The notes beneath the pieces are model-generated. The model had not been told where the DNA came from. It did no database searches and was given only the letters and a program-made list of their open reading frames with translations. Source: Bacilli bacterium (GTDB lineage: Bacteria > Bacillota_I > Bacilli_A > RF39 > UBA660). Taken from it: a DNA stretch of 64,000 bases. The DNA lies in contig JAFSAI010000010.1 of the NCBI GenBank assembly GCA_017441065.1, forward strand, positions 5,378-69,377, read 5' to 3'. Both the position numbers and the translations under genes were made by a program. How positions within the stretch are numbered: the stretch's first letter is position 1; each line of letters opens with the position of its first letter. This document shows positions 1-64,000 of the stretch, in pieces.

Positions 1-1107
1 ATTGGTCTTCTTATGGTGTTTTCTTCTTCTTCTGTCGCTGCAATACTTAGATATAACAAGGCAACTTCAACATATTTTTTTATAAGACAACTAATATTTT
101 TTGTTGCAGCATTTATTGGTGGATTTATTATTATACATATACCAACTAAATGGTATAAAAGTATATCTTGGTTACTTATTATTGGTATCATAGGGGTCTT
201 AGTATTTTTGCTTTTATATGGTGGAATTACAAATCATGTACAGAGCTGGTTTTATATACCTGGTACCGGTTTTGCTATTCAGCCTAGTGAATTTGCTAAG
301 TCATTTGTAATAATATTTATGGCAGTTTTTTATAATAGTTTAATCCAGAAAAAAATATCAAATGTTTATTTATATTTAATACCATTATCAATTGCAGGCA
401 TTGTTGGATTACTTATTTTGATGCAACCTGACTTTGGGAGTGCTGCAATCCTTTTAGCGATAGCATTTTGTATATTTATAAGTATTCCAATGGTTAAAAG
501 TAATTTACCGAAAATAATGATGATTTTAGGCATTGGTGCGGTTTTATTAGTAGGAGTGCTTTTATATAGTGGTACCGAAATTTTAAATAGTGATCAAATG
601 GAAAGATTTAAATTTCAAAATCCTTGTCAAAGATATAAAGAGGATACAGGGTATCAGGTTTGTAATGGCTATATAGCTATTAATAATGGAGGACTTACTG
701 GTGTAGGTCTTGGAAAGAGTACTCAAAAGTATTTATATTTACCTGAAAGTCATACTGATTTTATATTTGCAATATTAGTTGAAGAATTAGGTTTGTTAGT
801 AGGTATTGGTGTTTTAGGATTATATGCATTAATGTTATATCGAATTTTAAAAATTGCCAAAGAAGCTTATATTTTAAGAAATTCTATATTAGCTTATGGA
901 ACTTTTTGGCTATTTACTTTCCACATAATAATTAATTTGTGTGGTATGTTATCGATTTTACCATTAACTGGTGTTCCACTTCCTCTTATGAGTTATGGTG
1001 GCTCATCAACACTGAATTTTGTTGCAATGATTTTTATAACCCAAAGAGTTGCAATTGAAAATAAAACTACAAAATATCAATTAGAATTAAAAAAATTATC
1101 AAATTAA
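1..1107 (+). CDS. SEDS-family peptidoglycan polymerase (FtsW/RodA/SpoVE-like), 5' end probably outside the window
   Basis: The frame is open from nt 1. It encodes a polytopic membrane protein with SEDS C-terminal motifs (LPESHTDFIFA, LPLTGVPLPLMSYGGSS). Confidence 0.85.
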   Translation: MGLLMVFSSSSVAAILRYNKATSTYFFIRQLIFFVAAFIGGFIIIHIPTKWYKSISWLLIIGIIGVLVFLLLYGGITNHVQSWFYIPGTGFAIQPSEFAKSFVIIFMAVFYNSLIQKKISNVYLYLIPLSIAGIVGLLILMQPDFGSAAILLAIAFCIFISIPMVKSNLPKIMMILGIGAVLLVGVLLYSGTEILNSDQMERFKFQNPCQRYKEDTGYQVCNGYIAINNGGLTGVGLGKSTQKYLYLPESHTDFIFAILVEELGLLVGIGVLGLYALMLYRILKIAKEAYILRNSILAYGTFWLFTFHIIINLCGMLSILPLTGVPLPLMSYGGSSTLNFVAMIFITQRVAIENKTTKYQLELKKLSN

Positions 1108-1157
1108 AAGGAAATCCATAAAAAATCTTTAATATATAAAGTGAAAGGAGGTTTTTT

Positions 1158-1865
1158 ATGGATTTTTTTGATTCTCTAAAAAGCAATAGATTAATTATAT
1201 TAATTATAAGTATTGTTATTAATATTATATTGATTTTTGGATGTTGTTTTCTATTATACAAATATCTAAATTATACTTGTGTTTGTGAAAATGAAAATTT
1301 TGATCTTACTGTTTCTGACGAAGAAATAATTGAACAAGAAAAATTCTATGTAGAAATTAAAGGTGCAGTCAAAAATCCTGGAGTATACGAGGTAGATAGT
1401 ACAAATATAATAAACGATATTGTTAAGCTATCTGGAGGATTTACTAAAAAGGCATATACTAAAAATATTAATTTAAGTAGAAAAGTTTCTAATGAATTAG
1501 TTATATATGTATATACTGAGACTGAATATAAAAAAGCTATAGAAAAAGAAGCGCAACCTATTTGTGAATGTGCTACATATGATATTAGTAATTGTGTCAA
1601 TAATGTTGTAAGTGAAATTGTTTCTAGTGATAAAGATACTTCATTTGAAAATGATATAAAACAAGAAAATAATAAGCTTGTAAATATTAATAGTGCATCA
1701 AAAGAAGAATTAATGACAGTATCTGGCATAGGTGAGAGTAAAGCTGATAATATTATTGAATATCGTACTGCTAATGGAAGTTTTAAATCTATTGAAGAAA
1801 TAAAAAATGTAAACGGTATTGGCGATTCTTTATATGAAAAGATTAAAGATAGTATTACAATCTAA
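1158..1865 (+). CDS. comEA: Competence protein ComEA (DNA receptor, helix-hairpin-helix)
   Basis: It has an N-terminal TM segment and C-terminal tandem HhH motifs (VSGIGESKADNIIEYR, VNGIGDSLYEKIK). The RBS is aaaggagg, and comEC follows it. Confidence 0.85.
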   Translation: MDFFDSLKSNRLIILIISIVINIILIFGCCFLLYKYLNYTCVCENENFDLTVSDEEIIEQEKFYVEIKGAVKNPGVYEVDSTNIINDIVKLSGGFTKKAYTKNINLSRKVSNELVIYVYTETEYKKAIEKEAQPICECATYDISNCVNNVVSEIVSSDKDTSFENDIKQENNKLVNINSASKEELMTVSGIGESKADNIIEYRTANGSFKSIEEIKNVNGIGDSLYEKIKDSITI

Positions 1866-3867
1866 ATATTTATATGTTTTTTTATTACTATTTCTTATTT
1901 TGTATGTATTTATTACAACTAAGTTAATTAAATATGAGTCTCACATTAATAGTAGTGTTATTGAAGGAATTGTAGTTAGTATTAACTATAACGAAGATAA
2001 AATATCATTTGTTTTGAAGGCAAAAGAAAAAATTAAGTGTACTTATTATTTGAAAGAAAATGAAATTTTAGAAAATTTGCTAGGTAAGAAAATAAAAGTG
2101 GAAGGCATAGTTAAATATGTTTCAAATAATACTATTCCAAATATATTTAATTATAAAAAATACTTATATAACAATAATATTTATTTAAATTTTCAGGTAA
2201 ATAATATTGAAATTTTAAATAACGAGAATGTTTTTTATAAATTAAGAAATAAGATAACAGAAAAAATAAATACATATGATGACGATATAAAAACTTATCT
2301 TAATTTATTTATTTTAGGAAATAAAGAATTATTAGATGAGAATATTTATGAAAATTATCGTATAAATGGCATATGGCATTTATTTGCTGTTTCTGGAATG
2401 CATATTAATTTAATAATAAGTGTATTAGATAAATTATTAAAAAGAATAAAAATTAAAAGTTTACTTATTTCTGGAGTTTTATTTTACTTTATGTTTTTAA
2501 CTAACTTTTCTGCATCTGTTTTAAGAACTACAATTTTTTATTTCATTAAAAATATTCTAAACTTTTTACAAATAAAATTAGATAATAAGAAAATTTTGTT
2601 TCTTGCTGCGTTTGTCATTTTATTAATTAATCCATTTATGATGTATAATACTGGATTTCAATATTCGTTCTTAATTACACTATCTATTATGTTAGAAAGT
2701 AAGCATATCAATGGTAATTATTTTGTAAAGATATTTAAAATCAGTTTAATTTCTTTTATTGTTAGTTTGCCTATAACTATAAATATGAATTATGAAATTA
2801 ATTTATTAAGTATGTTTTTAAATATATTTTATGTTCCTTTAATATCTTTAGTAGTATTTCCCCTTAGTATTTTATCTTTTTTTATTTATCCTTTAAGTAA
2901 TATTTTAAAATATCTTGTGCTTATTTTAGAATATACTAATAAAATATTTTATTCATTAAAGCTATGTTTAATTATTCCTAAAATGTCTATAATTTTTATA
3001 ATCATTTATTTTGTATTTTTAGCTTTTTACTATAAAACAAGATTAAAAAGATATATATTTTTTATTGCTGTTTTAATTAGTATTAATATTTTAATTCCTA
3101 AATTAGATAATAATTATTACATTTATTATTTAGATGTTGGTCAAGGAGATTCAAGTTTACTTATAACACCATATAAAAAAGAAATTATCGTGATAGATAC
3201 TGGAGGCTTAATAAATAGTAATTATCAGGTATCAGATAACATTATGTTGTTTCTAAAGAGTCTTGGTATAAGTAAAATAAATACACTTATTATTACTCAT
3301 GGTGATTATGATCATATGGGTGAAGCTATTAATTTAGTTAATAATTTTAAAGTGGAAAAAGTTGTATTTAATTGTGGTGAGTTTAATGAACTTGAACAAA
3401 GTTTAATTAAAGTTTTGAATAAAAATAAAATACAATATTACAGTTGTATTAAAGAATTAAAAACAGATGATAATAAATTGTATTTTTTGAATAATAAACT
3501 TTACGATAATGAGAATGATAATTCAAATGTAATTTATGCCGAACTTAATCATTATAAATTTCTATTTATGGGAGATGCTGGAGTAGAAGTAGAAGAAGAT
3601 TTAATAGAAAAGTATAATCTTAAAGATGTTGATGTATTAAAAGTTGGGCATCATGGTAGTAAGACAAGTTCTAGTAAAACTTTTATAGAGGAGATTAATC
3701 CAAGATATTCGATTATAAGTGTAGGAAAGAATAATAGATATCGACATCCAAATAAAGATGTGTTAAATGTATTAGAAGATTCAAAAATATATAGAACAGA
3801 TAAGTATGGAAGTATTATGTTTAAAATTAAAAATGATAAATTAAAAGTAAAAACTTTCACACCATAG
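1819..3867 (+). CDS. comEC: DNA internalization competence protein ComEC/Rec2
   Basis: It has a multi-TM competence domain and a C-terminal metallo-beta-lactamase domain (ITHGDYDHMGE, KVGHHGSK). The start is uncertain; the ATG at 1834 is an alternative. Confidence 0.9.
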   Translation: MAILYMKRLKIVLQSKYLYVFLLLFLILYVFITTKLIKYESHINSSVIEGIVVSINYNEDKISFVLKAKEKIKCTYYLKENEILENLLGKKIKVEGIVKYVSNNTIPNIFNYKKYLYNNNIYLNFQVNNIEILNNENVFYKLRNKITEKINTYDDDIKTYLNLFILGNKELLDENIYENYRINGIWHLFAVSGMHINLIISVLDKLLKRIKIKSLLISGVLFYFMFLTNFSASVLRTTIFYFIKNILNFLQIKLDNKKILFLAAFVILLINPFMMYNTGFQYSFLITLSIMLESKHINGNYFVKIFKISLISFIVSLPITINMNYEINLLSMFLNIFYVPLISLVVFPLSILSFFIYPLSNILKYLVLILEYTNKIFYSLKLCLIIPKMSIIFIIIYFVFLAFYYKTRLKRYIFFIAVLISINILIPKLDNNYYIYYLDVGQGDSSLLITPYKKEIIVIDTGGLINSNYQVSDNIMLFLKSLGISKINTLIITHGDYDHMGEAINLVNNFKVEKVVFNCGEFNELEQSLIKVLNKNKIQYYSCIKELKTDDNKLYFLNNKLYDNENDNSNVIYAELNHYKFLFMGDAGVEVEEDLIEKYNLKDVDVLKVGHHGSKTSSSKTFIEEINPRYSIISVGKNNRYRHPNKDVLNVLEDSKIYRTDKYGSIMFKIKNDKLKVKTFTP

Positions 3868-3880
3868 AAAGAAGAATGAT

Positions 3881-4540
3881 ATGAAAGAAGAAATCGATAA
3901 AACATATAAGAAAATTGAAAATAAAATATTAAATCATGAAATATATCAAAATGTAAAAGACTATTCAAAAACCAAAGAAAAGATGAGAACTTATATTGAA
4001 GTAGGAGAATTACTTAATAGTATTGATACTAATATGTCAAAAATGTTATTAAAGATTACGCCGATAAATTAACAAATAAATTTGGAAAGAAATATACAGT
4101 TTCTCTCTTATATAAAGTAAAACAATTTTATTCAATTATTGAAAAAGTTCCGACATTGTCGGGAAAATTGACTTGGAGCCATTGGTATGAAATGCTTTCT
4201 ATAAATGATATTGATAAAATATCATATTATGTTCATCAATGTGAAACAAATAATTGATGTTAGAGGTTTAAGGAATATAATTAAATCTAATGAATATGAA
4301 AGATTACCGATTGAAACTAGAACCAAACTAAGTTACAAAGAAAAATTAGATTTAAAAGATTTAGTTCCAAATCCGATTTTGATTGGCAAAAATAATAATA
4401 TAGAGGTAGTTACCGAGGAGGTGTTGCAAAAACTAATAATTGAAGATATTGAAAATTTTATGAAAGAATTAGGTAATTATTTTAGTTTTATAGGGAGTGA
4501 ATTTAATAGAATAATTACTAGAGAATATGAGTTAATATAA
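3881..4540 (+). pseudogene. Fragmented DUF1016/YhcG-like (PDDEXK nuclease family) pseudogene
   Basis: Three frames together spell a DUF1016-like protein (..YADKLTNKFGKKYTVSLLYKVKQFY.., ..LTWSHWYEMLSI.., ..NPILIGKNN..IEDIENFMKELGNYFSFIGSEF..). It is interrupted by stops and frameshifts and is cut off before the nuclease core. Confidence 0.55.
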
Positions 4541-4722
4541 ATATTCCAGTAGATTTGTAATAAAATAACATATAACCAAATATACACTGATTAAATTATA
4601 TAAACATAAAATATAATACATTATGTAATGTTTATATAGATAGGGCTTTTAAGCCCTTTTTATTTTGTATAAAAGTGTAACTCATTATTGAATTTAAACT
4701 TTGCTTTTGAGATAATAAGTAT

Positions 4723-5676
4723 ATGAATACATATTTAATAGTTAGTGAAACAATTTATAATATTGAAGAAAAATTAAAAGAACTTAAGAATGGTATAGAT
4801 AATATCATAACTTTTAATATGGATGAAAATACAATTGATGAAATATTAGAAGAAGCTAGTTATTTTTCAATGTTTGATGATAAGAAGTGTGTTGTAGTAA
4901 AAAATGCTAAAATATTTGGTAGTTCTAAAAGTAGTGATACAAATAAAGCAAAAGAAGATATTAATAAATTACTTAAATATTTAGATGAAGAAAATAAAAA
5001 TACTAAGTTAATATTTATTTATAATGGTAAAGCAGATAGTAAGAAAAAGATATATAATCTATTAAAAAATAATGGTAATGTATTTTCTTTTCCTTCTATG
5101 ACTAAAACTGATATGAAAAATGAACTTAATAAAATAGTTACTAGTAATGGTTATAAAATAGATGATACATCATTATGGTATATTATAAATAATACATTAG
5201 GAAATTTTGACCTAGCTATAAATGAAATAAAAAAAATAATGATTTATTATAGTAATCCAACTACTATTAAATATGAAGATGTAGTAGGACTTACATCTAA
5301 AACTTTAGAAGATAATAATTTTAAATTAATTGATAGTATTATTTCTAGAAATTTAGAGGATTCATTAAAATTATTAAATGAAGCTAAGATATTAAAAGTA
5401 GAACCTAACGTTATATTATCACTTTTATATAGGGAGTTTAGATTAATGTTAAGTGTTTTATTATACGAAAAGAATAAGTATTCTCATGATGAAGTGTTAA
5501 GTAATTTACGATTACAAGAATGGCAATATAGTAAAGTTAAAAATAATTTGCGAATATATAATGAAAGAGAAATAAAAGAAGAGATAGTTAAATTAAGTGA
5601 TATAGATTATAAATTGAAAAGTGGTTTAGTAAATAGAGATACAGTACTAATAAGTTATATTATGGATTTATGTTAG
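4723..5676 (+). CDS. holA: DNA polymerase III delta subunit
   Basis: Length, position after comEC (Bacillus synteny) and delta-subunit-like sequence (LIFIYNGKADSKKK, clamp-loader C-terminal helices). Confidence 0.8.
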   Translation: MNTYLIVSETIYNIEEKLKELKNGIDNIITFNMDENTIDEILEEASYFSMFDDKKCVVVKNAKIFGSSKSSDTNKAKEDINKLLKYLDEENKNTKLIFIYNGKADSKKKIYNLLKNNGNVFSFPSMTKTDMKNELNKIVTSNGYKIDDTSLWYIINNTLGNFDLAINEIKKIMIYYSNPTTIKYEDVVGLTSKTLEDNNFKLIDSIISRNLEDSLKLLNEAKILKVEPNVILSLLYREFRLMLSVLLYEKNKYSHDEVLSNLRLQEWQYSKVKNNLRIYNEREIKEEIVKLSDIDYKLKSGLVNRDTVLISYIMDLC

Positions 5677-5734
5677 AGATATTTATATCTCTTTTTTGTT
5701 GGATAAAAATTCTCAACAAAAATTTCAAAAAAAT

Positions 5735-5761
5735 TTGACTCCGGGGGGGGTAATATATACT
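5735..5761 (+). promoter_or_regulatory. Family promoter with an 8-nt poly-G tract between the -35 and -10 elements
   Basis: TTGACT (5735-5740), then cc, G8 (5743-5750), taata and TATACT (5756-5761). The spacer is 15 nt. Homologous copies lie at 13021-13050, 14081-14113 and 42494-42521. Confidence 0.55.
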
Positions 5762-5792
5762 TACCTTATAAATAAAAGAAGGGTAAGATAAT

Positions 5793-7493
5793 ATGAGAGT
5801 TGTTAACAAAAAACTTTGGATAATAACGATAACTTTGTTAGTAGTAATAGAATGTGTGTTTACATATCTATCAGTCAAATCATATGGTAATAAAGATATA
5901 ACTGAGATAAAAGAAGAAAATAAAGTAAATAAAGAAATGTTTTCAATGTATGTAGAAAATAAAGATGGAGAATACGTAGAGTATACAGACAGTGAATACT
6001 ATCCAATAGGATTAAAATATTACTTTAATGAAGAAAGAAGTAATTGTACAGATAATAAAGGAAAAGTAGTAAATGACGTAATATCATATAACAATAATAA
6101 AATCACTGTATCAAGCAATAAAACGCTATATTGCTATTTATACTTTGATTTAGATAAAGTACCACCACAAACATTTACCTTTTACTTAGGAGGAAATACA
6201 AATCCAGAATATATAAATAAAACAAGTACAACAGTATACCTTTCATGGACAGATACAGATATAGAAAGTTATTGTATAAATACCGAGACTAATTCAAGTA
6301 CATGTAATTGGGTAAGTGCAAGTGGTAACTCAGTAACTGCAAGTTATACAATAAGTACACAAGGAAATAATACAAGATATGCATTTATAAGAGATGCAGC
6401 AGAAAATATATCACCAGTAGTAAGTGATAGTGGATTTTTAGATAGTGTAGCACCAGTAATAACAAGTGCAAGTGATAGTGGAGCAGGAACAGCAAATGTA
6501 ACAGTAACAGAAACTGGAAGTGGAGTACAATATGTATGTGTAAATACAAGTAGTTCATCTACTACAGGATGCGTATGGGATGAAGTAAGTGGAACAACAT
6601 TTACAAGTACAACACCAGTAACTACAACAGGTAACTATTACATACATGTTAAAGATAAAGCAGGAAATATAGGACATAGAACTAGTGCTATAAGTATTGC
6701 AAAACCTTTAACGTTTGGTGAATATTTAATAAAAAATAAACCAGCGAATTTAAGTTCAACTTTAGAAGCAGGAATGTATAGATATCAAGGAACATATAAT
6801 ATTGTTAAAAATAACTACATATGTTTTGGAACAAATAATAAATCAACATGTACGGGAAATACAGATGCATATATGTATAGAATCATAGGAATACAAGAAA
6901 ATGGTCAAATGAAGTTAATAAAGAAAGAAGCTTTAAATAGTACAGTACAATGGTGGAGTGATTATACAACAGATGTAACATGGCCAAATAGTTTAATATA
7001 TACAACATTAAATGGAAATGATTTCTTGCTAAACGAAACATATGTGCCAACAGGATGGGAGAATAAAATAGCAACAACAACATGGAAATATGGAGATACA
7101 ACAAAAAGTGGTAGTTATGATGGACCAACAATATATGCAATAGAAAATGCTTGGACAACTACAGTAAGTGCAAAGATAGGATTAATGTATATACATGATT
7201 ATTATTATGCATATGCAAGTGGAGGAGCACCAGGAAGTTCTAGTAATGCAAGAACAGCGTGGATAAATTTAAGTAAAAACGACACAAGTGCACCAAGCGA
7301 GTCAGAATGGACAATGTCGCGTTACGGTCTTGATGGTAGTGCTTACCGTGCGTGGCGTACGGATTCGTACGCTAATATCGTCGCTCCAAACTTTAACAAT
7401 GCTATTTCGGTTCGTCCGTTATTTTATCTTGAATCAAATGTTAAATTAATAGGTGGTTCAGGAACATCAACTGATCCATATTTAATAAATTAA
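5793..7493 (+). CDS. Mosaic surface-protein family member A (signal anchor, head, two Ig-like modules, C-module type I carrying a VR-like segment)
   Basis: 566 aa. It has an N-terminal hydrophobic anchor, modules ending RDAAENIS and KDKAGNIGH, and a C-terminus WTMSRYG..AWR..SVRPLFYL..GGSGTSTDPYLIN. Paralogs start at 21644, 30959 and 41218. Confidence 0.8.
   Translation: MRVVNKKLWIITITLLVVIECVFTYLSVKSYGNKDITEIKEENKVNKEMFSMYVENKDGEYVEYTDSEYYPIGLKYYFNEERSNCTDNKGKVVNDVISYNNNKITVSSNKTLYCYLYFDLDKVPPQTFTFYLGGNTNPEYINKTSTTVYLSWTDTDIESYCINTETNSSTCNWVSASGNSVTASYTISTQGNNTRYAFIRDAAENISPVVSDSGFLDSVAPVITSASDSGAGTANVTVTETGSGVQYVCVNTSSSSTTGCVWDEVSGTTFTSTTPVTTTGNYYIHVKDKAGNIGHRTSAISIAKPLTFGEYLIKNKPANLSSTLEAGMYRYQGTYNIVKNNYICFGTNNKSTCTGNTDAYMYRIIGIQENGQMKLIKKEALNSTVQWWSDYTTDVTWPNSLIYTTLNGNDFLLNETYVPTGWENKIATTTWKYGDTTKSGSYDGPTIYAIENAWTTTVSAKIGLMYIHDYYYAYASGGAPGSSSNARTAWINLSKNDTSAPSESEWTMSRYGLDGSAYRAWRTDSYANIVAPNFNNAISVRPLFYLESNVKLIGGSGTSTDPYLIN
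7317..7419 (+). repeat. VR-like segment 1 (diverged match to the template-like repeat at 21024-21132; two codons shorter)
   Basis: It opens with tcgcgttacggt and closes with tcggttcgtccg. It is CpG-rich and adenine-poor in an AT-rich gene. Codons vary where the template-like repeat has AAY. Confidence 0.4.
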
Positions 7494-7558
7494 CAATCGT
7501 CAACGAAGACGTTAAAATAGACTTAACCCTTCGGAAGATAGAGATATCTTCCTTTTTT
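7494..7558 (+). terminator. Conserved post-stop element (caatcgtcaacgaagacgttaaaatag) plus a rho-independent terminator
   Basis: The element is shared by all four paralogs. The hairpin ggaagatagagatatcttcc (7533-7552) is followed by a T-run. Confidence 0.6.
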
Positions 7559-7593
7559 AATGAATTAGTGATAAAATATGGACGTGATGTGAA

Positions 7594-8691
7594 ATGAAAG
7601 AAACTGTAGTAATTGGAATGAGTGGCGGCGTTGATAGCGCTGTTGCAGCTTATTTATTAAAAAAAGAAGGTTATAATGTTATAGCTCTTTTTATGCGTAA
7701 TTGGGATAGTACTATTAATGGGGAAGATTTTCAAAATGATGATATAATATGTCCTCAAGAGAGAGATTATAATGATGCAAAAAAAGTATGTGAAACATTA
7801 GATATTCCACTTCACAGAGTTGATTTTATTAAAGAATATTGGGATTATGTATTTAAATATTTTTTAGATGAACTTGAAAAAGGAAGAACTCCTAATCCTG
7901 ATTTATTGTGTAATAAATATATTAAATTTGATTTATTTAAAAAAGAAGCAATGAAATTAGGGGCTAAATATATGGCTACTGGTCATTATGCTAGAGTTAA
8001 AGATGGCAAATTATTGCGTGCAGTAGATTTAAATAAGGATCAAACGTATTTTTTAGCAGATATTACTAAAGAACAACTTGAAAATGTATTATTTCCAATT
8101 GGAGAATTAACAAAACCTGAAGTAAGACGCATTGCTGAAGAACAAGGATTAGTAGTTGCTACTAAAAAAGATTCTACTGGTATTTGTTTTATTGGTGAAC
8201 GTAATTATCAAAAATTTGTAAGTAATTATTTAAAAACTAACAAAGGCGATATTATTGATGTTAAAACTAAAGAAGTTATTGGTACTCATAATGGTTTAAT
8301 GAATTATACTATTGGTCAAAGAAGAAATGTTGGAATTTCTGGTAATACTGAAAGACATTTTGTGTGTGGTAAAGATGTAAAAAATAATATTTTATATGTT
8401 ACTATTGGTGAAGAAGAATACTTATATAGTGATGAATGCATAATTGAAAATGTTAATTTTATAAGCGATGAAAGACCTACAGAATGTAGTGCGAAATTTA
8501 GATATCGTGGAGAAGATATTCCAGTAATATTAGAATACTTAGATAATAATGAAATAAGAGTTAGTTATAAAAATAAAGCTAAATCTGTGACACCAGGACA
8601 AGCTTGTGTACTATATTTAGGTGATGAATGTCTTGGTTGTGGTTTTATTAAAACTGTTTATAAAAATAATGAAAGATTATGGTATTTATAA
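7594..8691 (+). CDS. mnmA: tRNA 2-thiouridine(34) synthase MnmA
   Basis: PP-loop motif VIGMSGGVDSAV and the conserved motifs NPDLLCN and TGHYAR. Confidence 0.95.
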   Translation: MKETVVIGMSGGVDSAVAAYLLKKEGYNVIALFMRNWDSTINGEDFQNDDIICPQERDYNDAKKVCETLDIPLHRVDFIKEYWDYVFKYFLDELEKGRTPNPDLLCNKYIKFDLFKKEAMKLGAKYMATGHYARVKDGKLLRAVDLNKDQTYFLADITKEQLENVLFPIGELTKPEVRRIAEEQGLVVATKKDSTGICFIGERNYQKFVSNYLKTNKGDIIDVKTKEVIGTHNGLMNYTIGQRRNVGISGNTERHFVCGKDVKNNILYVTIGEEEYLYSDECIIENVNFISDERPTECSAKFRYRGEDIPVILEYLDNNEIRVSYKNKAKSVTPGQACVLYLGDECLGCGFIKTVYKNNERLWYL

Positions 8692-9987
8692 TTCTTTAGT
8701 ATATTTTCTTACATAGTAAATATTTAATGATACTACAACAAAGATATTTACTATTTCAGATATTATTAAAGAATATAAGCCTATATGTAAAAGAGATGTT
8801 ATAGCAAGTACTACTAATTTAATAATTACACCAATAATAGTAATTCTCATAGTAATACTTGCTTTATTTATGGCTTGTAGGAAACTCATTAGAATTGATT
8901 CAATATAAAATAAAGGAAATATTGGTGCAAGTACTTTAATATAAGATAAACCTAGATTTGTATTATAAATAGCATTTAATATATGACTACCAAAAAACAT
9001 TAAAAGTACTGAATATGATATGCCGATTATTAATGAAAAAAATAAAGCTTCTTTTAAACGTTTTAATAAAAGATTATTGCTTCTATCTAAATAGTGTTTA
9101 CTAATTTCTGGTATGAGAGCAGATGATATGGCAGTGATAAAAAAAGATGGAACAGTTAATATTGTAATTGTATATGCGTTATATGCTCCGTATTGTACTA
9201 ATATATAGTTATTTGAATATCCTGAAAACAACAATAAATTTTTTAAAATTATAGGTTCGAAAAAATAACCAATATTACCAATTATTCTAGAGGATACTGT
9301 TGGAAGAGAAATATTTAAAATATTTTTTAAAGTATACTTATCAGGTTTTAAATGTACCTTGTTAATTTTGATATTTTTAGGTAAAAACAATAAGTTTACA
9401 ATTATTGAAACTAATTCTTCAATAAATGAAAATAAGAATAATGAGCATGCTGCAAGAATTTCGCTTTTTTTCATAATAATAGGAACAAATATATAAATAA
9501 GAAGACCTCTAATGACTTGTTCAATTACATTTGATACAACATTAGGAATCATATTTTGTTTTCCATAATAATAACCTTTTATGATGCTTGATATAGAGAT
9601 TATTGGAAAAGTGAGAGCCATAGATATAATAAGTAAATAGCATCTTTCTTCGTGAAGTAAATTAATTGCAATAAATTTAGCTGATATAAGCATAAATATA
9701 ACTACTACTAGATTAATTAGCATAATTAAAATAGTTGAGGTAGAAACAATTTTTACATTATTGTGATTACCTTCAGCAATTAACTTAGATATGGTTGTGG
9801 GAAGTGCTAATGTAGCAATAGTAATTAGAAGTGAATATGTTGGCATTACTAGAGAATATAGGCCAATAACTTCGGCTCCAACAATTCTAGTGTAAATAAT
9901 ACGGATAATAAAACCTAGTATTTTTGTGATAACTCCACCTAGTATTAAAATTATAGTAGATTTAATAAATATATTTTTCTTCTTCAT
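8686..9987 (-). CDS. MOP-superfamily flippase (SpoVB/MurJ-like polysaccharide biosynthesis protein)
   Basis: About 14 TM helices in 433 aa. It sits next to a comN-like gene, as spoVB does in Bacillus. Confidence 0.7.
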   Translation of the reverse strand: MKKKNIFIKSTIILILGGVITKILGFIIRIIYTRIVGAEVIGLYSLVMPTYSLLITIATLALPTTISKLIAEGNHNNVKIVSTSTILIMLINLVVVIFMLISAKFIAINLLHEERCYLLIISMALTFPIISISSIIKGYYYGKQNMIPNVVSNVIEQVIRGLLIYIFVPIIMKKSEILAACSLFLFSFIEELVSIIVNLLFLPKNIKINKVHLKPDKYTLKNILNISLPTVSSRIIGNIGYFFEPIILKNLLLFSGYSNNYILVQYGAYNAYTITILTVPSFFITAISSALIPEISKHYLDRSNNLLLKRLKEALFFSLIIGISYSVLLMFFGSHILNAIYNTNLGLSYIKVLAPIFPLFYIESILMSFLQAINKASITMRITIIGVIIKLVVLAITSLLHIGLYSLIISEIVNIFVVVSLNIYYVRKYTKEL

Positions 9988-10050
9988 AAATCTCCTTTAA
10001 AAGATAAATAAAATGATATATAATAATATTATGAAAGAAGGTTTGTTTTT

Positions 10051-10335
10051 ATGGATGGTAATAATGAAAAATTCAGTTCAATAAACGATTTATATAGAAG
10101 AATATTACCAGCTTTAGAAGCAAAAGTTTCTGAATTAAAAAGAGAAAATATTAGGTTTGTTACCTCCAAAGATATTTGGAATTATTGTATTGAGACTAAA
10201 TGGAAAAATAAAAGTGATTTAAGAATATATGAAATTGTAAGTGATATTTTGAATACTGACGGAATAAAATTAGAAAGTTATGTTAGACAAAATATCATAA
10301 ATTATAGAAATTTAATTGATAGGGATGAAAATTAA
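10051..10335 (+). CDS. Post-transcriptional regulator ComN/YrzD-like
   Basis: A 94-aa protein with the pattern FVTSKDIWNYCIETKWKNKSDLRIYEIVSDIL. It neighbours a spoVB-like gene. Confidence 0.55.
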   Translation: MDGNNEKFSSINDLYRRILPALEAKVSELKRENIRFVTSKDIWNYCIETKWKNKSDLRIYEIVSDILNTDGIKLESYVRQNIINYRNLIDRDEN

Positions 10336-12461
10336 TGAAAGATAAAGAAATAACATTTGAAATGTTTTATAGTAGATTAAAAACTACTAATGAAATATCT
10401 TTAAATAAAATAAAAGAAGCATATGAATATGCGTTAAAAGAACATGAAGGTAAAAAAAGATTAAGTGGGGATGATTATATAACTCATCCACTTCATGTAG
10501 CGAATATATTAATAGATTTAAATGTAGATGACACAACAATTATTGCTGCTATTTTACATGAAGTTTTAAATAATGGAGAAACAGCTACTAAAGAAATTCT
10601 AGAAAATAAGTTTGGACACGATGTTGCTAAAATAGTAGATAGTGTTTCTAAAATTAATAAACTAGAATTAGTAGATGAAACAGAATCTAGTGCTATATAT
10701 TTAAGAAAAGTATTAGTAGGTCTTGCTGAAGATCCTAGAGTACTTTATATAAAACTAGCAGATAGACTTCATAATATGCGAACTAATTGGGCCATAAAAG
10801 AAGAAAAACAAAAAGATAAAGCTAAAGAAACTATGGCTGTTTTAGTGCCAATTGCTCATCGCTTAGGTATTAATTCTATTAAGGGCGAACTTGAAGATAT
10901 TTGTTTAAGAATATTAAAACCAGATGTTTATCAAGATATATTAGAAAAATTAAATAAAACAACAATGGAACTTAATGATAATCTTTTAGAAATGAAAGAT
11001 AACTTATCACATTTGCTTAATGAAAATGGAATTAATCACCAAATTAAAGGTAGAGTAAAAAGTGTTTATAGTATTTATAATAAACTTAATAATGGTAAAA
11101 AATATAGTGATATTTATGATATTTTAGCATTACGTATATTTGTAGATAAAGAAACAGATTGTTATACAGTTATTGGTTTAATTCATTCAAAATATAGACC
11201 TGTACCAAAAAGATTTAAAGATTATATAGCAAACCCAAAAGAAAATATGTATCAAAGTTTACATACTACAGTATTTGGTAATGATGGGGAAGTTTATGAA
11301 GTACAAGTTCGTACTTATGAAATGGATGAAATAGCTGAAAAAGGTATTGCATCTCACTGGTCTTATAAAGAAAAAGGTTCTAAAAAAGTTCAAGCGATAA
11401 TGGAACAAAAATTAGAGATGTTTAGAAACATCATTGAAACAAATAGTGATGAAAATGACGCTTCTTTTGAAAATGCAATGAATAATGATCTTCTTGGTGA
11501 ACTTATTTATGTATTTACACCAAAAGGTGATGTTATTGAACTGCCTAAAGATTCTACACCAGTAGACTTTGCATATCGTATTCATAGTGGTGTTGGAGAT
11601 ACAACAGTAGGTGCTATTGTAAATGATAATATTGTTCCTTTATCTTATGCACTTCAAAATAATGATATAGTTAAAGTTATTACTAATAATAATGCAACAC
11701 CAAATCAAGACTGGTTAAATTTTGTTAAAACTCCACAAGCTAAAACTAAAATTAAATCTTATTTCAGTAAAAAAGATCGAGAATCTTATATTGAAAAAGG
11801 TAAAAATATTTTAGAAAAAGAAATTAGAAAAAGAAAATTAAGTATAAGTGAAGTTTTAAGTGATTCTAATTTGAATAAGATATATAAAGATTTAAAAATG
11901 GAATCTCTAGAAGATTTATATTTATCCATTGGATCTCTTCGATATACTGCTGGTTATATAATAAATTTAACTACTGAAGACAAACAAAATGTAGATGATA
12001 TATTAATTGAAAAGATAAAACCTACAATAATTCATCACACTAAAGATGATGTTATTGTTGATGGTAATACAAATATTATGTATTCTTTAGCTAAATGTTG
12101 TAAACCAGTTAAAGGCGATGAAATAATTGGTTTTATTACTAAAGGTGAAGGTGTATCAGTACATAAAAAAGGATGTATGAATACTAAAACAAATGAAGAT
12201 AGATTAATCAAAGTAGAATGGAATGAAGAAGTAGAAAATACATATTTAAGTGATATATCTATTTTAGTTAATAATCAAAATTTCTTGATGGATTTAATAA
12301 CTGAATCAACTAAAGAAAAGATTCATATTGTAGAAATGCATAATAAAGATACCGAATTTGGTACTATATGTAATTTAACTGTTAAAGTAAAAAATAAAGA
12401 CGAATTAGTACATTTTAAAAATCAAATTTCAAAATTTAAAAATGTTAAAGTTATGGAGTAA
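10335..12461 (+). CDS. relA: Bifunctional (p)ppGpp synthetase/hydrolase Rel
   Basis: It has an HD domain (HPLHVANIL..DRLHNMRT), a synthetase motif (YQSLHTTV), and TGS and ACT regions. Confidence 0.95.
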   Translation: MKDKEITFEMFYSRLKTTNEISLNKIKEAYEYALKEHEGKKRLSGDDYITHPLHVANILIDLNVDDTTIIAAILHEVLNNGETATKEILENKFGHDVAKIVDSVSKINKLELVDETESSAIYLRKVLVGLAEDPRVLYIKLADRLHNMRTNWAIKEEKQKDKAKETMAVLVPIAHRLGINSIKGELEDICLRILKPDVYQDILEKLNKTTMELNDNLLEMKDNLSHLLNENGINHQIKGRVKSVYSIYNKLNNGKKYSDIYDILALRIFVDKETDCYTVIGLIHSKYRPVPKRFKDYIANPKENMYQSLHTTVFGNDGEVYEVQVRTYEMDEIAEKGIASHWSYKEKGSKKVQAIMEQKLEMFRNIIETNSDENDASFENAMNNDLLGELIYVFTPKGDVIELPKDSTPVDFAYRIHSGVGDTTVGAIVNDNIVPLSYALQNNDIVKVITNNNATPNQDWLNFVKTPQAKTKIKSYFSKKDRESYIEKGKNILEKEIRKRKLSISEVLSDSNLNKIYKDLKMESLEDLYLSIGSLRYTAGYIINLTTEDKQNVDDILIEKIKPTIIHHTKDDVIVDGNTNIMYSLAKCCKPVKGDEIIGFITKGEGVSVHKKGCMNTKTNEDRLIKVEWNEEVENTYLSDISILVNNQNFLMDLITESTKEKIHIVEMHNKDTEFGTICNLTVKVKNKDELVHFKNQISKFKNVKVME

Positions 12462-12464
12462 TAT

Positions 12465-12908
12465 ATGAAAGTAGTTATACAAAGAAGTAAAAATAGTAAT
12501 GTTATTATTGATAATAAAGTATACAACGAAATATCTCATGGTTTGGTTGTATTATCTTGTTTTACTGAAGGTGATACCCTAGAAGATATTAATTACATAG
12601 TTAAAAAAATTACTAATTTAAGAATATTCGATGATGAAAATGGTATTATGAATAAAAGTATAATTGATATTTCTGGAAAAATATTATCTATTAGTCAATT
12701 TACATTATATGCTGATACAAAAAAAGGCAATAGACCTAGTTACATAAAAGCTTTAAATGGAACTGAAGCAATAAAATTATATGATTTATTTAATGAAGAA
12801 TTAAATAAGATTGTTCCAACTGTTACTGGAATTTTTGGAGCAGATATGCTACTTAATATAACAAATGATGGTCCAGTTACTATAATAATTGATAGTAAAA
12901 ACAAATAA
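12465..12908 (+). CDS. dtd: D-aminoacyl-tRNA deacylase
   Basis: MKVVIQR.., SQFTLYADTKKGNRPS and the C-terminal NDGPVTI motif. It follows relA. Confidence 0.9.
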   Translation: MKVVIQRSKNSNVIIDNKVYNEISHGLVVLSCFTEGDTLEDINYIVKKITNLRIFDDENGIMNKSIIDISGKILSISQFTLYADTKKGNRPSYIKALNGTEAIKLYDLFNEELNKIVPTVTGIFGADMLLNITNDGPVTIIIDSKNK

Positions 12909-13020
12909 AAAAGAATAGTTAATGCTATTTTTTTTATTGTCGAAAAATGACATACGAAATTAATTTACAATCCATATCTATTGTGATTAAATGAATATGG
13001 AAGTGCTGAATGTGGCGCCG

Positions 13021-13182
13021 CCTAAAACTTACTGAACGGGGAGGTAGTATTGAACCTGTAAAGGAGGTGATAAGCGTATGAAAGTAAAAACCATAAACAA
13101 GTTTTTATTAGTAATAATAATATTAATGTTACTGATTGTATTGGTATCAGAAATAAAAAGCGCCATTCTAATATTAAAATAG
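13021..13182 (+). pseudogene. Decayed family stub 1: promoter homolog with a broken G tract plus a 34-codon signal-anchor ORF
   Basis: aaaacttactgaacGGGGAGGtagtattgaacctgtaaa is homologous to the 5731-5775 promoter. It has the SD aaggaggtga, and the ORF 13078-13182 encodes MKVKTINKFLLVIIILMLLIVLVSEIKSAILILK. Confidence 0.4.
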
Positions 13183-13384
13183 AATAGCGTTGTCATAAAC
13201 TTAGGCGACGTGAAATTCACGCTTCCTAAGAAAAGTATATTATAAGTTAGAATAATATACAAGTATATTTTGGTAGATAAAATATTCAAAGAATAGATTG
13301 CTATTCTTTTTTTCTTTATTCTTTTGTGGCAAATAATAATAAAATATGTTAGAATATACCTCACATTTAAAAAGAGGGATTATT

Positions 13385-14050
13385 ATGGAAAAAGGTGCAA
13401 TTGAAAATTATGAAGCTTGTGCAAAATGTGGTGGTATGTGTTGTAAAAAGTGTGGTTGTGATTATTTTGTTTCAGATTTTGAAAGTATGAAATTAGACTA
13501 TTTAGAAAGTAGGTTAGATGAAGGAAGAATATCTATAGTCGCAGCAATTGACTTTAATAGATTACCTTCAGGAAAATTAACTGCAACCCCAATTCTATAT
13601 TTAAGAGCTAGAAATATTAATAGAGATGTTATTGATTTATTTTCGATGAAAACTACTTGTGCATCCTTAGAAGATAATAGATGTCATTATAGTTTAGAAG
13701 ATAGGCCTAGTGGTGGAGCTAGTTTAATACCATTAGAATTTGGAATGTGTTATAGTGAAGTTGATAGAATTGATGAGTTAAATAAATGGATTCCATATCA
13801 AAAGGTATTACATAGAATTGTTAAAAGACGTATTGGTATGAGTGTGTACGCAAAATTAAATGAAGATATAGAAAATGTAATATTTGATTTATTAGCAGGA
13901 AATACTGAAGGTGTTTCACCTTTGGAAATTATAGATTTAAAAGGAACGATTCCAATGTTAACAGAAACTCATCCAGAACAAATCAGAAATGCATATTTAA
14001 GATACGAAAAATCAAAGCCAATACTATTACAAAGAAAGAAAAATGAATGA
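13385..14050 (+). CDS. Cysteine-cluster protein (YkgJ/UPF0153-like CxxCxxCC motif)
   Basis: It carries CAKCGGMCCKKCGC near the N-terminus, and the RBS agaggga precedes the ATG at 13385. It is inserted between dtd and hisS. Confidence 0.45.
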   Translation: MEKGAIENYEACAKCGGMCCKKCGCDYFVSDFESMKLDYLESRLDEGRISIVAAIDFNRLPSGKLTATPILYLRARNINRDVIDLFSMKTTCASLEDNRCHYSLEDRPSGGASLIPLEFGMCYSEVDRIDELNKWIPYQKVLHRIVKRRIGMSVYAKLNEDIENVIFDLLAGNTEGVSPLEIIDLKGTIPMLTETHPEQIRNAYLRYEKSKPILLQRKKNE

Positions 14051-14070
14051 GAAATCATTCTTTTTGTTTT

Positions 14071-14290
14071 CAACAAAAAAGTTGCAAAAAATAGACTTCG
14101 GGGGGGGTATAATAAGCTTTACTTATAAAATAAAAAAGATGGTGTAAGTATGAAGTTTATTAACAAAAAAATAATATTAGTAGTAATAATATTAATGATA
14201 GGAATAATACTTTTTGGAATTTCAAAACCAAAAGATAATATAAATTTGAAAGATACACACATATCTTTCTTCCTTTTATTTATTGACTAA
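14071..14290 (+). pseudogene. Decayed family stub 2: intact 8-G promoter, 46-codon signal-anchor ORF and terminator (internal deletion of a 41218-like copy)
   Basis: G8 lies at 14100-14107 and is followed by TATAAT. The ORF 14150-14290 (MKFINKKIILVVIILMIG..) runs into gaaagatacacacatatctttcttcc, the same hairpin found after gene 41218. Confidence 0.55.
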
Positions 14291-14329
14291 TTATTAAAAA
14301 AGTAATAAAATATAAGCATATTGATTTTC

Positions 14330-14520
14330 TATGGAAAGAGAAGTAGTTTATTTAAGAAAAAGTTAGTTAGCGAAGACGGTTGGTGAGAAAGTCGAACAGC
14401 TTAATAAATGAAAACACTTTCAGAATTAGAAACGCACATTAGCGATAAAAATAAGAGACCTAGAAGTAAGGTGGTACCGCGGATATTTTCGCCCTTACAT
14501 GCTAGGTCTTTTTTTATAAG
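14330..14520 (+). promoter_or_regulatory. T-box leader (tRNA-His sensing) with terminator
   Basis: T-box sequence aaggtggtaccgcgg (14468-14482). Terminator agacctag..ctaggtct plus a T-run (14455-14516). A CAC is present in the candidate specifier region, and hisS lies downstream. Confidence 0.8.
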
Positions 14521-14533
14521 AAAGAGGGATAGA

Positions 14534-15796
14534 ATGATAACAAAACCAAAAGGAACTACAGATATCACTGGTAATGAATCAATATTATGGGAATATGTAA
14601 ATTCAGTTGTAGCTACAATGATGAATAACTATAACTATGAATTTATAAGAACTCCTATATTTGAAGCAAGTGAACTATACCATAGAAGTGTTGGTGAAAC
14701 ATCAGACATAGTTCAAAAAGAAACATATGATTTTAAAGATAAAGGTGAACGTAATTTAACTTTAAGACCAGAGGGAACTGCGGGTGTTGTAAGAAGTTAT
14801 TTAGAAAATAAATTATATGCTGAACCTGATGCTAAAAAATATTACTATAATGGTACAATGTATCGTTATGAAAGACCTCAAACAGGAAGAATGCGTGAAT
14901 TTACTCAGTTTGGTGTTGAAGTGTTAGGAAGTAATGATCCTATAGTGGATGCAGAAGTTATTAGTTTACAATATAAAATTTTAGAAGCATTACATATAAG
15001 TAATTTACAAGTAAATATAAATACTTTAGGAGATCAAGAATCTCGTAATAATTATAGAGATGCTTTGGTTAAATATTTAGAACCACATTTAGATTGTTTA
15101 TGTGAAGATTGTAGAGAAAGATTTAAAACTAATCCACTAAGAATACTTGATTGTAAAGTTGATGCAGATAGTGAAATACTAAAAAATGCACCAAAAACAA
15201 TTGATTATTTAAATGAAGAAAGTAAAAAAAGATTTGAAACTGTTTTAAAATATTTGGATTTATTAGAAATTGATTATGAAGTAAATCCTAAAATAGTTAG
15301 AGGTCTTGATTATTATGATCATACTGTATTTGAAATAGTTTCATTAGATAATTGCGAAACAAAAGCAAGTGTTTTAGGTGGCGGTGGGCGCTACAATAAA
15401 TTAATTAAAGAATTAGATGGTCCAGATTCATATGGAATTGGTTGGGCTTGTGGAATGGATAGAATTATAAATTTATTAAAAGAAATAGATTTATATAAAG
15501 ATGTAAAAAAACAAGTTGAATGCTATGTGATGTATGTATCTGAAGAAGAAAAATTACACGCTTTAGAAATAGTTCAAGATTTAAGATTAAATGGGATTGT
15601 TACAGAATGTGATAATTTAGGTAAAGGTTTAAAAGGACAATTTAAACAAGCTGATAGATTAAATGCTAAATTATTAATCATACTAAATAGTGAAGATTTA
15701 AGTATGGGACTAGTTAATGTTAAAGATAATGCTACAAAAGAAGAAGAAAAAGTAGATATTTCTGAAGTTGTTGACTATGTTTTAGGATTATTATAA
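14534..15796 (+). CDS. hisS: Histidine--tRNA ligase
   Basis: MITKPKGTTDI start plus the motifs LRPEGT, YRYERPQ.GR.REF and GGGRY. The upstream part of the 14408 ORF is the T-box leader. Confidence 0.95.
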   Translation: MITKPKGTTDITGNESILWEYVNSVVATMMNNYNYEFIRTPIFEASELYHRSVGETSDIVQKETYDFKDKGERNLTLRPEGTAGVVRSYLENKLYAEPDAKKYYYNGTMYRYERPQTGRMREFTQFGVEVLGSNDPIVDAEVISLQYKILEALHISNLQVNINTLGDQESRNNYRDALVKYLEPHLDCLCEDCRERFKTNPLRILDCKVDADSEILKNAPKTIDYLNEESKKRFETVLKYLDLLEIDYEVNPKIVRGLDYYDHTVFEIVSLDNCETKASVLGGGGRYNKLIKELDGPDSYGIGWACGMDRIINLLKEIDLYKDVKKQVECYVMYVSEEEKLHALEIVQDLRLNGIVTECDNLGKGLKGQFKQADRLNAKLLIILNSEDLSMGLVNVKDNATKEEEKVDISEVVDYVLGLL

Positions 15797-15812
15797 GAGA
15801 AAGGTGATAGAT

Positions 15813-17573
15813 ATGAAAAAATATAATAATGGTGAATTTAGATTAAAAGATGCAGGAAATTACTTCGAAGTTTATGGATGGGTAAATAAACGTCGTGATA
15901 TGGGTGGGGTAATATTCGTTGACTTACGTGATAGAAGTGGTATGTTACAAATAGTATTAAATAGAGATTTCTTAAAAGATGATTTTAAAGTAGCAGAAAC
16001 TCTTAAAAATGAATATTGTATTAAAGCATATGGTAAGCTAGAAAAAAGAGGAGAAGGATTAGCTAATCCAAATCTTTCTACTGGTGAAGTTGAATTAATC
16101 GTTGAAAATTTAGAAATTTTAAGTGAATGCGATATACTTCCATTTAATGTATATGAAGATACTAATATTAATGAAAATATTTCTTTAAAATATCGTTATT
16201 TAGATTTACGTAAAGAGAGATTACAAAATACAATTATGACTCGTCATAAAATAACTTCATCAATTAGAGAATATTTAAATGGTGAAGGTTTCTTAGATAT
16301 TGAAACTCCAATTTTATGTAAATCTACTCCAGAAGGTGCTAGAGACTATATTGTTCCATCAAGAATTAATAAAGGTTCATTTTATGCACTTCCTCAAAGT
16401 CCACAAATTTGTAAGCAATTATTAATGGTTTCAGGATTTGAAAAATATTATCAAATTGCCAAATGTTTTAGAGATGAAGACTTAAGAGCAGATCGTCAAC
16501 CAGAATTTACTCAAATCGATATGGAAATGAGTTTTGTTACTGAAGAAGACGTAATGAATAATACTGAAAATTTACTTAAAAAAGTTGTTAAGGATGTTAA
16601 AGGTATAGATGTTCCAGATTTTCCAAGAATGCCTTATAAAGAAGCAATGGAAAGATATGGTAGTGATAAACCAGATACAAGATTTGAAATGGAATTATTA
16701 GATTTAACAGAAATTTTAAGAGGAACACAAATGAATGTGTTTAATAATGTTATTTCAAATGGTGGTATTGTTAAATGTTTAATTGTTAAAAATAATGGAG
16801 ATAAATATTCTAGAAGTGATGTTGAACACTTAACTGATTTTGTAAAAATATATGGTGCTAAAGGTTTAGCTTGGTTAAAATATGATAATGATACATTTAA
16901 TGGTGTTATTGCTAAAAATTTAGAAGAAGAAAAATTAGAATTAATGAGAACTACTTATAATATTACTAATAACGATTTAGTTTTAATAGTAGCAGATACA
17001 CCAAAAATTGTTTATGCAGCTTTAGGAGCTTTAAGATTAAAACTTGCAAAAGAATTAAATTTAATTGATGAAAATAAATTAAATTTCTTATGGGTTACAG
17101 AATTCCCTATGTATGAATATAGTGAATCAGAAAAAAGATATAAATCATGTCATCATCCATTTACAATGCCAATTAGTGTAGATAAATTATCTGACTATGA
17201 AAATTGTACTGCTAAAGCATATGATATTGTATTAAATGGTTATGAAGTTGGTGGAGGATCAATTCGTATACATGATCCTAAAGTACAAGCAATTGTATTT
17301 AAAGAATTAGGTATATCTGATGAGGAAGCACAAAAGAAATTTGGATTCTTCATTGATGCATTTAAATTTGGAGCTCCTCCTCATGGTGGTTTAGCTTTAG
17401 GTCTTGATAGATTAGTAATGATTTTATGCGGTACCGAAAACATTAAAGATGTTATTGCATTCCCTAAAACTCAAAGTGCAAGTGACTTAATGATGGAAGC
17501 GCCTTCTGAAGTTACTTTAGAACAATTAAAAGAATTAGGAATTAAAATTGATGTGGAGGAAGATAATGAGTAA
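15813..17573 (+). CDS. aspS: Aspartate--tRNA ligase (probably non-discriminating, given gatCAB downstream)
   Basis: Class IIb motifs (FRDEDLRADRQPEFTQ, GGGSIRIH, GLDR). Confidence 0.95.
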   Translation: MKKYNNGEFRLKDAGNYFEVYGWVNKRRDMGGVIFVDLRDRSGMLQIVLNRDFLKDDFKVAETLKNEYCIKAYGKLEKRGEGLANPNLSTGEVELIVENLEILSECDILPFNVYEDTNINENISLKYRYLDLRKERLQNTIMTRHKITSSIREYLNGEGFLDIETPILCKSTPEGARDYIVPSRINKGSFYALPQSPQICKQLLMVSGFEKYYQIAKCFRDEDLRADRQPEFTQIDMEMSFVTEEDVMNNTENLLKKVVKDVKGIDVPDFPRMPYKEAMERYGSDKPDTRFEMELLDLTEILRGTQMNVFNNVISNGGIVKCLIVKNNGDKYSRSDVEHLTDFVKIYGAKGLAWLKYDNDTFNGVIAKNLEEEKLELMRTTYNITNNDLVLIVADTPKIVYAALGALRLKLAKELNLIDENKLNFLWVTEFPMYEYSESEKRYKSCHHPFTMPISVDKLSDYENCTAKAYDIVLNGYEVGGGSIRIHDPKVQAIVFKELGISDEEAQKKFGFFIDAFKFGAPPHGGLALGLDRLVMILCGTENIKDVIAFPKTQSASDLMMEAPSEVTLEQLKELGIKIDVEEDNE

Positions 17574-17862
17574 ATTTACTAAGGAATTAATTGATAATTA
17601 TGCTGATAAATTACTTATTGGTTTAACTCCTGAAGAAAATGAAATGGTACTTAATGAATTTGATGATATTGATACAAATATAAATTTAATAAATGAAATT
17701 GATGGTATAAGTGAAGTTGAACCTATGACTCACTGTTTAGATGATTTCGAATATGTATTAAGAGAAGACGTTGTAGCGCCTACTCCTGATATCAAAGATT
17801 TACTTCGTAATAGTGATGTTACTGAAGATAGAGAAATCGTAGTACCAAAGGTAGTAGGATAG
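17566..17862 (+). CDS. gatC: Glu/Asp-tRNA amidotransferase subunit C
   Basis: A small protein immediately upstream of gatA/gatB. Its ATG overlaps the aspS stop, and the RBS is ggagga. Confidence 0.85.
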   Translation: MSKFTKELIDNYADKLLIGLTPEENEMVLNEFDDIDTNINLINEIDGISEVEPMTHCLDDFEYVLREDVVAPTPDIKDLLRNSDVTEDREIVVPKVVG

Positions 17863-17870
17863 GTGATAAT

Positions 17871-19328
17871 ATGAGATATATGGATAAATCAATTGAAGAA
17901 TTACATGAATTATTAGTTAAAGGTGAAGTTACTAGTGATGAACTTGTTAAAGAATCTTTGGAAAGAAGTCATGAAATTCAAGAAAAATGTAATGCTTTTG
18001 TTACTATCTTAGATGATGCTAAAGGTTGTGAAGTAACTGAAAGTCTTTTATCTGGTATACCTTATGGTGTTAAAGATAACTATTCTACTAAAGATATTTT
18101 ATCTACAGGATCATCTAATACATTAAAAGATTATGTACCTTTCTTTAATGCTACATCTATAGATAATTTAGATAGAGCAGGTGCTGTAAAAGTTAATAAA
18201 ACTACATTAGATGAATTTGGTATGGGTGGTACTGGTACTACAGCTCATACTGGTGTTCAAAAAAATCCATGGGATAGAACTCGTATATGTGCAGGTTCTT
18301 CATCAGGTTCTGCTGCTGCAGTTGCTGCTGGTGTTTATCCTTATGCTCTTGGAACTGATACAGGAGATTCTATTCGTAAACCTGCTGCATATTGTGGTAT
18401 AGTTGGATATAAACCAACATATGGTATGATTTCTCGTTATGGAGTATTTCCTTTTGCTTCAAGTTTAGACCATTTGGGTGCATTAACTAGAAGTGTTAGA
18501 GATGCTGCTATAGTAGTAGATGCTATGAAAGGAATAGATCCTAATGATATGACTTCTTGGGATTCAAGCAAAATGGATTTACTTGGCGCTTGTACTGGCG
18601 AAGTTAAAGGTAAGAAATTATGTTATATTAAAGAAATTTGTAATATAGAAAATTATCCAAATGCATCAGAAGAATTAAAGCTTCATTTAGAAAATTTCCA
18701 TAAAACTTTAGAAATTTGTAAATCTTTAGGTATGGAAGTAGAAGAAGTAAGTGTCGATAGAAAATTATTAAATGCTATTTATAGTGTTTATCGTGTTATT
18801 CATTCTGCTGAAGCATCAAGTAATATGAGTAATTTAACTGGTATTATTTTTGGACCTCGTGGTAAAGGTGAAAATTATATTGAAATGATTAAAGACCATC
18901 GTACTAATGGATTCTCACCGCTTATTAAACGTAGATTTGTAATTGGTTCTTATGTTCTTCAAAAAGAAAATAAAGAAAGATATTTTAATAATGCTCAAAG
19001 AGCTAGAAGATTGCTTGTTGATACTTGGAAAGATTTATTTAAAAAATATGATGCTGTATTAAATCCAGTGGGAATTGGTCCAGCTAAAAAATTCGAAGAT
19101 TTAGATATAAAATATGATGATAATACAATTGCATTAGATGAACATTTACAAATTGGTAACTTTGGTGGTTTCCCATCAATAAGTATTCCAGATGGTTTTG
19201 TAAATGATTTACCAGTAAGTATTTGTATAACTGGAAATTGTTATGATGATGAAAATGTATTAAATATAGCTTATGCTTTAGAATCTGCAATGGATTACAA
19301 AGGCCAAGTTGTTAAGGAGGTTAAATAA
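17871..19328 (+). CDS. gatA: Glu/Asp-tRNA amidotransferase subunit A
   Basis: Amidase signature GGSSSGSAAAVA-like (CAGSSSGSAAAVAAG) and TDTGDSIRKPA. Confidence 0.95.
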   Translation: MRYMDKSIEELHELLVKGEVTSDELVKESLERSHEIQEKCNAFVTILDDAKGCEVTESLLSGIPYGVKDNYSTKDILSTGSSNTLKDYVPFFNATSIDNLDRAGAVKVNKTTLDEFGMGGTGTTAHTGVQKNPWDRTRICAGSSSGSAAAVAAGVYPYALGTDTGDSIRKPAAYCGIVGYKPTYGMISRYGVFPFASSLDHLGALTRSVRDAAIVVDAMKGIDPNDMTSWDSSKMDLLGACTGEVKGKKLCYIKEICNIENYPNASEELKLHLENFHKTLEICKSLGMEVEEVSVDRKLLNAIYSVYRVIHSAEASSNMSNLTGIIFGPRGKGENYIEMIKDHRTNGFSPLIKRRFVIGSYVLQKENKERYFNNAQRARRLLVDTWKDLFKKYDAVLNPVGIGPAKKFEDLDIKYDDNTIALDEHLQIGNFGGFPSISIPDGFVNDLPVSICITGNCYDDENVLNIAYALESAMDYKGQVVKEVK

Positions 19329-20776
19329 TGGGTAAATATTTAGCTAAAATTGGGTTAGAAATGCACTGTGAAGTTTCAGAAACTAATACTAAAGTATTTA
19401 GTGCTGCTGAAAACTCATATAAAGATACTCCTAACTGTAATGTAAGTGCTGTAGATATGGCTTTCCCAGGAACACTTCCTGTAGTAAATAAAGAAGCTGT
19501 AAGACTTGCGTTAATGGCTAGTATGATACTTAAATGTAGCCAACCAGAATATTTCTTCTTTGAAAGAAAAAATTATTACTATCCAGATTTACCAAAAGGA
19601 TTTCAAACTACACAAGAAACTAAACCTATTCCATCAGGAATCTATGGTGAAGTTGAATTTGAATGTAATGGTGAATTAAAAAAAGTAAGAGTTAATAATT
19701 TACACTTAGAAGAAGATGCTGCATCTTTAGACCATTATTATTCTACAAGTAATATTGATTATAATAGAGCTGGTGTTCCATTATTAGAACTTGTAACAGA
19801 ACCAGATATTCATAGTGCTGATGAAGCTGTTGCTTTCTTAGAACATATGAGAAGTGTATATCAATATGCTGGTATATCAGAAGCTGATAGTAAAAAAGGA
19901 CAAATTAGATGTGATGTAAACATTTCTTTAATGGATGCATCTTTAGATGAAAGTGATCCAAATAATTGGGGAACTAGAGCAGAAATTAAAAATGTTAACT
20001 CTTTTGGTGGCGTTAGAGATGCCATTAATTATGAAATTGTTCGTCAATCAGAAATACTAGATAATGGTGGCGCTGTTGAACAAGAAACTAGAAGATGGGA
20101 TGAAGAATCAGGTACTACTATTTATATGAGAAGTAAAGTTGATGCTATTGATTATAAGTATTTTGTAGAACCAAACATTCCTAAATTTAAAATTAGTCAA
20201 GAATGGCTAGATGAAATTAGAGCATCTATTCCTGAACTTGCTATGGACAGAAAGAAAAAATATATTGAACAATATGGATTATCAGAATATGATGCAGGAG
20301 TTATTGTAAAAGAAAAATGCGTTTCAGATTATTTTGAAGAATGTTTAAAATTAAATATGAATGCGAAAACTGCTGCTAACTGGTTAACAGTACAAATTAT
20401 TGCTTATATTAATAAATATGAAATAGAACTTAAAGATTTCTATTTAACTCCAGTATTATTAAACCAAATAATTACTGAACTTGATAAAGGTACAATTTCT
20501 TCAAAACAAGCTAAAGAAATATTCTTTAAATCATTAGAAGAAAACAAAGAACCTAAAACATTCATTACTAAAGATAATGCTCAAATTTCAGACGAAGGAG
20601 TATTAAATGATATTATTAGTAATATTTTAGCTAATAATGAAAATCAAGTTAATGAATATAAGAGTGGTAAAACTAATTTATTTGATTACTTTGTTGGTCA
20701 AGTTATGAAAGAAACTAGAGGAAAAGCTAATCCAAATATTGTTAAAGAAATATTAAAAGGGAAGTTAGATAATTAA
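19328..20776 (+). CDS. gatB: Glu/Asp-tRNA amidotransferase subunit B
   Basis: IGLEMHCE, NLHLEEDA, DYNRAGVPLLE and a C-terminal YqeY-like tail. Confidence 0.95.
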   Translation: MGKYLAKIGLEMHCEVSETNTKVFSAAENSYKDTPNCNVSAVDMAFPGTLPVVNKEAVRLALMASMILKCSQPEYFFFERKNYYYPDLPKGFQTTQETKPIPSGIYGEVEFECNGELKKVRVNNLHLEEDAASLDHYYSTSNIDYNRAGVPLLELVTEPDIHSADEAVAFLEHMRSVYQYAGISEADSKKGQIRCDVNISLMDASLDESDPNNWGTRAEIKNVNSFGGVRDAINYEIVRQSEILDNGGAVEQETRRWDEESGTTIYMRSKVDAIDYKYFVEPNIPKFKISQEWLDEIRASIPELAMDRKKKYIEQYGLSEYDAGVIVKEKCVSDYFEECLKLNMNAKTAANWLTVQIIAYINKYEIELKDFYLTPVLLNQIITELDKGTISSKQAKEIFFKSLEENKEPKTFITKDNAQISDEGVLNDIISNILANNENQVNEYKSGKTNLFDYFVGQVMKETRGKANPNIVKEILKGKLDN

Positions 20777-20861
20777 AGAGACTAAGAAATTTAGTCTTTT
20801 TTTAATTTTTATATTTTTTCTAAATTTTGCAAAACAAAATGTTTTATAGTAAATATTTGCG

Positions 20862-20990
20862 TAAGGAGAGGTGGAAAATTTTGCTGCGTCCACACGCCTG
20901 TATGGTCGAAAAGAGATGGAGTAGAAGGCGGCGGCTCCCCCCTCACAAAAAATAATGACTAATCAATTTGATTAGTTTTTTTCTTTTTTA
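20862..20990 (+). ncRNA. Unassigned GC-rich small RNA candidate with its own promoter and terminator
   Basis: The upstream promoter is TTGCAA, a 17-nt spacer, then TAAATA (20829-20857). The body is GC-rich (ggcggcggctcccccctcac) in an AT-rich background. The terminator is actaatcaatttgattagt plus a T-run (20959-20982). Confidence 0.35.
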
Positions 20991-20996
20991 TATAAT
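20968..20996 (+). promoter_or_regulatory. Sigma-A-type promoter driving the noncoding template-like repeat
   Basis: TTGATT (20968-20973), a 17-nt spacer, then TATAAT (20991-20996). No ORF follows. Confidence 0.5.
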
Positions 20997-21023
20997 GTAT
21001 ATAGGTAATCTTATGATAAAGAG

Positions 21024-21132
21024 TCGCGTTACGGTTATAATTCCAGCAATAGTCGTTACAATGCGTGGAATGTGAATTCGAGCGGTAACTTGAATAACAA
21101 TAATTTGAATAATGCTAATTCGGTTCGCCCAG
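21024..21132 (+). repeat. DGR-like template repeat (TR) candidate, noncoding and Asn-codon rich
   Basis: 109 nt with no start codon and a stop upstream in frame. By hand count, 14 of 36 codons are AAT/AAC. It has the same length as 22667-22775 and shares its ends (tcgcgttacggt at the 5' end, tcggttcgcccag at the 3' end). Confidence 0.45.
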
Positions 21133-21271
21133 CCCACTATAACTTGAATGATAATATGGTTAAGACTATATTTTTGGGAAGATAGAGGACAAAGATTATC
21201 TAGGACTTTTTTCCAAACAAAAAACGGAGATGGTTTATTTTACGAAATAACCTATTACTCCGTTATTTTTT

Positions 21272-21466
21272 TTATAGAGATTTAATATATTGTGCAACAT
21301 CTTCGTCACTAATATCTAATATAATTATTAATTTTTTTAATGTTTGTAGAGATGGCAAACTTTTTTCTTTTTCAATTCTTTGCATTTGTCGCCATGTAAT
21401 TTCTATTTTATCCGCAAGTTCTTCTTGAGTTAAACCTCGCTTAATTCTGTACTCTTTAAATAACAT
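21272..21466 (-). CDS. XRE-family HTH regulator, divergent from family member B
   Basis: A 64-aa Cro/CI-type HTH (RIKRGLTQEELADKIEITWRQMQRIEKEK). It is a paralog of 30630-30821. Confidence 0.8.
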   Translation of the reverse strand: MLFKEYRIKRGLTQEELADKIEITWRQMQRIEKEKSLPSLQTLKKLIIILDISDEDVAQYIKSL

Positions 21467-21486
21467 AATTCCACCTCAGTAATTAT

Positions 21487-21578
21487 TATGTCAAAATAAG
21501 CAAAATATTATTATGGTATGAAATGTCATATTTGTTATTGACTTTTATAATTATCAAGCTTTATAATGAATATGACAT
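21487..21578. promoter_or_regulatory. Divergent control region: ATGTCA/TGACAT half-sites bracketing a TTGACT-18-TATAAT promoter
   Basis: Half-sites at 21487-21493, 21523-21530 and 21571-21578. The -35 is at 21538-21543 and the -10 at 21562-21567. Confidence 0.4.
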
Positions 21579-21643
21579 AAGATATCATAAAGATATCAGT
21601 CTAAACGAAGTAATAGTAGTTTAATGAAGGGTTTAAGTTAAAA

Positions 21644-22849
21644 ATGAATGGGTTAAGTAAAGTAAGTGTTAGGATTACTATAAGCTTACTAATTATAATA
21701 GAACTTTGTTCTTTATTTTTAGTATATAAGTCTTTTAGTAATAGAAAAATTAATGAAATTAAGGATATTAATACTGTAAATTCTAATAAATTTGCAATGT
21801 ATATAGAACAAGATGATGGTAGTTATAGTGAATATACTGAAGGTAATTTATTTACAATAGATGGCTACATTTTTAATTTAGAAAAATCTAATTGTGTAGA
21901 TAACAAAGGTAATATTGTAAATGATGCATTAACAAATAATGGCAACAAAATTACTATATCAAGTAACAAAACTAGTTATTGCTATTTGTATTTTAGTTTA
22001 CCACCAAATTTATATGATGTGTGTGGAAGTTATGATAAAATGAGTTCTTGTGTAGCAAATGAAAATATTTCTCAGATTGAAGGGGTTAATTCAATAGAAG
22101 CAGGAATGTATAGATATCAAGGAACAGATGCAATGAACTATGTTTGTTTCGGAACAACAGTAAAAAGCGAATGTGTAGGAAATACAGATGCATATATGTA
22201 TAGAATAATAGGAATAAGACCAAATGGCCAAATGAAACTGATAAAAAAAGAAGCACTAAATACTGGAGTAAAATGGTGGGATAATTACACAGATAATATA
22301 GAATGGCCAAGCAGTAATATATATACAACATTAAACGGAAATGATTACTTGTTAAACGAAACATATGTGCTAACAGGATGGGAAAGTAAAATAGCAACAA
22401 CAAGTTGGTATTATGGAGATACAACAACTAATGGTAATTATGACGGAGCAACAATGTATCCGATAGAAAACCCATTCGGAGAATCCACAGCATCAAATAG
22501 ATTCACAAAGACAGTAAGCGCAAAGATAGGATTAATGTATATACATGATTTTTACTATGCATATGCAAGTGGAGGAGCACCAGGAAGTTCTAGTAATGCC
22601 GTAACAGCATGGATCCATTTAAGTAAAAATGATACAAGTGCACCAATTGGTACTGAATGGCCAATGTCGCGTTACGGTCTTAATGGTAGTAATGGTTATT
22701 ACTATGCGTGGCGTGTGTATTCGAACGGTTATGTCACTAGTACTATTTTGAACTATGCTTATTCGGTTCGCCCAGTCTTCTATCTGACATCCGATGTAGA
22801 GATAACAGGTGGAACAGGAATATTAACCGATCCATTTTTAATAAATTAA
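21644..22849 (+). CDS. Mosaic surface-protein family member B (signal anchor, head, C-module type I carrying a VR-like segment)
   Basis: 401 aa. Its C-terminal roughly 250 aa closely match member A, ending SVRPVFYLTSDVEITGGTGILTDPFLIN. Confidence 0.8.
   Translation: MNGLSKVSVRITISLLIIIELCSLFLVYKSFSNRKINEIKDINTVNSNKFAMYIEQDDGSYSEYTEGNLFTIDGYIFNLEKSNCVDNKGNIVNDALTNNGNKITISSNKTSYCYLYFSLPPNLYDVCGSYDKMSSCVANENISQIEGVNSIEAGMYRYQGTDAMNYVCFGTTVKSECVGNTDAYMYRIIGIRPNGQMKLIKKEALNTGVKWWDNYTDNIEWPSSNIYTTLNGNDYLLNETYVLTGWESKIATTSWYYGDTTTNGNYDGATMYPIENPFGESTASNRFTKTVSAKIGLMYIHDFYYAYASGGAPGSSSNAVTAWIHLSKNDTSAPIGTEWPMSRYGLNGSNGYYYAWRVYSNGYVTSTILNYAYSVRPVFYLTSDVEITGGTGILTDPFLIN
22667..22775 (+). repeat. VR-like segment 2 (same length as the template-like repeat)
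   Basis: Its ends are identical to 21024-21132. Internal codons differ mainly where the template has AAY (for example aat to cgt, tat, act or att). The scaffold codons lack adenine. Confidence 0.5.
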
Positions 22850-22947
22850 TAATCGTCAACGAAGACGTTAAAATAGATTAAAATTTAATAAGGTATTTAT
22901 ATTACCTTAACCCTTTGAAAGCATGGTAACGCGTGCTTTCTTTTTTT
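22850..22947 (+). terminator. Conserved post-stop element plus terminator (member B)
   Basis: aatcgtcaacgaagacgttaaaatag (22851-22876), then the hairpin gaaagcatggtaacgcgtgctttc and a T-run. Confidence 0.6.
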
Positions 22948-23016
22948 GTTTAATAATAGACATCATTCGACAAATAATACATTTGCTTTATGATATAGTA
23001 TTTTTAAGGTGATAAT

Positions 23017-23454
23017 ATGAAAAAAAAGATATTGTTTGCAATATTTTCTGTAGTAGCAGGAATAGCGTTTACTTTTTTCTTTTTAAATAAAGAAGATACA
23101 TTTGCTAAAGAAGAATATTTAATTTATGTATTCCAAGTTGGAGCATTTGAAAAATACGATAATGCTGTTAACTTTTCTAATTCATTGCCGTCATCAATAA
23201 TAAAAAAAGAAGGTAATTTATATAAAATATATGTTGCTATGTATAAAGATATAGATATTGTTAATAAAATGATTGTTTATTTTGAAAATAATGACATAAA
23301 TATTTATTTAAAGAATTTAAATGTATCTAAAAATTTTTATAATGATTTGTTAAATTATGAAACTCTTATTAAAAGTTCTGAAGATATACATGTATATAAT
23401 AAAGTTAATCAAAGTATATTAAACTTATATTTAGAAAGCTTAGAAAATGAATAG
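23017..23454 (+). CDS. Membrane-anchored SPOR-like domain protein
   Basis: N-terminal TM segment and a SPOR-like pattern (YVFQVGAFEKYDNAVNF..LYKIYVAMYKD). It lies upstream of mreC. Confidence 0.45.
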   Translation: MKKKILFAIFSVVAGIAFTFFFLNKEDTFAKEEYLIYVFQVGAFEKYDNAVNFSNSLPSSIIKKEGNLYKIYVAMYKDIDIVNKMIVYFENNDINIYLKNLNVSKNFYNDLLNYETLIKSSEDIHVYNKVNQSILNLYLESLENE

Positions 23455-24088
23455 GCTTATTAAAGAAAGTTATCTTTTTCTTGTTTTATTTATTTTAATA
23501 ATTGTAAAAGAACCAATATATAGATTATTTACTATAAAAGATAACATTTACAATACTACTAGATGTGAATTTTTAGAAAGTGATTATAATAAACTTTTAG
23601 AATTTAGTGAAGTTAATGTTGCGTATGAAAGTGACTATATTAACTCAGCAGTTATATATAAAGATATTTATAACTATATGAATGAAATTACTATAAGAGG
23701 AGGAAAAGACTATAAATTAGATAATAATCCAGTAATATATGATAATACTTTAGTTGGTGTTATTGATAAAGTAGATTCTAATACAAGTATTGTTAAATTA
23801 ATTACTAATAATAGTAGTAAAATATCAGTTAAAATAAATGATGAAATTGGAATTTTAGAATATAAAAAAGATAAACTTATTGTTAGTAATATTAGTAATT
23901 TTGGGAATATAAATGTTGGCGATATAGTTTATACATCAGGACTAGGTAATATTCATGAAAATATTTATATAGGAGAAGTAAAAAATATTGAGCTTGGTAA
24001 TAAGAATATTGAACAAATAATTACTGTTAATTATAAATTAAATATTAAAGATATAGATTATGTTACAATACTTAAGGAGTCTTTATGA
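23447..24088 (+). CDS. mreC: Rod shape-determining protein MreC
   Basis: N-terminal anchor, C-terminal GDIVYTSGLGNIHENIYIGEV motif, and mreD follows it. Confidence 0.75.
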   Translation: MNRLIKESYLFLVLFILIIVKEPIYRLFTIKDNIYNTTRCEFLESDYNKLLEFSEVNVAYESDYINSAVIYKDIYNYMNEITIRGGKDYKLDNNPVIYDNTLVGVIDKVDSNTSIVKLITNNSSKISVKINDEIGILEYKKDKLIVSNISNFGNINVGDIVYTSGLGNIHENIYIGEVKNIELGNKNIEQIITVNYKLNIKDIDYVTILKESL

Positions 24089-24480
24089 TATATTTATTAT
24101 TTTTATTAGATATTCTTATTAATAATTATACAAGTTATACTTCTTATTTTTTTGTTATCTATTTATATAACAAATCATATAAATATTATTTATTAACTGG
24201 TTTAATATTAGATTTAGTTATTTTTAAATCTTTATTTACAAATACTTTAATACTATCTTTAATTTATCTTTTTAATAAAGTATTTAAAGAATTAAATAAA
24301 ACAAATATTTTTAACTATATTTTTATTAATATATTTAATTATATAGTTTTTATTTTTTTAACTAACATAATGTTTTTGAATAATTTAGACACTATATTAA
24401 TATTATTAGGCAATAATTTATTAATAAATACTATTTTTTATATACTTAGCTATAGAATATATGAAAACTTGAAAAATTAG
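24085..24480 (+). CDS. mreD: Rod shape-determining protein MreD-like
   Basis: A small polytopic membrane protein whose start overlaps the mreC stop. Confidence 0.55.
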   Translation: MIYLLFLLDILINNYTSYTSYFFVIYLYNKSYKYYLLTGLILDLVIFKSLFTNTLILSLIYLFNKVFKELNKTNIFNYIFINIFNYIVFIFLTNIMFLNNLDTILILLGNNLLINTIFYILSYRIYENLKN

Positions 24481-24522
24481 CTGTATTATGCTAGAATAAT
24501 ACCCAATTCAAGGGGTTATATT

Positions 24523-25479
24523 ATGGAAAAGTGTATTGAAGGTGCTAAACGATTAATTGAGCATCAAATAAAAAATAAACAAATTTGTAATGTTGGAGAA
24601 TCTTTTGCAGAATATCAAAAGGTTTATGCATGGACAAATGAATATATTAAAGGGTATCTTGATTTAGTTAGTTTTGCTGATAAAGATAGTGCTCTTGCAG
24701 TTATGGCTAGTGGAGACCATGCTTTTAATTTAATTGAAAAAGGAATAAGGACTGTTGATACTTTTGATACTAATAGATTGACTGAGTTTTATGCCTTAGG
24801 CTTAAAAAGAGCGATGATTTTAAAATACGATTATAAAACTTTTTTAGAAGTTACTCAAAGATTATATTCTGATGATATTACAATAGATGAAATATCTGAA
24901 ATAGTGTTTGGTTTGCTTCCTTTTATGGATAGAAAACATGCAATTTATTGGAGAAATATAATTGATTTTAATATGCATATTCAAAGAGAAAATAATACTA
25001 GTTTAAATTTATTTAGAATGTTAAATTTTGCTAATAATTTTGAAAATATGGATTTATTAAATAATTATTTAGTTGATGAGGAACATTATGAAAGATTAAG
25101 AAATTGTTTGGGATCTGCAAATATTACTTTTAAATGTGCCAATGCAATGAATTTAGAAAGCGAATTTAATTCCCAATATGACTTCATTTTGCTTTCTAAT
25201 ATATTAGATTATTTTTCTATTCGTTGGAAATTTGATTGGGATTATGAAAAATTAAAGAAATATGAAGAATCACTTAAGAACATCTTAAAACCCGAAGGAA
25301 TAATATTTTTGAAATATATTATGCTTCATGGAATAACTGATAAAATGGTAAAAACAACAGTTATTGGTAATCACTTAGTAACATCAAAAGATTTAACTGA
25401 TGAAGAAATTGTTAATTTACCAGCATTACCTGGTAACAAAGCATTTAGTGGTATGGTTTTACTTAGAAAGAAGAAGTAA
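24523..25479 (+). CDS. DUF3419/BtaA-like SAM-methyltransferase-fold protein, paralog 1
   Basis: ASGDHAFNLIEKGI..VDTFDTN..LGLKRAMILKYDY..FILLSNILDY..PEGIIFLKY. It is one of three paralogs. Confidence 0.4.
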   Translation: MEKCIEGAKRLIEHQIKNKQICNVGESFAEYQKVYAWTNEYIKGYLDLVSFADKDSALAVMASGDHAFNLIEKGIRTVDTFDTNRLTEFYALGLKRAMILKYDYKTFLEVTQRLYSDDITIDEISEIVFGLLPFMDRKHAIYWRNIIDFNMHIQRENNTSLNLFRMLNFANNFENMDLLNNYLVDEEHYERLRNCLGSANITFKCANAMNLESEFNSQYDFILLSNILDYFSIRWKFDWDYEKLKKYEESLKNILKPEGIIFLKYIMLHGITDKMVKTTVIGNHLVTSKDLTDEEIVNLPALPGNKAFSGMVLLRKKK

Positions 25480-25482
25480 TAT

Positions 25483-26430
25483 ATGGAAAAATGCATTGAG
25501 GGTGCAAAAAGATTAATAAATAAACAAGTCCATGATAATAGAGTATCTCTTTTTGGTATTTCTTTTTCAGAATATCACAAATCATATTATTGGACTAATG
25601 AGAATATAAAAGGATATTTAGACAAGGTTGATTTTGAAGGTAAAGATAATGCTTTGTCGGTATTAGCAAGTGGGGATCATATTTTTAATTTAGTTGAAAA
25701 AGGAATTACTAATATAGATACTTTTGATACAAATAAGTTAACTGAATATTATGCTTTAGGTTTTAAAAATGCAATGATATTAAAATATAGTTATGAAGAA
25801 TTTATTCAATACATGCAAATAATTAGTAGTGATAATATTTCTTTAGAATATTTAACAGAGTTATTGTTATCTTTATTGCCTTATATGGACAAAAAATATA
25901 GAGTTTTTTGGCGTGAAATTATTGAATATAATTATAAAATTCAAAAAGAAATGGGAACGAATTTAAATCTATTTCAAATGCTATGTATTAATTTAGGTGT
26001 TATAGATGCTAGAATTTGTTACAACAATTATTTATCTAGTAAAGAAAATTATGAAGAATTTAAGAATAGATTAATGTTAGCAAACATTACCTTTAAAGAA
26101 GCTAATGCATATAGATTAGAAGCGGAATTTGATTCTACTTATGACTTTGTTCTGCTTTCAAATATATTAGACTATTTTGATAAATACTTTGGCAAAGGTT
26201 GGAGTTATGATTGTTTAAAACTATATGAAAAAAGAATAAGTTCATTAGTTAAACCAGAAGGTATTATATTTTTACATTATATATTTGATTATAATTCTTT
26301 TGATAGGAATGCTAATTTAATTACCGATTCAAGCATTTCTCAACGTACTTTAAAAGGAGGAGAAGTTGTTTTATTGCCTAGCGATTATGATGCTTTAGAT
26401 GTAGGAATGATTTTAAAAAGAGTTAAATAA
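25483..26430 (+). CDS. DUF3419/BtaA-like SAM-methyltransferase-fold protein, paralog 2
   Basis: Tandem paralog of 24523-25479 with the same MEKCIEGAKRLI start and the same motifs. Confidence 0.4.
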   Translation: MEKCIEGAKRLINKQVHDNRVSLFGISFSEYHKSYYWTNENIKGYLDKVDFEGKDNALSVLASGDHIFNLVEKGITNIDTFDTNKLTEYYALGFKNAMILKYSYEEFIQYMQIISSDNISLEYLTELLLSLLPYMDKKYRVFWREIIEYNYKIQKEMGTNLNLFQMLCINLGVIDARICYNNYLSSKENYEEFKNRLMLANITFKEANAYRLEAEFDSTYDFVLLSNILDYFDKYFGKGWSYDCLKLYEKRISSLVKPEGIIFLHYIFDYNSFDRNANLITDSSISQRTLKGGEVVLLPSDYDALDVGMILKRVK

Positions 26431-26470
26431 TTTGTTATAATCGCATATATTTTAATGGTGAATAATAATT

Positions 26471-27079
26471 ATGGATGAATATACTAGAATCAGTCACAAA
26501 AGACCTAGTAGTAATATAGATAATAATTTAGATGATAAGAAAATAAAATATTTAAAGAATTTAATAACTAGAATATTATTAAGTGTTATTTTAGTAATAA
26601 GTATTTGTATTTTTATAAAATTGGATAGTAATAATAAAGTTCTAATAGAGGAATATATTTTTAAAGATTCTTTAGAATTTACAAAGATTAATAATTGGTA
26701 TCAAGATAATATTGGAAAGATAGTACCAGAATTAAATGAAAATAGTGCTTTAGTATTTAGCAGTGATGATTTAAAGAAAAATGCTTATACTTCGTATAAA
26801 GATGGCGTAAAAATAGAAGTAGATAAGAATAGTCCAATTTCTTTAATAAATGGTGGAATAGTAGTATTTATTGGCAATAAAGATGGTTATGATAATGTAT
26901 TAATTTTGCAGGGAAATGATGGTATAGATTATTGGTATGGGGGCATTACTAACGTTAATGTAAATCTATATGATTATTTAGAAAAGGATACTTTAATTGG
27001 TGAGTCTCAAGGAAATTATATATATTTAGTAATGGAAAAAGATGGTAAATATTTAAACTATGAAGAATATATTAAATAA
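26471..27079 (+). CDS. Degenerate LytM/M23-like membrane protein (SpoIVFA-like position)
   Basis: TM anchor and an M23-like C-terminal barrel without obvious His ligands (YIYLVME where HLHFE is expected). It lies upstream of the M50 protease, as spoIVFA does. Confidence 0.45.
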   Translation: MDEYTRISHKRPSSNIDNNLDDKKIKYLKNLITRILLSVILVISICIFIKLDSNNKVLIEEYIFKDSLEFTKINNWYQDNIGKIVPELNENSALVFSSDDLKKNAYTSYKDGVKIEVDKNSPISLINGGIVVFIGNKDGYDNVLILQGNDGIDYWYGGITNVNVNLYDYLEKDTLIGESQGNYIYLVMEKDGKYLNYEEYIK

Positions 27080-27821
27080 ATTAAAAATAAATAATTATAC
27101 TTATTTATTTTTTATTATTTGTGCTTTATGTGGTTATATAAAAAATATAACTATTATTTTTGCCATTTGTTTATTTCATGAGCTAGGCCATGTATTTTTT
27201 ATAAAATTATTTAAATATAAAGTAGTTAGTATTGAAATACTTCCTTTTGGAGGATTTACTACAATAGATAAAAAAATAAATACTAGTATTAATAAAGATA
27301 TTTTGATTGCTTTTGGTGGAATATTTTTTCAATTAATTTTATTAATACTAATGTATATTTTTAGAAATAGTTTTAATATTATTACTTATAACTTAATAAT
27401 TAATTATAGTTTAATACTTATTTTCTTTAATTTAATTCCCATAATACCTTTAGATGGTAATAATATAATCCATTTATTATTAGAAAAATTCTTTTCTTAT
27501 CATTTGTCATATTATTTAAATTTTTTTATTTCCATAATTAGTTTAATATTATTTTTTATAATAAATTATGTATATAATTTAGATAATTATTTTATTATAA
27601 GTTTTCTTATATATAAAGTTATAGTGTACTTTAAAAATTATAAATTTAATAGGAATAGATTTTTGTTAGAGAGATATTTATATGATTTTGATTATTATAA
27701 AATAGATAATAAAACAAAAAATATTAATGATTTAAAAAAGAACGTTTTGCATTATTTTAAAGAAGATAATAGATATATTAGAGAAAAAGAAAAGATAAGA
27801 AATAGTCTTTATAAGAGATAA
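27060..27821 (+). CDS. M50 site-2 metalloprotease (SpoIVFB-like)
   Basis: HELGH in a TM helix plus the NLIPIIPLDG motif. It has the position of spoIVFB, before rplU. Confidence 0.7.
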   Translation: MKNILNKLKINNYTYLFFIICALCGYIKNITIIFAICLFHELGHVFFIKLFKYKVVSIEILPFGGFTTIDKKINTSINKDILIAFGGIFFQLILLILMYIFRNSFNIITYNLIINYSLILIFFNLIPIIPLDGNNIIHLLLEKFFSYHLSYYLNFFISIISLILFFIINYVYNLDNYFIISFLIYKVIVYFKNYKFNRNRFLLERYLYDFDYYKIDNKTKNINDLKKNVLHYFKEDNRYIREKEKIRNSLYKR

Positions 27822-27904
27822 CATAAACTTTACATTAGTAATAGTATATTTCTTGTTAAAATCATAGTTATTTGGTATTATATTCAGACATTGAGGTGAT
27901 TACT

Positions 27905-28867
27905 ATGATTAGAGCTATAATATATGCTAAGAAAATAATTGAACGTCAAGTTAAGAAAAATGATTATGAAATGATTAGTGAAGATTTTTCTAAATATCAA
28001 AAAGGTTTTTATTGGACTAATGAAAATATTGATCATTGTTTAGGAATGGTTAATTTAAAAGAAAAAAATAATGCTTTAGCAGTAGCTTCTACTGGTGATC
28101 ATGCATTTAATTTGATTGCTAATGGAATTAATGATATAGATACTTTTGATATTAATAGATTAACTGAATTTTTAGTTTTAGGACTAAAAAGAGCAATGAT
28201 AGAAGTATATAATTATTATGAATTTTTAGCTATGCAAAATTTACTAGCAGATCCTGCAGTTTCTTTGGAACAACTTACAGATATAATTATGAGTTTAACA
28301 TATCATATGGATACAAAATATAGAATATTTTGGCGTGAAATTGCTGATTATAATTATAAAATTCAAAAGAAATATGGGACAAACTTAAATTTAATTCATA
28401 TGTTATATATTAATGTTTTTGCATTATCATGCCATTTAAATAATAATACATATTTATATGATGAATATTTTTATGAAGATTTTAGAAACAAATTAGGTAA
28501 AGCTAATATTACATTTAAAGGTGCTGATGCTCTTGATTTAGCCACATCTTTTAAAGGTAGAAAATATGATGTAATTATGCTTTCAAACATTTTAGATTAT
28601 GCTAATACTAGATGGGGAAATGGTTGGGGTATTAATGAACTAGAGGCATACATTAAATCATTAGAAGGTATTTCTAATGAAGATGCTGTATTATTTATAA
28701 AATATATTCTTTCATATATAAATAGTGGAGTAGTAAAGAAACATATTTTCCATGATTCATCAATTGTTTCTGATGAAATTACTGATAAAATTTATTCTGT
28801 ACCAAAACATTCTAGTTCTAGAGAAATTGATGGAATAATATTAAGACGAGTTAAAATTGACAAATAA
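27905..28867 (+). CDS. DUF3419/BtaA-like SAM-methyltransferase-fold protein, paralog 3
   Basis: STGDHAFNLIANGI..IDTFDIN..VIMLSNILDY. The RBS gaggtga precedes the ATG at 27905. Confidence 0.4.
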   Translation: MIRAIIYAKKIIERQVKKNDYEMISEDFSKYQKGFYWTNENIDHCLGMVNLKEKNNALAVASTGDHAFNLIANGINDIDTFDINRLTEFLVLGLKRAMIEVYNYYEFLAMQNLLADPAVSLEQLTDIIMSLTYHMDTKYRIFWREIADYNYKIQKKYGTNLNLIHMLYINVFALSCHLNNNTYLYDEYFYEDFRNKLGKANITFKGADALDLATSFKGRKYDVIMLSNILDYANTRWGNGWGINELEAYIKSLEGISNEDAVLFIKYILSYINSGVVKKHIFHDSSIVSDEITDKIYSVPKHSSSREIDGIILRRVKIDK

Positions 28868-28869
28868 CC

Positions 28870-28990
28870 ACTTTTTTGGTAAAATTAAATACGTTTAAGT
28901 CATTTCGCAAAAAACCGCACTGAAAAGGTTATAAGTTTTCAAAAAACACCTTAAGGGCGCGACTTGAAACAAAAATATATAAGGAGGTAT
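28870..28990 (+). promoter_or_regulatory. Possible L21 (rplU) leader RNA
   Basis: A roughly 120-nt untranslated segment with GC-richer stretches (aagggcgcgacttg) directly upstream of rplU. Firmicutes carry an L21 leader here. The structure was not verified. Confidence 0.3.
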
Positions 28991-28993
28991 GAA

Positions 28994-29293
28994 ATGAAAG
29001 CTATATTCGTAACAGGTGGGAAACAATATTATGTTTCTGAAGGTGATGTAATCTACGTTGAAAAATTAAATGCTGAAGCTGGTAAAACTGTTAAATTTGA
29101 TGAAGTTTTATTTGTTGATGGTGTTGCTGGAAATCCAGTTGTAGATGGTGCATCAGTTGAATGTAAAGTTGAAAAACACGGAAAAAATAAAAAAGTTGTT
29201 GTTTTCAAATACAGACCTAAAAAGAAATATCGTAAAAAACAAGGACATAGACAACCATATACTAAACTTGTTGTTACAAAAATTAGTAAATAA
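28994..29293 (+). CDS. rplU: 50S ribosomal protein L21
   Basis: [18 protein letters not shown].. and the RBS aaggagg. Confidence 0.95.
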
Positions 29294-29295
29294 TT

Positions 29296-29589
29296 ATGAT
29301 TAAAGTAAATTATAATGATAAAATAATCAAAATTAGTGGTCATGCTGGTTTTGATGAATACGGAAAAGATATTGTATGTGCTAGTGTATCAAGTATTGTT
29401 TATACTACTATTAATGGAATATTAAATATTAATGAAGAAGCTATTAAGTTTAGTGATGGTAAAGAATTAATTATAGAAATAGTAAGTGCTGATTCAGTTA
29501 CTACTAAATTAATCAATAGTATGCTTGATTTATTAAAAGACTTAGAAAAACAATATCCTAAAAATATAAAAATTAGTAAAGGAGAATGA
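29296..29589 (+). CDS. prp: Ribosomal-processing cysteine protease Prp
   Basis: It lies between rplU and rpmA and has [14 protein letters not shown] motifs. Confidence 0.85.
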
Positions 29590-29591
29590 AC

Positions 29592-29876
29592 ATGTTATTT
29601 ATAAGATTAAATATACAAAGATTTGCCCATGTTAAAGCTCAAGGTTCTACAAGAAACGGTCGTGACTCAAGAGGTCGTAGATTAGGTGCTAAATTATCTG
29701 ACGGACAAGTTTGTAGTGCTGGCGCAATTATCTATCGTCAAAGAGGAACAAAAATTTATCCAGGTACTAATGTTGGAATGGGAAAAGACCATACATTATT
29801 TAGTAAAATTGATGGCGTAGTTAAATACGAAAGATTAGGCAAAGATAAAAAGAAAGTAAGCGTTTACGAAGCATAG
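29592..29876 (+). CDS. rpmA: 50S ribosomal protein L27 with an N-terminal propeptide
   Basis: [11 protein letters not shown]|[15 protein letters not shown]. The Firmicutes-type extension is cleaved by Prp. Confidence 0.95.
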
Positions 29877-29900
29877 TAAATGCTTTTTTTATCAAAAATA

Positions 29901-29926
29901 AAACCACATAATTTTGTGGTTTTTTA
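29901..29926. terminator. Bidirectional terminator between rpmA and trmB
   Basis: The hairpin aaaccacataattttgtggtttt is flanked by A-runs and T-runs. Confidence 0.7.
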
Positions 29927-29931
29927 ATTTT

Positions 29932-30567
29932 TTATTTAAATGTTGCATCAACATAATATATTGGTCTTTTTTCTTTAAAATATTGTTTTTCAAAATCTGT
30001 CATTATATTTTCTATTTTATTTTCATCGTAATGTAGATTTAAACTAACTCTTTCAAATGAATACCAATATTGAGATAAACTTTCTAAAGAATAGGCAAAT
30101 AAACCTTTATTATCAGTTTTTAAAATAATATGTTTATTTTTCTTATATATCTTATCATATAGTTTTAAGTAGCTTTCATGAGTAAATCTTTTCTTTTCAT
30201 CTTGTTTTTTAGGCCAAGGTTCAGAGAATGTTAAATATATAGTATCAATTTCTTTTCCAAATATTTTATCAATTTCTCTTGCATCGCAATTAATTAATTT
30301 AATATTTTTTAAATTTAAACTTTGTAATTTTTCTACAGCTTGTACCATTTGAGAATCATATAATTCAATACCAATAAAATTAACATTTGGATATTGTTTT
30401 GCCATTTCAATTATAAAACTTCCTCGTCCCATTCCAAGTTCTAATTTAATAGGATTATTATTTCCAAAAACTTTACTCCAATTATTTTTGTTTTCATATG
30501 GATTATTAACTACATATTTACTGCCTTTAACTATTTTATCAGCATTTTTAATAACGTTATAACGCAT
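29932..30567 (-). CDS. trmB: tRNA (guanine46-N7)-methyltransferase
   Basis: LELGMGRGSFIIEMAKQYPNVNFIGIE and FSEPWPKK motifs. Confidence 0.9.
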   Translation of the reverse strand: MRYNVIKNADKIVKGSKYVVNNPYENKNNWSKVFGNNNPIKLELGMGRGSFIIEMAKQYPNVNFIGIELYDSQMVQAVEKLQSLNLKNIKLINCDAREIDKIFGKEIDTIYLTFSEPWPKKQDEKKRFTHESYLKLYDKIYKKNKHIILKTDNKGLFAYSLESLSQYWYSFERVSLNLHYDENKIENIMTDFEKQYFKEKRPIYYVDATFK

Positions 30568-30629
30568 ATTATCACTTCCTGCTCAATATTTTATCATGTT
30601 TAATATTAATAGTAAATTAGTTATTTATA

Positions 30630-30821
30630 TTAGATTTTCATAAATTTTACTAAATCTTTATCGCTAAATTCTAATACTAATAATATTTTTTTAATTGTTT
30701 CAAATTTAGCTACATTATATTTACCATTTTCAATTCTTTGCAAATTTCTCCAAGAAATATCACATTTTTCTGCTAACTCTTCTAGAGTATAGCCCTTCTT
30801 TATTCTATATTCCCTTATCAT
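30630..30821 (-). CDS. XRE-family HTH regulator, divergent from family member C
   Basis: 63 aa from the ATG at 30821 (RBS gggtga). MIREYRIKKGYTLEELAEKCDISWRNLQRIENGK. It is a paralog of 21272-21466. Confidence 0.75.
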   Translation of the reverse strand: MIREYRIKKGYTLEELAEKCDISWRNLQRIENGKYNVAKFETIKKILLVLEFSDKDLVKFMKI

Positions 30822-30866
30822 ACTTTCACCCTTCAGGTAAATTATTACATTCTCGAAGTTCTTGTT

Positions 30867-30886
30867 GTATGTCTTCTGTGACATAC
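30867..30886. promoter_or_regulatory. Inverted repeat GTATGTC-n6-GACATAC (candidate XRE operator)
   Basis: A perfect 7-bp inverted repeat in the XRE / member C intergenic region. It shares the ATGTC/GACAT core with the sites at 21487-21578. Confidence 0.35.
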
Positions 30887-30958
30887 ACAAAAATTGCTGC
30901 TTAGATATAATTTTATTGATGATAGGTTTCAAATAACGATTAAGAGAGGGTTAAGATT

Positions 30959-32863
30959 ATGATAAAAAAATATTCTAAAGTTTTAATTGTTTTACTTTTA
31001 TTAGTTGAATTTACATTTGTGTTTTTAAGTATTAAATCATTTAATAATAAAGATATAAAAGAAATCAAAGAAGAAAATAAAGTAAATAAAGAAATGTTTT
31101 CGATGTATGTAGAAAATAAAGATGGAGAATATGAGGAATATACAGATAGTGAGTACTATCCCATAGGATTAAAATACTACTTTAATGAAGAAAGAAGTAA
31201 TTGTACAGATAATAAAGGTAAAGTAATAAACGATGTAATATCATACAACAATAATAAGATAACAGTTAGTAGTAATAAAACATTATTCTGTTATTTGTAC
31301 TTTGACTTAGATAAAATACCTCCCCAAACATTTACCTTCTACTTAGGAGGAAATACTAATCCAGAATATATAACTAGTACAAGTACAACAGCATATCTAT
31401 CATGGACAGATAATGATATAGAAAGTTATTGTATAAATACTGAAAATAATTCAAGTACATGTAATTGGGTAAATACAAGTGGAAATACAATAACCCCAAG
31501 TTATACAATAAGTACACAAGGAAGTAATACAAGATATGCATTCATAAGAGATGCAGCAGAAAATATATCACCAGTAGTAAGTGACAGTGTATTCTTAGAT
31601 AGTGTAGCACCAGTAATAACAAGCGCAAGTGATAGTGGAGCAGGAACAGCAAATGTAACCGTTACAGAAACAGGAAGTGGAGTAACATATGTATGTGTAA
31701 ATCAAAGTAGTACATCTACAACAGGATGTACATGGGATGAAGTAAGTGGAACAACATTTACAAGTACAACAGCGGTAACAGCAACAGGTAGTTATTATAT
31801 CCATGTTAAAGATAAAGCAGGAAACATAGGGCATAAAACAAGTGCGATAAGTATTGCTAAACCAGTTTGGAATTTATATACATTATGTTCAAAATATAGC
31901 AACATAGATTTATGTGAACAAAATGAAAATTTGGAAGATGTTGATGGAATATGGAATAGTACATTAGAAGATGATGGTTACCGATATGTAGGAACAAATC
32001 CAAATAACTATGTATGTTTTGGAACAACAAATAAATCAACATGTACAGGGAATACAGACTTGTATATGTATAGAATAATAGGAATATTTGAAGATAGTTC
32101 AGGCAACCAACACTTGAAACTAATAAAAAAAGAAGCATTAAACACTAAATATAAGATGCATAGTACGTATAGCGTAGACATAGATTGGGATGAAATGCAA
32201 TTGTATAAAGAAATAAATGGCAGTTATTTTCTAACAAACACAACATATAGTTATATGCAAAATAGTGCTTGGTTAGAAAAAATCAGTAATTGGGATTGGA
32301 CTGCGGCTAATTCAGGATATTATCCTAATCATGGTTCTAATTATTATTACATGACTCCACAAGCTGTATACATACACGAACTAAATCGAAGCACAAAAAC
32401 AAATCAAAAATGTTACAATAATTATAGTTCCAACGGTTTTACAACAGCAGATTGTAGTGTAGGAGAATGGAAAGAAGTAACAACAAAAATAGGATTAATG
32501 TATGTAAGTGATTATATGTTATCTTTAGGGGCAAGTTTTTTAGATTTATGGTGTGGAAATTATAATTTAGGAGCGGCGTCACTAAATACTGAAGCTGTTT
32601 CAAATGTGTTAAAAACAGGTTGGCTGAATTTGAAAAATAGCGATTCTTCTCCTCCTAATCCAGGAGAATGGACAATGACAATTGCTGGAGCCACTTCCAA
32701 TCCTATTGAATATGCCTATATTATAAATACTAATGGTACAATAGTAGTAACTGGAATTGCAGGAACTAATAATTGGTCAGTTCGCCCAGTCTTCTATCTG
32801 ACATCTGATATAAAAATTACTGGAGGAACAGGCTCATCAACCGATCCATTCCTAATAAATTAA
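30959..32863 (+). CDS. Mosaic surface-protein family member C (signal anchor, head, two Ig-like modules, C-module type II)
   Basis: 634 aa. The N-terminal roughly 300 aa are near-identical to member A. The C-terminal half resembles member D and ends SVRPVFYLTSDIKITGGTGSSTDPFLIN. Confidence 0.8.
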   Translation: MIKKYSKVLIVLLLLVEFTFVFLSIKSFNNKDIKEIKEENKVNKEMFSMYVENKDGEYEEYTDSEYYPIGLKYYFNEERSNCTDNKGKVINDVISYNNNKITVSSNKTLFCYLYFDLDKIPPQTFTFYLGGNTNPEYITSTSTTAYLSWTDNDIESYCINTENNSSTCNWVNTSGNTITPSYTISTQGSNTRYAFIRDAAENISPVVSDSVFLDSVAPVITSASDSGAGTANVTVTETGSGVTYVCVNQSSTSTTGCTWDEVSGTTFTSTTAVTATGSYYIHVKDKAGNIGHKTSAISIAKPVWNLYTLCSKYSNIDLCEQNENLEDVDGIWNSTLEDDGYRYVGTNPNNYVCFGTTNKSTCTGNTDLYMYRIIGIFEDSSGNQHLKLIKKEALNTKYKMHSTYSVDIDWDEMQLYKEINGSYFLTNTTYSYMQNSAWLEKISNWDWTAANSGYYPNHGSNYYYMTPQAVYIHELNRSTKTNQKCYNNYSSNGFTTADCSVGEWKEVTTKIGLMYVSDYMLSLGASFLDLWCGNYNLGAASLNTEAVSNVLKTGWLNLKNSDSSPPNPGEWTMTIAGATSNPIEYAYIINTNGTIVVTGIAGTNNWSVRPVFYLTSDIKITGGTGSSTDPFLIN

Positions 32864-32930
32864 CAATCGTCAACGAAGACGTTAAAATAGAAAACTTAAC
32901 CCTTGAGAGTACGAAAGTACTCTCGTTTTT
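32864..32930 (+). terminator. Conserved post-stop element plus terminator (member C)
   Basis: caatcgtcaacgaagacgttaaaatag (32864-32890), then the hairpin gagagtacgaaagtactctc (32905-32924) and a T-run. Confidence 0.6.
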
Positions 32931-32967
32931 TATTATATAAATATCTGTAAATAAAAAAGACAATGTG

Positions 32968-33849
32968 TTATTGTCTTCGAGTATTTTTACCATTTTTAAA
33001 TAAATCTTTTGCTAAAGTTCTAATTGGCATATCTTTGTTTTGTTCATAATATTCCGGATCAAATAAAGCATCACCTAGTATTTTGGCTTTTTCAAGAAGT
33101 GTTTTTTCATCTTCTAATTGTTGTCTTTCTATAGCAATATTTTGTAATGCAATATTCGGATCTTCATCATCTATACCGGCACATATTTCTTCTTCAATAG
33201 TATTATCTAATATTTCAGGTTTAATTTCTTCAGTTTTTTCTTCCTTTTCTGCCTCTTTATTATAGCTTCTTAAAGTAAGTATTTGTGCTACTGTGGTAGG
33301 TAATTGTATTCCAAGAAGTACTAAAAAATCTCTTATACAAGCAACTTTATCTAATGATGCATATTTTAAGTATTCGATAAATTCTGGCATATTAAGTAAA
33401 TCTACTGCCACAAATGAACCAACAATTGACATACTTAGAAACCAAGTTTTTATTTTACCAATCATATTAGATTGAACATTTTTATCATTATTTAATTTTT
33501 TCTTTTGAGCAAGTACTATAGCTAATTCCATAATAAGTGGAATAGAGAATACTACTGGATTAATTGTCGTAAGTAGTAAACAAGCCATTATTCCATAAGC
33601 TTTATCAGTTGTTCCATCAAATAAGGCTCCAAAGAAAGTAGATGAATTCCATTTTCTAGCTAAGTGTCCATCAATAAAATCTGTTAATAAAAATATTGCA
33701 GAGAATACTGATGCACTTATACCTCCAAGTACTTTAAAAGTAGGAATTACTAAAAATGATCCTAAGAATCTTGATGCTGTTATTGCATTAACGATAGCAA
33801 TTTGTTTTTTACTTCCAAATTTCTTTTTTGTTTCTTCCATTAATATCAC
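32968..33849 (-). CDS. CDP-alcohol phosphatidyltransferase with an acidic C-terminal extension
   Basis: DFIDGHLARKWNSSTFFGALFDGTTDK motif (D-x2-DG-x2-AR..G-x3-D-x3-D). The extra C-terminal region of roughly 100 aa is acidic. Confidence 0.75.
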   Translation of the reverse strand: MILMEETKKKFGSKKQIAIVNAITASRFLGSFLVIPTFKVLGGISASVFSAIFLLTDFIDGHLARKWNSSTFFGALFDGTTDKAYGIMACLLLTTINPVVFSIPLIMELAIVLAQKKKLNNDKNVQSNMIGKIKTWFLSMSIVGSFVAVDLLNMPEFIEYLKYASLDKVACIRDFLVLLGIQLPTTVAQILTLRSYNKEAEKEEKTEEIKPEILDNTIEEEICAGIDDEDPNIALQNIAIERQQLEDEKTLLEKAKILGDALFDPEYYEQNKDMPIRTLAKDLFKNGKNTRRQ

Positions 33850-33967
33850 ACCCTGCGAACAAATATCTTACCATAAATTCTTAAAAAGATAAACAAAAAT
33901 ATAAAAAGTTATATTTATTAATTTAATTGAGTATGATATAATGAATTAGATAATAGGAGTTAGTGTG

Positions 33968-35281
33968 ATGAAAAAATATATATTAGCATTTTTTTGTAGT
34001 GTTTTATTAATTTTTCCGTGTGTATGTTTTGCAAAAAAAGTAACATGTAGTAATGGAGAATATAAAGCAACGATTGAAATAGATAAAGATAAATTTGGTT
34101 TAACTGAAGTTGCTCTTATAAAAGTAACTAGTGATACTGCATATGAAATTGAATATAAAATAAATGAAAAAGACTTCTTAAATATAGATAAAACGGGTAT
34201 TGTAAAGCCTTTAAAAGAAGGAAAGGTTACAATAAATGCTGAAATAGAATTTTTAGTTGATGAGGAAGCAGTTGGCAATTGTACTGCACCAATACCAATT
34301 GAAATCGTATCTAATGATTCTTCGCTTAAATTACTTACATTAGAAGAATTTGATATAACACCACTTTTTAAAAGTGATAAATATGAATATGAAATAAAAT
34401 TACCTTATAAATTTGAAAAAATAAATATTGTAGCTGAAGCCAATAATAAAAGTGCTAAAATTACAGGTGATGGTAGAAGATATTTAAATGAGGGAACTAA
34501 TGAGTATGAAGTAGTAGTAACTGCTACTGATGGTAGTACTTCAACTTATAAAATAGTAATAATAAGAGAAGATGCTAATGATGATGTAACCTTAGAAAGT
34601 TTAAATGTTGAAGGTTATGTATTAACTCCTAAATTTGATAAAGAAACTTATAAATATTCCTTAAACGTAGATAAAGATATTGAAGAGATTACAATAAATG
34701 CTACACCAACATATGAATTTGCTAAAATAAGAGGAACTGGTAAATTTATATTAGCTACTGGTTCTAACATATGTAAAGTTACAGTAACTGCTGAAAATGG
34801 CAATGAAGCAGTTTATGAAATAGAAATTGTGAGAAATAACGGAAATAGTTCATTAAAGAATTTAGAAATCACTGGTATAGAATTAGATAGCAAATTTAGT
34901 GGTGATAAATATACTTATTATGCAACAGTAAAAAGCGATGTAAAAACTGTAGATATTAAAGCAGAAGCAAATGATAATGATCAAATAGAAATAATTGGTA
35001 ATGAAGAATTAGAATATGGCGAAAACGAAATAATAATTCGAGTTACTGGAGAAGATAAAAGTACAACAACATATAAGATTATAATTAATAAATTAAGTTT
35101 AGAAGAAGAACAAGAAATAGAAAAGAATGATTTATTATTAAAGATATTATTTATAATGTTTATTATAGCAATAATATTTATGGTAATATCAATAACAATT
35201 TTTATTAAAAGAAATTATAAGAGAAATAATAAAGTAAAAAATTTAAAAAATAAAAGTAAATCAAAGAATAAAAAGAAATAA
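33968..35281 (+). CDS. Secreted, C-terminally anchored protein with one Big2-like and four cadherin-like beta-sandwich repeats
   Basis: Signal peptide, a Big2-like segment (GIVKPLKEGKVTINA), and four repeats of roughly 85 aa (L..L.V.G..L.P.F....Y.Y...V......I.A......A.I.G). It ends in a TM segment and a basic tail. Confidence 0.6.
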   Translation: MKKYILAFFCSVLLIFPCVCFAKKVTCSNGEYKATIEIDKDKFGLTEVALIKVTSDTAYEIEYKINEKDFLNIDKTGIVKPLKEGKVTINAEIEFLVDEEAVGNCTAPIPIEIVSNDSSLKLLTLEEFDITPLFKSDKYEYEIKLPYKFEKINIVAEANNKSAKITGDGRRYLNEGTNEYEVVVTATDGSTSTYKIVIIREDANDDVTLESLNVEGYVLTPKFDKETYKYSLNVDKDIEEITINATPTYEFAKIRGTGKFILATGSNICKVTVTAENGNEAVYEIEIVRNNGNSSLKNLEITGIELDSKFSGDKYTYYATVKSDVKTVDIKAEANDNDQIEIIGNEELEYGENEIIIRVTGEDKSTTTYKIIINKLSLEEEQEIEKNDLLLKILFIMFIIAIIFMVISITIFIKRNYKRNNKVKNLKNKSKSKNKKK

Positions 35282-35293
35282 TAGGTGATAGTA

Positions 35294-37042
35294 ATGTTTG
35301 GGAAAATACTTTATATTAGCGATAATATCGCACATGTAGAAAATAAAATGAATAGAGATGTAGCAGCAGATTTAATGAATATTCATGTTATATTTGAAGC
35401 TAAGGATCAAAGAATACTAGGCGAAATAGTTGAATTAAATGACGAAATAATAAAGATTAAATTCCTAGGAGAATACTTAGGAAAGAAGTATTTAAATGGT
35501 GTACTTAGAAAACCTTTGCTTAATTCAAATATCAGAATTATTAATGGGGAAGAATTAATGGAATTGGTTGGTACTTATACAGATAAATCATTTGTATTAG
35601 GAGATTCTGCTATATATAAGAACTTTAAAGTGTGTCCAAGTATAAATGATTTATTTTCTAACCATTTAGCAATCTTTGGTAATAGTGGTTCCGGTAAATC
35701 TTGTGGAGTAGCTAGAATAGTACAAAATATATTTAGTAATAATGCACTTAATCCAGTAAATTCTAATTTATTTATATTTGATGCTTATGGAGAATATAAA
35801 AATGCATTTAGAACATTAAATGAAAAGAACGCATCTTACCAATATAAATTTATTACAACTAATCCAGTAGATGAAGATGATTATACTTTAGATATTCCTA
35901 TCCATTTACTTAATTTAGATGACTGGGCATTATTACTACAAGCAAGTGCTCATTCACAACTTCCTATAATAGAAACAACAATAAAGTATGCAAGAATATT
36001 TTCTCAAGAAAATGAGGAATCTAGAAGATTAAAGAATCATTTAATAGCAAAAGCATTACTTGCAATATTATTTAGTAATGAAACTACTGCTAATAAAAAG
36101 AATGAAATATTTACTGTTATTGAAGTATGTAATACACCAGAATTTAACTTTAACTCAGTTATTCCGGGTGTAGGATATCAAAGAATATTTAGTGAATGTT
36201 TTGAAATAGATTCTCATGGTAATTTTGGTGAAAGTGTTTTAATCACTGATTATATTTTAAAACATATATTAGATGATAATAAGACATTTGAAGAGCCTGA
36301 AGGTGCTTATTATACTTTACAAGACTTCTCAAAAGCTTTAGAGTTTACTTTAATTAGTGAAGGATTCCAACATAATGAAAACTTATATAGTGATTCAATA
36401 ATATTAAAAGTTAGATTAAATACTATTATAAATAGTAAAGTTGGTAAATATTTTACTGGTAATGGTTATATTTCATTACATGACTATATAACTAGTTTGG
36501 TAATGAAGAATGATAATAAAGCTCAAATAATAAATATTAATTTAGAAGATATTGATGATGTTTATGCTAAAGTAATAGTTAAAATATTTTCTAGACTTAT
36601 GTTTGAATATTCTAAAGGATTAGAGCGTCGTGCTAGTGTTCCATTCCATTTATTCTTAGAAGAAGCGCATAGATATATTCAAAAAGATAATGATACATTC
36701 TTAATTGGTTATAATATATTTGATCGTATTGCTAAAGAAGGTCGTAAATATGGTGTAATACTTGATATTATTAGTCAAAGACCTGTAGAAATATCTGATA
36801 CAGTTATCGCTCAATGTTCTAACTTCTTAATATTTAAAATGACTCACCCATTAGATATCAAATATATTGAAGAAATGCTTCCAAATATATCTAGTGATAT
36901 AGTAGAAAAACAAAAAGTATTACAACCAGGTACTTGTGTAGGATTTGGTGGTGCTTTCAAAATACCTATGATAGTAAAACTTGAAATGCCAAATCCAATG
37001 CCATATTCATCTAACTGTGATGTATCTAGTTGTTGGAAATAA
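35294..37042 (+). CDS. HerA/FtsK-superfamily ATPase (DUF87-like)
   Basis: Walker A FGNSGSGKS, Walker B-like HLFLEEAHRY and an N-terminal barrel-like region. It starts about 10 nt after the preceding gene. Confidence 0.6.
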   Translation: MFGKILYISDNIAHVENKMNRDVAADLMNIHVIFEAKDQRILGEIVELNDEIIKIKFLGEYLGKKYLNGVLRKPLLNSNIRIINGEELMELVGTYTDKSFVLGDSAIYKNFKVCPSINDLFSNHLAIFGNSGSGKSCGVARIVQNIFSNNALNPVNSNLFIFDAYGEYKNAFRTLNEKNASYQYKFITTNPVDEDDYTLDIPIHLLNLDDWALLLQASAHSQLPIIETTIKYARIFSQENEESRRLKNHLIAKALLAILFSNETTANKKNEIFTVIEVCNTPEFNFNSVIPGVGYQRIFSECFEIDSHGNFGESVLITDYILKHILDDNKTFEEPEGAYYTLQDFSKALEFTLISEGFQHNENLYSDSIILKVRLNTIINSKVGKYFTGNGYISLHDYITSLVMKNDNKAQIININLEDIDDVYAKVIVKIFSRLMFEYSKGLERRASVPFHLFLEEAHRYIQKDNDTFLIGYNIFDRIAKEGRKYGVILDIISQRPVEISDTVIAQCSNFLIFKMTHPLDIKYIEEMLPNISSDIVEKQKVLQPGTCVGFGGAFKIPMIVKLEMPNPMPYSSNCDVSSCWK

Positions 37043-37140
37043 TATTAGACACTATCCCATATGGATGGTGTTTTTAAATATAATGTAAAGTAAGTACAAA
37101 ATAGTAGTATAAATAATATTTAATGTGGTATAATAAAATT

Positions 37141-37310
37141 GCCTAGTAAAGGTAAGTTATTCATATAAAACCGACTATATTGATAATATGGGGAACTAAT
37201 TATTTGGTTGTGTTGAATGCTAGCATTTATGTTAGAATCCTGATACCTTATATGTGTTCTACCACCTGCGAACCGCGGGCTTTTATCAAATAACTTCCAC
37301 TAGGTTTTTT
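37141..37310 (+). ncRNA. ssrS: 6S RNA-like structured RNA
   Basis: Extended -10 TGgTATAAT (37126-37134). The 5' end (cctagt..ggtaagttatt..ataaaa..ccg) pairs with the 3' end (cgg..ttttat..aataacttcc..actagg) to form a long closing stem, and a terminal T-run follows. It lies directly upstream of the yrvM/tcdA homolog, where Bacillus 6S-1 lies as far as I recall. Confidence 0.5.
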
Positions 37311-37326
37311 AATGGAGTGATTTATT

Positions 37327-37998
37327 ATGTATGACAGAATTATAAATTTAATAGGAATTGATGCTTTTAATAAAATTAAAAATACTAAAATATTATTAGT
37401 AGGTGTTGGTGGAGTAGGTAGTTTTGCTTATGAAGCATTAATTAGAAGTGGTTTTCAAAATATAACTATAATTGATAAAGATAAAGTTGAAATAACTAAT
37501 TTGAATAGACAATTAGTAGCAACTTTAGACACTATAAACAAAGCAAAAGTAGATATCGCTCTAGATAAAGCGTTAAAAATCAATGAAAACATCAAAATTA
37601 AGGCCGTAGAGGAGTTTTTGGACAAAAATAATATAAATGGTCTAGATAAAGATTTTGACTATATAATTGATGCTTGTGACACCATAAATACTAAATTAGA
37701 ATTAATAAGATTTGCAGAAAGCAATAATATTAAAATTATTTCATCTATGGGTGTAGGAAATAGAGTAGATGCTAGTCTTATTAAGATTAGTAGACTTGAT
37801 AAAACAAATAATGATCCACTAGCTAAAAGCCTAAGAAAATTAGTTAGAGAAAATAATTTAAATAGTAAAATACCAGTTGTATGTAGTGAAGAATTACCAT
37901 ATAAAAAAGGAGAAGTAAATTCAATGATTACATCTCCTGGAATTGCTGGTTTATTAATGGTTAATTATATAATAAATGATATTATTAAGCCTTGTTAA
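37327..37998 (+). CDS. tcdA: tRNA threonylcarbamoyladenosine dehydratase (ThiF-family, TcdA/YrvM-like)
   Basis: Rossmann motif LLVGVGGVGS and ITIIDKDKVEITNLNRQ. Confidence 0.8.
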   Translation: MYDRIINLIGIDAFNKIKNTKILLVGVGGVGSFAYEALIRSGFQNITIIDKDKVEITNLNRQLVATLDTINKAKVDIALDKALKINENIKIKAVEEFLDKNNINGLDKDFDYIIDACDTINTKLELIRFAESNNIKIISSMGVGNRVDASLIKISRLDKTNNDPLAKSLRKLVRENNLNSKIPVVCSEELPYKKGEVNSMITSPGIAGLLMVNYIINDIIKPC

Positions 37999-38962
37999 TT
38001 AAAAACTCTGCTAAATCATTTGGATTTTGTCCATTACAAACTATATTATTGATTAAAGTTATAAGAGGAATTTCGATTCCTTTTTTTTGTAACATTTTAT
38101 ATACAGAATTTAATGTATAATAACCTTCAACTGTATTATTTTTTAAAAATTCATCTATTTTATTTTTATCTTTAGTACTACCTATTACATATCCAAAAGA
38201 ATAGTTACGACTTTTAGTACTAGAACAAGTTAAAAGTAAATCTCCAATACCTGCAAAAGATAAAATAGTTTTCTTTTTACCACCTAAAGCATGAATAATA
38301 TTTTTCATGTCATGAAGTGATTCATTTATTAAGAATGCTTGGGTTGATTCAGAATAACCTAAACCTTTTAATATACCTGCTGCTATAGCAACTATATTTT
38401 TAACGCTACCACATAATTGAATACCTATAATATCTCTTGATACTCTAAGTTTTAAAGATTCATTTGCTAAGTTATCTTTTACTATATCAACCGTTTTTTT
38501 ATTAAGGCCAGCTATTGCTAATGCTGCAGGTTCATTATTAACTAAGTCTATTGCAAAAGTAGGACCTGATATTACACATATATTATTTGTATGTAATGTA
38601 TTTTTTACTAAACTAGATAATGTACTTAATGTTGTATGTTCAATACCTTTAGATGCAATACATATTGGTGTATTTTTATAATATGGCTTAATATTTTCGC
38701 AAACAGATAATATATATTTAGCTGATGTAATTAAAAATATTAAACTAGTATTATCCATTGCTTCTTTATAACTATTTGTAATATTTATTTTTTCTGGTAA
38801 TACTACATTATCAAATATTTTAGATATTTTTCTAGTTTTATTAAATTCTTCTACATAATTTTCATTTTCTGTCCACATCATTATATTATTATCATGTTTT
38901 TTTGCAAGCATTAAAGCTATACCAATACTATAAGCACCGGTACCAATAACTGTTATTTTCAT
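37985..38962 (-). CDS. gpsA: NAD(P)H-dependent glycerol-3-phosphate dehydrogenase
   Basis: MKITVIGTGAYSIGIA start, GPTFA.. and KN..AIAAG motifs. Confidence 0.9.
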   Translation of the reverse strand: MKITVIGTGAYSIGIALMLAKKHDNNIMMWTENENYVEEFNKTRKISKIFDNVVLPEKINITNSYKEAMDNTSLIFLITSAKYILSVCENIKPYYKNTPICIASKGIEHTTLSTLSSLVKNTLHTNNICVISGPTFAIDLVNNEPAALAIAGLNKKTVDIVKDNLANESLKLRVSRDIIGIQLCGSVKNIVAIAAGILKGLGYSESTQAFLINESLHDMKNIIHALGGKKKTILSFAGIGDLLLTCSSTKSRNYSFGYVIGSTKDKNKIDEFLKNNTVEGYYTLNSVYKMLQKKGIEIPLITLINNIVCNGQNPNDLAEFLINKA

Positions 38963-40161
38963 TATTTACCACCTTTCATCATCTTGTGTACTTTATTTAA
39001 ATTATTTTCAACTGCATTATTCTTGGGAATATAATATTTTGAACCTCTTAATTTTTCTGGTAAATATTCTTGATTAACCCACGAATTAGGATAATCATGA
39101 GGATATTTATAAAGAGGACTACCATTTTTAATATGTTTTGGAATAGATGTAGATAATCCCTTATGAATATCATTAAGGGCAGCATCTAAAGCTAGATAGG
39201 CACTATTACTTTTTGGAGATAAAGCCATTTCTACAGCAATTTCTGCAATAGGAATACGAGCTTCAGGAAGTCCAACTCGCTCAGCAGCATTAATTGCGGC
39301 ATCAAGACGAGGACCAATACCTGGGTTAGCTAAACCAATATCTTCATAAGCAATAACTGAAAGTCTTCTATAAATACTATCTAAATCACCAACTTCAATA
39401 AGCCTTGCAATATAATGAATAGTTGCATCTACATCACTTCCACGAATTGATTTTTGTAGAGCACTTAATACATCATAATGGCCATCTTCATTTTTATCAT
39501 GAAAGAAAACTGGTTTAGTATTTATAGATTTTACTATATCTATGTTAACTATATAATCTTTAGTAGAGTAGTAAGATATTTCTAGTAAATTTAGAGCACT
39601 TCTTACATCTCCACCAGATAATGTTGCAATATATTCTAATGTTTCATCATCTATTTTAATATTTTCTAAATCATTTGTAGCTTTTTTTAAGACTTTAACA
39701 ATATCTGATTCTTTTAATTCATGAAGTTCAAATATTTGACATCTACTTCTAATAGCTGGATTTATTTTATGATATGGATTACTTGTAGTAAGTCCAATTA
39801 AAATAATTGTTCCATTTTCTACATAAGGAAGTAATATATCTTGTTTATCTTTATTCATACGATGAATTTCATCGACAACTAAAATTAAATCGCCATAAAA
39901 TTTAGCTTCTTCTATCGCAGTATCAAAATCTTCTTTTTTGTTTATTGTAGCATTCAAAAATTTAGTTCTAAGTCCAAGCTCAGCACTAATTGCATAAGCA
40001 ATACTTGTTTTGCCTATTCCTGGTTTACCATAAAAAATCATTGAAAATATTTTTTTGTTTTTTACTAAATTAGTTAGTATTTTATTTTCACCAATTAAAT
40101 GATCTTGACCAATAACATCTCCTAATTTTTTTGGACGCAAATAATCTGCTAATACTTTCAT
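38962..40161 (-). CDS. rarA: Replication-associated recombination protein A (AAA+ ATPase)
   Basis: LRPKKLGDVIGQDHL, GKPGIGKTS, VVDEIHR and the C-terminal MgsA domain. Confidence 0.9.
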   Translation of the reverse strand: MKVLADYLRPKKLGDVIGQDHLIGENKILTNLVKNKKIFSMIFYGKPGIGKTSIAYAISAELGLRTKFLNATINKKEDFDTAIEEAKFYGDLILVVDEIHRMNKDKQDILLPYVENGTIILIGLTTSNPYHKINPAIRSRCQIFELHELKESDIVKVLKKATNDLENIKIDDETLEYIATLSGGDVRSALNLLEISYYSTKDYIVNIDIVKSINTKPVFFHDKNEDGHYDVLSALQKSIRGSDVDATIHYIARLIEVGDLDSIYRRLSVIAYEDIGLANPGIGPRLDAAINAAERVGLPEARIPIAEIAVEMALSPKSNSAYLALDAALNDIHKGLSTSIPKHIKNGSPLYKYPHDYPNSWVNQEYLPEKLRGSKYYIPKNNAVENNLNKVHKMMKGGK

Positions 40162-40239
40162 AATTAATCACACATAATATTATAACAAAAATAAAGGTAA
40201 GATTAAACGATTTATGCTATAATTTAGATAGTGATGTAA

Positions 40240-41127
40240 ATGAAAAATGATATAGAGTTAAATAAAAATATAGAAGATTATTTAAATTATTTGCAATATG
40301 AAAGAAAACTGTCAAAAAATACTTATGCATCATATCGTTATAATTTAATTAAAATATCTGAATTTTTTAAAGATGAAGATTTAATTAAATTAAACGAAGA
40401 TGATATTAGAACATTTTTATATAATTCAAAAGAGAGTAGTAAGACAAATGCTCACTATTTAACTGTATTAAAATCATTCTATAATTATATGTTAGATTTA
40501 AATAGAATTAGCATTAATCCATGTGAAAATATAAAGTCTCCTAAGTTAGATAAAACACTACCTAAATTTTTAACTGAAGAAGAAATGGATAAATTACTTA
40601 ATATGAGACTTCAAAAACCAATAGATTATCGTAATAAAGCTATGCTTGAATTATTGTATGCTACAGGAATGCGTATATCTGAACTTCTTAATTTAGAATT
40701 ATCTAATATTAATAGAGAAGATGCTTCGGTAAAAGTGATGGGCAAAGGAAAAAAAGAAAGAATTATTCCTATGAGCGATATCACTATTAAATATTTAGAT
40801 TTATATATAAATGAATATAGAAATTACATACTTAAAACAAAACAATCTGAATATTTATTTGTAAATTATAATGGTGGTAGAATGTCTAGGCAAGGATTCT
40901 TTAAAATATTAAAACAATTATGTGATGATGCTTGCATAAAAAAAGAAATATCTCCTCATATATTAAGACATTCCTTTGCAACTCATTTACTTAATAATGG
41001 GGCAGACCTACGTATTATTCAAGAATTATTAGGTCACGAAAATATATCTACTACTGAAATATATTCTCATATATCTAATGAAAAAATAAAAAAAGATTAC
41101 GAGAAACATCCTCATTATTATGAATAG
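40240..41127 (+). CDS. xerD: Tyrosine recombinase XerD/XerC-type
   Basis: N-terminal SAM-like domain. The catalytic region is R..ELL.L, HILRHSFATHLL and LLGHENISTTEIYSH. The C versus D assignment is tentative. Confidence 0.75.
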   Translation: MKNDIELNKNIEDYLNYLQYERKLSKNTYASYRYNLIKISEFFKDEDLIKLNEDDIRTFLYNSKESSKTNAHYLTVLKSFYNYMLDLNRISINPCENIKSPKLDKTLPKFLTEEEMDKLLNMRLQKPIDYRNKAMLELLYATGMRISELLNLELSNINREDASVKVMGKGKKERIIPMSDITIKYLDLYINEYRNYILKTKQSEYLFVNYNGGRMSRQGFFKILKQLCDDACIKKEISPHILRHSFATHLLNNGADLRIIQELLGHENISTTEIYSHISNEKIKKDYEKHPHYYE

Positions 41128-41164
41128 AGTAGAAAAGACTAGCTGATGCTAGTCTTATTTTTTA

Positions 41165-41217
41165 GGAAGAAAGATATGTGTGTATCTTTCATTTATTTTA
41201 ACGTCTTCATTGACGAT
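41165..41217 (-). terminator. Conserved post-stop element plus terminator (member D)
   Basis: The reverse complement reads atcgtcaatgaagacgttaaaata followed by the hairpin gaaagatacacacatatctttc. Confidence 0.6.
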
Positions 41218-42462
41218 TTAGCCAATAATATATGGATCATTAGACAATCCCGTTCCACTTATCAATTTTGCATCGTTGGTTAGATAGAAGACTGGACGTA
41301 CTGATTGTATATAATGCGCATAAGACGAACTTACAGGAAATTCATCATGAACAGCTATATAAGCTCTATATGTCCAAGCAGACATACCAGAGCGAGTCAT
41401 TGTCCAATCATTTGAGCTAGGAGGAGTTGAATCGTTATTTTTAACTTGAATCCACCCAAATTTAAAATTGTTGTTACCATATACATTTGTTTCCAAATAA
41501 TCTTCACCTCTAGATAAAACAAAGTCACTTATATACATCAGGCTGATTAATCCATTAAAATTTTTGTGATTTCCTATTGAACAATCTCCAACAATATCAG
41601 GTGAATTATAACATATTTGATTACTTTTGTTAGACATATTTAATTCGTGCAAATAGATTGTTTTAGGTGTATTATAATCATATATGATTCCCGCTCCATC
41701 ATATAAAGCATCGGTAGCAGTCCACATCCATTCACTTATTTTATCTGTCCATTCTTCATTTTGCATATATGAGTACGTTGTATTGTTCAAAAAGTAATCT
41801 CCATTTATCCCTTTATATAAATCACTTTCATTCCAATCTACTTCTATCGAACTATCACTATGCCATTTATACGCTGTATTAAGTGCCTCTTTTTTTATAA
41901 TTTTTAAATGTTCATTACCTTCATTATCTTCGAAGATTCCGATTATTCGATACATATACAAATCTGTATTACTTGTACATGTTGTTTTGTTTGTTGTTCC
42001 AAAACATATGTAATTATTTGGATTTTCTCCTACATATCTATATCCATCGCCTTCTAATGGACTATCCCACATTTCAGATTTTTGTTTTCTATATGGCGGT
42101 AAACTAAAATACAAATAACAATAACTAGTATTTCCAGTATCTACTGTTGCTATATTATTTGTAGCATCATATGTTAGTACTCCATCTAATTTATTGCCAT
42201 TTATATCTATACATCCTGACATTGATGCATTATATGTATATCCTGAAGTTGGCCAAGTACTTGATGTATCTTCTTTATATGTTCCGTCATCTTGCTCTAA
42301 CATTATTGCAAACATATTTGAATTATTTATATTTAAATTTACTTCATCTAAATTTGTATTCTTATTACTGAATGACTTGTACATCAAGAACAATGTACAA
42401 CTTTCTATTATCACTAACACTAATATTATTATCACACACATTTTTTTGTTAACAACTTGCAT
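41218..42462 (-). CDS. Mosaic surface-protein family member D (signal anchor, head, C-module type II)
   Basis: 414 aa. MQVVNKKMCVIIILVLVIIE.., EGDGYRYVGENPNNYICFGT.., ending SVRPVFYLTNDAKLISGTGLSNDPYIIG. Confidence 0.8.
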   Translation of the reverse strand: MQVVNKKMCVIIILVLVIIESCTLFLMYKSFSNKNTNLDEVNLNINNSNMFAIMLEQDDGTYKEDTSSTWPTSGYTYNASMSGCIDINGNKLDGVLTYDATNNIATVDTGNTSYCYLYFSLPPYRKQKSEMWDSPLEGDGYRYVGENPNNYICFGTTNKTTCTSNTDLYMYRIIGIFEDNEGNEHLKIIKKEALNTAYKWHSDSSIEVDWNESDLYKGINGDYFLNNTTYSYMQNEEWTDKISEWMWTATDALYDGAGIIYDYNTPKTIYLHELNMSNKSNQICYNSPDIVGDCSIGNHKNFNGLISLMYISDFVLSRGEDYLETNVYGNNNFKFGWIQVKNNDSTPPSSNDWTMTRSGMSAWTYRAYIAVHDEFPVSSSYAHYIQSVRPVFYLTNDAKLISGTGLSNDPYIIG

Positions 42463-42493
42463 ATTCTTTCTTCCTTATCTATTTTATAAGGTA

Positions 42494-42521
42494 AGTATAT
42501 ATTACCCCCCCCCGAAGTCAA
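42494..42521 (-). promoter_or_regulatory. Family promoter with a 9-nt poly-G tract
   Basis: On the minus strand it reads TTGACT, tc, G9 (42505-42513), taata, TATACT, giving a 16-nt spacer. Confidence 0.55.
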
Positions 42522-42603
42522 ATTTTTGAGAAAATTTTGTTGGTAACTTTTAACCACAAAAAAGAGAAGACAATAAATCATGTCTTCCTTACAAAGTAAT
42601 AAA

Positions 42604-42741
42604 TTATTTACTTTCGTTATTACTACGAGTTTTGTTATTAGCTCTGCTATTTGATTGGCTTCTATTATTAGCCTTATTGTTATTACGAGCTTGATTATTA
42701 GCTTGACTTCTGTTATTAGCTTTTGAATTACTATTTCTCAT
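42604..42741 (-). CDS. Small (45 aa) Asn/Arg/Ser-rich repetitive protein
   Basis: Not in the ORF track. It has the RBS aggagg and a downstream terminator (about 42560-42595). Sequence: MRNSNSKANNRSQANNQARNNNKANNRSQSNSRANNKTRSNNESK. Confidence 0.5.
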   Translation of the reverse strand: MRNSNSKANNRSQANNQARNNNKANNRSQSNSRANNKTRSNNESK

Positions 42742-42824
42742 TTTTCTTACCTCCTGATATTATTATGTTCCTTTTTTATTTTAAAATACTTCAAATAAAT
42801 ATATATTTTTGGTAATAACTGTCA

Positions 42825-43571
42825 TTAAAAGATAAAATGATTTAACAAAATTAAAATAACACCTATAATAAGACCTAAATATATAAATTTATTTTCTTTA
42901 TAACTTAATGCTTTAGGTAACATTTCATTAATAGATAGGGTAATCATTATGCCTGCTACAAAGAGCAGAACTATACTTATCATTAAATCATTTATATAAT
43001 TTTTCAAAAACATAAAAGCTAGAAATGCTCCTAGTGGTTCTGCTAATCCTGATAAGAAAGTATTAAATAGTGCTTTCTTTTTTGATTTAGTAGCATAATA
43101 TATTGGAACTGCAATAGAAATACCTTCTGGTATATTATGAAACATAATAGCAAGTGATAACTTAAGTCCTAAATTAACATCTTCAATACTACCTATGAAA
43201 GTAGCAATACCTTCGGGAAAATTATGTAACATTAAAGCTATCATACTTAGTATACCCAATTTATATAAAGAATTACTTTTATTATTCATTAATTTATTAA
43301 TAATAATTACAGATACAATTCCAAATAAAAAAGAGAGTAGTATAACAACAATTGAAGTAGGGAAGTGGTAGTTTAATAAGATATTGAAAAATGAAGATGG
43401 TATTAGATCTGTTAGGCTTATTCCGATCATTATAGCTATTGAAAATGCTAAACATAGGGAAATAAATTTATTAATTTTATCTTCTTTTATATTAAGAAAT
43501 ATTACTATCCCACCAAGTAGAGTAGACATACCTGCCATAGTAGATATTAATAGCGCATTTAAAGTAGACAT
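42825..43571 (-). CDS. zupT: ZIP-family zinc transporter
   Basis: HNFPEGIATF and HNIPEGISIA motifs and 8 TM segments. Confidence 0.85.
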   Translation of the reverse strand: MSTLNALLISTMAGMSTLLGGIVIFLNIKEDKINKFISLCLAFSIAIMIGISLTDLIPSSFFNILLNYHFPTSIVVILLSFLFGIVSVIIINKLMNNKSNSLYKLGILSMIALMLHNFPEGIATFIGSIEDVNLGLKLSLAIMFHNIPEGISIAVPIYYATKSKKKALFNTFLSGLAEPLGAFLAFMFLKNYINDLMISIVLLFVAGIMITLSINEMLPKALSYKENKFIYLGLIIGVILILLNHFIF

Positions 43572-43844
43572 ATTTTATTCACCAGTAAAATAATATGTCA
43601 AACTAATTTAAAAGATTTACTAAAAATATAATATTTGTTATTATATCTATAATTAAGGATGCAATGATATATGAAATTAATTATGAAGATTATTAATATA
43701 TTTAAAAAAATCATAAACGGCTTTAATACAAAAGCTAATAAAAAGTCAATTGTAATTAATCACTCTTATATTATAATAAATATTCATAATTATCCTAAAG
43801 AAGATAACACTAATTCTAATACCGATTTATTTTTCTGAAGTCTT

Positions 43845-43872
43845 GGTTTACATAATATACATTATGCAAAGT
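43845..43872. other. dif: dif-like Xer recombination site
   Basis: The minus strand reads ACTTTGCATAATGTATATTATGTAAACC. The 18-nt core GCATAATGTATATTATGT is identical to E. coli dif as I recall it, and the site matches about 22 of 28 positions of B. subtilis dif. Confidence 0.65.
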
Positions 43873-44228
43873 ATATTTCTCTCTAAAAAATAGTGTTTTG
43901 ATAGCTTGAAAGTTACTTATATCTATCAATAATTATAACACATTTAATGCTACAATTGAATCATAATAAAAATTAAATTGTAAAAAATAATTTTTAATTT
44001 TGTAATTAATGAATAATTTAAATTTAAAAAATTAATTTTAAACTAAAATATATGTTCAGATTATTGTAACCTTATTAATATATTTAATTAGGATATAAAT
44101 ACACGCGTATATCCTTTATTTATATATTATATAAGGATATATATACGTACATATGTGTAAGAAAATTTAATATTAAAAGAGAAAGAGAGGAGTTTAATTC
44201 AAATAAAAAAGAGTGAAGTCCACTCTCT

Positions 44229-45062
44229 TTATTTTACTGGTTCTGAACTTACCCAATAGTAAGTACCATCTTTAGCTTCTCTAAATATATGTTTATATTC
44301 AGTACCATATTTTTTCATAAAATTGTAATTAATATCTTTTTTGTCAGTATATTCATCTGTACATTTTTCATTAACAGTAGTAGTAGTGTAGTTTTGGAAA
44401 CATGTATTTTCATTAATCTTAACAAAGTAGTCATAAATTACGATGTCTCTACCCTTCTCTACAGCTTTTTGCATAACTCTGTAAATGATTGATTCGCTTC
44501 CTAAAGTATAAGTAAATGTTTCTGATAAACCACAATAGTAGTAATCATCCTTTAGATAACAAATATTTAAATTATCGATTCTAAATGAATCATTGTCTTC
44601 AATATCTTTTCCATATAATTTTTTATATGATTCATCAATAACATTTCTTTTGATTTTTGAAACACTACAAGTATTTGATTCAGCATCTTTTTTAAATGTC
44701 ATACCATCTTCTGTACAAGTATTCTTTTTCTTAGTAGCTTTTAATGTAATTAGTTCAGGTTCTTCAATATTTGCTTTTTGATATGCTAAACAAATTCTTG
44801 TTTCACTATTTACATCCTTATACTCTATTTTATCTTCAGCATAAGTAAATAAACCTTCACAATTTCCTAAGTCATCAGAACTAAAATAATTATGTAATTC
44901 TGTAACTAATTTACTATCTGTTTCTAAATTATTTCTGTTAACTAACCATACTACTAATAATACTATTGTAATTACTACTAGTAGAGCAATAAGTACTACT
45001 AGTAACTTATCGTTAAAAATATCTAACTTCTTATTATTTGTTTTTTCTTTAATCTTTTTCAT
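44229..45062 (-). CDS. Membrane-anchored Cys-containing extracytoplasmic protein (unknown function)
   Basis: Basic N-terminus, a single TM segment, and no recognisable motif. Confidence 0.4.
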   Translation of the reverse strand: MKKIKEKTNNKKLDIFNDKLLVVLIALLVVITIVLLVVWLVNRNNLETDSKLVTELHNYFSSDDLGNCEGLFTYAEDKIEYKDVNSETRICLAYQKANIEEPELITLKATKKKNTCTEDGMTFKKDAESNTCSVSKIKRNVIDESYKKLYGKDIEDNDSFRIDNLNICYLKDDYYYCGLSETFTYTLGSESIIYRVMQKAVEKGRDIVIYDYFVKINENTCFQNYTTTTVNEKCTDEYTDKKDINYNFMKKYGTEYKHIFREAKDGTYYWVSSEPVK

Positions 45063-45078
45063 TTGTTTTTACCACTTT

Positions 45079-45858
45079 CTAAACTTTTCTAGATTGAATT
45101 TCTGCTATTTTTTCAAATACTTCAGCAGCATTCGCTTCATTAATTTCAGTATATCCTAATTCTTTTAATGCCTGTATCTTAGTAGTGTTTAATTGTTGAG
45201 TTCTACTTAACTTTTCTTCTTTTTTAGCTTCAATTTCCTCAACAAATCTTTTTCTCGTTTCTGTTACTTTACTCTTGCTAGCTCCTCCATTATTGTATAA
45301 TGTTAATGCTGAGTAAAGTATTCCTTCGAAGATAAATTGTTTATCTTCATTAAAGGCAAATTCTTCAGAATTAATAAATCCGTTTGTTTTTGCCATATAT
45401 GCTAGAATATATTTAATTTCTGGTACATTATCCATTGACTGTAGTAAATTATATAAATATTTTATAGCACTTAAATCATTGTTTTTATTTTCTTCTAATT
45501 TTTCTTTTAATAAAAATGCTATATCGTTTAGTAAAATTCTACTTTCTTTATCAAGACCTTTGAGATCTAAAAAGTTTTCTAAATCATTACCGTTTTTTAC
45601 ACCAATATTTAATCTTTTTTCTACATTCATTAAATATTCTGTATCTACTTTAATATTAGCAAGTTCTTCTTGACTACCCTCTTTTAAATCTAAAAGTTGT
45701 AGTAATAATATCTTTTTTTCTTTTGGCCATTTATCTAAACTATCTAAAACTAGATAATTATAAACCATTTGCCTAGATACACCTAAGTACTTCGAAAGTC
45801 TAACTTTTGAAACCCCTAATTCTTGTAATAAATCATTTAACTTATCCATTACACTCAC
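45079..45858 (-). CDS. HTH-domain protein (unknown function)
   Basis: N-terminal HTH (VSKVRLSKYLGVSRQMVYNYL). It lies upstream of, and on the same strand as, 44229-45062. Confidence 0.45.
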   Translation of the reverse strand: MSVMDKLNDLLQELGVSKVRLSKYLGVSRQMVYNYLVLDSLDKWPKEKKILLLQLLDLKEGSQEELANIKVDTEYLMNVEKRLNIGVKNGNDLENFLDLKGLDKESRILLNDIAFLLKEKLEENKNNDLSAIKYLYNLLQSMDNVPEIKYILAYMAKTNGFINSEEFAFNEDKQFIFEGILYSALTLYNNGGASKSKVTETRKRFVEEIEAKKEEKLSRTQQLNTTKIQALKELGYTEINEANAAEVFEKIAEIQSRKV

Positions 45859-45923
45859 TACTTTCTATTATTTACAAGATAATTATACATAACTTAACAT
45901 TTACTTGTCAATATGAAAGTTAA

Positions 45924-46574
45924 CTATTGCATCACTTCATTCTTTTTTATTATAAATAATTTTTTGTTTTTGTAAAAACAATAAAATATATCTTCAGCTT
46001 TTAAATTTTTGGCGTTTAAATTATAATCTAACCAAGACAAATTTTTATTAATATATTTTAATGCTTTCTTTTGGATATCACCGTCTATAATAAGTGGCAT
46101 TGGATATGCAGACTTTGTTTTAAATAAATTATATTTAAATATAGATAATTTACCATTCGGTTCTAAAAAGGCGTATTCTACATCATCTAAATTTTTTATT
46201 TCTTTTTGTCTTAAACTAAGTAGTAAATTATCCATGCTATATCTTTGTTTAACCATTTCATTATAGTTTATTTTGCCATTACAAATAATAAGTGATGGTT
46301 TACCATCAAAAAATGTTCTAATACGTCTCGATTTGATTGAAATAAACGCTAAAACTATTTCTAATATTACTAAAATTATTATTGGAACAATAGTAAGAAA
46401 AATACTATTCTCTGTTTCTTCAATTGATATAGCAATCAATTCAGCAATTAATATTGATACAATTAAATCTATAACTCCAAGTTGTCCGATTTCTCTTTTT
46501 CCCATTAATCGATAACACAATAAAACAAAAAAGTAAAAGAATATTGTTCTAAATATAACCTGAAACATTTCCAT
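45924..46574 (-). CDS. DUF421 (YetF/YrbG-like) membrane protein
   Basis: MGKREIGQLGVIDLIVSILIAE motif. The RBS aggtga precedes the ATG at 46574. Confidence 0.75.
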   Translation of the reverse strand: MEMFQVIFRTIFFYFFVLLCYRLMGKREIGQLGVIDLIVSILIAELIAISIEETENSIFLTIVPIIILVILEIVLAFISIKSRRIRTFFDGKPSLIICNGKINYNEMVKQRYSMDNLLLSLRQKEIKNLDDVEYAFLEPNGKLSIFKYNLFKTKSAYPMPLIIDGDIQKKALKYINKNLSWLDYNLNAKNLKAEDIFYCFYKNKKLFIIKKNEVMQ

Positions 46575-46647
46575 AAAATCACCTAAATATATTATGTTTA
46601 TATTCATATATTTTTAATCACTACATTATAATTTATTAGGTGATTTT

Positions 46648-47013
46648 GTGAATAAATTAATAAATTATTTAAAATTTACAAGTATATTTTTAATAATTGA
46701 GTTAATGCTTACTTTTATTATAAGTTTACTTAATTTATTTGGTTTAAATAGTGGTATTACTTCAATTATAATGCTTATTAGTAATGTAGTATTATTCTTT
46801 ATTTTAAATTATATTAATGCATTTAAATTGAAGAAAAAAGGTTTTTTGGAAGGAATACTTTTAGGTTTAATATTTATTATATTAATGATATTAATTAAAG
46901 TTATTTTATTTAATTCTAGCTTTAGACTATCTACTTTTATTTATTATTTAATACTATTTGTTACAAGTGTTTTAGGTGGAATGTTTGGTGTAAACAAAAA
47001 GAGTGATAAATAA
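46648..47013 (+). CDS. Small polytopic membrane protein (YrzE/TIGR04086-like)
   Basis: Four predicted TM helices, a GTG start after aggtga, and adjacency to a DUF421 gene as in Bacillus yrzE-yrbG. Confidence 0.45.
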   Translation: MNKLINYLKFTSIFLIIELMLTFIISLLNLFGLNSGITSIIMLISNVVLFFILNYINAFKLKKKGFLEGILLGLIFIILMILIKVILFNSSFRLSTFIYYLILFVTSVLGGMFGVNKKSDK

Positions 47014-48463
<1,450 letters not shown>

Positions 48464-48548
48464 TTATATCATGTTTTTAGCTTTCTTTAAATACCTTGAC
48501 AAAATCCTAACTTTATTTTATTATATTCCGGCTGAAAGAAGATATAAA

Positions 48549-48989
48549 ATGCAAAGATTTTTTGACAAACAGGTCATTATTAAATTTTATAAAACATTAA
48601 AATTTAATAATTTTAAAACTTTAAATATAGAAAGAATTCAAGAAATAGATGAAATAGTAGAAAGATATCGTCCTATTTTTATTAATAATACAATAGGACT
48701 ATTAACTCTTATGCATTATACTGCAGAAAGATTAATAACTTCTTCAAGAAATTACGGATTAACAAACGGAGATGAAAAAGCATATTTCTATATGAAAATG
48801 GTAGATCCAGATTTCTTATTTTTAGAAGTATATGAAGCTGCCAATATGAAAGATGAAATAAAAGATTTTTCTATGAAAAACTTCAGAATTTATGATGGAG
48901 TTTTAATAAAATTAGAAAAACAATTTAATGAGTTATTTATAATATACGGACCTAATGATTTGTGGTCAAGAGAACGAATAAAGAGATAA
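48549..48989 (+). CDS. Hypothetical protein
   Basis: An ORF with a plausible RBS (gaaagaag). No motif was recognised. Confidence 0.35.
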   Translation: MQRFFDKQVIIKFYKTLKFNNFKTLNIERIQEIDEIVERYRPIFINNTIGLLTLMHYTAERLITSSRNYGLTNGDEKAYFYMKMVDPDFLFLEVYEAANMKDEIKDFSMKNFRIYDGVLIKLEKQFNELFIIYGPNDLWSRERIKR

Positions 48990-49007
48990 AAATCAATTTA
49001 TCTCTTT

Positions 49008-50030
49008 TTATTTTATAAACATTGCATCGCCAAAGGAAAAGAAACGATAATTATTTTCTTTGGCTACTTCATACGCATTTAATATAAATTCTCTTTTTGA
49101 TAATGCACTTACTAACATTAAAAGTGTACTCTTTGGTAAATGAAAGTTTGTGATAAGACCATTTATTGCTAAAAATTTATATCCTGGATAAATAAATATG
49201 TCAGTGTTTCCTGAACATTCTTGAAATTTTCCATATTTACTTGCTACAGTTTCTAACACTCTAGTACTAGTTGTTCCAACTGCATATATATTTCTGTGTT
49301 CTTCTTTAGCTTGATTAAGAATATTTGCAACTTCATTAGTCATTTCATAATATTCACTATGCATATGATGTTCTTTTATATTATCTACTTCAACAGGTCT
49401 AAAAGTTCCTAAACCAACATGTAATGTTACATAACATATAGTTACTCCAATATCTTTGATTTCATCTAATAAATCATTAGTAAAATGAAGCCCTGCAGTA
49501 GGTGCTGCTGCACTACCAATGTATTTAGCATACACTGTTTGATATCTATTTTGTTCTTCTAATGATTCATGAATATATGGTGGAAGTGGCATTAAGCCGA
49601 TTTCTTCAATGATTTCTAAAAATATACCATCATATATAAATTCAACTCTAATAATACCATCTTCTAATTTTTCTTTAACAATACATTTTAATTTTTCATT
49701 AAATATAACTTCAGTTCCTATATGTAATCTTTTTCCTGGTCTAGCAAGACATTCCCATATATCACCTTCAATATTTTTTAATAATAAAACTTCAATATTA
49801 GCATCGGTTTCGCTCTTTTTGCCCATAAGTCTTGCTGGTAGTACTTTTGTATTATTAAGTACTAAAACATCGCCTTTTTTAAAATATTTTTTGATATCAA
49901 AAAATTTTGTATGTTCTATATCACCAGTTTCTTTATTTAAAACCATTAATTTAGATTCACATCTATTATTAAGTGGTGTTTGAGCAATATATTTTTCGTC
50001 TAATTCATAATCATAATCATTTATATTCAT
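49008..50030 (-). CDS. queA: S-adenosylmethionine:tRNA ribosyltransferase-isomerase
   Basis: [29 protein letters not shown] and GTTSTRVLE. Confidence 0.95.
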
Positions 50031-50086
50031 AAAATCACTTCCTTTTAAATTATAAGAAAAAATGGACTAAAAGTCCATCTTAAGTA

Positions 50087-50755
50087 TTATAATAATTCAG
50101 ATATTTTATTGTAGATTTCTTCACTAATTTCTTCAATAGATCGAATGTTATTATCTTTGACACATTCTATTTTAATAAAATCAAATAGGTCAGTCATTTC
50201 TAAATATGCATTTTCAGCATTAATTAAATTATCTTCAGATAATTCATGTTCATCAAGTTCTACTCTATTATTTTGTAATTTTTTAGAATAAGTATAAGGC
50301 ATATGCAAAAATAATTTAATGTCAGGTTTTGGTAACTCTAATAAATCATATTCTAATTTTTCAAGCCATTTAAACATTTCATATCTTTCATTTTTATCTT
50401 TAATTTTACCAGCTTGATGTCCCATATTAGAAGTAACATATCTATCTAATATAACTATGTAATCATTATCTAGATAATGATTTATAACATCAATGTTATA
50501 AAGTCTATCAGCAGCATAATATAATGACGCAACTTTTGCAGGTACATTGTTTGCACCTTCTTTAAACCACCCATGACAAATAGATTCTTTACCTAGATAT
50601 GGACCACCAATAATTCTACCAGTTGGTGTATCATACATCGGAAAAGACATTTTTATAACTTTTTTATTTTCTTCTTCAAATCTTTTTAACAGAATATCAC
50701 TTTGAGTTCCTTTACCAGAACAATCAGTTCCTTCAATAACAATTAATTTTCCCAT
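50087..50755 (-). CDS. tmk: Thymidylate kinase
   Basis: P-loop IVIEGTDCSGKGTQ and the DRY.. motif. Confidence 0.8.
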   Translation of the reverse strand: MGKLIVIEGTDCSGKGTQSDILLKRFEEENKKVIKMSFPMYDTPTGRIIGGPYLGKESICHGWFKEGANNVPAKVASLYYAADRLYNIDVINHYLDNDYIVILDRYVTSNMGHQAGKIKDKNERYEMFKWLEKLEYDLLELPKPDIKLFLHMPYTYSKKLQNNRVELDEHELSEDNLINAENAYLEMTDLFDFIKIECVKDNNIRSIEEISEEIYNKISELL

Positions 50756-50756
50756 T

Positions 50757-51446
50757 TTAAACTCCTATTATTGTACCTAAATTTTCTCCATCAAAATATT
50801 TTTTTATATTTATATAATCATTAAAATTAATTACTAGTATTTTAGTGTTTTTATCTTGGCATTTTTTGATAGCGTATGAATCCATCACTTTTAAATCTCT
50901 ATCTAGTACTTCTTGATAACTTAGAGAACTAAATTTTTTAGCATTTAAATTAATTTTAGGATCACTATCATAAACACCATCGACATTAGTCATTTTGACA
51001 ATTAAATCACTATCTAATTTTTCGCTAGCTAGAACAGTTCCTGAGTCTGTCGAGAAACCACTTTTGCCAACTCCACCACCAAATATTATAATTTCTCCAT
51101 TGTTATATTTATTCTTTAGTTCTTCATCGCTATATTTATTAATTAAACCTGGAAAATCAAATGGTGTTGAGATTGTTGTCTTTAAACCATGCTTTTCTAA
51201 ATAGTCTTTAACATATAACGCATTCATAACTGTACCAAGCATACCAATAGTATCTGCAGTAACTTTATCCATATCAGTATGTTCTCTGCCTCTAAAGAAA
51301 TTACCACCACCGATTACAATACCTATTTGATGTTCATCTTTTAATGATTCAATTGTTTTTAATATAATATCCAATTTATCATTAGATACTAATGAATCAT
51401 TACTTTTTAGTGCTTCTCCACTTATTTTTAATATCATTCTACTCAT
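50757..51446 (-). CDS. pyrH: UMP kinase-family (amino-acid-kinase fold) protein
   Basis: ILKISGEAL and GGGNFFRG motifs. Its context is unusual, between folA and tmk rather than tsf-pyrH-frr. Confidence 0.7.
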   Translation of the reverse strand: MSRMILKISGEALKSNDSLVSNDKLDIILKTIESLKDEHQIGIVIGGGNFFRGREHTDMDKVTADTIGMLGTVMNALYVKDYLEKHGLKTTISTPFDFPGLINKYSDEELKNKYNNGEIIIFGGGVGKSGFSTDSGTVLASEKLDSDLIVKMTNVDGVYDSDPKINLNAKKFSSLSYQEVLDRDLKVMDSYAIKKCQDKNTKILVINFNDYINIKKYFDGENLGTIIGV

Positions 51447-51930
51447 TATTTAACCTCTCATATAAAACATGTCTATATTTTATGCCATTATCTTCGTTTT
51501 CTTTAATTAGTGTTTTCTTCCACTTGCTTTCATCACTTTTTGGAAAATAAGTATCAGCTTCTTTATCTTCAGCATCAACCAAGGTTAAATACATTTTATC
51601 TGCAATAGGATAAAAATAATTATACATTGATGCACCACCTATTATAAAAATTTCATCTTCTTTAGCTTTTATTTCTTTGCTTATTAGTTCATCAATATCA
51701 TTATATAAAGTTATATCTGCATCAATTTCATAAACATCTTTAGCAATAACTATATTTTTTCTTTTAGGCAATGGTTTACCGATTGATAAATAAGTATTAT
51801 AACCCATTATGACTGGATGATTTAATGTTGTTTCTTTAAAAAACTTTAAATCTCCTGGCAAATGCCAAATTAAATCATTATTTTTACCAAGTTCACCATT
51901 TTTTCCAATTGCTGCTATTATACTTATCAT
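51439..51930 (-). CDS. folA: Dihydrofolate reductase
   Basis: MISIIAAIGKNGELGKNNDLIWHLPGDLKFFKETT. Confidence 0.9.
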   Translation of the reverse strand: MISIIAAIGKNGELGKNNDLIWHLPGDLKFFKETTLNHPVIMGYNTYLSIGKPLPKRKNIVIAKDVYEIDADITLYNDIDELISKEIKAKEDEIFIIGGASMYNYFYPIADKMYLTLVDAEDKEADTYFPKSDESKWKKTLIKENEDNGIKYRHVLYERLNNE

Positions 51931-52778
51931 ACAGCCACCGGCATTGATATTTTACCATGATGTTTATAATCAATCAGTTTAATATCTTTTAATTCTTTAG
52001 AATTATCAAATTTAAAGAAATCTTTTATTTCTTCATTTATCCACAATTTTGGAGCTTCAAAATCACCAAGCTCATGATATCTTTTTATTTGTTCTTTTAT
52101 ACCATCGATTTGATTTACATATATATGAACATCTTTAGCATTATAATATAATTTACCTGGTTTTAAACCTGTAACATGAGCCAATAAATGAATTAAAACC
52201 GCATATTGAGTTACATTAAAGGGCATTCCAAGAGGAACATCGTTACTTCTACAAGTAACTATGGCATTTAATTTTCCATCAGTAACATCCCACATACTAT
52301 TCCAAACACAAGATGGTAAAACTGCTGTTTTTAAATAATCATCTTGCCATAAACTCATTATCATTCTACGATCATTTGGATTTTCTTGAATTTTTTTAAT
52401 TAAATTATCAGTCAAACTAAATTTATTTACTATATATCCATATGCTGTACCTATTGTATTAGCATATTCTTTCGGAAATTTTCTGCCTTGATAATTTCCT
52501 TCTTCATCAATTTGCCACTCATTCCAAATCTTTACATTTCTTTCTTGTAACCATCTAACATCATTAGATTTTGCTTGATAGAACCAAAGCAGTTCTAATA
52601 CAGCTGATTTGAATGCAACAAATTTTGTTGTTAATATTGGAAACTCTTCTTCTAAATCAAATTCAAATGATTTAAATGGAAGTTTAATGGTATCTACACC
52701 TGTTCTATTTTCTACTCTTGTTCCTTTTTCTAAAATTTCTTCACATAATTCAATATACTTTTTATCCCACTTAGACAT
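51927..52778 (-). CDS. thyA: Thymidylate synthase (ThyA)
   Basis: DRRMIMSLW and LPSCV motifs. The size is typical of ThyA. Confidence 0.95.
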   Translation of the reverse strand: MSKWDKKYIELCEEILEKGTRVENRTGVDTIKLPFKSFEFDLEEEFPILTTKFVAFKSAVLELLWFYQAKSNDVRWLQERNVKIWNEWQIDEEGNYQGRKFPKEYANTIGTAYGYIVNKFSLTDNLIKKIQENPNDRRMIMSLWQDDYLKTAVLPSCVWNSMWDVTDGKLNAIVTCRSNDVPLGMPFNVTQYAVLIHLLAHVTGLKPGKLYYNAKDVHIYVNQIDGIKEQIKRYHELGDFEAPKLWINEEIKDFFKFDNSKELKDIKLIDYKHHGKISMPVAV

Positions 52779-52789
52779 ATTTAATACTC

Positions 52790-54013
52790 CTAATACATTA
52801 ATGGATGTTCGCTTGTTAACGCTAACACTTCTTCTTTTAATTCTTCTAATATTTCTTTGTTATCTTTATTTTTTAATGCTTTATCGATTATTTGAGCAAC
52901 TTTTCTAAATTCATCTTCTTTAAATCCTCTAGTAGTCATTGCTGGAGAACCAATTCTAATCCCACTTGCTACCATTGCTTTTTCTGTTTCATTAGGAATT
53001 GTATTTTTATTAACTGTAATATGTATTTCATCAAGTAATTTTTCTGCTTCTTTACCAGTAACATTTGCACTTGTTTTAACATCTAATAATATTAAATGAT
53101 TATCAGTACCGCCACTAATTACTTTATATCCTAATTTGATAAATTCATCACACATAGCTTGTATATTTTTAATTACTTGATTCATATATTCTTTAAATTC
53201 GGGTTGTAATGCTTCGTAAAAACTTTGAGCTTTAGCACCAATAACATGCATTAATGGGCCACCTTGAATACCTGGGAAGATAATTTTATCAATCTTCTTA
53301 GCTATTTCTTCATTATTTGTTAAAACAATACCACCTCTTGGGCCTCTTAAAGTTTTATGTGTAGTTGATGTTACTACATCAGCATAAGGAACAGGTGATG
53401 GATGAAGTCCTGTTGCAACAAGACCTGCAATATGAGCCATATCTACAAACATATAAGCTCCAACTTCATCACATATTTCTCTGATTTTCTTAAAATCGAT
53501 TATTCTTGAATATGCTGATGCTCCTGCAATAATCATTTTTGGCTTTTCTTCGATTGCTAATTCCCTCAATTTTTCATAATTAATCACTTCAGTTTCAGGA
53601 TCTACATCATAACTAACTATTTCGTAATCCATACCACTAAAATTTAATTTATAACCATGAGTTAAGTGTCCACCATGATTTAAATTCATTCCCATTACTT
53701 TATCTCCATGATTAAGTAATGCTTTATATACAGCCATATTTGCACTAGAACCACTGTGAGGTTGAACATTAGCGTACTTACACCCAAATAATTCTTTTAA
53801 ATATTCAATAGCACGCGTTTCAAACATATCAATGTATTCACAGCCACCATAATATCTTCTGTTTGAATAACCTTCAGCATACTTATTTGTAAGTATACTT
53901 CCTTGTAGCTCTAAAACTTCTTTAGAAGCATAGTTTTCAGATGCTATTAATTCAATATTTTGTTCTTGTCTTTCTCTTTCTAATTTTAATGCATTTTCTA
54001 AATATTTATCCAC
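52790..54013 (-). CDS. glyA: Serine hydroxymethyltransferase
   Basis: LIASENY, the PLP site [14 protein letters not shown]. Confidence 0.95.
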
Positions 54014-54015
54014 AA

Positions 54016-54843
54016 TTATTCCTCCCTTAATGTATCTAAAATATTTTCTAATACCATTGCTATTGTCATTGGCCCAACACCCCCAGGAACTGGTGTAATA
54101 TACGATGCTTTTTTAGACACTTCTGCAAAATCAACGTCTCCAACTACTTTTCCGTCTATTCTAGAAATACCTACATCTATAATAACTACATCTTCTTTAA
54201 CCATATCAGCTTTAATAAAATTTGGTTTACCTACTGCACTAATAACTATATCAGCATTCTTTGTAAATTCTTTTAAATCTATTGTTTTAGAATGACACAT
54301 AGTTACTGTAGCATTTCTTTCAATTAATAAATGAAATAGTGGTTTTCCTACTATATTACTTCTATTTATTAAACATACATTTTTACCATCTAAATCTATA
54401 TTATAATTATCTAATAGTTTAATAATCCCTTTAGGAGTACATGATACATGATATGGGCTTCCTAAATATAAATTACCAACGGATATATTAGAAAAGCCAT
54501 CTATATCTTTTTTATAATCTATAGCATTAAAACAATTAGTGATATTTATATGTTTTGGAACTGGACTTTGTAACAATATACCATTAATGTCATTTCTATC
54601 GTTAAGTTCATTAATCAAATTAATTAATTCTTTTTCGCTAACATTTTCATCTAAATGGAACAATTCTGTTTTTATCCCAACGTATTCACATTTTTTTAAT
54701 TTGTTTTTTACATAAACACCACTAGCTTCATCATTTCCAACCCAAATAACAGCAAATCCAATTTCTATATTTTTGCTATTTATTTCTTCTTTTATATTTT
54801 CTATTATTTCGTTACTTAATTTTTTTCCGTCAAGTAAAATCAT
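54016..54843 (-). CDS. folD: Bifunctional methylenetetrahydrofolate dehydrogenase/cyclohydrolase
   Basis: YVKNK, LQSPVP and [10 protein letters not shown]. Confidence 0.95.
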
Positions 54844-54844
54844 T

Positions 54845-55858
54845 TTAATCCTCCTTAAAGAAACCTATATTATATGAAATTCCTAAACTTTTATAAGCTT
54901 TTTCTGTTGCTACGCGTCCTCGATTAGTTCTTTTAATAAAACCTTCTTGTAAAAGATATGGTTCAACTACATCTTCTATAGTAGTAACTTCTTCACCAAT
55001 ACTTGTAGCAATGGTTTCTACTCCAACTGGTCCACCATTAAATTTTTCAATCAAACTACTTAAATACTCTCTATCTAAACTATCTAATCCAGAATCATCA
55101 ACATGCAATCTTTTTAATGCTTTTGTAGTAATATCCAAATCAATTATGCCAGTACCTTCAACTAAAGCGAAATCTCTTACACGTCTAAATAATCTATTAG
55201 CTACTCTTGGAGTTTTTCTACTTCTTTTTGCAAGTTCCATTGCTGCATCATCATTTACTTTAATATCAAATACTTTGCCACTTCTCTTAACAATATTACT
55301 AAGTTCATCGTAAGTATAGTATTCAAGTTTGGATACTATACCAAAACGATCTCTTAAAGGACTAGATAAATCTCCAGCTCTTGTTGTTGCCCCAACCAAA
55401 GTAAATGGTGGTAAATTTATCTTAATACTTTTGCTTTTTCCTTCGCCACCAACTACTAAATCAATTTCAAAGTCTTCCATTGCTGGATAAAGAATTTCTT
55501 CTATAAATGATGGCATACGGTGTATTTCATCAATAAATAATACATCGCCAGGTTCTAAATTAGATAAAATTGCCGCCAAATCTCCAGATTTTTCTATTGA
55601 AGGCCCACTTGCAGTTCTTAATGTTGCCCCTAGCTCATTTGCTATAATGTGTGCTAATGTTGTTTTACCAAGTCCTGGAGGCCCATATAATAAAACATGA
55701 TCAAGTGGTTCATCACGCATCATTGCAGCTTTAATAAACACTCTCAAATTTTCTTTTATTTCGGTTTGCCCTACATATTCATCTAAATATTCGGGACGAA
55801 TACTTTTTTCAAATAAATCTTCTTCTCTAGATTCACTACTAATTATTCTATTATCCAT
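54845..55858 (-). CDS. ruvB: Holliday junction helicase RuvB
   Basis: [20 protein letters not shown] and FIDEIHR. Confidence 0.95.
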
Positions 55859-55933
55859 TTTAACCTCCTGCTATTATTTATATAATATCACTTATATTTT
55901 TTTATTTCAATATATTTTACAAACGTTTGTTTT

Positions 55934-56488
55934 TTATTTTAACAATAATTTTAAGGCTTCTTTTACTTGATTTTCTAACGATTTTGAAGCATCAACTTGG
56001 GAAACAATTTTCTTGATTTCAGCACTTTTATATCCTAAATTTTCTAATACACTGATTAATTCTTCAACATTATTATCTTCTGTGTCTTCCACTTCAATAT
56101 TAAGTTTTCCTTTTAAGTCCAAAATAATTTGTTTGGCTAATTTTTCACCAATTTTAGGAAACTTAGTTAAATATAAAGTATTTTCTTTATTAATTGCATC
56201 AACAACACCCTTAATTGATCCAGTCGCAAAAATACCACTAGCAACTTTTGGCCCCATCCCCTTAACATTTATAAGTTTCATAAACAATTCTTTTTCTTCT
56301 AATGTTTTAAAACCATATAATGAATATTCATCTTCTCTAATATGATTGTATACAAAAACTCGATAAGTATTGTTTAATTCATAACTAAAAGGATTTGGCA
56401 CAAACACTTTATAACCAATTCCATTAACATCTATAACTATACTATCACTATTTTGATATTCTATTTTTCCATTTAAGTAACTATACAT
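55934..56488 (-). CDS. ruvA: Holliday junction DNA-binding protein RuvA
   Basis: MYSYLNGKI.., GIGYKV and HhH motifs (VKGMGPKVA, KFPKIGEKLAKQI). The RBS aaggtga precedes the ATG at 56488. Confidence 0.9.
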   Translation of the reverse strand: MYSYLNGKIEYQNSDSIVIDVNGIGYKVFVPNPFSYELNNTYRVFVYNHIREDEYSLYGFKTLEEKELFMKLINVKGMGPKVASGIFATGSIKGVVDAINKENTLYLTKFPKIGEKLAKQIILDLKGKLNIEVEDTEDNNVEELISVLENLGYKSAEIKKIVSQVDASKSLENQVKEALKLLLK

Positions 56489-56545
56489 AATTATCACCTT
56501 CTTAAGTATACTATAAATTTGAACATAAAAAAAGAACAATTAGCT

Positions 56546-57232
56546 TTATGGATTAACCACTAAACTAATTGCTGCTGCAAATTTTTGTCCTTCAGTTGTA
56601 TTATCATTTAGTCCTGTATGAGTTGTATCTCCTTCATAATAATCAACCCATAAATAAACTTTATAAGTATTAGTAACACCATTTGCAATTGAACCACTAT
56701 CGATTGTATATGATGTACGATTAGCGTAAGAACTAACTGATGATCTACTATTCAAATCTTGTGTTAGATATGTGTAAGCATTTCCACTAGTTAATTTTGT
56801 TAAACCACTTAAATATTTTGTACTAACCAATGTTGTTTCAGACGCACTACCTAATTTTCTTTTAGCATTAATTCTTATTTTGCTATCTGCAATATAACCA
56901 GTTGAATTAGATAAAGATGTTAATGCCAATGTATAATTTACTGCTGTAGCATTATTTGTACAATTATTTTTTACTTGTACTGTTACTGGAGTAACGTTTG
57001 TAAGTGCATAACTATCACTAATAGGATAATTATAATCTAAATCAATTGTGTTTGTTTCACTATAAGATATATTTATACATTCCATTGCTGCATTAACACT
57101 ACCTACAGAAGATGCTGAATAACTTGTTTCTACTTGAAAGAAAGCATAAGTTACTGTTATCCCAACTAAAACTAAAATTGTTACAAAAAGTATTGCATAT
57201 ATTAAATAACTTTCTTTCTTCTCTTTTTCCAT
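56546..57232 (-). CDS. Secreted protein with a SipW-dependent-type signal peptide (TasA/camelysin-like class)
   Basis: The N-terminus ..VGITVTYAFFQVETS matches the TYAFF signature of SipW-cognate signals. The mature part is Ser/Thr/Asn-rich and looks like a beta-sandwich. Confidence 0.5.
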   Translation of the reverse strand: MEKEKKESYLIYAILFVTILVLVGITVTYAFFQVETSYSASSVGSVNAAMECINISYSETNTIDLDYNYPISDSYALTNVTPVTVQVKNNCTNNATAVNYTLALTSLSNSTGYIADSKIRINAKRKLGSASETTLVSTKYLSGLTKLTSGNAYTYLTQDLNSRSSVSSYANRTSYTIDSGSIANGVTNTYKVYLWVDYYEGDTTHTGLNDNTTEGQKFAAAISLVVNP

Positions 57233-57319
57233 AATATCACCCTATATCATACTCTAAAAACATTATAATATATTTAAAATAATTTAGCAATAATTAAAAA
57301 AGAATAGCATTTAAAATTA

Positions 57320-58594
57320 CTATTCTTTAAATTCAAATATATATTCTAGAATTTGAACTTCATCGCCTCTTTTAGCTCCTAATCTTTCTAGTTCATCTTC
57401 TACACCCATACCACGAAGTTTTCTCGCAAATCTTAAAACAGCCTCATCTTCGTTGAATCTAGTCATATTAAATAATTTTTCGATTTCATCACCTTTAATT
57501 ACCCAAATATCACCATCGCGTTCAATTGTATATGGTTTTTCTTCTTTAAATTTAAATATCATATGACTTTCAAATTCGTTATCATTATAAATTGTTTCAG
57601 AATTAATTTCGTCTAATTTATCAGCAACAAAATTCATAAGTTCATTAATACCTTCGTTATTCATTGCACTTATTGGAAATACCGTTTTATCTTTATATGC
57701 TTTTTTGAATTCTTCTAAATTTTCTTTAGCTCCCTCAATATCCATTTTATTTGCAACTATTATTTCTAATTTATTGCTTAATTTATCTGAATATTTATCT
57801 AATTCTTTACGAATAATTTCATAATCTTCAACCGGGTTTCTTCCTTCAATACCACTCATATCAATAATATGACAAATAATTCTAGTTCTCATTGCATGTC
57901 TTAAAAATTTATCTCCAAGCCCAACACCTTCGCTAGCGCCTTCAATCAAACCAGGTAAATCTGCCATCACGAATGTACGATGATCTTGTAATTTAACAAC
58001 GCCTAAATTAGGAGATAAAGTTGTAAAATGATATGCAGCAATTTTAGGTTTAGAAGCACTAATTTGTGATAACAATGTACTTTTTCCTACAGATGGAAGT
58101 CCAACAAGACCAACGTCTGCCAACATTTTTAATTCGCATTTAATCAAACGAATTTCTCCAGGTTCTCCTTTTTCACTAAATTTTGGAGCAGGATTATCGT
58201 GTGTAGCAAATGATTTATTACCTCGTCCTCCTCGTCCACCTTTAGCGATTACAACACTTTGATCTTCGTTTACTAAATCTGCGATAACAAGTCCGGTATC
58301 TAAATCTGTAATAGTTGTTCCCATTGGTACTTTTATAATTACATCTTCAGCATTTGAACCATATTTATTTGACCCTTTACCATGAACACCTTTATCACCT
58401 TTAATTATTTTCATATAACGTAAATCAATTAAAGTTTTTAATCCTTTATCAACTATAAATATTATGTTTGCGCCACGGCCACCATTTCCACCGTCAGGTC
58501 CTCCCATCGGAACACATTTTTCACGACGAAAAGAAGTGCATCCATCTCCACCTGTACCAGCAATAACTTTTAATGTAATTTCATCTACAAACAT
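57320..58594 (-). CDS. obg: GTPase Obg
   Basis: MFVDE..GGDGC glycine-rich Obg fold, G1 GLPSVGKST, and a C-terminal OCT domain. Confidence 0.95.
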   Translation of the reverse strand: MFVDEITLKVIAGTGGDGCTSFRREKCVPMGGPDGGNGGRGANIIFIVDKGLKTLIDLRYMKIIKGDKGVHGKGSNKYGSNAEDVIIKVPMGTTITDLDTGLVIADLVNEDQSVVIAKGGRGGRGNKSFATHDNPAPKFSEKGEPGEIRLIKCELKMLADVGLVGLPSVGKSTLLSQISASKPKIAAYHFTTLSPNLGVVKLQDHRTFVMADLPGLIEGASEGVGLGDKFLRHAMRTRIICHIIDMSGIEGRNPVEDYEIIRKELDKYSDKLSNKLEIIVANKMDIEGAKENLEEFKKAYKDKTVFPISAMNNEGINELMNFVADKLDEINSETIYNDNEFESHMIFKFKEEKPYTIERDGDIWVIKGDEIEKLFNMTRFNEDEAVLRFARKLRGMGVEDELERLGAKRGDEVQILEYIFEFKE

Positions 58595-58682
58595 AATAAA
58601 TCACCAACGTTATTATACCATAAAATCCATAAAATAGTTATTTTGTATGTAATTTTATATAATTTTGTGATATTATTAAAAT

Positions 58683-59201
58683 ATGAAAAAGATAATGATT
58701 ATAATATGTACAATTTTTTTATTAGCAATTGGTGGTATGGTTATTGCATATCTTACAAGTGAGAAATATATAACCAGTGATGAAGCTAAAGCTATTGCGA
58801 TGGAAGATGTTTCCAACAAAGACGGAGAATATTCTTTCAATAGTGTTGAATTCGCTGAAACAAATGACACTTATATTTATACTTTGGTTTTCACCGATAA
58901 AATTAATAATTACACTTATAAAATTAATGCAGAAACCAAGAAAATTATTTCTTCTAAAAAGGAATCCTTAACTAATAATAAAACTTATATGAAAGAAGAA
59001 GATATTTTAGCAATAGTATTTAAGCATTCTAGATTAAATAGAAATGATTGTACTTTACTATCTAACTTAGTTATATTAGAAGATGGAATCCCAATTTATA
59101 ATACTACTTTTTATCACGACAATATAAGATATGATTATAAAACAAACGCTTTTACTGGTGCTATAATATCAGTAATTAAACTTAATGAAAATGCAATATA
59201 A
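58683..59201 (+). CDS. Membrane-anchored tandem PepSY-domain protein
   Basis: TM anchor and two PepSY-like units (ITSDEAKAIAMEDV.. and ..EEDILAIVFKHS..). Confidence 0.5.
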   Translation: MKKIMIIICTIFLLAIGGMVIAYLTSEKYITSDEAKAIAMEDVSNKDGEYSFNSVEFAETNDTYIYTLVFTDKINNYTYKINAETKKIISSKKESLTNNKTYMKEEDILAIVFKHSRLNRNDCTLLSNLVILEDGIPIYNTTFYHDNIRYDYKTNAFTGAIISVIKLNENAI

Positions 59202-59255
59202 ACCTTGCATTTTTTTATTACCTAGGTTATAATTTTTATTGTCAGTAATTTAGAT

Positions 59256-59331
59256 GTCTTCTTAGCTCAGTTGGTAGAGCAACTGACTCTTAATCAGTGG
59301 GTCTAGGGTTCGAATCCCTAAGAGGACACCA
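59256..59331 (+). tRNA. tRNA-Lys (anticodon CUU)
   Basis: Cloverleaf folded by hand. The acceptor is gtcttct/agaggac, the anticodon loop ctCTTaa, the T-arm taggg-ttcgaat-cccta, and CCA is encoded. Confidence 0.9.
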
Positions 59332-59369
59332 TTTTAGACATTTAAAAATCTAGCTAAATGCTAGATTTT

Positions 59370-60404
59370 TTATTTTACATCTTTATCTAAATCATAAGAC
59401 AAGATATTAGTATTAATAATTGTATTATCTTTTAAAATTGTGTAATTTATACCTATGTATTTGATATCATCACTATACTTTTTAAATATTTCACTTTCTG
59501 CTATTGCAATTTCACATTTAACATCTTCATATTTAACACAATCATTAGTTTTTATAACATCTAAGAAATAATATCCGGTATCAGTTGTTAAAGTCAACAC
59601 TTGCGTATCTTTCAAATAAATGCCATAATCAAATTCATTATCATAAACATTATTTCCATATGTAATATTTTTTATTTTTCCATATTTTTCTTTAGAAAAA
59701 ATTATTTCTTCTTTTACTAATTCGTAATCATTAATATTTTTGTCGTAATATAATTGTTTATATAAATTGCCATCTGTTTTAAGTACCCACATTACCTTCT
59801 CAGTGCGTTTTTCCGTACTATTGTAGTTTGAATCTATCGAATATAATCCTTTTACGCCTTCTTCTTTTATATAATCATAATATATTTCTGAACCCCAAGT
59901 ATTATGTTCGATTTTAGTTACTATAGGCTCATTATTATTTGCTTTATATGGCGTAAATATATATAAATCATTATTTTCATCTATAATATATTCACCATTA
60001 TTTTTTATTTCTTTGATATGTATACCTGGATTTATTTCCATACAATTTTGGTTATTACTATATAAATTTACCAAAGAAAATTTATATATTGAATAATCTT
60101 CTAAAAACATATATTCATCGTAAATTGCTATTACATTTTTATTATTTAAAGCATTGCATTTAAAATTTTCGCCAGCATATTCCATTGAATAAACATCATA
60201 TAAATATGCATCATCTTTATATTTATATTTCAAATGTGCCCAATCATGAGTTTTTACATATTCCATTAATGTAGAACTATTAATTCTTTCGCTATTTGCT
60301 TTTATTTCTTTTACTTTATATATTACAAAAGGAATTGTTATAGCCAATAAGATTATAGCTGCTATAATGCTAACAATTACTATTATTTTCTTTTTCATAG
60401 CCAT
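59370..60404 (-). CDS. Membrane-anchored extracytoplasmic protein (unknown function)
   Basis: N-terminal TM segment and a Tyr/Asn-rich region of 344 aa. No motif was recognised. Confidence 0.4.
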   Translation of the reverse strand: MAMKKKIIVIVSIIAAIILLAITIPFVIYKVKEIKANSERINSSTLMEYVKTHDWAHLKYKYKDDAYLYDVYSMEYAGENFKCNALNNKNVIAIYDEYMFLEDYSIYKFSLVNLYSNNQNCMEINPGIHIKEIKNNGEYIIDENNDLYIFTPYKANNNEPIVTKIEHNTWGSEIYYDYIKEEGVKGLYSIDSNYNSTEKRTEKVMWVLKTDGNLYKQLYYDKNINDYELVKEEIIFSKEKYGKIKNITYGNNVYDNEFDYGIYLKDTQVLTLTTDTGYYFLDVIKTNDCVKYEDVKCEIAIAESEIFKKYSDDIKYIGINYTILKDNTIINTNILSYDLDKDVK

Positions 60405-60413
60405 CCCATTTTA

Positions 60414-61037
60414 TTATCTATATTCAGAGAAATCTGTTACTTTACTTTCATCTGGTCTTTCTTCAAATTCTATTTTTTGTAATTTAGAAGAAGACTTACC
60501 AGCACCATCTGTTATAGTATATAATATCCAATATTGATCTTTATGTTCTGATGGAACAACTTCATGATAAACAATATGAGTAATTTCATAATCATCAGTA
60601 TCTTCAACTACTTCTAAATGTTTATAATTAATATCATCAATACTAACCACATTATAAACATCTTCATAATACTTAATAACTGGTACTGCAATATCATTTG
60701 GGTTATTTACATCATTTACCCAATGAATCTTTGTACCTGATGCTATCCATCCTTCGGTATCTTCAAATTCAATTTTATACCAATTATAAATACTGCTATC
60801 AGTATTAACATCTAATACTTTATAAATTTCTCCTTTTTCTACTTTACCTAATTCTTTTCCTTTAGTACTTGGTAAATCTCTAACATTTATTGGAGTATCA
60901 TAAATTATTTCAACATACCAACCTTTTTTTATTTCTTCTATTCTCTTTTTTTCTTTTACTTCTTTAAAATAAAAGTATCCACCAATACCGCCAACTATTA
61001 AACAAATAAGCAAAATACATACTACTGCTTTTTTCAT
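60414..61037 (-). CDS. Membrane-anchored SH3b-domain protein
   Basis: The pattern INVRDLPSTKGKELGKVEKGEIYKVL..WYKIEF..GWIASG is bacterial SH3-like. The RBS ggaaggtga precedes the ATG at 61037. Confidence 0.5.
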   Translation of the reverse strand: MKKAVVCILLICLIVGGIGGYFYFKEVKEKKRIEEIKKGWYVEIIYDTPINVRDLPSTKGKELGKVEKGEIYKVLDVNTDSSIYNWYKIEFEDTEGWIASGTKIHWVNDVNNPNDIAVPVIKYYEDVYNVVSIDDINYKHLEVVEDTDDYEITHIVYHEVVPSEHKDQYWILYTITDGAGKSSSKLQKIEFEERPDESKVTDFSEYR

Positions 61038-61151
61038 TTTTTCACCTTCCATACAAATTATAACACAAAAATACAAATTTTTTAAAAAATATTAAATTTT
61101 TACTTGCTTTTTTTAAATATTTATTATACAATTTACTAGACGTGACATAAT

Positions 61152-61228
<77 letters not shown>

Positions 61229-61247
61229 TTTTATGTTTATGTTATAT

Positions 61248-61324
61248 GGCCCGTTGGTGAAGCGGTCGAACACACATGCCTTTCACGCATGCATACATGG
61301 GTTCAAATCCCGTACGGGTCACCA
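61248..61324 (+). tRNA. tRNA-Glu (anticodon UUC)
   Basis: Acceptor ggcccgt/acgggtc, anticodon loop ctTTCac, CCA encoded, and a terminator follows at about 61331-61360. Confidence 0.85.
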
Positions 61325-61411
61325 TTTAGAAATTAACGAACTTTAATAGTTCGTTTTTTTATTTATAAAAAAACCACTAAATTTAATTAGTGGTTTTAAT
61401 TTTGTAGTTTG

Positions 61412-63856
61412 TTAATCTACATCAAATCTTGCCAAAATTTGTGCAGGAGTTTTTCTTATAGTATTAAATACCGGTATTAATCCTACAACTAAGTTAAATA
61501 TCAAAACAAGTAAAACACTTACTACAAACGTAAATATATTTACCATATACATATCTCCAAGATAAGGAACTTTAGCAATAGCATTTAATATATATGTCAT
61601 AAATATTATTCCAGTTAAACTAGCTACTACAGTAATAGCTAATATCTCTCCCGAAAACATTTTATAAATATCTTTCTTTTTAACTCCAATTGCGCGATAT
61701 ATTCCAACTTCTTTGATTCTTGATAAGAATGATGATCTAATCATCAATAATATTTCGATTAAAGATATTCCTAAAATAACGCCGGATATTATTAATGTAG
61801 TAATCATACCATCTTGTATATTATTTAAATATTCATTTTTATCATAATCATAGGAACTATAAATATTCATTTTATTATCTTGGAAATAATTAATAGTCTC
61901 TTCTTCATTATTACTTAGAATTGTCAAATTAGAAGATTTTCTTATTAAATTATATTTAATAGTATTTTCGTTAACTAAAAAGTCATTTTTATTACTATCA
62001 TTAATATTTTCATAATATCCAACTACTTTTAATTTATGATTATTTATTTTATTATCTATCAACTTATTAATAGGCATAAATATTTCATTATCTATATTTA
62101 CTATTACTTCATAATCATTAATAGGTAAATTTCCTTTAACTAATTTTATTTCTTTATTTAAAATTAAACTATAATCTATATACCCTTGAGAATCTATATC
62201 AGTATCATAATAATTATAATAATCTTCTTCATTATATGAATTCGATAACATATTTATAAACATATCTTTAGACGCATATACATTAGGTTCTTCTAAATCA
62301 GTTATTCCTACTATTACAAAACTTTCCATATTATTTAATACAATTTCGTGATTCAAATAGTCTTCTATGGTTGCATAACCTGCTGTTTTAGTATTGTCGC
62401 TTTCAATAAAATTATTTAATACCAATTTATCTATTACTAATTCGTATTTATTATTAGGTAATCTACCCATAATTAAATCATTCTTCTTAATATCATTAAT
62501 ATTTGATAATGATGCTTTAAATGTTCCATAATTATTTTGAGTTTGTAAATATTTTGTGTAATTAAATCTAAAATTTACTAAACTGTTGCCAGGAAGAATT
62601 AAATCTATATTATTTAAATTTTCATAACTTAAATAATCCTCTACTGAAACATTTTTTGTTATCACCCTTAAATAATCTTTGTTAGCAGTAATAAAATCTT
62701 TGTCTTCTATATTTAAGGTAGCAAAGATTGATGAAACCGAGTAAAAAATAAACATTCCAGATAAGAAGAAACCACCAAGTAATATTTTCTTCAGTATTGG
62801 ATAATCTAATAGTTTTTTAAAACCATATGTTATAAAAGATCCAAGCTTAAATATACTACTATATCTAGTTTTTATTGAATTATTAGAAATTTTTTCAATA
62901 TCAAATGTATCTTTATCTATTTCTACATTTTGTATTTCTTTATAATGATCATTAATAAGTTCAATATTAGAATTGTTCTCTACTACTTCTATTTTATGTT
63001 CATTTTTAGTTTCTATATAAATATTGCCATTTTTAAATACAACATTAATATCTAATTTTTCATCATTATTTCTATAAACATTAATATGTATATTATCTTT
63101 TTGAATATTTTCTATATCTTTATAATCTTTTAAATATATTCTATTTTCTATTTCATAATTTAGAGAACCCGCAAAATCATTTTGATAATCTTTGATAACT
63201 TTGCCATCAATAAGTTCAATAATTCTATCTGCATAGAACCTTGCTAATTCTTCTTCATGAGTAACTAAAATAACTAGATATTTAGAAGATATGCTTTTTA
63301 TAATATTCATTACTTCTAAACTATTTTTACTATCCAAGTTTCCTGTTGGTTCGTCCGCTAATATTATTTTAGGATTTTTTACTAACGCTCTTGCTATTCC
63401 AACTCTTTGTCTTTCACCGCCAGACAACATACTTACTGGTCTATTTTTATAACGAGTCATTTTTACTTTATCTAAAGTATATAAAACTCTTTTTTCTATT
63501 TCTTCTTTATTTTTTATACCAATAATTTTTAAAGATAGCGCTACGTTTTCAAAAACAGTCATATTCTCTACTAGTTTATAATCTTGAAAAATATAGCCAA
63601 TATTTAAATTACGTATTTCGTCTACTTTATAACTACTTCTTCTTGTAATCCTTTTTCCGTCAACATATATATTTCCTGAATTAACTTTATCAAGGCCACC
63701 AATAGTATTTAAAATTGTTGTTTTACCACAACCAGATGGTCCTAAAAGTGCTACTAATCCAGATGATGGAAAATCAATGCTAGTATTAGCTATAACATGT
63801 ATTTGATTCTTTTTAAATCTATTAAAATACTTATTTACTTTATCTAACTTTATCAT
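61412..63856 (-). CDS. Fused ABC transporter ATPase plus FtsX/MacB-type permease
   Basis: N-terminal Walker A GPSGCGKTT, signature LSGGERQR and Walker B ILADEPT. It also has a large extracytoplasmic domain and C-terminal FtsX TM helices. Confidence 0.85.
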   Translation of the reverse strand: MIKLDKVNKYFNRFKKNQIHVIANTSIDFPSSGLVALLGPSGCGKTTILNTIGGLDKVNSGNIYVDGKRITRRSSYKVDEIRNLNIGYIFQDYKLVENMTVFENVALSLKIIGIKNKEEIEKRVLYTLDKVKMTRYKNRPVSMLSGGERQRVGIARALVKNPKIILADEPTGNLDSKNSLEVMNIIKSISSKYLVILVTHEEELARFYADRIIELIDGKVIKDYQNDFAGSLNYEIENRIYLKDYKDIENIQKDNIHINVYRNNDEKLDINVVFKNGNIYIETKNEHKIEVVENNSNIELINDHYKEIQNVEIDKDTFDIEKISNNSIKTRYSSIFKLGSFITYGFKKLLDYPILKKILLGGFFLSGMFIFYSVSSIFATLNIEDKDFITANKDYLRVITKNVSVEDYLSYENLNNIDLILPGNSLVNFRFNYTKYLQTQNNYGTFKASLSNINDIKKNDLIMGRLPNNKYELVIDKLVLNNFIESDNTKTAGYATIEDYLNHEIVLNNMESFVIVGITDLEEPNVYASKDMFINMLSNSYNEEDYYNYYDTDIDSQGYIDYSLILNKEIKLVKGNLPINDYEVIVNIDNEIFMPINKLIDNKINNHKLKVVGYYENINDSNKNDFLVNENTIKYNLIRKSSNLTILSNNEEETINYFQDNKMNIYSSYDYDKNEYLNNIQDGMITTLIISGVILGISLIEILLMIRSSFLSRIKEVGIYRAIGVKKKDIYKMFSGEILAITVVASLTGIIFMTYILNAIAKVPYLGDMYMVNIFTFVVSVLLVLIFNLVVGLIPVFNTIRKTPAQILARFDVD

Positions 63857-63858
63857 AA

Positions 63859-64000
63859 CTATAGCACACTCCCATAAGTTTTAATTATTGAATCTTTAAA
63901 TATTTTTCTACCATATCTCATAGAGATTAATATAGATAATAATATTAAAATTAAATACACAATTATATATTCACTAATGCCAATATATTTAGACAATTCT
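63859..64000 (-). CDS. C-terminal end of an upstream membrane protein (partial, possibly an ABC permease partner)
   Basis: The minus-strand frame is open to the window edge and ends ..KTYGSVL*. The stop lies just upstream of the next gene's start (63856). Confidence 0.3.
   Translation of the reverse strand, partial: ELSKYIGISEYIIVYLILILLSILISMRYGRKIFKDSIIKTYGSVL

Follow-up and report, generated by a model that had tools for sequence, protein, structure and literature searches.

Three promoters of one paralogous gene family in the window (the whole 64-kb stretch of DNA that was analyzed) carry a run of eight or nine G residues between the -35 and -10 hexamers, and we consider it probable, at roughly three chances in four, that these sites are poly-G slipped-strand switches through which transcription of the family genes would undergo phase variation. 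The tract holds the same position in related promoters of uncultured gut Bacilli, its length differs between near-clonal genomes, and it leaves the two hexamers 1-2 bp short of the spacing used by other promoters in the same loci. The comparison of related and near-identical sequences backs the earlier note on this DNA, which had read the sites as slipped-strand transcriptional phase variation.

G tracts in the promoters of window paralogs

The earlier note had placed G8 tracts upstream of gene 5793 and of a family stub, and a G9 tract on the minus strand upstream of gene 41218, and all three strings were found at those positions (Table 1). Each tract had been described as standing right after a TTGACT-like -35, and the hexamers are indeed TTGACT at the two intact genes and TAGACT at the stub. 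Between the end of each tract and the ATG lie 42 nt, and in the intact genes the promoter hexamers, which are near-consensus, lie ~30 nt 5' of a ribosome-binding site and ATG. With a G+C content of 25.9%, the window contains only two other G or C runs of at least 6 nt, C6 at 20937-20942 within a skipping-rope RNA and C6 at 61213-61218 within tRNA-Ile; the remark that such runs are very rare elsewhere thus agrees with our count, in which the remaining runs are confined to RNA genes. The pattern GGGGGGGG has four matches (at three sites) versus 0.03 expected from shuffles, and G8 runs are ~100-fold commoner in the window than in shuffled sequence. A consensus promoter scan restricted to spacers of 16-18 nt did not call the 5735 promoter. 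The Rfam scan of the window identified no RNA family at the G-tract promoters, and a riboswitch or leader RNA reading of these promoters was rejected for this reason.

At the stub, whose start codon is at 14150 and not at 14151, the proposed G8 tract is present, but the abutting TATAAT (14108-14113) was rejected as the -10 because the spacer would then be only 10 nt; alignment to intact paralogs places the -10 at TAAGCT instead. The counterpart of the stub is a 447-aa gene (P0021) that stands intact upstream of hisS in other strains (L210-L212; also L216-L221). A deletion of ~1.26 kb took most of this paralog and left an orphaned promoter, which has G8 in the window. The 234-aa protein encoded upstream of the stub returned no record on look-up.

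A fourth, decayed copy of the promoter had also been claimed at 13038-13044. The string GGGGAGG is present there, but a blastn search with the upstream region of the family gave no similarity at this place, and we have dropped this site as a family promoter. The string stands before an ORF (13078-13182) encoding a strongly hydrophobic peptide of 34 aa, MKVKTINKFLLVIIILMLLIVLVSEIKSAILILK. This ORF lies inside a transcript (12999-13228, plus strand) with long-range 5'-3' pairing between 13007-13025 and 13201-13219 (MFE z-score -3.5), and in these features the transcript resembles a type I toxin mRNA.

Table 1. Positions of the promoter elements, G tracts and family genes discussed in the text (window coordinates unless a locus is named)
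Feature	Position	Strand	Remarks
-35 hexamer TTGACT, gene 5793	5735..5740	+	Aligns with the TTGAC[AT] of all 43 parsed G-tract family promoters
G8 tract, gene 5793 promoter	5743..5750	+	Spacer 5741-5755, 15 nt, ccGGGGGGGGtaata (ccG8taata)
-10 hexamer TATACT, gene 5793	5756..5761	+	Aligns with the TATAAT of related promoters
Family gene 5793	5793..7493 (ATG 5793)	+	566 aa; N-terminal hydrophobic segment; no match in Pfam or NCBIfam
-35 hexamer TTGACT, gene 41218	42516..42521	-	String located
G9 tract (C9 on plus strand), gene 41218 promoter	42505..42513	-	Spacer tcG9taata, 42500-42515, 16 nt
-10 hexamer TATACT, gene 41218	42494..42499	-	String located
Family gene 41218	41218..42462 (ATG 42462)	-	414 aa; AlphaFold2 model with helix 5-31, disordered linker and beta-rich domains
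-35-like TAGACT, stub promoter	14092..14097	+	Followed by tc and G8
G8 tract, stub promoter	14100..14107	+	Followed by TATAATAAGCT (tataaTAAGCT)
TAAGCT, stub position homologous to -10	14113..14118	+	Spacer 15, by alignment with intact paralogs
Family stub	14150..14290	+	46 aa; remnant after an internal deletion of ~1.26 kb
Family paralog lacking a G tract	21644..22849	+	Upstream TTGACT-N18-TATAAT starting at 21538
Family paralog lacking a G tract	30959..32863	+	Divergent HTH_3 (XRE-type) gene upstream, 30630-30932, minus strand
Intragenic G tract	L016 1369-1379		Hadza gut genome CAKOMQ01
Intragenic G tract	L022 1487-1496		Hadza gut genome CAKOMQ01
Intragenic G tract	L024 1407-1415		Hadza gut genome CAKOMQ01

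Besides the 46-aa stub, the window encodes four full-length paralogs, two of which lack a tract. The upstream regions of these two are entirely different from the G-tract cassette, and each has a divergent small gene in the place of the tract. The gene upstream of 30959 is a confirmed XRE-type HTH_3 regulator; that upstream of 21644 is a 64-aa ORF (21272-21466, minus strand), a helix-turn-helix regulator by look only, and is accompanied by a normally built promoter (Table 1). This arrangement suggests that the tract-less paralogs may be under regulated, rather than stochastic, control.

Tract-length differences between near-identical contigs

We compared the tracts with those in contigs of other samples that encode identical proteins; the variation described here is thus variation between samples. 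At site 5743, where the window has G8, one contig (L083/L208, ERZ27256804) has G9 and otherwise 0 mismatches over 4701 nt, and G8 is found again in contigs L084 and L209. At site 42505, where the window has G9, contigs L085 and L086 have G8 with otherwise 0 mismatches over 3.2 and 2.9 kb, respectively, and G8 is also present in L001, from a 97.8% identical strain. At two sites, therefore, G8 versus G9 is the sole difference between near-clonal sequences, which is a mark of promoter-spacer phase variation. The stub at site 14100 has G8, and its intact 447-aa ortholog (P0021) has G9 in 6/6 other samples. Another paralog, P0047, whose protein is identical in three samples, has promoters with G8, G8 and G9, and two more of its contigs start within the tract.

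As a control, A/T runs of at least 7 nt in the same regions were inspected, and 12/12 were invariant. Only the tract length varies on a constant background, and it does so reproducibly, which argues against pure sequencing noise. Tract lengths nevertheless cluster tightly (G9 in all six samples at P0021, and G8 in 29 of the 43 related promoters considered below), indicating that the tract is not wildly unstable.

Several contigs break at a tract: L213 and L215 end inside that of site 42505, L087 and L002 begin just past it, and the ends of L228, L229, L026 and L027 also lie inside G tracts. We considered such ends as proof of heterogeneity within samples and downgraded them; paralogs share the flanking cassette, and the breaks are ambiguous for this reason.

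Conservation and spacing in related loci

The related set comprised 80 loci (298 kb) from genomes of uncultured gut Bacilli. With one exception, each G run of at least 7 nt in these loci marks the 5' end of a family gene and has the same strand as the gene; it sits in the promoter or, in one genome, within the reading frame. C runs of at least 7 nt are absent from the 298 kb. The exception is in L051, a locus from the Hadza genome, in which G10 (758-767) lies in non-coding DNA with flanks like those of the intragenic tracts described below (G10-caagaaacaaac); it is probably what is left, in decayed form, of the 5' part of a family gene.

Forty-three G-tract promoters could be parsed in the related loci. 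The -35 is TTGAC[AT] in 43/43, and the -10 is exactly TATAAT in 42/43, the remaining one being CATAAT. The layout found in the window, with a homopolymer between the hexamers as in promoter-spacer phase variation, is therefore also that of 43 related promoters. The earlier remark that copies differ in length extends from G8 versus G9 between window promoters to a range of 6 to 10 among the related ones, with 6 nt in two promoters, 7 in three, 8 in 29, 9 in eight and 10 in one. The resulting spacers measure 13 nt (one promoter), 14 nt (three), 15 nt (21), 16 nt (15-16), 17 nt (one) and 19 nt (one).

Promoters of the same loci that have exact hexamers and no tract are spaced differently: 16 have spacers of 17 nt, three have 18 nt, and none has 15 or 16 nt, and several of them precede family paralogs. 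This peak at 17 indicates that these organisms use the ordinary 17-bp optimum. A scan of metagenome sequence with the pattern TTGACWYC-N5-14-TAWTATATAMT served as a further control on spacing; the matches listed are generic promoters with no family locus among them, and the 120 unrelated matches among those listed likewise peak at 17 (47/120), none with a G-only gap. The proposal that one or two more G would bring the tract to a 17-nt spacing is thus in accord with both comparisons: G-tract spacers are mostly 15-16 nt, and non-G promoters peak at 17. On this basis, the G-tract promoters look like consensus promoters held 1-2 bp short, as would be expected if most of a population had a spacing switch in its off or low state.

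Most G-tract promoters have a small conserved hairpin or palindrome ~20 nt 5' of the -35. Its arms are TGTTG and CAACA, the length of its loop varies (6-11 nt), and a T or A run usually comes after it. It was located at 5697-5722 and 42543-42568 (minus strand) in the window and in L018-L036. This element could act as an insulating terminator, provide an UP-element context or serve as a regulator site.

Poly-G tracts within reading frames

In the human-gut genome CAKOMQ01 (Hadza), three paralogs carry poly-G 17 codons into the ORF (Table 1). The G9 allele is in frame and gives an 816-aa ORF; the G10 and G11 alleles are frameshifted and reach a stop at 48 and 29 aa, and in these the long ORF (913 and 793 aa) goes on in another frame. 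With these in-frame and out-of-frame alleles, the family would thus also use poly-G as a translational switch in a sister lineage. A tract inside the ORF, the hallmark of translational phase variation, was found only in these three loci (L016, L022 and L024) and in none of the window paralogs.

The gene family and its host

Common to the family proteins are a hydrophobic segment and a small domain, both N-terminal, and a ~280-aa C-terminal domain that ends in SVRPVFYL. The AlphaFold2 model of the 414-aa paralog is confident (mean pLDDT 82) and places a helix at the N-terminus, with beta-rich domains after it. Searches of Pfam, NCBIfam and a PDB sequence profile, and of the PDB with Foldseek, gave no significant match that would point to a function, and the N-termini of the family contain no typical lipobox (E occupies -1 or -2 before Cys). 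From the predicted N-terminal helix, we consider that the proteins are anchored in the membrane at the N-terminus and probably located at the cell surface.

Searches found 774 homologs in the protein database and 465 among GTDB species representatives. Every named match and each of the 80 retrieved loci comes from metagenome-assembled genomes (MAGs) of uncultured 'Bacilli' or 'Mycoplasma sp.', the sources of which include rabbit, human (Hadza) and chicken, and a single genome holds at least 18 family loci. The MreC and M23 peptidase encoded in the window indicate that the host organism is walled.

Diversity-generating repeats

In locus L053, a template repeat (2849-2923) and a variable repeat (2534-2608), the latter at the 3' end of family gene 1468-2697, align over 75 nt without a gap. 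All 14 mismatches fall at adenines of the template (14/27 A; 0/48 non-A). By this pattern the gene is a canonical target, at its C-terminal end, of a diversity-generating retroelement (DGR), and no reverse transcriptase was found within the 4.2-kb locus. The repeat pair implies that the C-terminal segment of the family (...AW.V...G......L.....VRP) is a DGR-diversified ligand-binding region, and the presence of a DGR target fits the notion of a ligand-binding surface protein.

The window contains a related arrangement upstream of gene 21644. At 21023-21140 (plus strand) the 3' end of this gene (22666-22783) recurs as a non-coding copy rich in Asn codons (..AWNVNSSGNLNNNNLNNANSVRPA..), 75% identical over 118 nt. 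The mismatches are enriched at adenines and not exclusive to them (14/35 A versus 15/83 non-A); for this reason, the copy looks like a decayed or non-cognate DGR template. The window ORFs scanned include no reverse transcriptase. Just ahead of the copy, at 20861-20946 (plus strand), stands a skipping-rope RNA, an orphan motif (Rfam RF02924, 40.4 bits). A link between this RNA and the template-like copy was considered and is not supported in L053, where no skipping-rope RNA lies beside the clean template.

Proposed mechanism and alternative explanations

In the mechanism that we propose, each site would be a sigma-A (sigma-70-type) promoter with a hypermutable poly-G between the TTGACT -35 and the TATACT -10. 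Slipped-strand mispairing at replication would gain or lose one G, and the spacing of the hexamers would follow the tract, at 15 bp with G8, 16 bp with G9 and 17 bp with G10. We predict that G8 corresponds to a low or off state, G9 to an intermediate state and G10 to maximal transcription. Through the spacing, transcription of the downstream gene would be turned on or off, or adjusted in level, in a stochastic and reversible manner. With one independent switch per paralog, a population would be expected to show changing combinations of family members. The rarity of the predicted fully-on spacer of 17 nt, present in 1/43 promoters, counts against the switch reading.

A different view would be that the tract is a fixed cis-element of the family promoter, such as a regulator contact or a spacer of special geometry, held by purifying selection; differences of 1 nt would then be neutral or slightly deleterious, and a trans factor would set expression. 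Such an element would not leave consensus hexamers mis-spaced by 1-2 bp while promoters of the same loci use 17, nor would it readily account for lengths of 6 to 10 among paralogs with identical flanks or for the variation between near-clonal genomes. It does accommodate the clustering of lengths at G8 (29/43) and the G9 shared by 6/6 samples at one locus, as well as the invariable orientation of the tract, with G on the coding strand, and its fixed position 3' of the -35; the conserved TGTTG..CAACA palindrome could be the regulator site, and two paralogs have an XRE-type regulator instead of a tract (one confirmed as HTH_3, the other a similar-looking ORF). The promoters match no Rfam family, however, and the frameshifted intragenic alleles of the Hadza genome make sense only as a switch. 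On balance, we regard a fixed cis-element as unlikely.

In this family, conservation is far higher in the promoter than in the coding sequence. Promoter identity is 84-88% for window paralogs that share ~40% at the protein level; a 5' cassette, made up of the promoter and ~400 nt at the start of the coding sequence, shows 88-98% identity among paralogs that over the remaining 3' two-thirds are only 40-70% identical. A cassette of promoter, leader and N-terminal module might accordingly have been spread by recombination or gene conversion, with the G tract as a passenger devoid of a regulatory role, and a tyrosine recombinase gene does adjoin gene 41218. Spread of this kind is compatible with phase variation, as vlp genes of Mycoplasma also share a conserved promoter region (PMC10502178). 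It would explain how the tract was distributed, but neither its persistence across many species in a 26% G+C genome nor the spacing shortfall; moreover, the promoters are not surrounded by inverted repeats, and in other strains the recombinase gene lies among conserved housekeeping genes, as expected of an Xer-type enzyme. We therefore hold a mere passenger to be quite improbable. An invertible promoter was likewise considered and rejected: no convincing inverted repeats flank the promoters, and the recombinase gene (40240-41127), in its housekeeping neighborhood, gives no sign of inversion.

That errors of sequencing or assembly account for the length differences, the tracts being biologically stable, is scarcely credible, since the lengths are reproducible (G9 in 6/6 independent samples at one locus; G8 in three independent contigs at 42505), dozens of paralogs and species have the tract at one and the same place in the promoter, and the in-frame and out-of-frame alleles of the Hadza genome are coherent with the ORF structure, even though many contigs break at the tract and a 1-nt difference between assemblies, G8 or G9, could in principle be a consensus error. 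Long homopolymers raise the rate of indel errors in Illumina data, poly-G being a known difficulty.

The slipped-strand switch therefore remains our preferred reading of these promoters.

Implications

If the switch reading is correct, these genes, with their hundreds of paralogs, may be the first contingency-gene family to be described from walled, uncultured Bacilli of the gut. Their display would be diversified by poly-G in the promoter, by intragenic poly-G as found in a sister lineage and, for one relative or more, by DGR adenine mutagenesis; we would give this broader view even odds. Among commensal Firmicutes, such a family would correspond to the Mycoplasma Vlp and Neisseria Opa/PorA systems. 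If its members each have a tunable promoter, uncultured Bacilli of the gut and rumen would vary their surface stochastically, and phage, host immunity and competitors are possible pressures for such variation.

There are also practical consequences. G tracts fragment metagenome assemblies, and they would make phase states look like differences between strains. The frequencies of tract-length alleles in reads offer a testable marker against metatranscriptome abundance.

Comparison with known systems

Phase variation through simple repeats is textbook knowledge in Neisseria, Haemophilus, Campylobacter, Helicobacter, Treponema and Mycoplasma. Our literature searches found no description of such tracts or of phase variation in uncultured gut Bacilli.

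The porA gene of N. meningitidis has poly-G between the -10 and -35 (PMC3639595), and the length of its tract sets the spacing and a graded expression (PMC3639595, PMC7864442). The family described here resembles porA in having a G homopolymer in the promoter spacer of a surface-protein gene, with the surface exposure predicted in our case. Unlike porA, which is a single gene of a Gram-negative pathogen, the tract here belongs to a whole paralogous family in low-G+C gut Bacilli; no relationship links its proteins to PorA, and an effect of the tract on expression is predicted.

In T. pallidum, tp0126 has poly-G between the -35 and -10 and is transcribed optimally at a 17-nt spacing, and several paralogous putative surface-protein genes (tpr) have poly-G of 7-12 nt in their promoters, with lengths that vary within isolates (PMC7864442). 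The presence of poly-G promoters on several paralogous genes for putative surface proteins is shared with our family, and the logic proposed here, a switch for every gene of the family behind a conserved promoter, is likewise that of tpr. T. pallidum is, however, a spirochaete and not a Firmicute, the tract of tprE/G/J/L lies just upstream of the start site, and there is no sequence relationship.

The intragenic tracts of the Hadza paralogs, G9 to G11 in the 5' coding region, are comparable to the intragenic poly-G loci of Neisseria (lgt/hmbR) and Campylobacter (PMC2192423, PMC6321876), from which the window copies differ in their transcriptional layout, the tract lying upstream of the ATG.

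Within Mycoplasma, the vlp genes of M. hyorhinis have promoter poly-A, with one switch per membrane-anchored surface protein, a conserved promoter and combinatorial on/off expression, and Vmm of M. mycoides has TA repeats in the promoter spacer (PMC10502178). Our family is like vlp in that it is a multigene family in which a simple repeat in a strongly conserved promoter would serve as the switch of each individual gene, and like Vmm in that the repeat lies in the spacer. It differs from both in its repeat, which is poly-G here and poly-A or TA there. Vlp proteins are lipoproteins, whereas this family lacks a typical lipobox and the other features that define the Vlp lipoprotein family; Pfam and NCBIfam searches detected no homology to Vlp, and the host here appears to be walled. 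The proposed mechanism is a classical one, as known from porA, tp0126 and vlp, and the gene family and the organism are new.

Follow-up and report, generated by a model that had tools for sequence, protein, structure and literature searches.

The A-free, CpG-rich codons that interrupt a surface-protein gene of this AT-rich chromosome very probably mark the invariant scaffold of a DGR template, in which avoidance of adenine at the protein level would be combined with identity anchors at the level of the nucleic acid. The patches lie in the window (the whole 64,000-nucleotide stretch of DNA analysed), and the original prediction had read them as the trace of a DGR. That reading was right: a single RT, apparently of DGR type, lies beside Avd-like and MutS-like genes, the changes between template (TR) and target (VR) are adenine-specific, and the target has a predicted lectin-like fold.

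Results

Codon usage changes at the start of the TR homology

The features of the window are collected in Table 1. By codon count, the 36 codons of the VR at 22667-22774 comprise 18 that are A-free, 4 AAY codons and 14 other A-containing codons, with 9 CpG. The rest of the same gene has 59 A-free codons in 365, a highly significant difference (Fisher p = 1.1e-5), and the 51 codons upstream of the VR hold only 6, with 2 CpG. A-rich, genome-typical usage upstream and a switch at the TR homology, as first described, were thereby borne out. Maximum likelihood placed the CpG-rich segment of the gene at 22667-22792, and its start coincides with the start of the TR homology. The far end had been drawn less exactly: normal usage was said to return after cgcccag, but the rare codons GTC TTC TAT CTG ACA TCC continue for about 17 nt more, to 22792.

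Among the 34 codons of the second VR, at 7317-7418, 20 are A-free, and its 14 CpG in 102 nt confirm an earlier count of about 14 at 7317-7419. The noncoding TR at 21024-21131 has 36 codons: 13 AAY, 7 other A-containing and 16 A-free, with 9 CpG. The earlier count of 16 codons without A among the 23 that are not AAY was correct. That TR adenines lie mostly at codon positions 1 and 2, and that scaffold codons lack A, is a known template property (PMC5758913, section 'TR sequences'). The window TR displays it, 13 of its 20 A-containing codons being AAY. The codon pattern had also been offered as support for a DGR independent of the mismatch spectrum. The pattern stands, but the independence does not, because A-to-N mutagenesis itself removes part of the A; the A-poverty of a VR is in part its direct product.

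Table 1. Positions of the template unit, target genes and related features in the window
Feature	Position	Strand	Basis or remark
Second target paralog, 566 aa	5793..7493	+	
Decaying VR, mutated 3' end (CGTCCGTTATTTT)	7317..7418	+	
Promoter-like site before the TR unit: TTGATT, 17-nt spacer, TATAAT	20968..20996	+	Consensus scan, 10/12 positions
Predicted 5' leader of TR RNA	21003..21023	+	RNAalifold on six units
TR, 36 in-frame codons	21024..21131	+	Cognate template of VR G000:C26:22507 over the 3' two-thirds
IMH*-like sequence (GCCCACTATAAC...) and conserved 3' structured region	21132..21273	+	Six-copy alignment, covarying pairs
Target gene, membrane-anchored surface protein, 401 aa, C-type-lectin-like C-terminal domain (predicted)	21644..22849	+	
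VR of gene 21644..22849, residues 342-377 of 401	22667..22774	+	No TR in the assembly differs at adenines only
IMH-like sequence (G TCTTCTATCTGACATCCGAT) directly after the TR homology	22775..22795	+	Rare G/C-ending untemplated codons
Paralog without VR, natural control	30959..32863	+	

The joint A-free and CpG signature is confined to VR genes among ORFs

Are such patches common in unrelated genes? We scanned 315,639 stretches of 36 codons from 1,124 ORFs against a background of codon usage drawn from 353,855 codons of the genome. A-free codons make up 20.2% of that background, in which TCG accounts for 2% of Ser, GCG for 5% of Ala, and CGT and CGC for 13% and 1% of Arg codons. CpG observed/expected is 0.49 genome-wide versus 2.0-2.3 in the six TRs. 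The six most CpG-rich stretches of the 315,639 are the six VRs of one surface-protein family. At least 9 CpG were present in just 86 stretches, 82 of them in the six VR genes and 4 in one mraZ gene. When at least 18 A-free codons and at least 9 CpG per 36 codons were required jointly, all six VR genes qualified, and none of the 1,118 other ORFs did. Scanning 108-nt stretches regardless of strand returned 17 loci with at least 9 CpG; the six TRs and six VRs account for 12, and the remaining five are four putative tRNA genes and one site inside mraZ.

Neither adenine measure was adequate as a signature by itself. The A-free count was rejected, as 51 other ORFs contain stretches with 18 or more A-free codons. 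The z-score for synonymous A-avoidance was rejected as well, with five unrelated ORFs matching the VRs: a laccase-domain protein, SecA, a UvrD-type helicase and two of no recognised family. The profile of codon adenine and CpG against genome-wide usage, which the original prediction had proposed as its check, upheld the enrichment statistically. Across the 1,124 ORFs, A-free, CpG-rich patches were not common in unrelated genes, the outcome on which that prediction had staked its reading.

Cognate TRs and VRs differ at template adenines

Between the TR at C26:~15720 and the VR at C26:14461, 15 of 28 A sites have changed against 1 of 74 others. The TR at C7:54934 and the VR at C38:14720 differ at 11 of 34 A sites and at 2 of 71 others. 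For the window TR and the VR at C26:22507 the counts are 17 of 33 and 7 of 75, the 7 non-A changes being restricted to the 5' third. The window TR was rejected as template of the neighbouring VR at 22667-22774, where 13 of 33 A sites and 13 of 75 non-A sites have changed. In the assembly, which is 95% complete, two VRs (that at 22667-22774 included) and two TRs are without a clean partner. The decaying VR at 7317-7418 fits the TR at G000:C7:31767 in its 5' part (5 A-site and 0 non-A changes) but not in its 3' part. Overall, the VRs look like mosaics of different TRs.

The sequence TTCGGTTCGCCCAG is common to 6 of 6 TRs and 5 of 6 VRs. Downstream of it the VRs continue with TCTTCTATCTGACATC and the TRs with CCCACTATAACTTGAAT. 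To judge from this arrangement, a shared GC-rich 3' block is followed by putative IMH and IMH* elements.

The genome holds six stand-alone TR units, dispersed over four contigs, in addition to its six VRs. When the six units were aligned, the TATAAT box was the first block kept across all of them, and an A-free block of 12 nt stood at the 3' end of 6 of 6 TRs. The leader sequence AGGTAATCTT is predicted to pair with AAGATTATCT at 21192-21201, forming a long-range helix that closes the TR, and the predicted consensus structure (RNAalifold, six units) has few pairs within the TR core. The 3' region carries a hairpin with compensatory changes at 21154-21171 and, at 21224-21273, a terminator-like hairpin that runs into a stretch of T; a strict scan of the 21132..21273 region called no terminator. 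We rejected a skipping-rope RNA as part of the unit: it is found in one of the six, and there is no conservation upstream of the TATAAT box. In a relative (G038), eight TRs form a tandem array, adjoined by a 141-aa MutS_I ORF (E = 1.1e-13).

A DGR-type RT and lectin-like targets are predicted in the genome

The candidate machinery is encoded on another contig. RVT_1 matches the genome just once (E = 5e-18; 64.6 bits, cut-off 29.6), and the translation of this match shows IGNMTSQ and YMDD. The motif [I/L/V]GxxxSQ is specific to the RTs of DGRs. The best solved relative is 8ub7_A (E = 2.2e-24), which we take to be the Bordetella phage RT; group II intron RTs come next at 1.8e-10. By motif and relationship, the RT appears to be of DGR type. 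An Avd-like ORF of 118 aa overlaps its start, with matches below cut-off to PF22296 bAvd (E = 5.9e-6, 27.2 bits, cut-off 40) and NF033474 (E = 1e-9, 38.7 bits, cut-off 80). Directly upstream of this ORF is a MutS-like one of 129 aa (PF01624 MutS_I, E = 1.5e-5, 25.6 bits, cut-off 20.6).

The targets belong to a surface-protein family of at least 11 paralogs in the genome, which have long stretches in common; searches of Pfam and NCBIfam gave no family match for the target proteins. An AlphaFold2 model of the target (mean pLDDT 89.6) was compared with solved structures by VIA-align. It aligned over 123 residues with the Lcl C-terminal domain 8q4e at Z = 7.5, a modest score as values below 8 are, with about 40 C-type lectin domains at Z = 5-6, and with the DGR variable protein TvpA (2y3c) at Z = 5.4. 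In this model the target has a C-type-lectin-type fold and carries the VR near its C terminus. In the VR segment, identity to three close relatives from other samples is 42-50%, versus 83-91% before it, and such low identity fits probable hypervariation of the VR.

Paralogs without a VR look different. The one at 30959..32863 has 9 A-free codons and 1 CpG in the homologous 37 codons, and it has retained GTTCGCCCAGTCTTCTATCTGACATC (32781-32806), the same sequence that the VR genes have in their IMH region. Across five such paralogs, the homologous segment has 9-17 A-free codons and 1-7 CpG, versus 18-23 and 9-14 in VRs. A search for a hairpin or cruciform after the VR gave no significant structure: the DNA fold of 22764-22815 reaches -5.2 kcal/mol (z = -0.57; 54 of 200 shuffles fold as well), and a 4-bp stem in the 3' UTR has z = -0.02.

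Silent sites of the TR scaffold are poor in A and rich in G and C

In the window TR, 15 of 19 Ala, Gly, Val, Pro, Ser, Arg and Leu codons are A-free where 6.6 would be expected (p = 4e-5). Pooling eight genera, we counted 109 A-free choices among 125 synonymous ones, versus 52.3 expected. A protein-level layer of constraint on the TR is established. The adenine avoidance at constant positions that had been proposed is real in the TR, but it is incomplete as an account: A is avoided at fourfold sites too, T is in deficit, few of the CpG come from Arg CGN, and rare codons appear in the IMH.

Fourfold codons of the window TR end in A once in 14 cases (5.8 expected). Over the eight genera, A occupies 6 of 119 fourfold third positions against 52.1 expected (p = 4.5e-22), a value to be read with the caveat that the eight TR lineages are homologous and pooled p-values overstate independence. 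The pooled third bases are G 61, C 26, T 26 and A 6; for comparison, the genome third-base frequencies are 0.045, 0.037, 0.461 and 0.456. G+C amounts to 73% at these positions versus 8% genome-wide, so that silent scaffold sites of eight genera prefer G/C about ninefold over host usage. Individual third positions vary among the genera (GGT, GGC and GGG, for example) while remaining G/C-rich and A-poor. One TR has GGA where its VR has GGG; here, a silent A was tolerated and mutagenised. G also exceeds C at the pooled sites (p = 0.005 against the genome G:C ratio), an asymmetry that duplex stability alone does not predict.

Perhaps CpG itself was the target of selection? We rejected this: given the amino acids and the pooled third-base frequencies, 56.8 CpG would be expected, and 61 were observed (p = 0.19). 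The excess arises because G/C-ending codons and Arg CGN codons meet a scaffold rich in Ser, Ala, Gly and Arg; obligatory Arg CGN codons supply just 2-3 of the 9-10 CpG per TR. Nor was there support for a context effect on the RT by which G-ending codons would be favoured before A-starting (AAY) codons (28/47 vs 30/64, p = 0.25, small numbers). The passages of the full-text literature on which we draw state the general principle, and none of these passages quantifies silent-site A-avoidance or G/C preference in TR scaffolds.

Discussion

A proposed two-layer model for the scaffold

We propose that the RT-Avd pair from another contig copies small stand-alone TR RNAs, misreading template adenines only, and that the mutagenised cDNA replaces the final ~35 codons of genes for lectin-fold surface proteins. 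The pattern would be maintained in the TR, with VRs inheriting it by copying and losing it once copying stops; we suggest such decay because the five paralogs without a VR hold fewer A-free codons and fewer CpG. At the protein level, a constant residue has to be written without A, giving CGN for Arg, TTG or CTN for Leu and TCN for Ser. At the nucleic-acid level, silent sites that are A-poor and prefer G/C over T would keep unbroken, stable blocks of identity between cDNA and target. The proposed blocks are TCGCGTT at the 5' side, TGCGTGG in the middle and TTCGGTTCGCCC at the 3' side. Both 3' initiation of the cDNA and its homology-dependent 5' integration may need such blocks in a 26% GC genome. 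Two studies describe related requirements. Guo et al. 2011 (PMC3240598) report that the cDNA integrates at the 5' side only if TR and VR are identical over 8 bp or more, and more efficiently if they are identical over 19 bp or more; Wu et al. 2018 (PMC5758913) describe the mutagenised region as bordered left and right by GC-rich flanks that are not diversified. We infer the nucleic-acid layer from composition and, by analogy, from the published requirements of the Bordetella phage element, because of the fourfold-site bias, the rare G/C-ending codons in the untemplated IMH and the 12-nt A-free 3' block in all TRs.

Could protein-level adenine avoidance alone, as the earlier note had it, yield the A-free, CpG-rich codons? 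It explains the strong enrichment of A-free synonymous choice in the TRs and, by forcing Arg from AGA to CGN, 2-3 CpG per TR, and passages of the DGR literature state the principle (PMC6328139; bioRxiv 10.1101/2024.11.15.621889). However, it makes no prediction of A-avoidance at fourfold sites, where A-to-N changes are silent (6/119 vs 52), of the T deficit (26/119 vs 46% genome-wide) or of the high G+C there. It leaves the rare codons of the untemplated IMH unaccounted for, and the GGA that became GGG is a silent A that escaped avoidance. We consider it unlikely that this layer suffices. A constraint at the level of RNA or polymerase fares a little better, though we still doubt it: silent G would serve folding of the TR RNA, or processive or faithful copying by RT-Avd, and not the pairing of cDNA with target. 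On the sense (RNA) strand G indeed outnumbers C, 61 to 26; the TR sits inside a predicted structured RNA with a closing helix and covarying hairpins; and extensive RNA-protein and RNA-RNA contacts in RT-Avd-RNA are described in part of bioRxiv 10.1101/2023.10.23.563531. Yet few pairs are predicted within the TR core, G-ending codons show no significant preference for the position before an A, and in the phage system, according to a passage of PMC6182149, non-A substitutions run at 0-0.5% whatever the base.

Two other explanations are far less probable. The patches might be a compositional relic, the TR/VR module having come from a GC-richer donor and drifted only part of the way to host composition. 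Their 39-50% GC inside a 25.9% GC genome would suit such an origin, as would the finding of Wu et al. 2018 (PMC5758913) that horizontal transfer is extensive and that ~20% of DGRs have atypical GC content. Against this, the RT (20.7% GC) and the Avd-like gene (21.3%) both lie under the CDS mean of 25.8%, and the target genes have ~30% GC outside the VR. The composition changes abruptly at the very base where TR homology begins; scaffold third positions turn over among eight genera and still keep their bias; and paralogs that have lost the VR drifted toward host usage. A relic is therefore very improbable. The chance that no retroelement is involved, and that ordinary paralogs and pseudogene fragments were homogenised by gene conversion, we regard as close to nil. 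The size of the paralog family and its long common stretches speak for it, but cognate pairs differ adenine-specifically, six non-coding AAY-rich copies have a common promoter box and structured 3' RNA, and an RT is present with Avd-like and MutS-like neighbours. The same observations uphold the view of the original prediction that simple paralogy explains the pattern poorly. The invariant scaffold of a DGR template, constrained at the protein level and probably also as nucleic acid, is the reading we prefer.

Comparison with known DGRs

'Architecture D' denotes DGRs with a MutS-like (MSL) accessory gene, and a Legionella DGR is named as an MSL carrier in a passage of Wu et al. 2018 (PMC5758913). 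The combination of MSL and avd that defines it appears to be present here, given the family matches. A small MutS_I-like ORF, an Avd-like ORF and the RT stand in a row in a chromosomal setting without phage-like character, and the targets sit on other contigs. Their C-terminal domain resembles Legionella Lcl (the alignment at Z = 7.5). TR adenines occupy mostly codon positions 1-2, between undiversified GC-rich flanks. Unlike Architecture D, one RT here serves six TRs, four of them on other contigs, and each is a self-contained unit comprising a predicted promoter, the TR, a structured 3' RNA and a terminator-like hairpin. According to Wu et al. 2018 (PMC5758913), a TR normally lies immediately beside the RT gene.

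The DGR of Bordetella phage BPP-1 (mtd-avd-TR-brt) is similar in that about half of the TR adenines are changed, 15/28 in the pair above and ~50% in a passage of PMC6182149. Both systems diversify AAY codons, have a GC-rich 3' block in TR and VR followed by diverging IMH/IMH*, and act on a lectin-type target (predicted here) with a C-terminal VR; the RNA 3' of the TR is structured, like the Sp region. The present host differs in being a 26% GC chromosome and not a phage, with several templates and several targets. It has no convincing hairpin after the VR, and its 3' GC block is the 12-nt TTCGGTTCGCCC instead of a 14-bp GC-only element. The phage element has been reconstituted in a laboratory strain of E. 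coli (PMC12875486). DGRs with several TRs are known: Yan et al. 2019 (PMC6642488) report, for instance, that Stenotrophomonas sp. SKA14 has two TRs for six VRs. Like ours, the elements described there combine multiple TRs with several targets, DUF1566-like or lectin-like, for each RT. Ours differs in its six TRs over four contigs and its mosaic-looking VRs; the supplementary tables of that study and of Wu et al. 2018 may list further multi-TR cases.

Significance

The codon statistics confirm the segments as DGR templates and targets, and the signature is largely what a known system would lead one to expect. In very AT-rich genomes, a joint scan for A-free codons and CpG finds VRs and TRs without alignment. 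The bias at silent sites points to constraints on the nucleic acid, be they homology blocks for cDNA integration or needs of the RNA and RT, and such constraints matter when DGRs are re-programmed for directed evolution. The genome offers a natural system in which six template RNA genes act in trans with a single RT and the VRs are apparently mosaics. Tentatively, we raise a further possibility, for which the odds are against but not heavily so: the A-free G/C-rich blocks, identical in six dispersed TR RNA genes, may act as recombination anchors as well as protein scaffold. Whatever its template, a cDNA could then begin at the shared 3' block of whichever VR it meets and cross over again at an internal block, making VRs template mosaics, including loops of different length, atop adenine mutagenesis. 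If this is true, mosaic VR assembly would be a cassette-shuffling layer not described for DGRs.

Codon and CpG usage of the VR genes

The codons that dominate the three segments of the window (C1:5378-69377), a noncoding template repeat (TR) and two coding variable regions (VRs), are rare in this genome (1.21 Mb, 44 contigs, 25.9% G+C, 37.8% A, CpG observed/expected 0.49): TCG accounts for 2% of Ser codons, GCG for 5% of Ala, CGT for 13% and CGC for 1% of Arg, TTG for 9% of Leu, and GTG for 6% of Val. The segments share a core that starts with TCGCGTTACGGT and ends with TTCGGTTCG(C/T)CC. Recounted in frame, all three are rich in CpG and in codons without adenine (A-free), as the original prediction had stated; its figures of 16 A-free codons among the 23 of the TR that are not AAY, the diversified type, and of about 14 CpG at 7317-7419 were borne out.

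As background we used 1,124 nonoverlapping open reading frames (ORFs) of at least 100 aa (88% of the genome; 353,855 codons, 20.2% of them A-free). A 36-codon sliding window (315,639 positions) gave a mean CpG count of 0.84 (sd, 1.02), and the top six peaks (9-14 CpG) were the six members of the VR gene family. Of the 86 windows with 9 or more CpG, 82 came from the six VR genes and the other 4 from a single mraZ gene. Among the 1,124 ORFs, exactly the six VR genes passed two thresholds together, 18 or more A-free codons and 9 or more CpG. In a strand-blind scan with 108-nt windows, 17 loci reached 9 CpG or more; 12 were six coding and six noncoding copies, four looked tRNA-like by sequence (putative), and one lay in mraZ. 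Because 12 of these 17 loci are TR or VR copies, such patches are not common in unrelated genes, and the profiling that had been suggested as a check found the enrichment in the VR genes. The A-free count alone was less selective, since a window in 51 other ORFs also reached at least 18. By a z-score of synonymous A-avoidance the VR genes ranked 2, 4, 5, 6, 8, and 11, their peers being five unrelated ORFs (a laccase-domain protein, SecA, a UvrD-type helicase, and two of unknown family).

Is the switch in codon usage as abrupt as was claimed? Within gene 21644..22849, A-free codons make up 18/36 of the segment versus 59/365 elsewhere (Fisher p = 1.1e-5), and the CpG-rich segment that fits best spans 22667-22792. 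On the 5' side the switch is exact. On the 3' side it is not: normal usage does not resume after cgcccag, as the unusual codons GTC TTC TAT CTG ACA TCC run ~17 nt further. Nor is the pattern fully independent of the mismatch spectrum, as had been argued, because the A-poverty of coding copies is partly a direct product of adenine mutagenesis; in one cognate pair, the template has 16/34 A-free codons versus 21/34 in its VR.

Features of the window, of contig C26, and of a relative's genome (G038); L010 and L031 are extracted loci
Feature	Location	Strand	Description
VR segment	22667-22774		3' end of gene 21644..22849; 18/36 codons A-free, 9 CpG
VR segment	7317-7418		3' end of gene 5793..7493; 20/34 codons A-free, 14 CpG in 102 nt
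TR	21024-21131		Noncoding, flanked by gatB and a small XRE-type regulator gene; 36 in-frame codons (13 AAY, 7 other A-containing, 16 A-free); 9 CpG
Third window paralog	30959..32863		Core absent; retains the 26 bases that follow the core in other genes
XRE-type HTH protein, 64 aa	21272-21466	-	PF01381, E = 5.6e-12; between TR unit and target gene, divergent from target gene
Skipping-rope RNA (RF02924) match	20861-20946	+	40.4 bits vs gathering score 36.7; between gatB and TR unit
MutS domain I-only protein, 129 aa	L010:6084-6473 (C26)		Beside DGR core; E = 1.5e-5
CdiA_C-domain ORF, 178 aa	L010:5092-5628 (C26)		E = 2.4e-15; between two TR units
MutS domain I-only protein	L031:9966-10391 (G038:C29)		Beside TR array of relative; E = 1.1e-13

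Silent sites of the template scaffold

The TR is never rewritten and VRs only copy it; hence, the TR must be where the constraint acts. Ala, Gly, Val, Pro, Ser, Arg, and Leu can each be written with or without A; of their codons in the window TR, 15/19 are A-free (6.6 expected; p = 4e-5). Passages of Wu et al. (PMC5758913) place most TR adenines in the first two positions of codons, and a section of a preprint (bioRxiv 10.1101/2024.11.15.621889) has the other VR codons encode unmodified scaffold residues. The A-free synonymous choice in the window TR is this known logic of templates of diversity-generating retroelements (DGRs). Of 14 fourfold codons in this TR, just 1 has A in the third position (5.8 expected; p = 5e-3), and 7 of the remaining 13 have G or C there (1.9 expected; p = 1e-3). 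Since a third-position A at a fourfold site mutates silently, yet is avoided, protein constancy cannot be the whole explanation.

We searched 200 other genomes of the same family for TR-like sequence. Sixteen had a match, some only to short flanks, and 10 inspected loci yielded TRs in 7 genomes, each of another genus; pooled with the window TR, these represent eight genera (loci L012-L016, L022, L025, and window 21024-21131). Their 119 fourfold third positions comprise A 6, C 26, G 61, and T 26, against genome frequencies of 0.456, 0.037, 0.045, and 0.461. The p-value for A depletion, 4.5e-22, overstates independence because the TRs are homologous. T is depleted too, and G+C reaches 73% versus 8% in the genome. 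Which of G, C, and T occupies a site varies from genus to genus, yet the sites remain A-poor and G/C-rich. AAC makes up 39/99 pooled AAY codons versus 11% of Asn codons genome-wide. The 9-10 CpG of each TR come from obligatory Arg CGN codons (2-3), NCG codons (3-6), and C-G junctions at codon boundaries (2-3). As the total of 61 is close to the 56.8 expected from the amino acids and pooled third-base frequencies (p = 0.19), CpG richness is a side effect of codons ending in G or C and of a scaffold rich in Ser, Ala, Gly, and Arg.

A proposed second constraint on the template

Beside protein constancy, we infer a second constraint, at the nucleic-acid level. Only where the TR has a base other than A would a mutagenized cDNA be sure to pair with the old VR; dropping silent A's and replacing T with G or C would lengthen and stabilize the blocks of identity in a 26% GC genome. 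According to the sections consulted, 5' integration in the phage system requires at least 8 bp of identity, with at least 19 bp being better (PMC3240598), and DGRs generally have undiversified GC-rich flanks (PMC5758913). The same A-free blocks recur in all six TRs of the genome: one of ~7 nt at the 5' end, a central TGCGTGG, and a 3'-terminal one of 12 nt. Rare G/C-ending codons extend into the untemplated sequence that follows the VR core (IMH).

Perhaps the whole TR/VR module was imported from a GC-richer donor? This is unlikely: the reverse transcriptase (RT) has 20.7% GC, the Avd-like gene 21.3%, and the remainder of the target genes ~30%, and the homologous segment in five VR-less paralogs holds 9-17 A-free codons and 1-7 CpG. 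The two richest of these look like decaying former VRs. The excess of G over C at silent sites (61 versus 26; p = 0.005 against the genome's ratio) does not fit the second constraint, as duplex stability does not predict it, and an RNA-level or polymerase-level effect may lie behind it; a context effect, G before an A-starting codon, was unsupported (p = 0.25). The original observation is confirmed with small corrections, and its interpretation is partly supported: the DGR reading stands, as does the A-free synonymous choice at residues that have to be kept constant, but the silent-site depletion of A and T goes beyond what constancy of the protein explains.

Template units and retroelement core

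Genome-wide, we count six noncoding AAY-rich TRs and six coding VRs. All six TRs and five of the six VRs share TTCGGTTCGCCCAG and then diverge, into TCTTCTATCTGACATC in VRs and CCCACTATAACTTGAAT in TRs, which by sequence is the arrangement of IMH and its TR counterpart, IMH*. The six TR loci align with conservation from a TATAAT box to a hairpin and T run, over ~290 nt. A leader, AGGTAATCTT, precedes the TR and IMH*-like sequence, and is predicted to form base pairs with AAGATTATCT, located 3' of the TR; the 3' hairpin carries compensatory changes (A-U to G-C, U-A to C-G), and the terminator-like stem covaries too. We read the templates as putative stand-alone RNA genes that pair with their targets in trans. 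Only two TRs are RT-proximal; the other four lie on other contigs. The skipping-rope RNA match is probably an independent neighbor of the TR unit, because the other five units have unrelated sequence upstream of the TATAAT box. In the relative, eight TR-like units stand in tandem over ~1.9 kb at a contig end (L031 ~10978-12600, minus strand), some with the structured 3' element and others without it; no RT was found on the examined part of that contig, where CofD and WhiA genes follow the array.

The genome has a single RT match, on contig C26 (PF00078, E = 5e-18). Its best solved relative, ahead of group II intron RTs, is 8ub7_A (E = 2e-24), which we take to be the Bordetella phage RT-Avd-RNA particle, and its translation contains YMDD and IGNMTSQ, the latter presumably a DGR motif. 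Directly upstream, with the MutS_I-like ORF, is an Avd-like ORF of 118 aa whose PF22296 and NF033474 matches are both below cut-offs. We conclude that the segments belong to a DGR. CdiA_C, carried by the ORF between two TR units on C26, is a toxin domain that acts in contact-dependent growth inhibition among bacteria; TR C7:54934 may have a similar gene after it, because the sequence downstream of that TR looks like that downstream of TR C26:14764.

Target proteins and TR-VR pairing

Genes 21644..22849 and 5793..7493 are paralogs. In the AlphaFold2 model of the 401-aa surface protein encoded by the former (pLDDT, 89.6; 63-sequence alignment), the C-terminal domain can be aligned to that of Legionella Lcl (Z = 7.5), to ~40 C-type lectin domains (Z = 5-6), and to TvpA, a DGR variable protein of Treponema (Z = 5.4). 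The best structural match, to model residues 130-401, is the N-terminal domain of Thomasclavelia ramosa IgA peptidase (9qa6, residues 32-303; Z = 15.8, 204 residues aligned, 16% identity). Identity to three near-orthologs from other samples is 42-50% in the VR versus 83-91% before it. A hairpin usually follows VRs; DNA folding of 22764-22815 gave none beyond shuffles. The VR-less paralog carries GTTCGCCCAGTCTTCTATCTGACATC at 32781-32806, in rare codons and identical to the IMH region of VR genes, and may be a former or latent target. A conserved block, AATCGTCAACGAAGACGTTAAAATAG, follows the stop codon of all three window paralogs (7494-7521, 22850-22877, and 32864-32891); shuffled sequences fold as well as its 4-bp stem. 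The window also holds an unrelated paralog cluster, three adjacent ORFs of ~315-331 aa (24523..25479, 25483..26430, and 27872..28867) with a 241-nt repeat of 73% identity in each (24603-24843, 25563-25803, and 27985-28225).

Changes in cognate pairs are adenine specific: from TR C26:~15720 to VR C26:14461, 15/28 A sites changed versus 1/74 others, and from TR C7:54934 to VR C38:14720, 11/34 versus 2/71. We rejected the window TR as template of its neighboring VR (13/33 A sites versus 13/75 non-A sites changed). Against VR C26:22507, it shows 11 A-site changes and no others in the 3' two-thirds, and 7 non-A differences in the 5' third. The decaying VR at 7317 matches TR C7:31767 in its 5' third, with 5 A-site and 0 non-A changes, but not in its 3' part. 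In the VR at 22667-22774, the 5' third (22667-22702) equals that of the same TR plus a 6-nt (two-codon) insertion after AAT, which looks like an indel made during copying, and otherwise has only an A-site change. Two VRs (including 22667-22774) and two TRs lack a clean partner in this 95%-complete assembly. The VRs are apparently mosaic. The mechanism in the published passages, with fixed 3' initiation and homology-dependent 5' integration (PMC3240598; PMC5758913), predicts partial conversion from the 3' end.

Relation to known elements

The element belongs to the known DGR kind. In the parts consulted of Wu et al. 2018 (PMC5758913), a MutS-like (MSL) accessory defines DGR 'Architecture D'; the small MutS_I proteins of this genome and of the relative correspond to that class, and MSL-bearing chromosomal DGRs with remote targets come closest. 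DGRs with multiple TRs are already on record in passages of Yan et al. 2019 (PMC6642488). Among passages returned by full-text literature searching, none put numbers on the avoidance of A or the preference for G/C at silent sites of TR scaffolds. What is added here is a catalog for the whole genome, listing one RT, six TR units that act in trans, and six VRs, with apparent mosaicism among the VRs; a relative with eight tandem TR units beside a MutS_I gene; and a quantification of silent-site A-avoidance and G/C preference.
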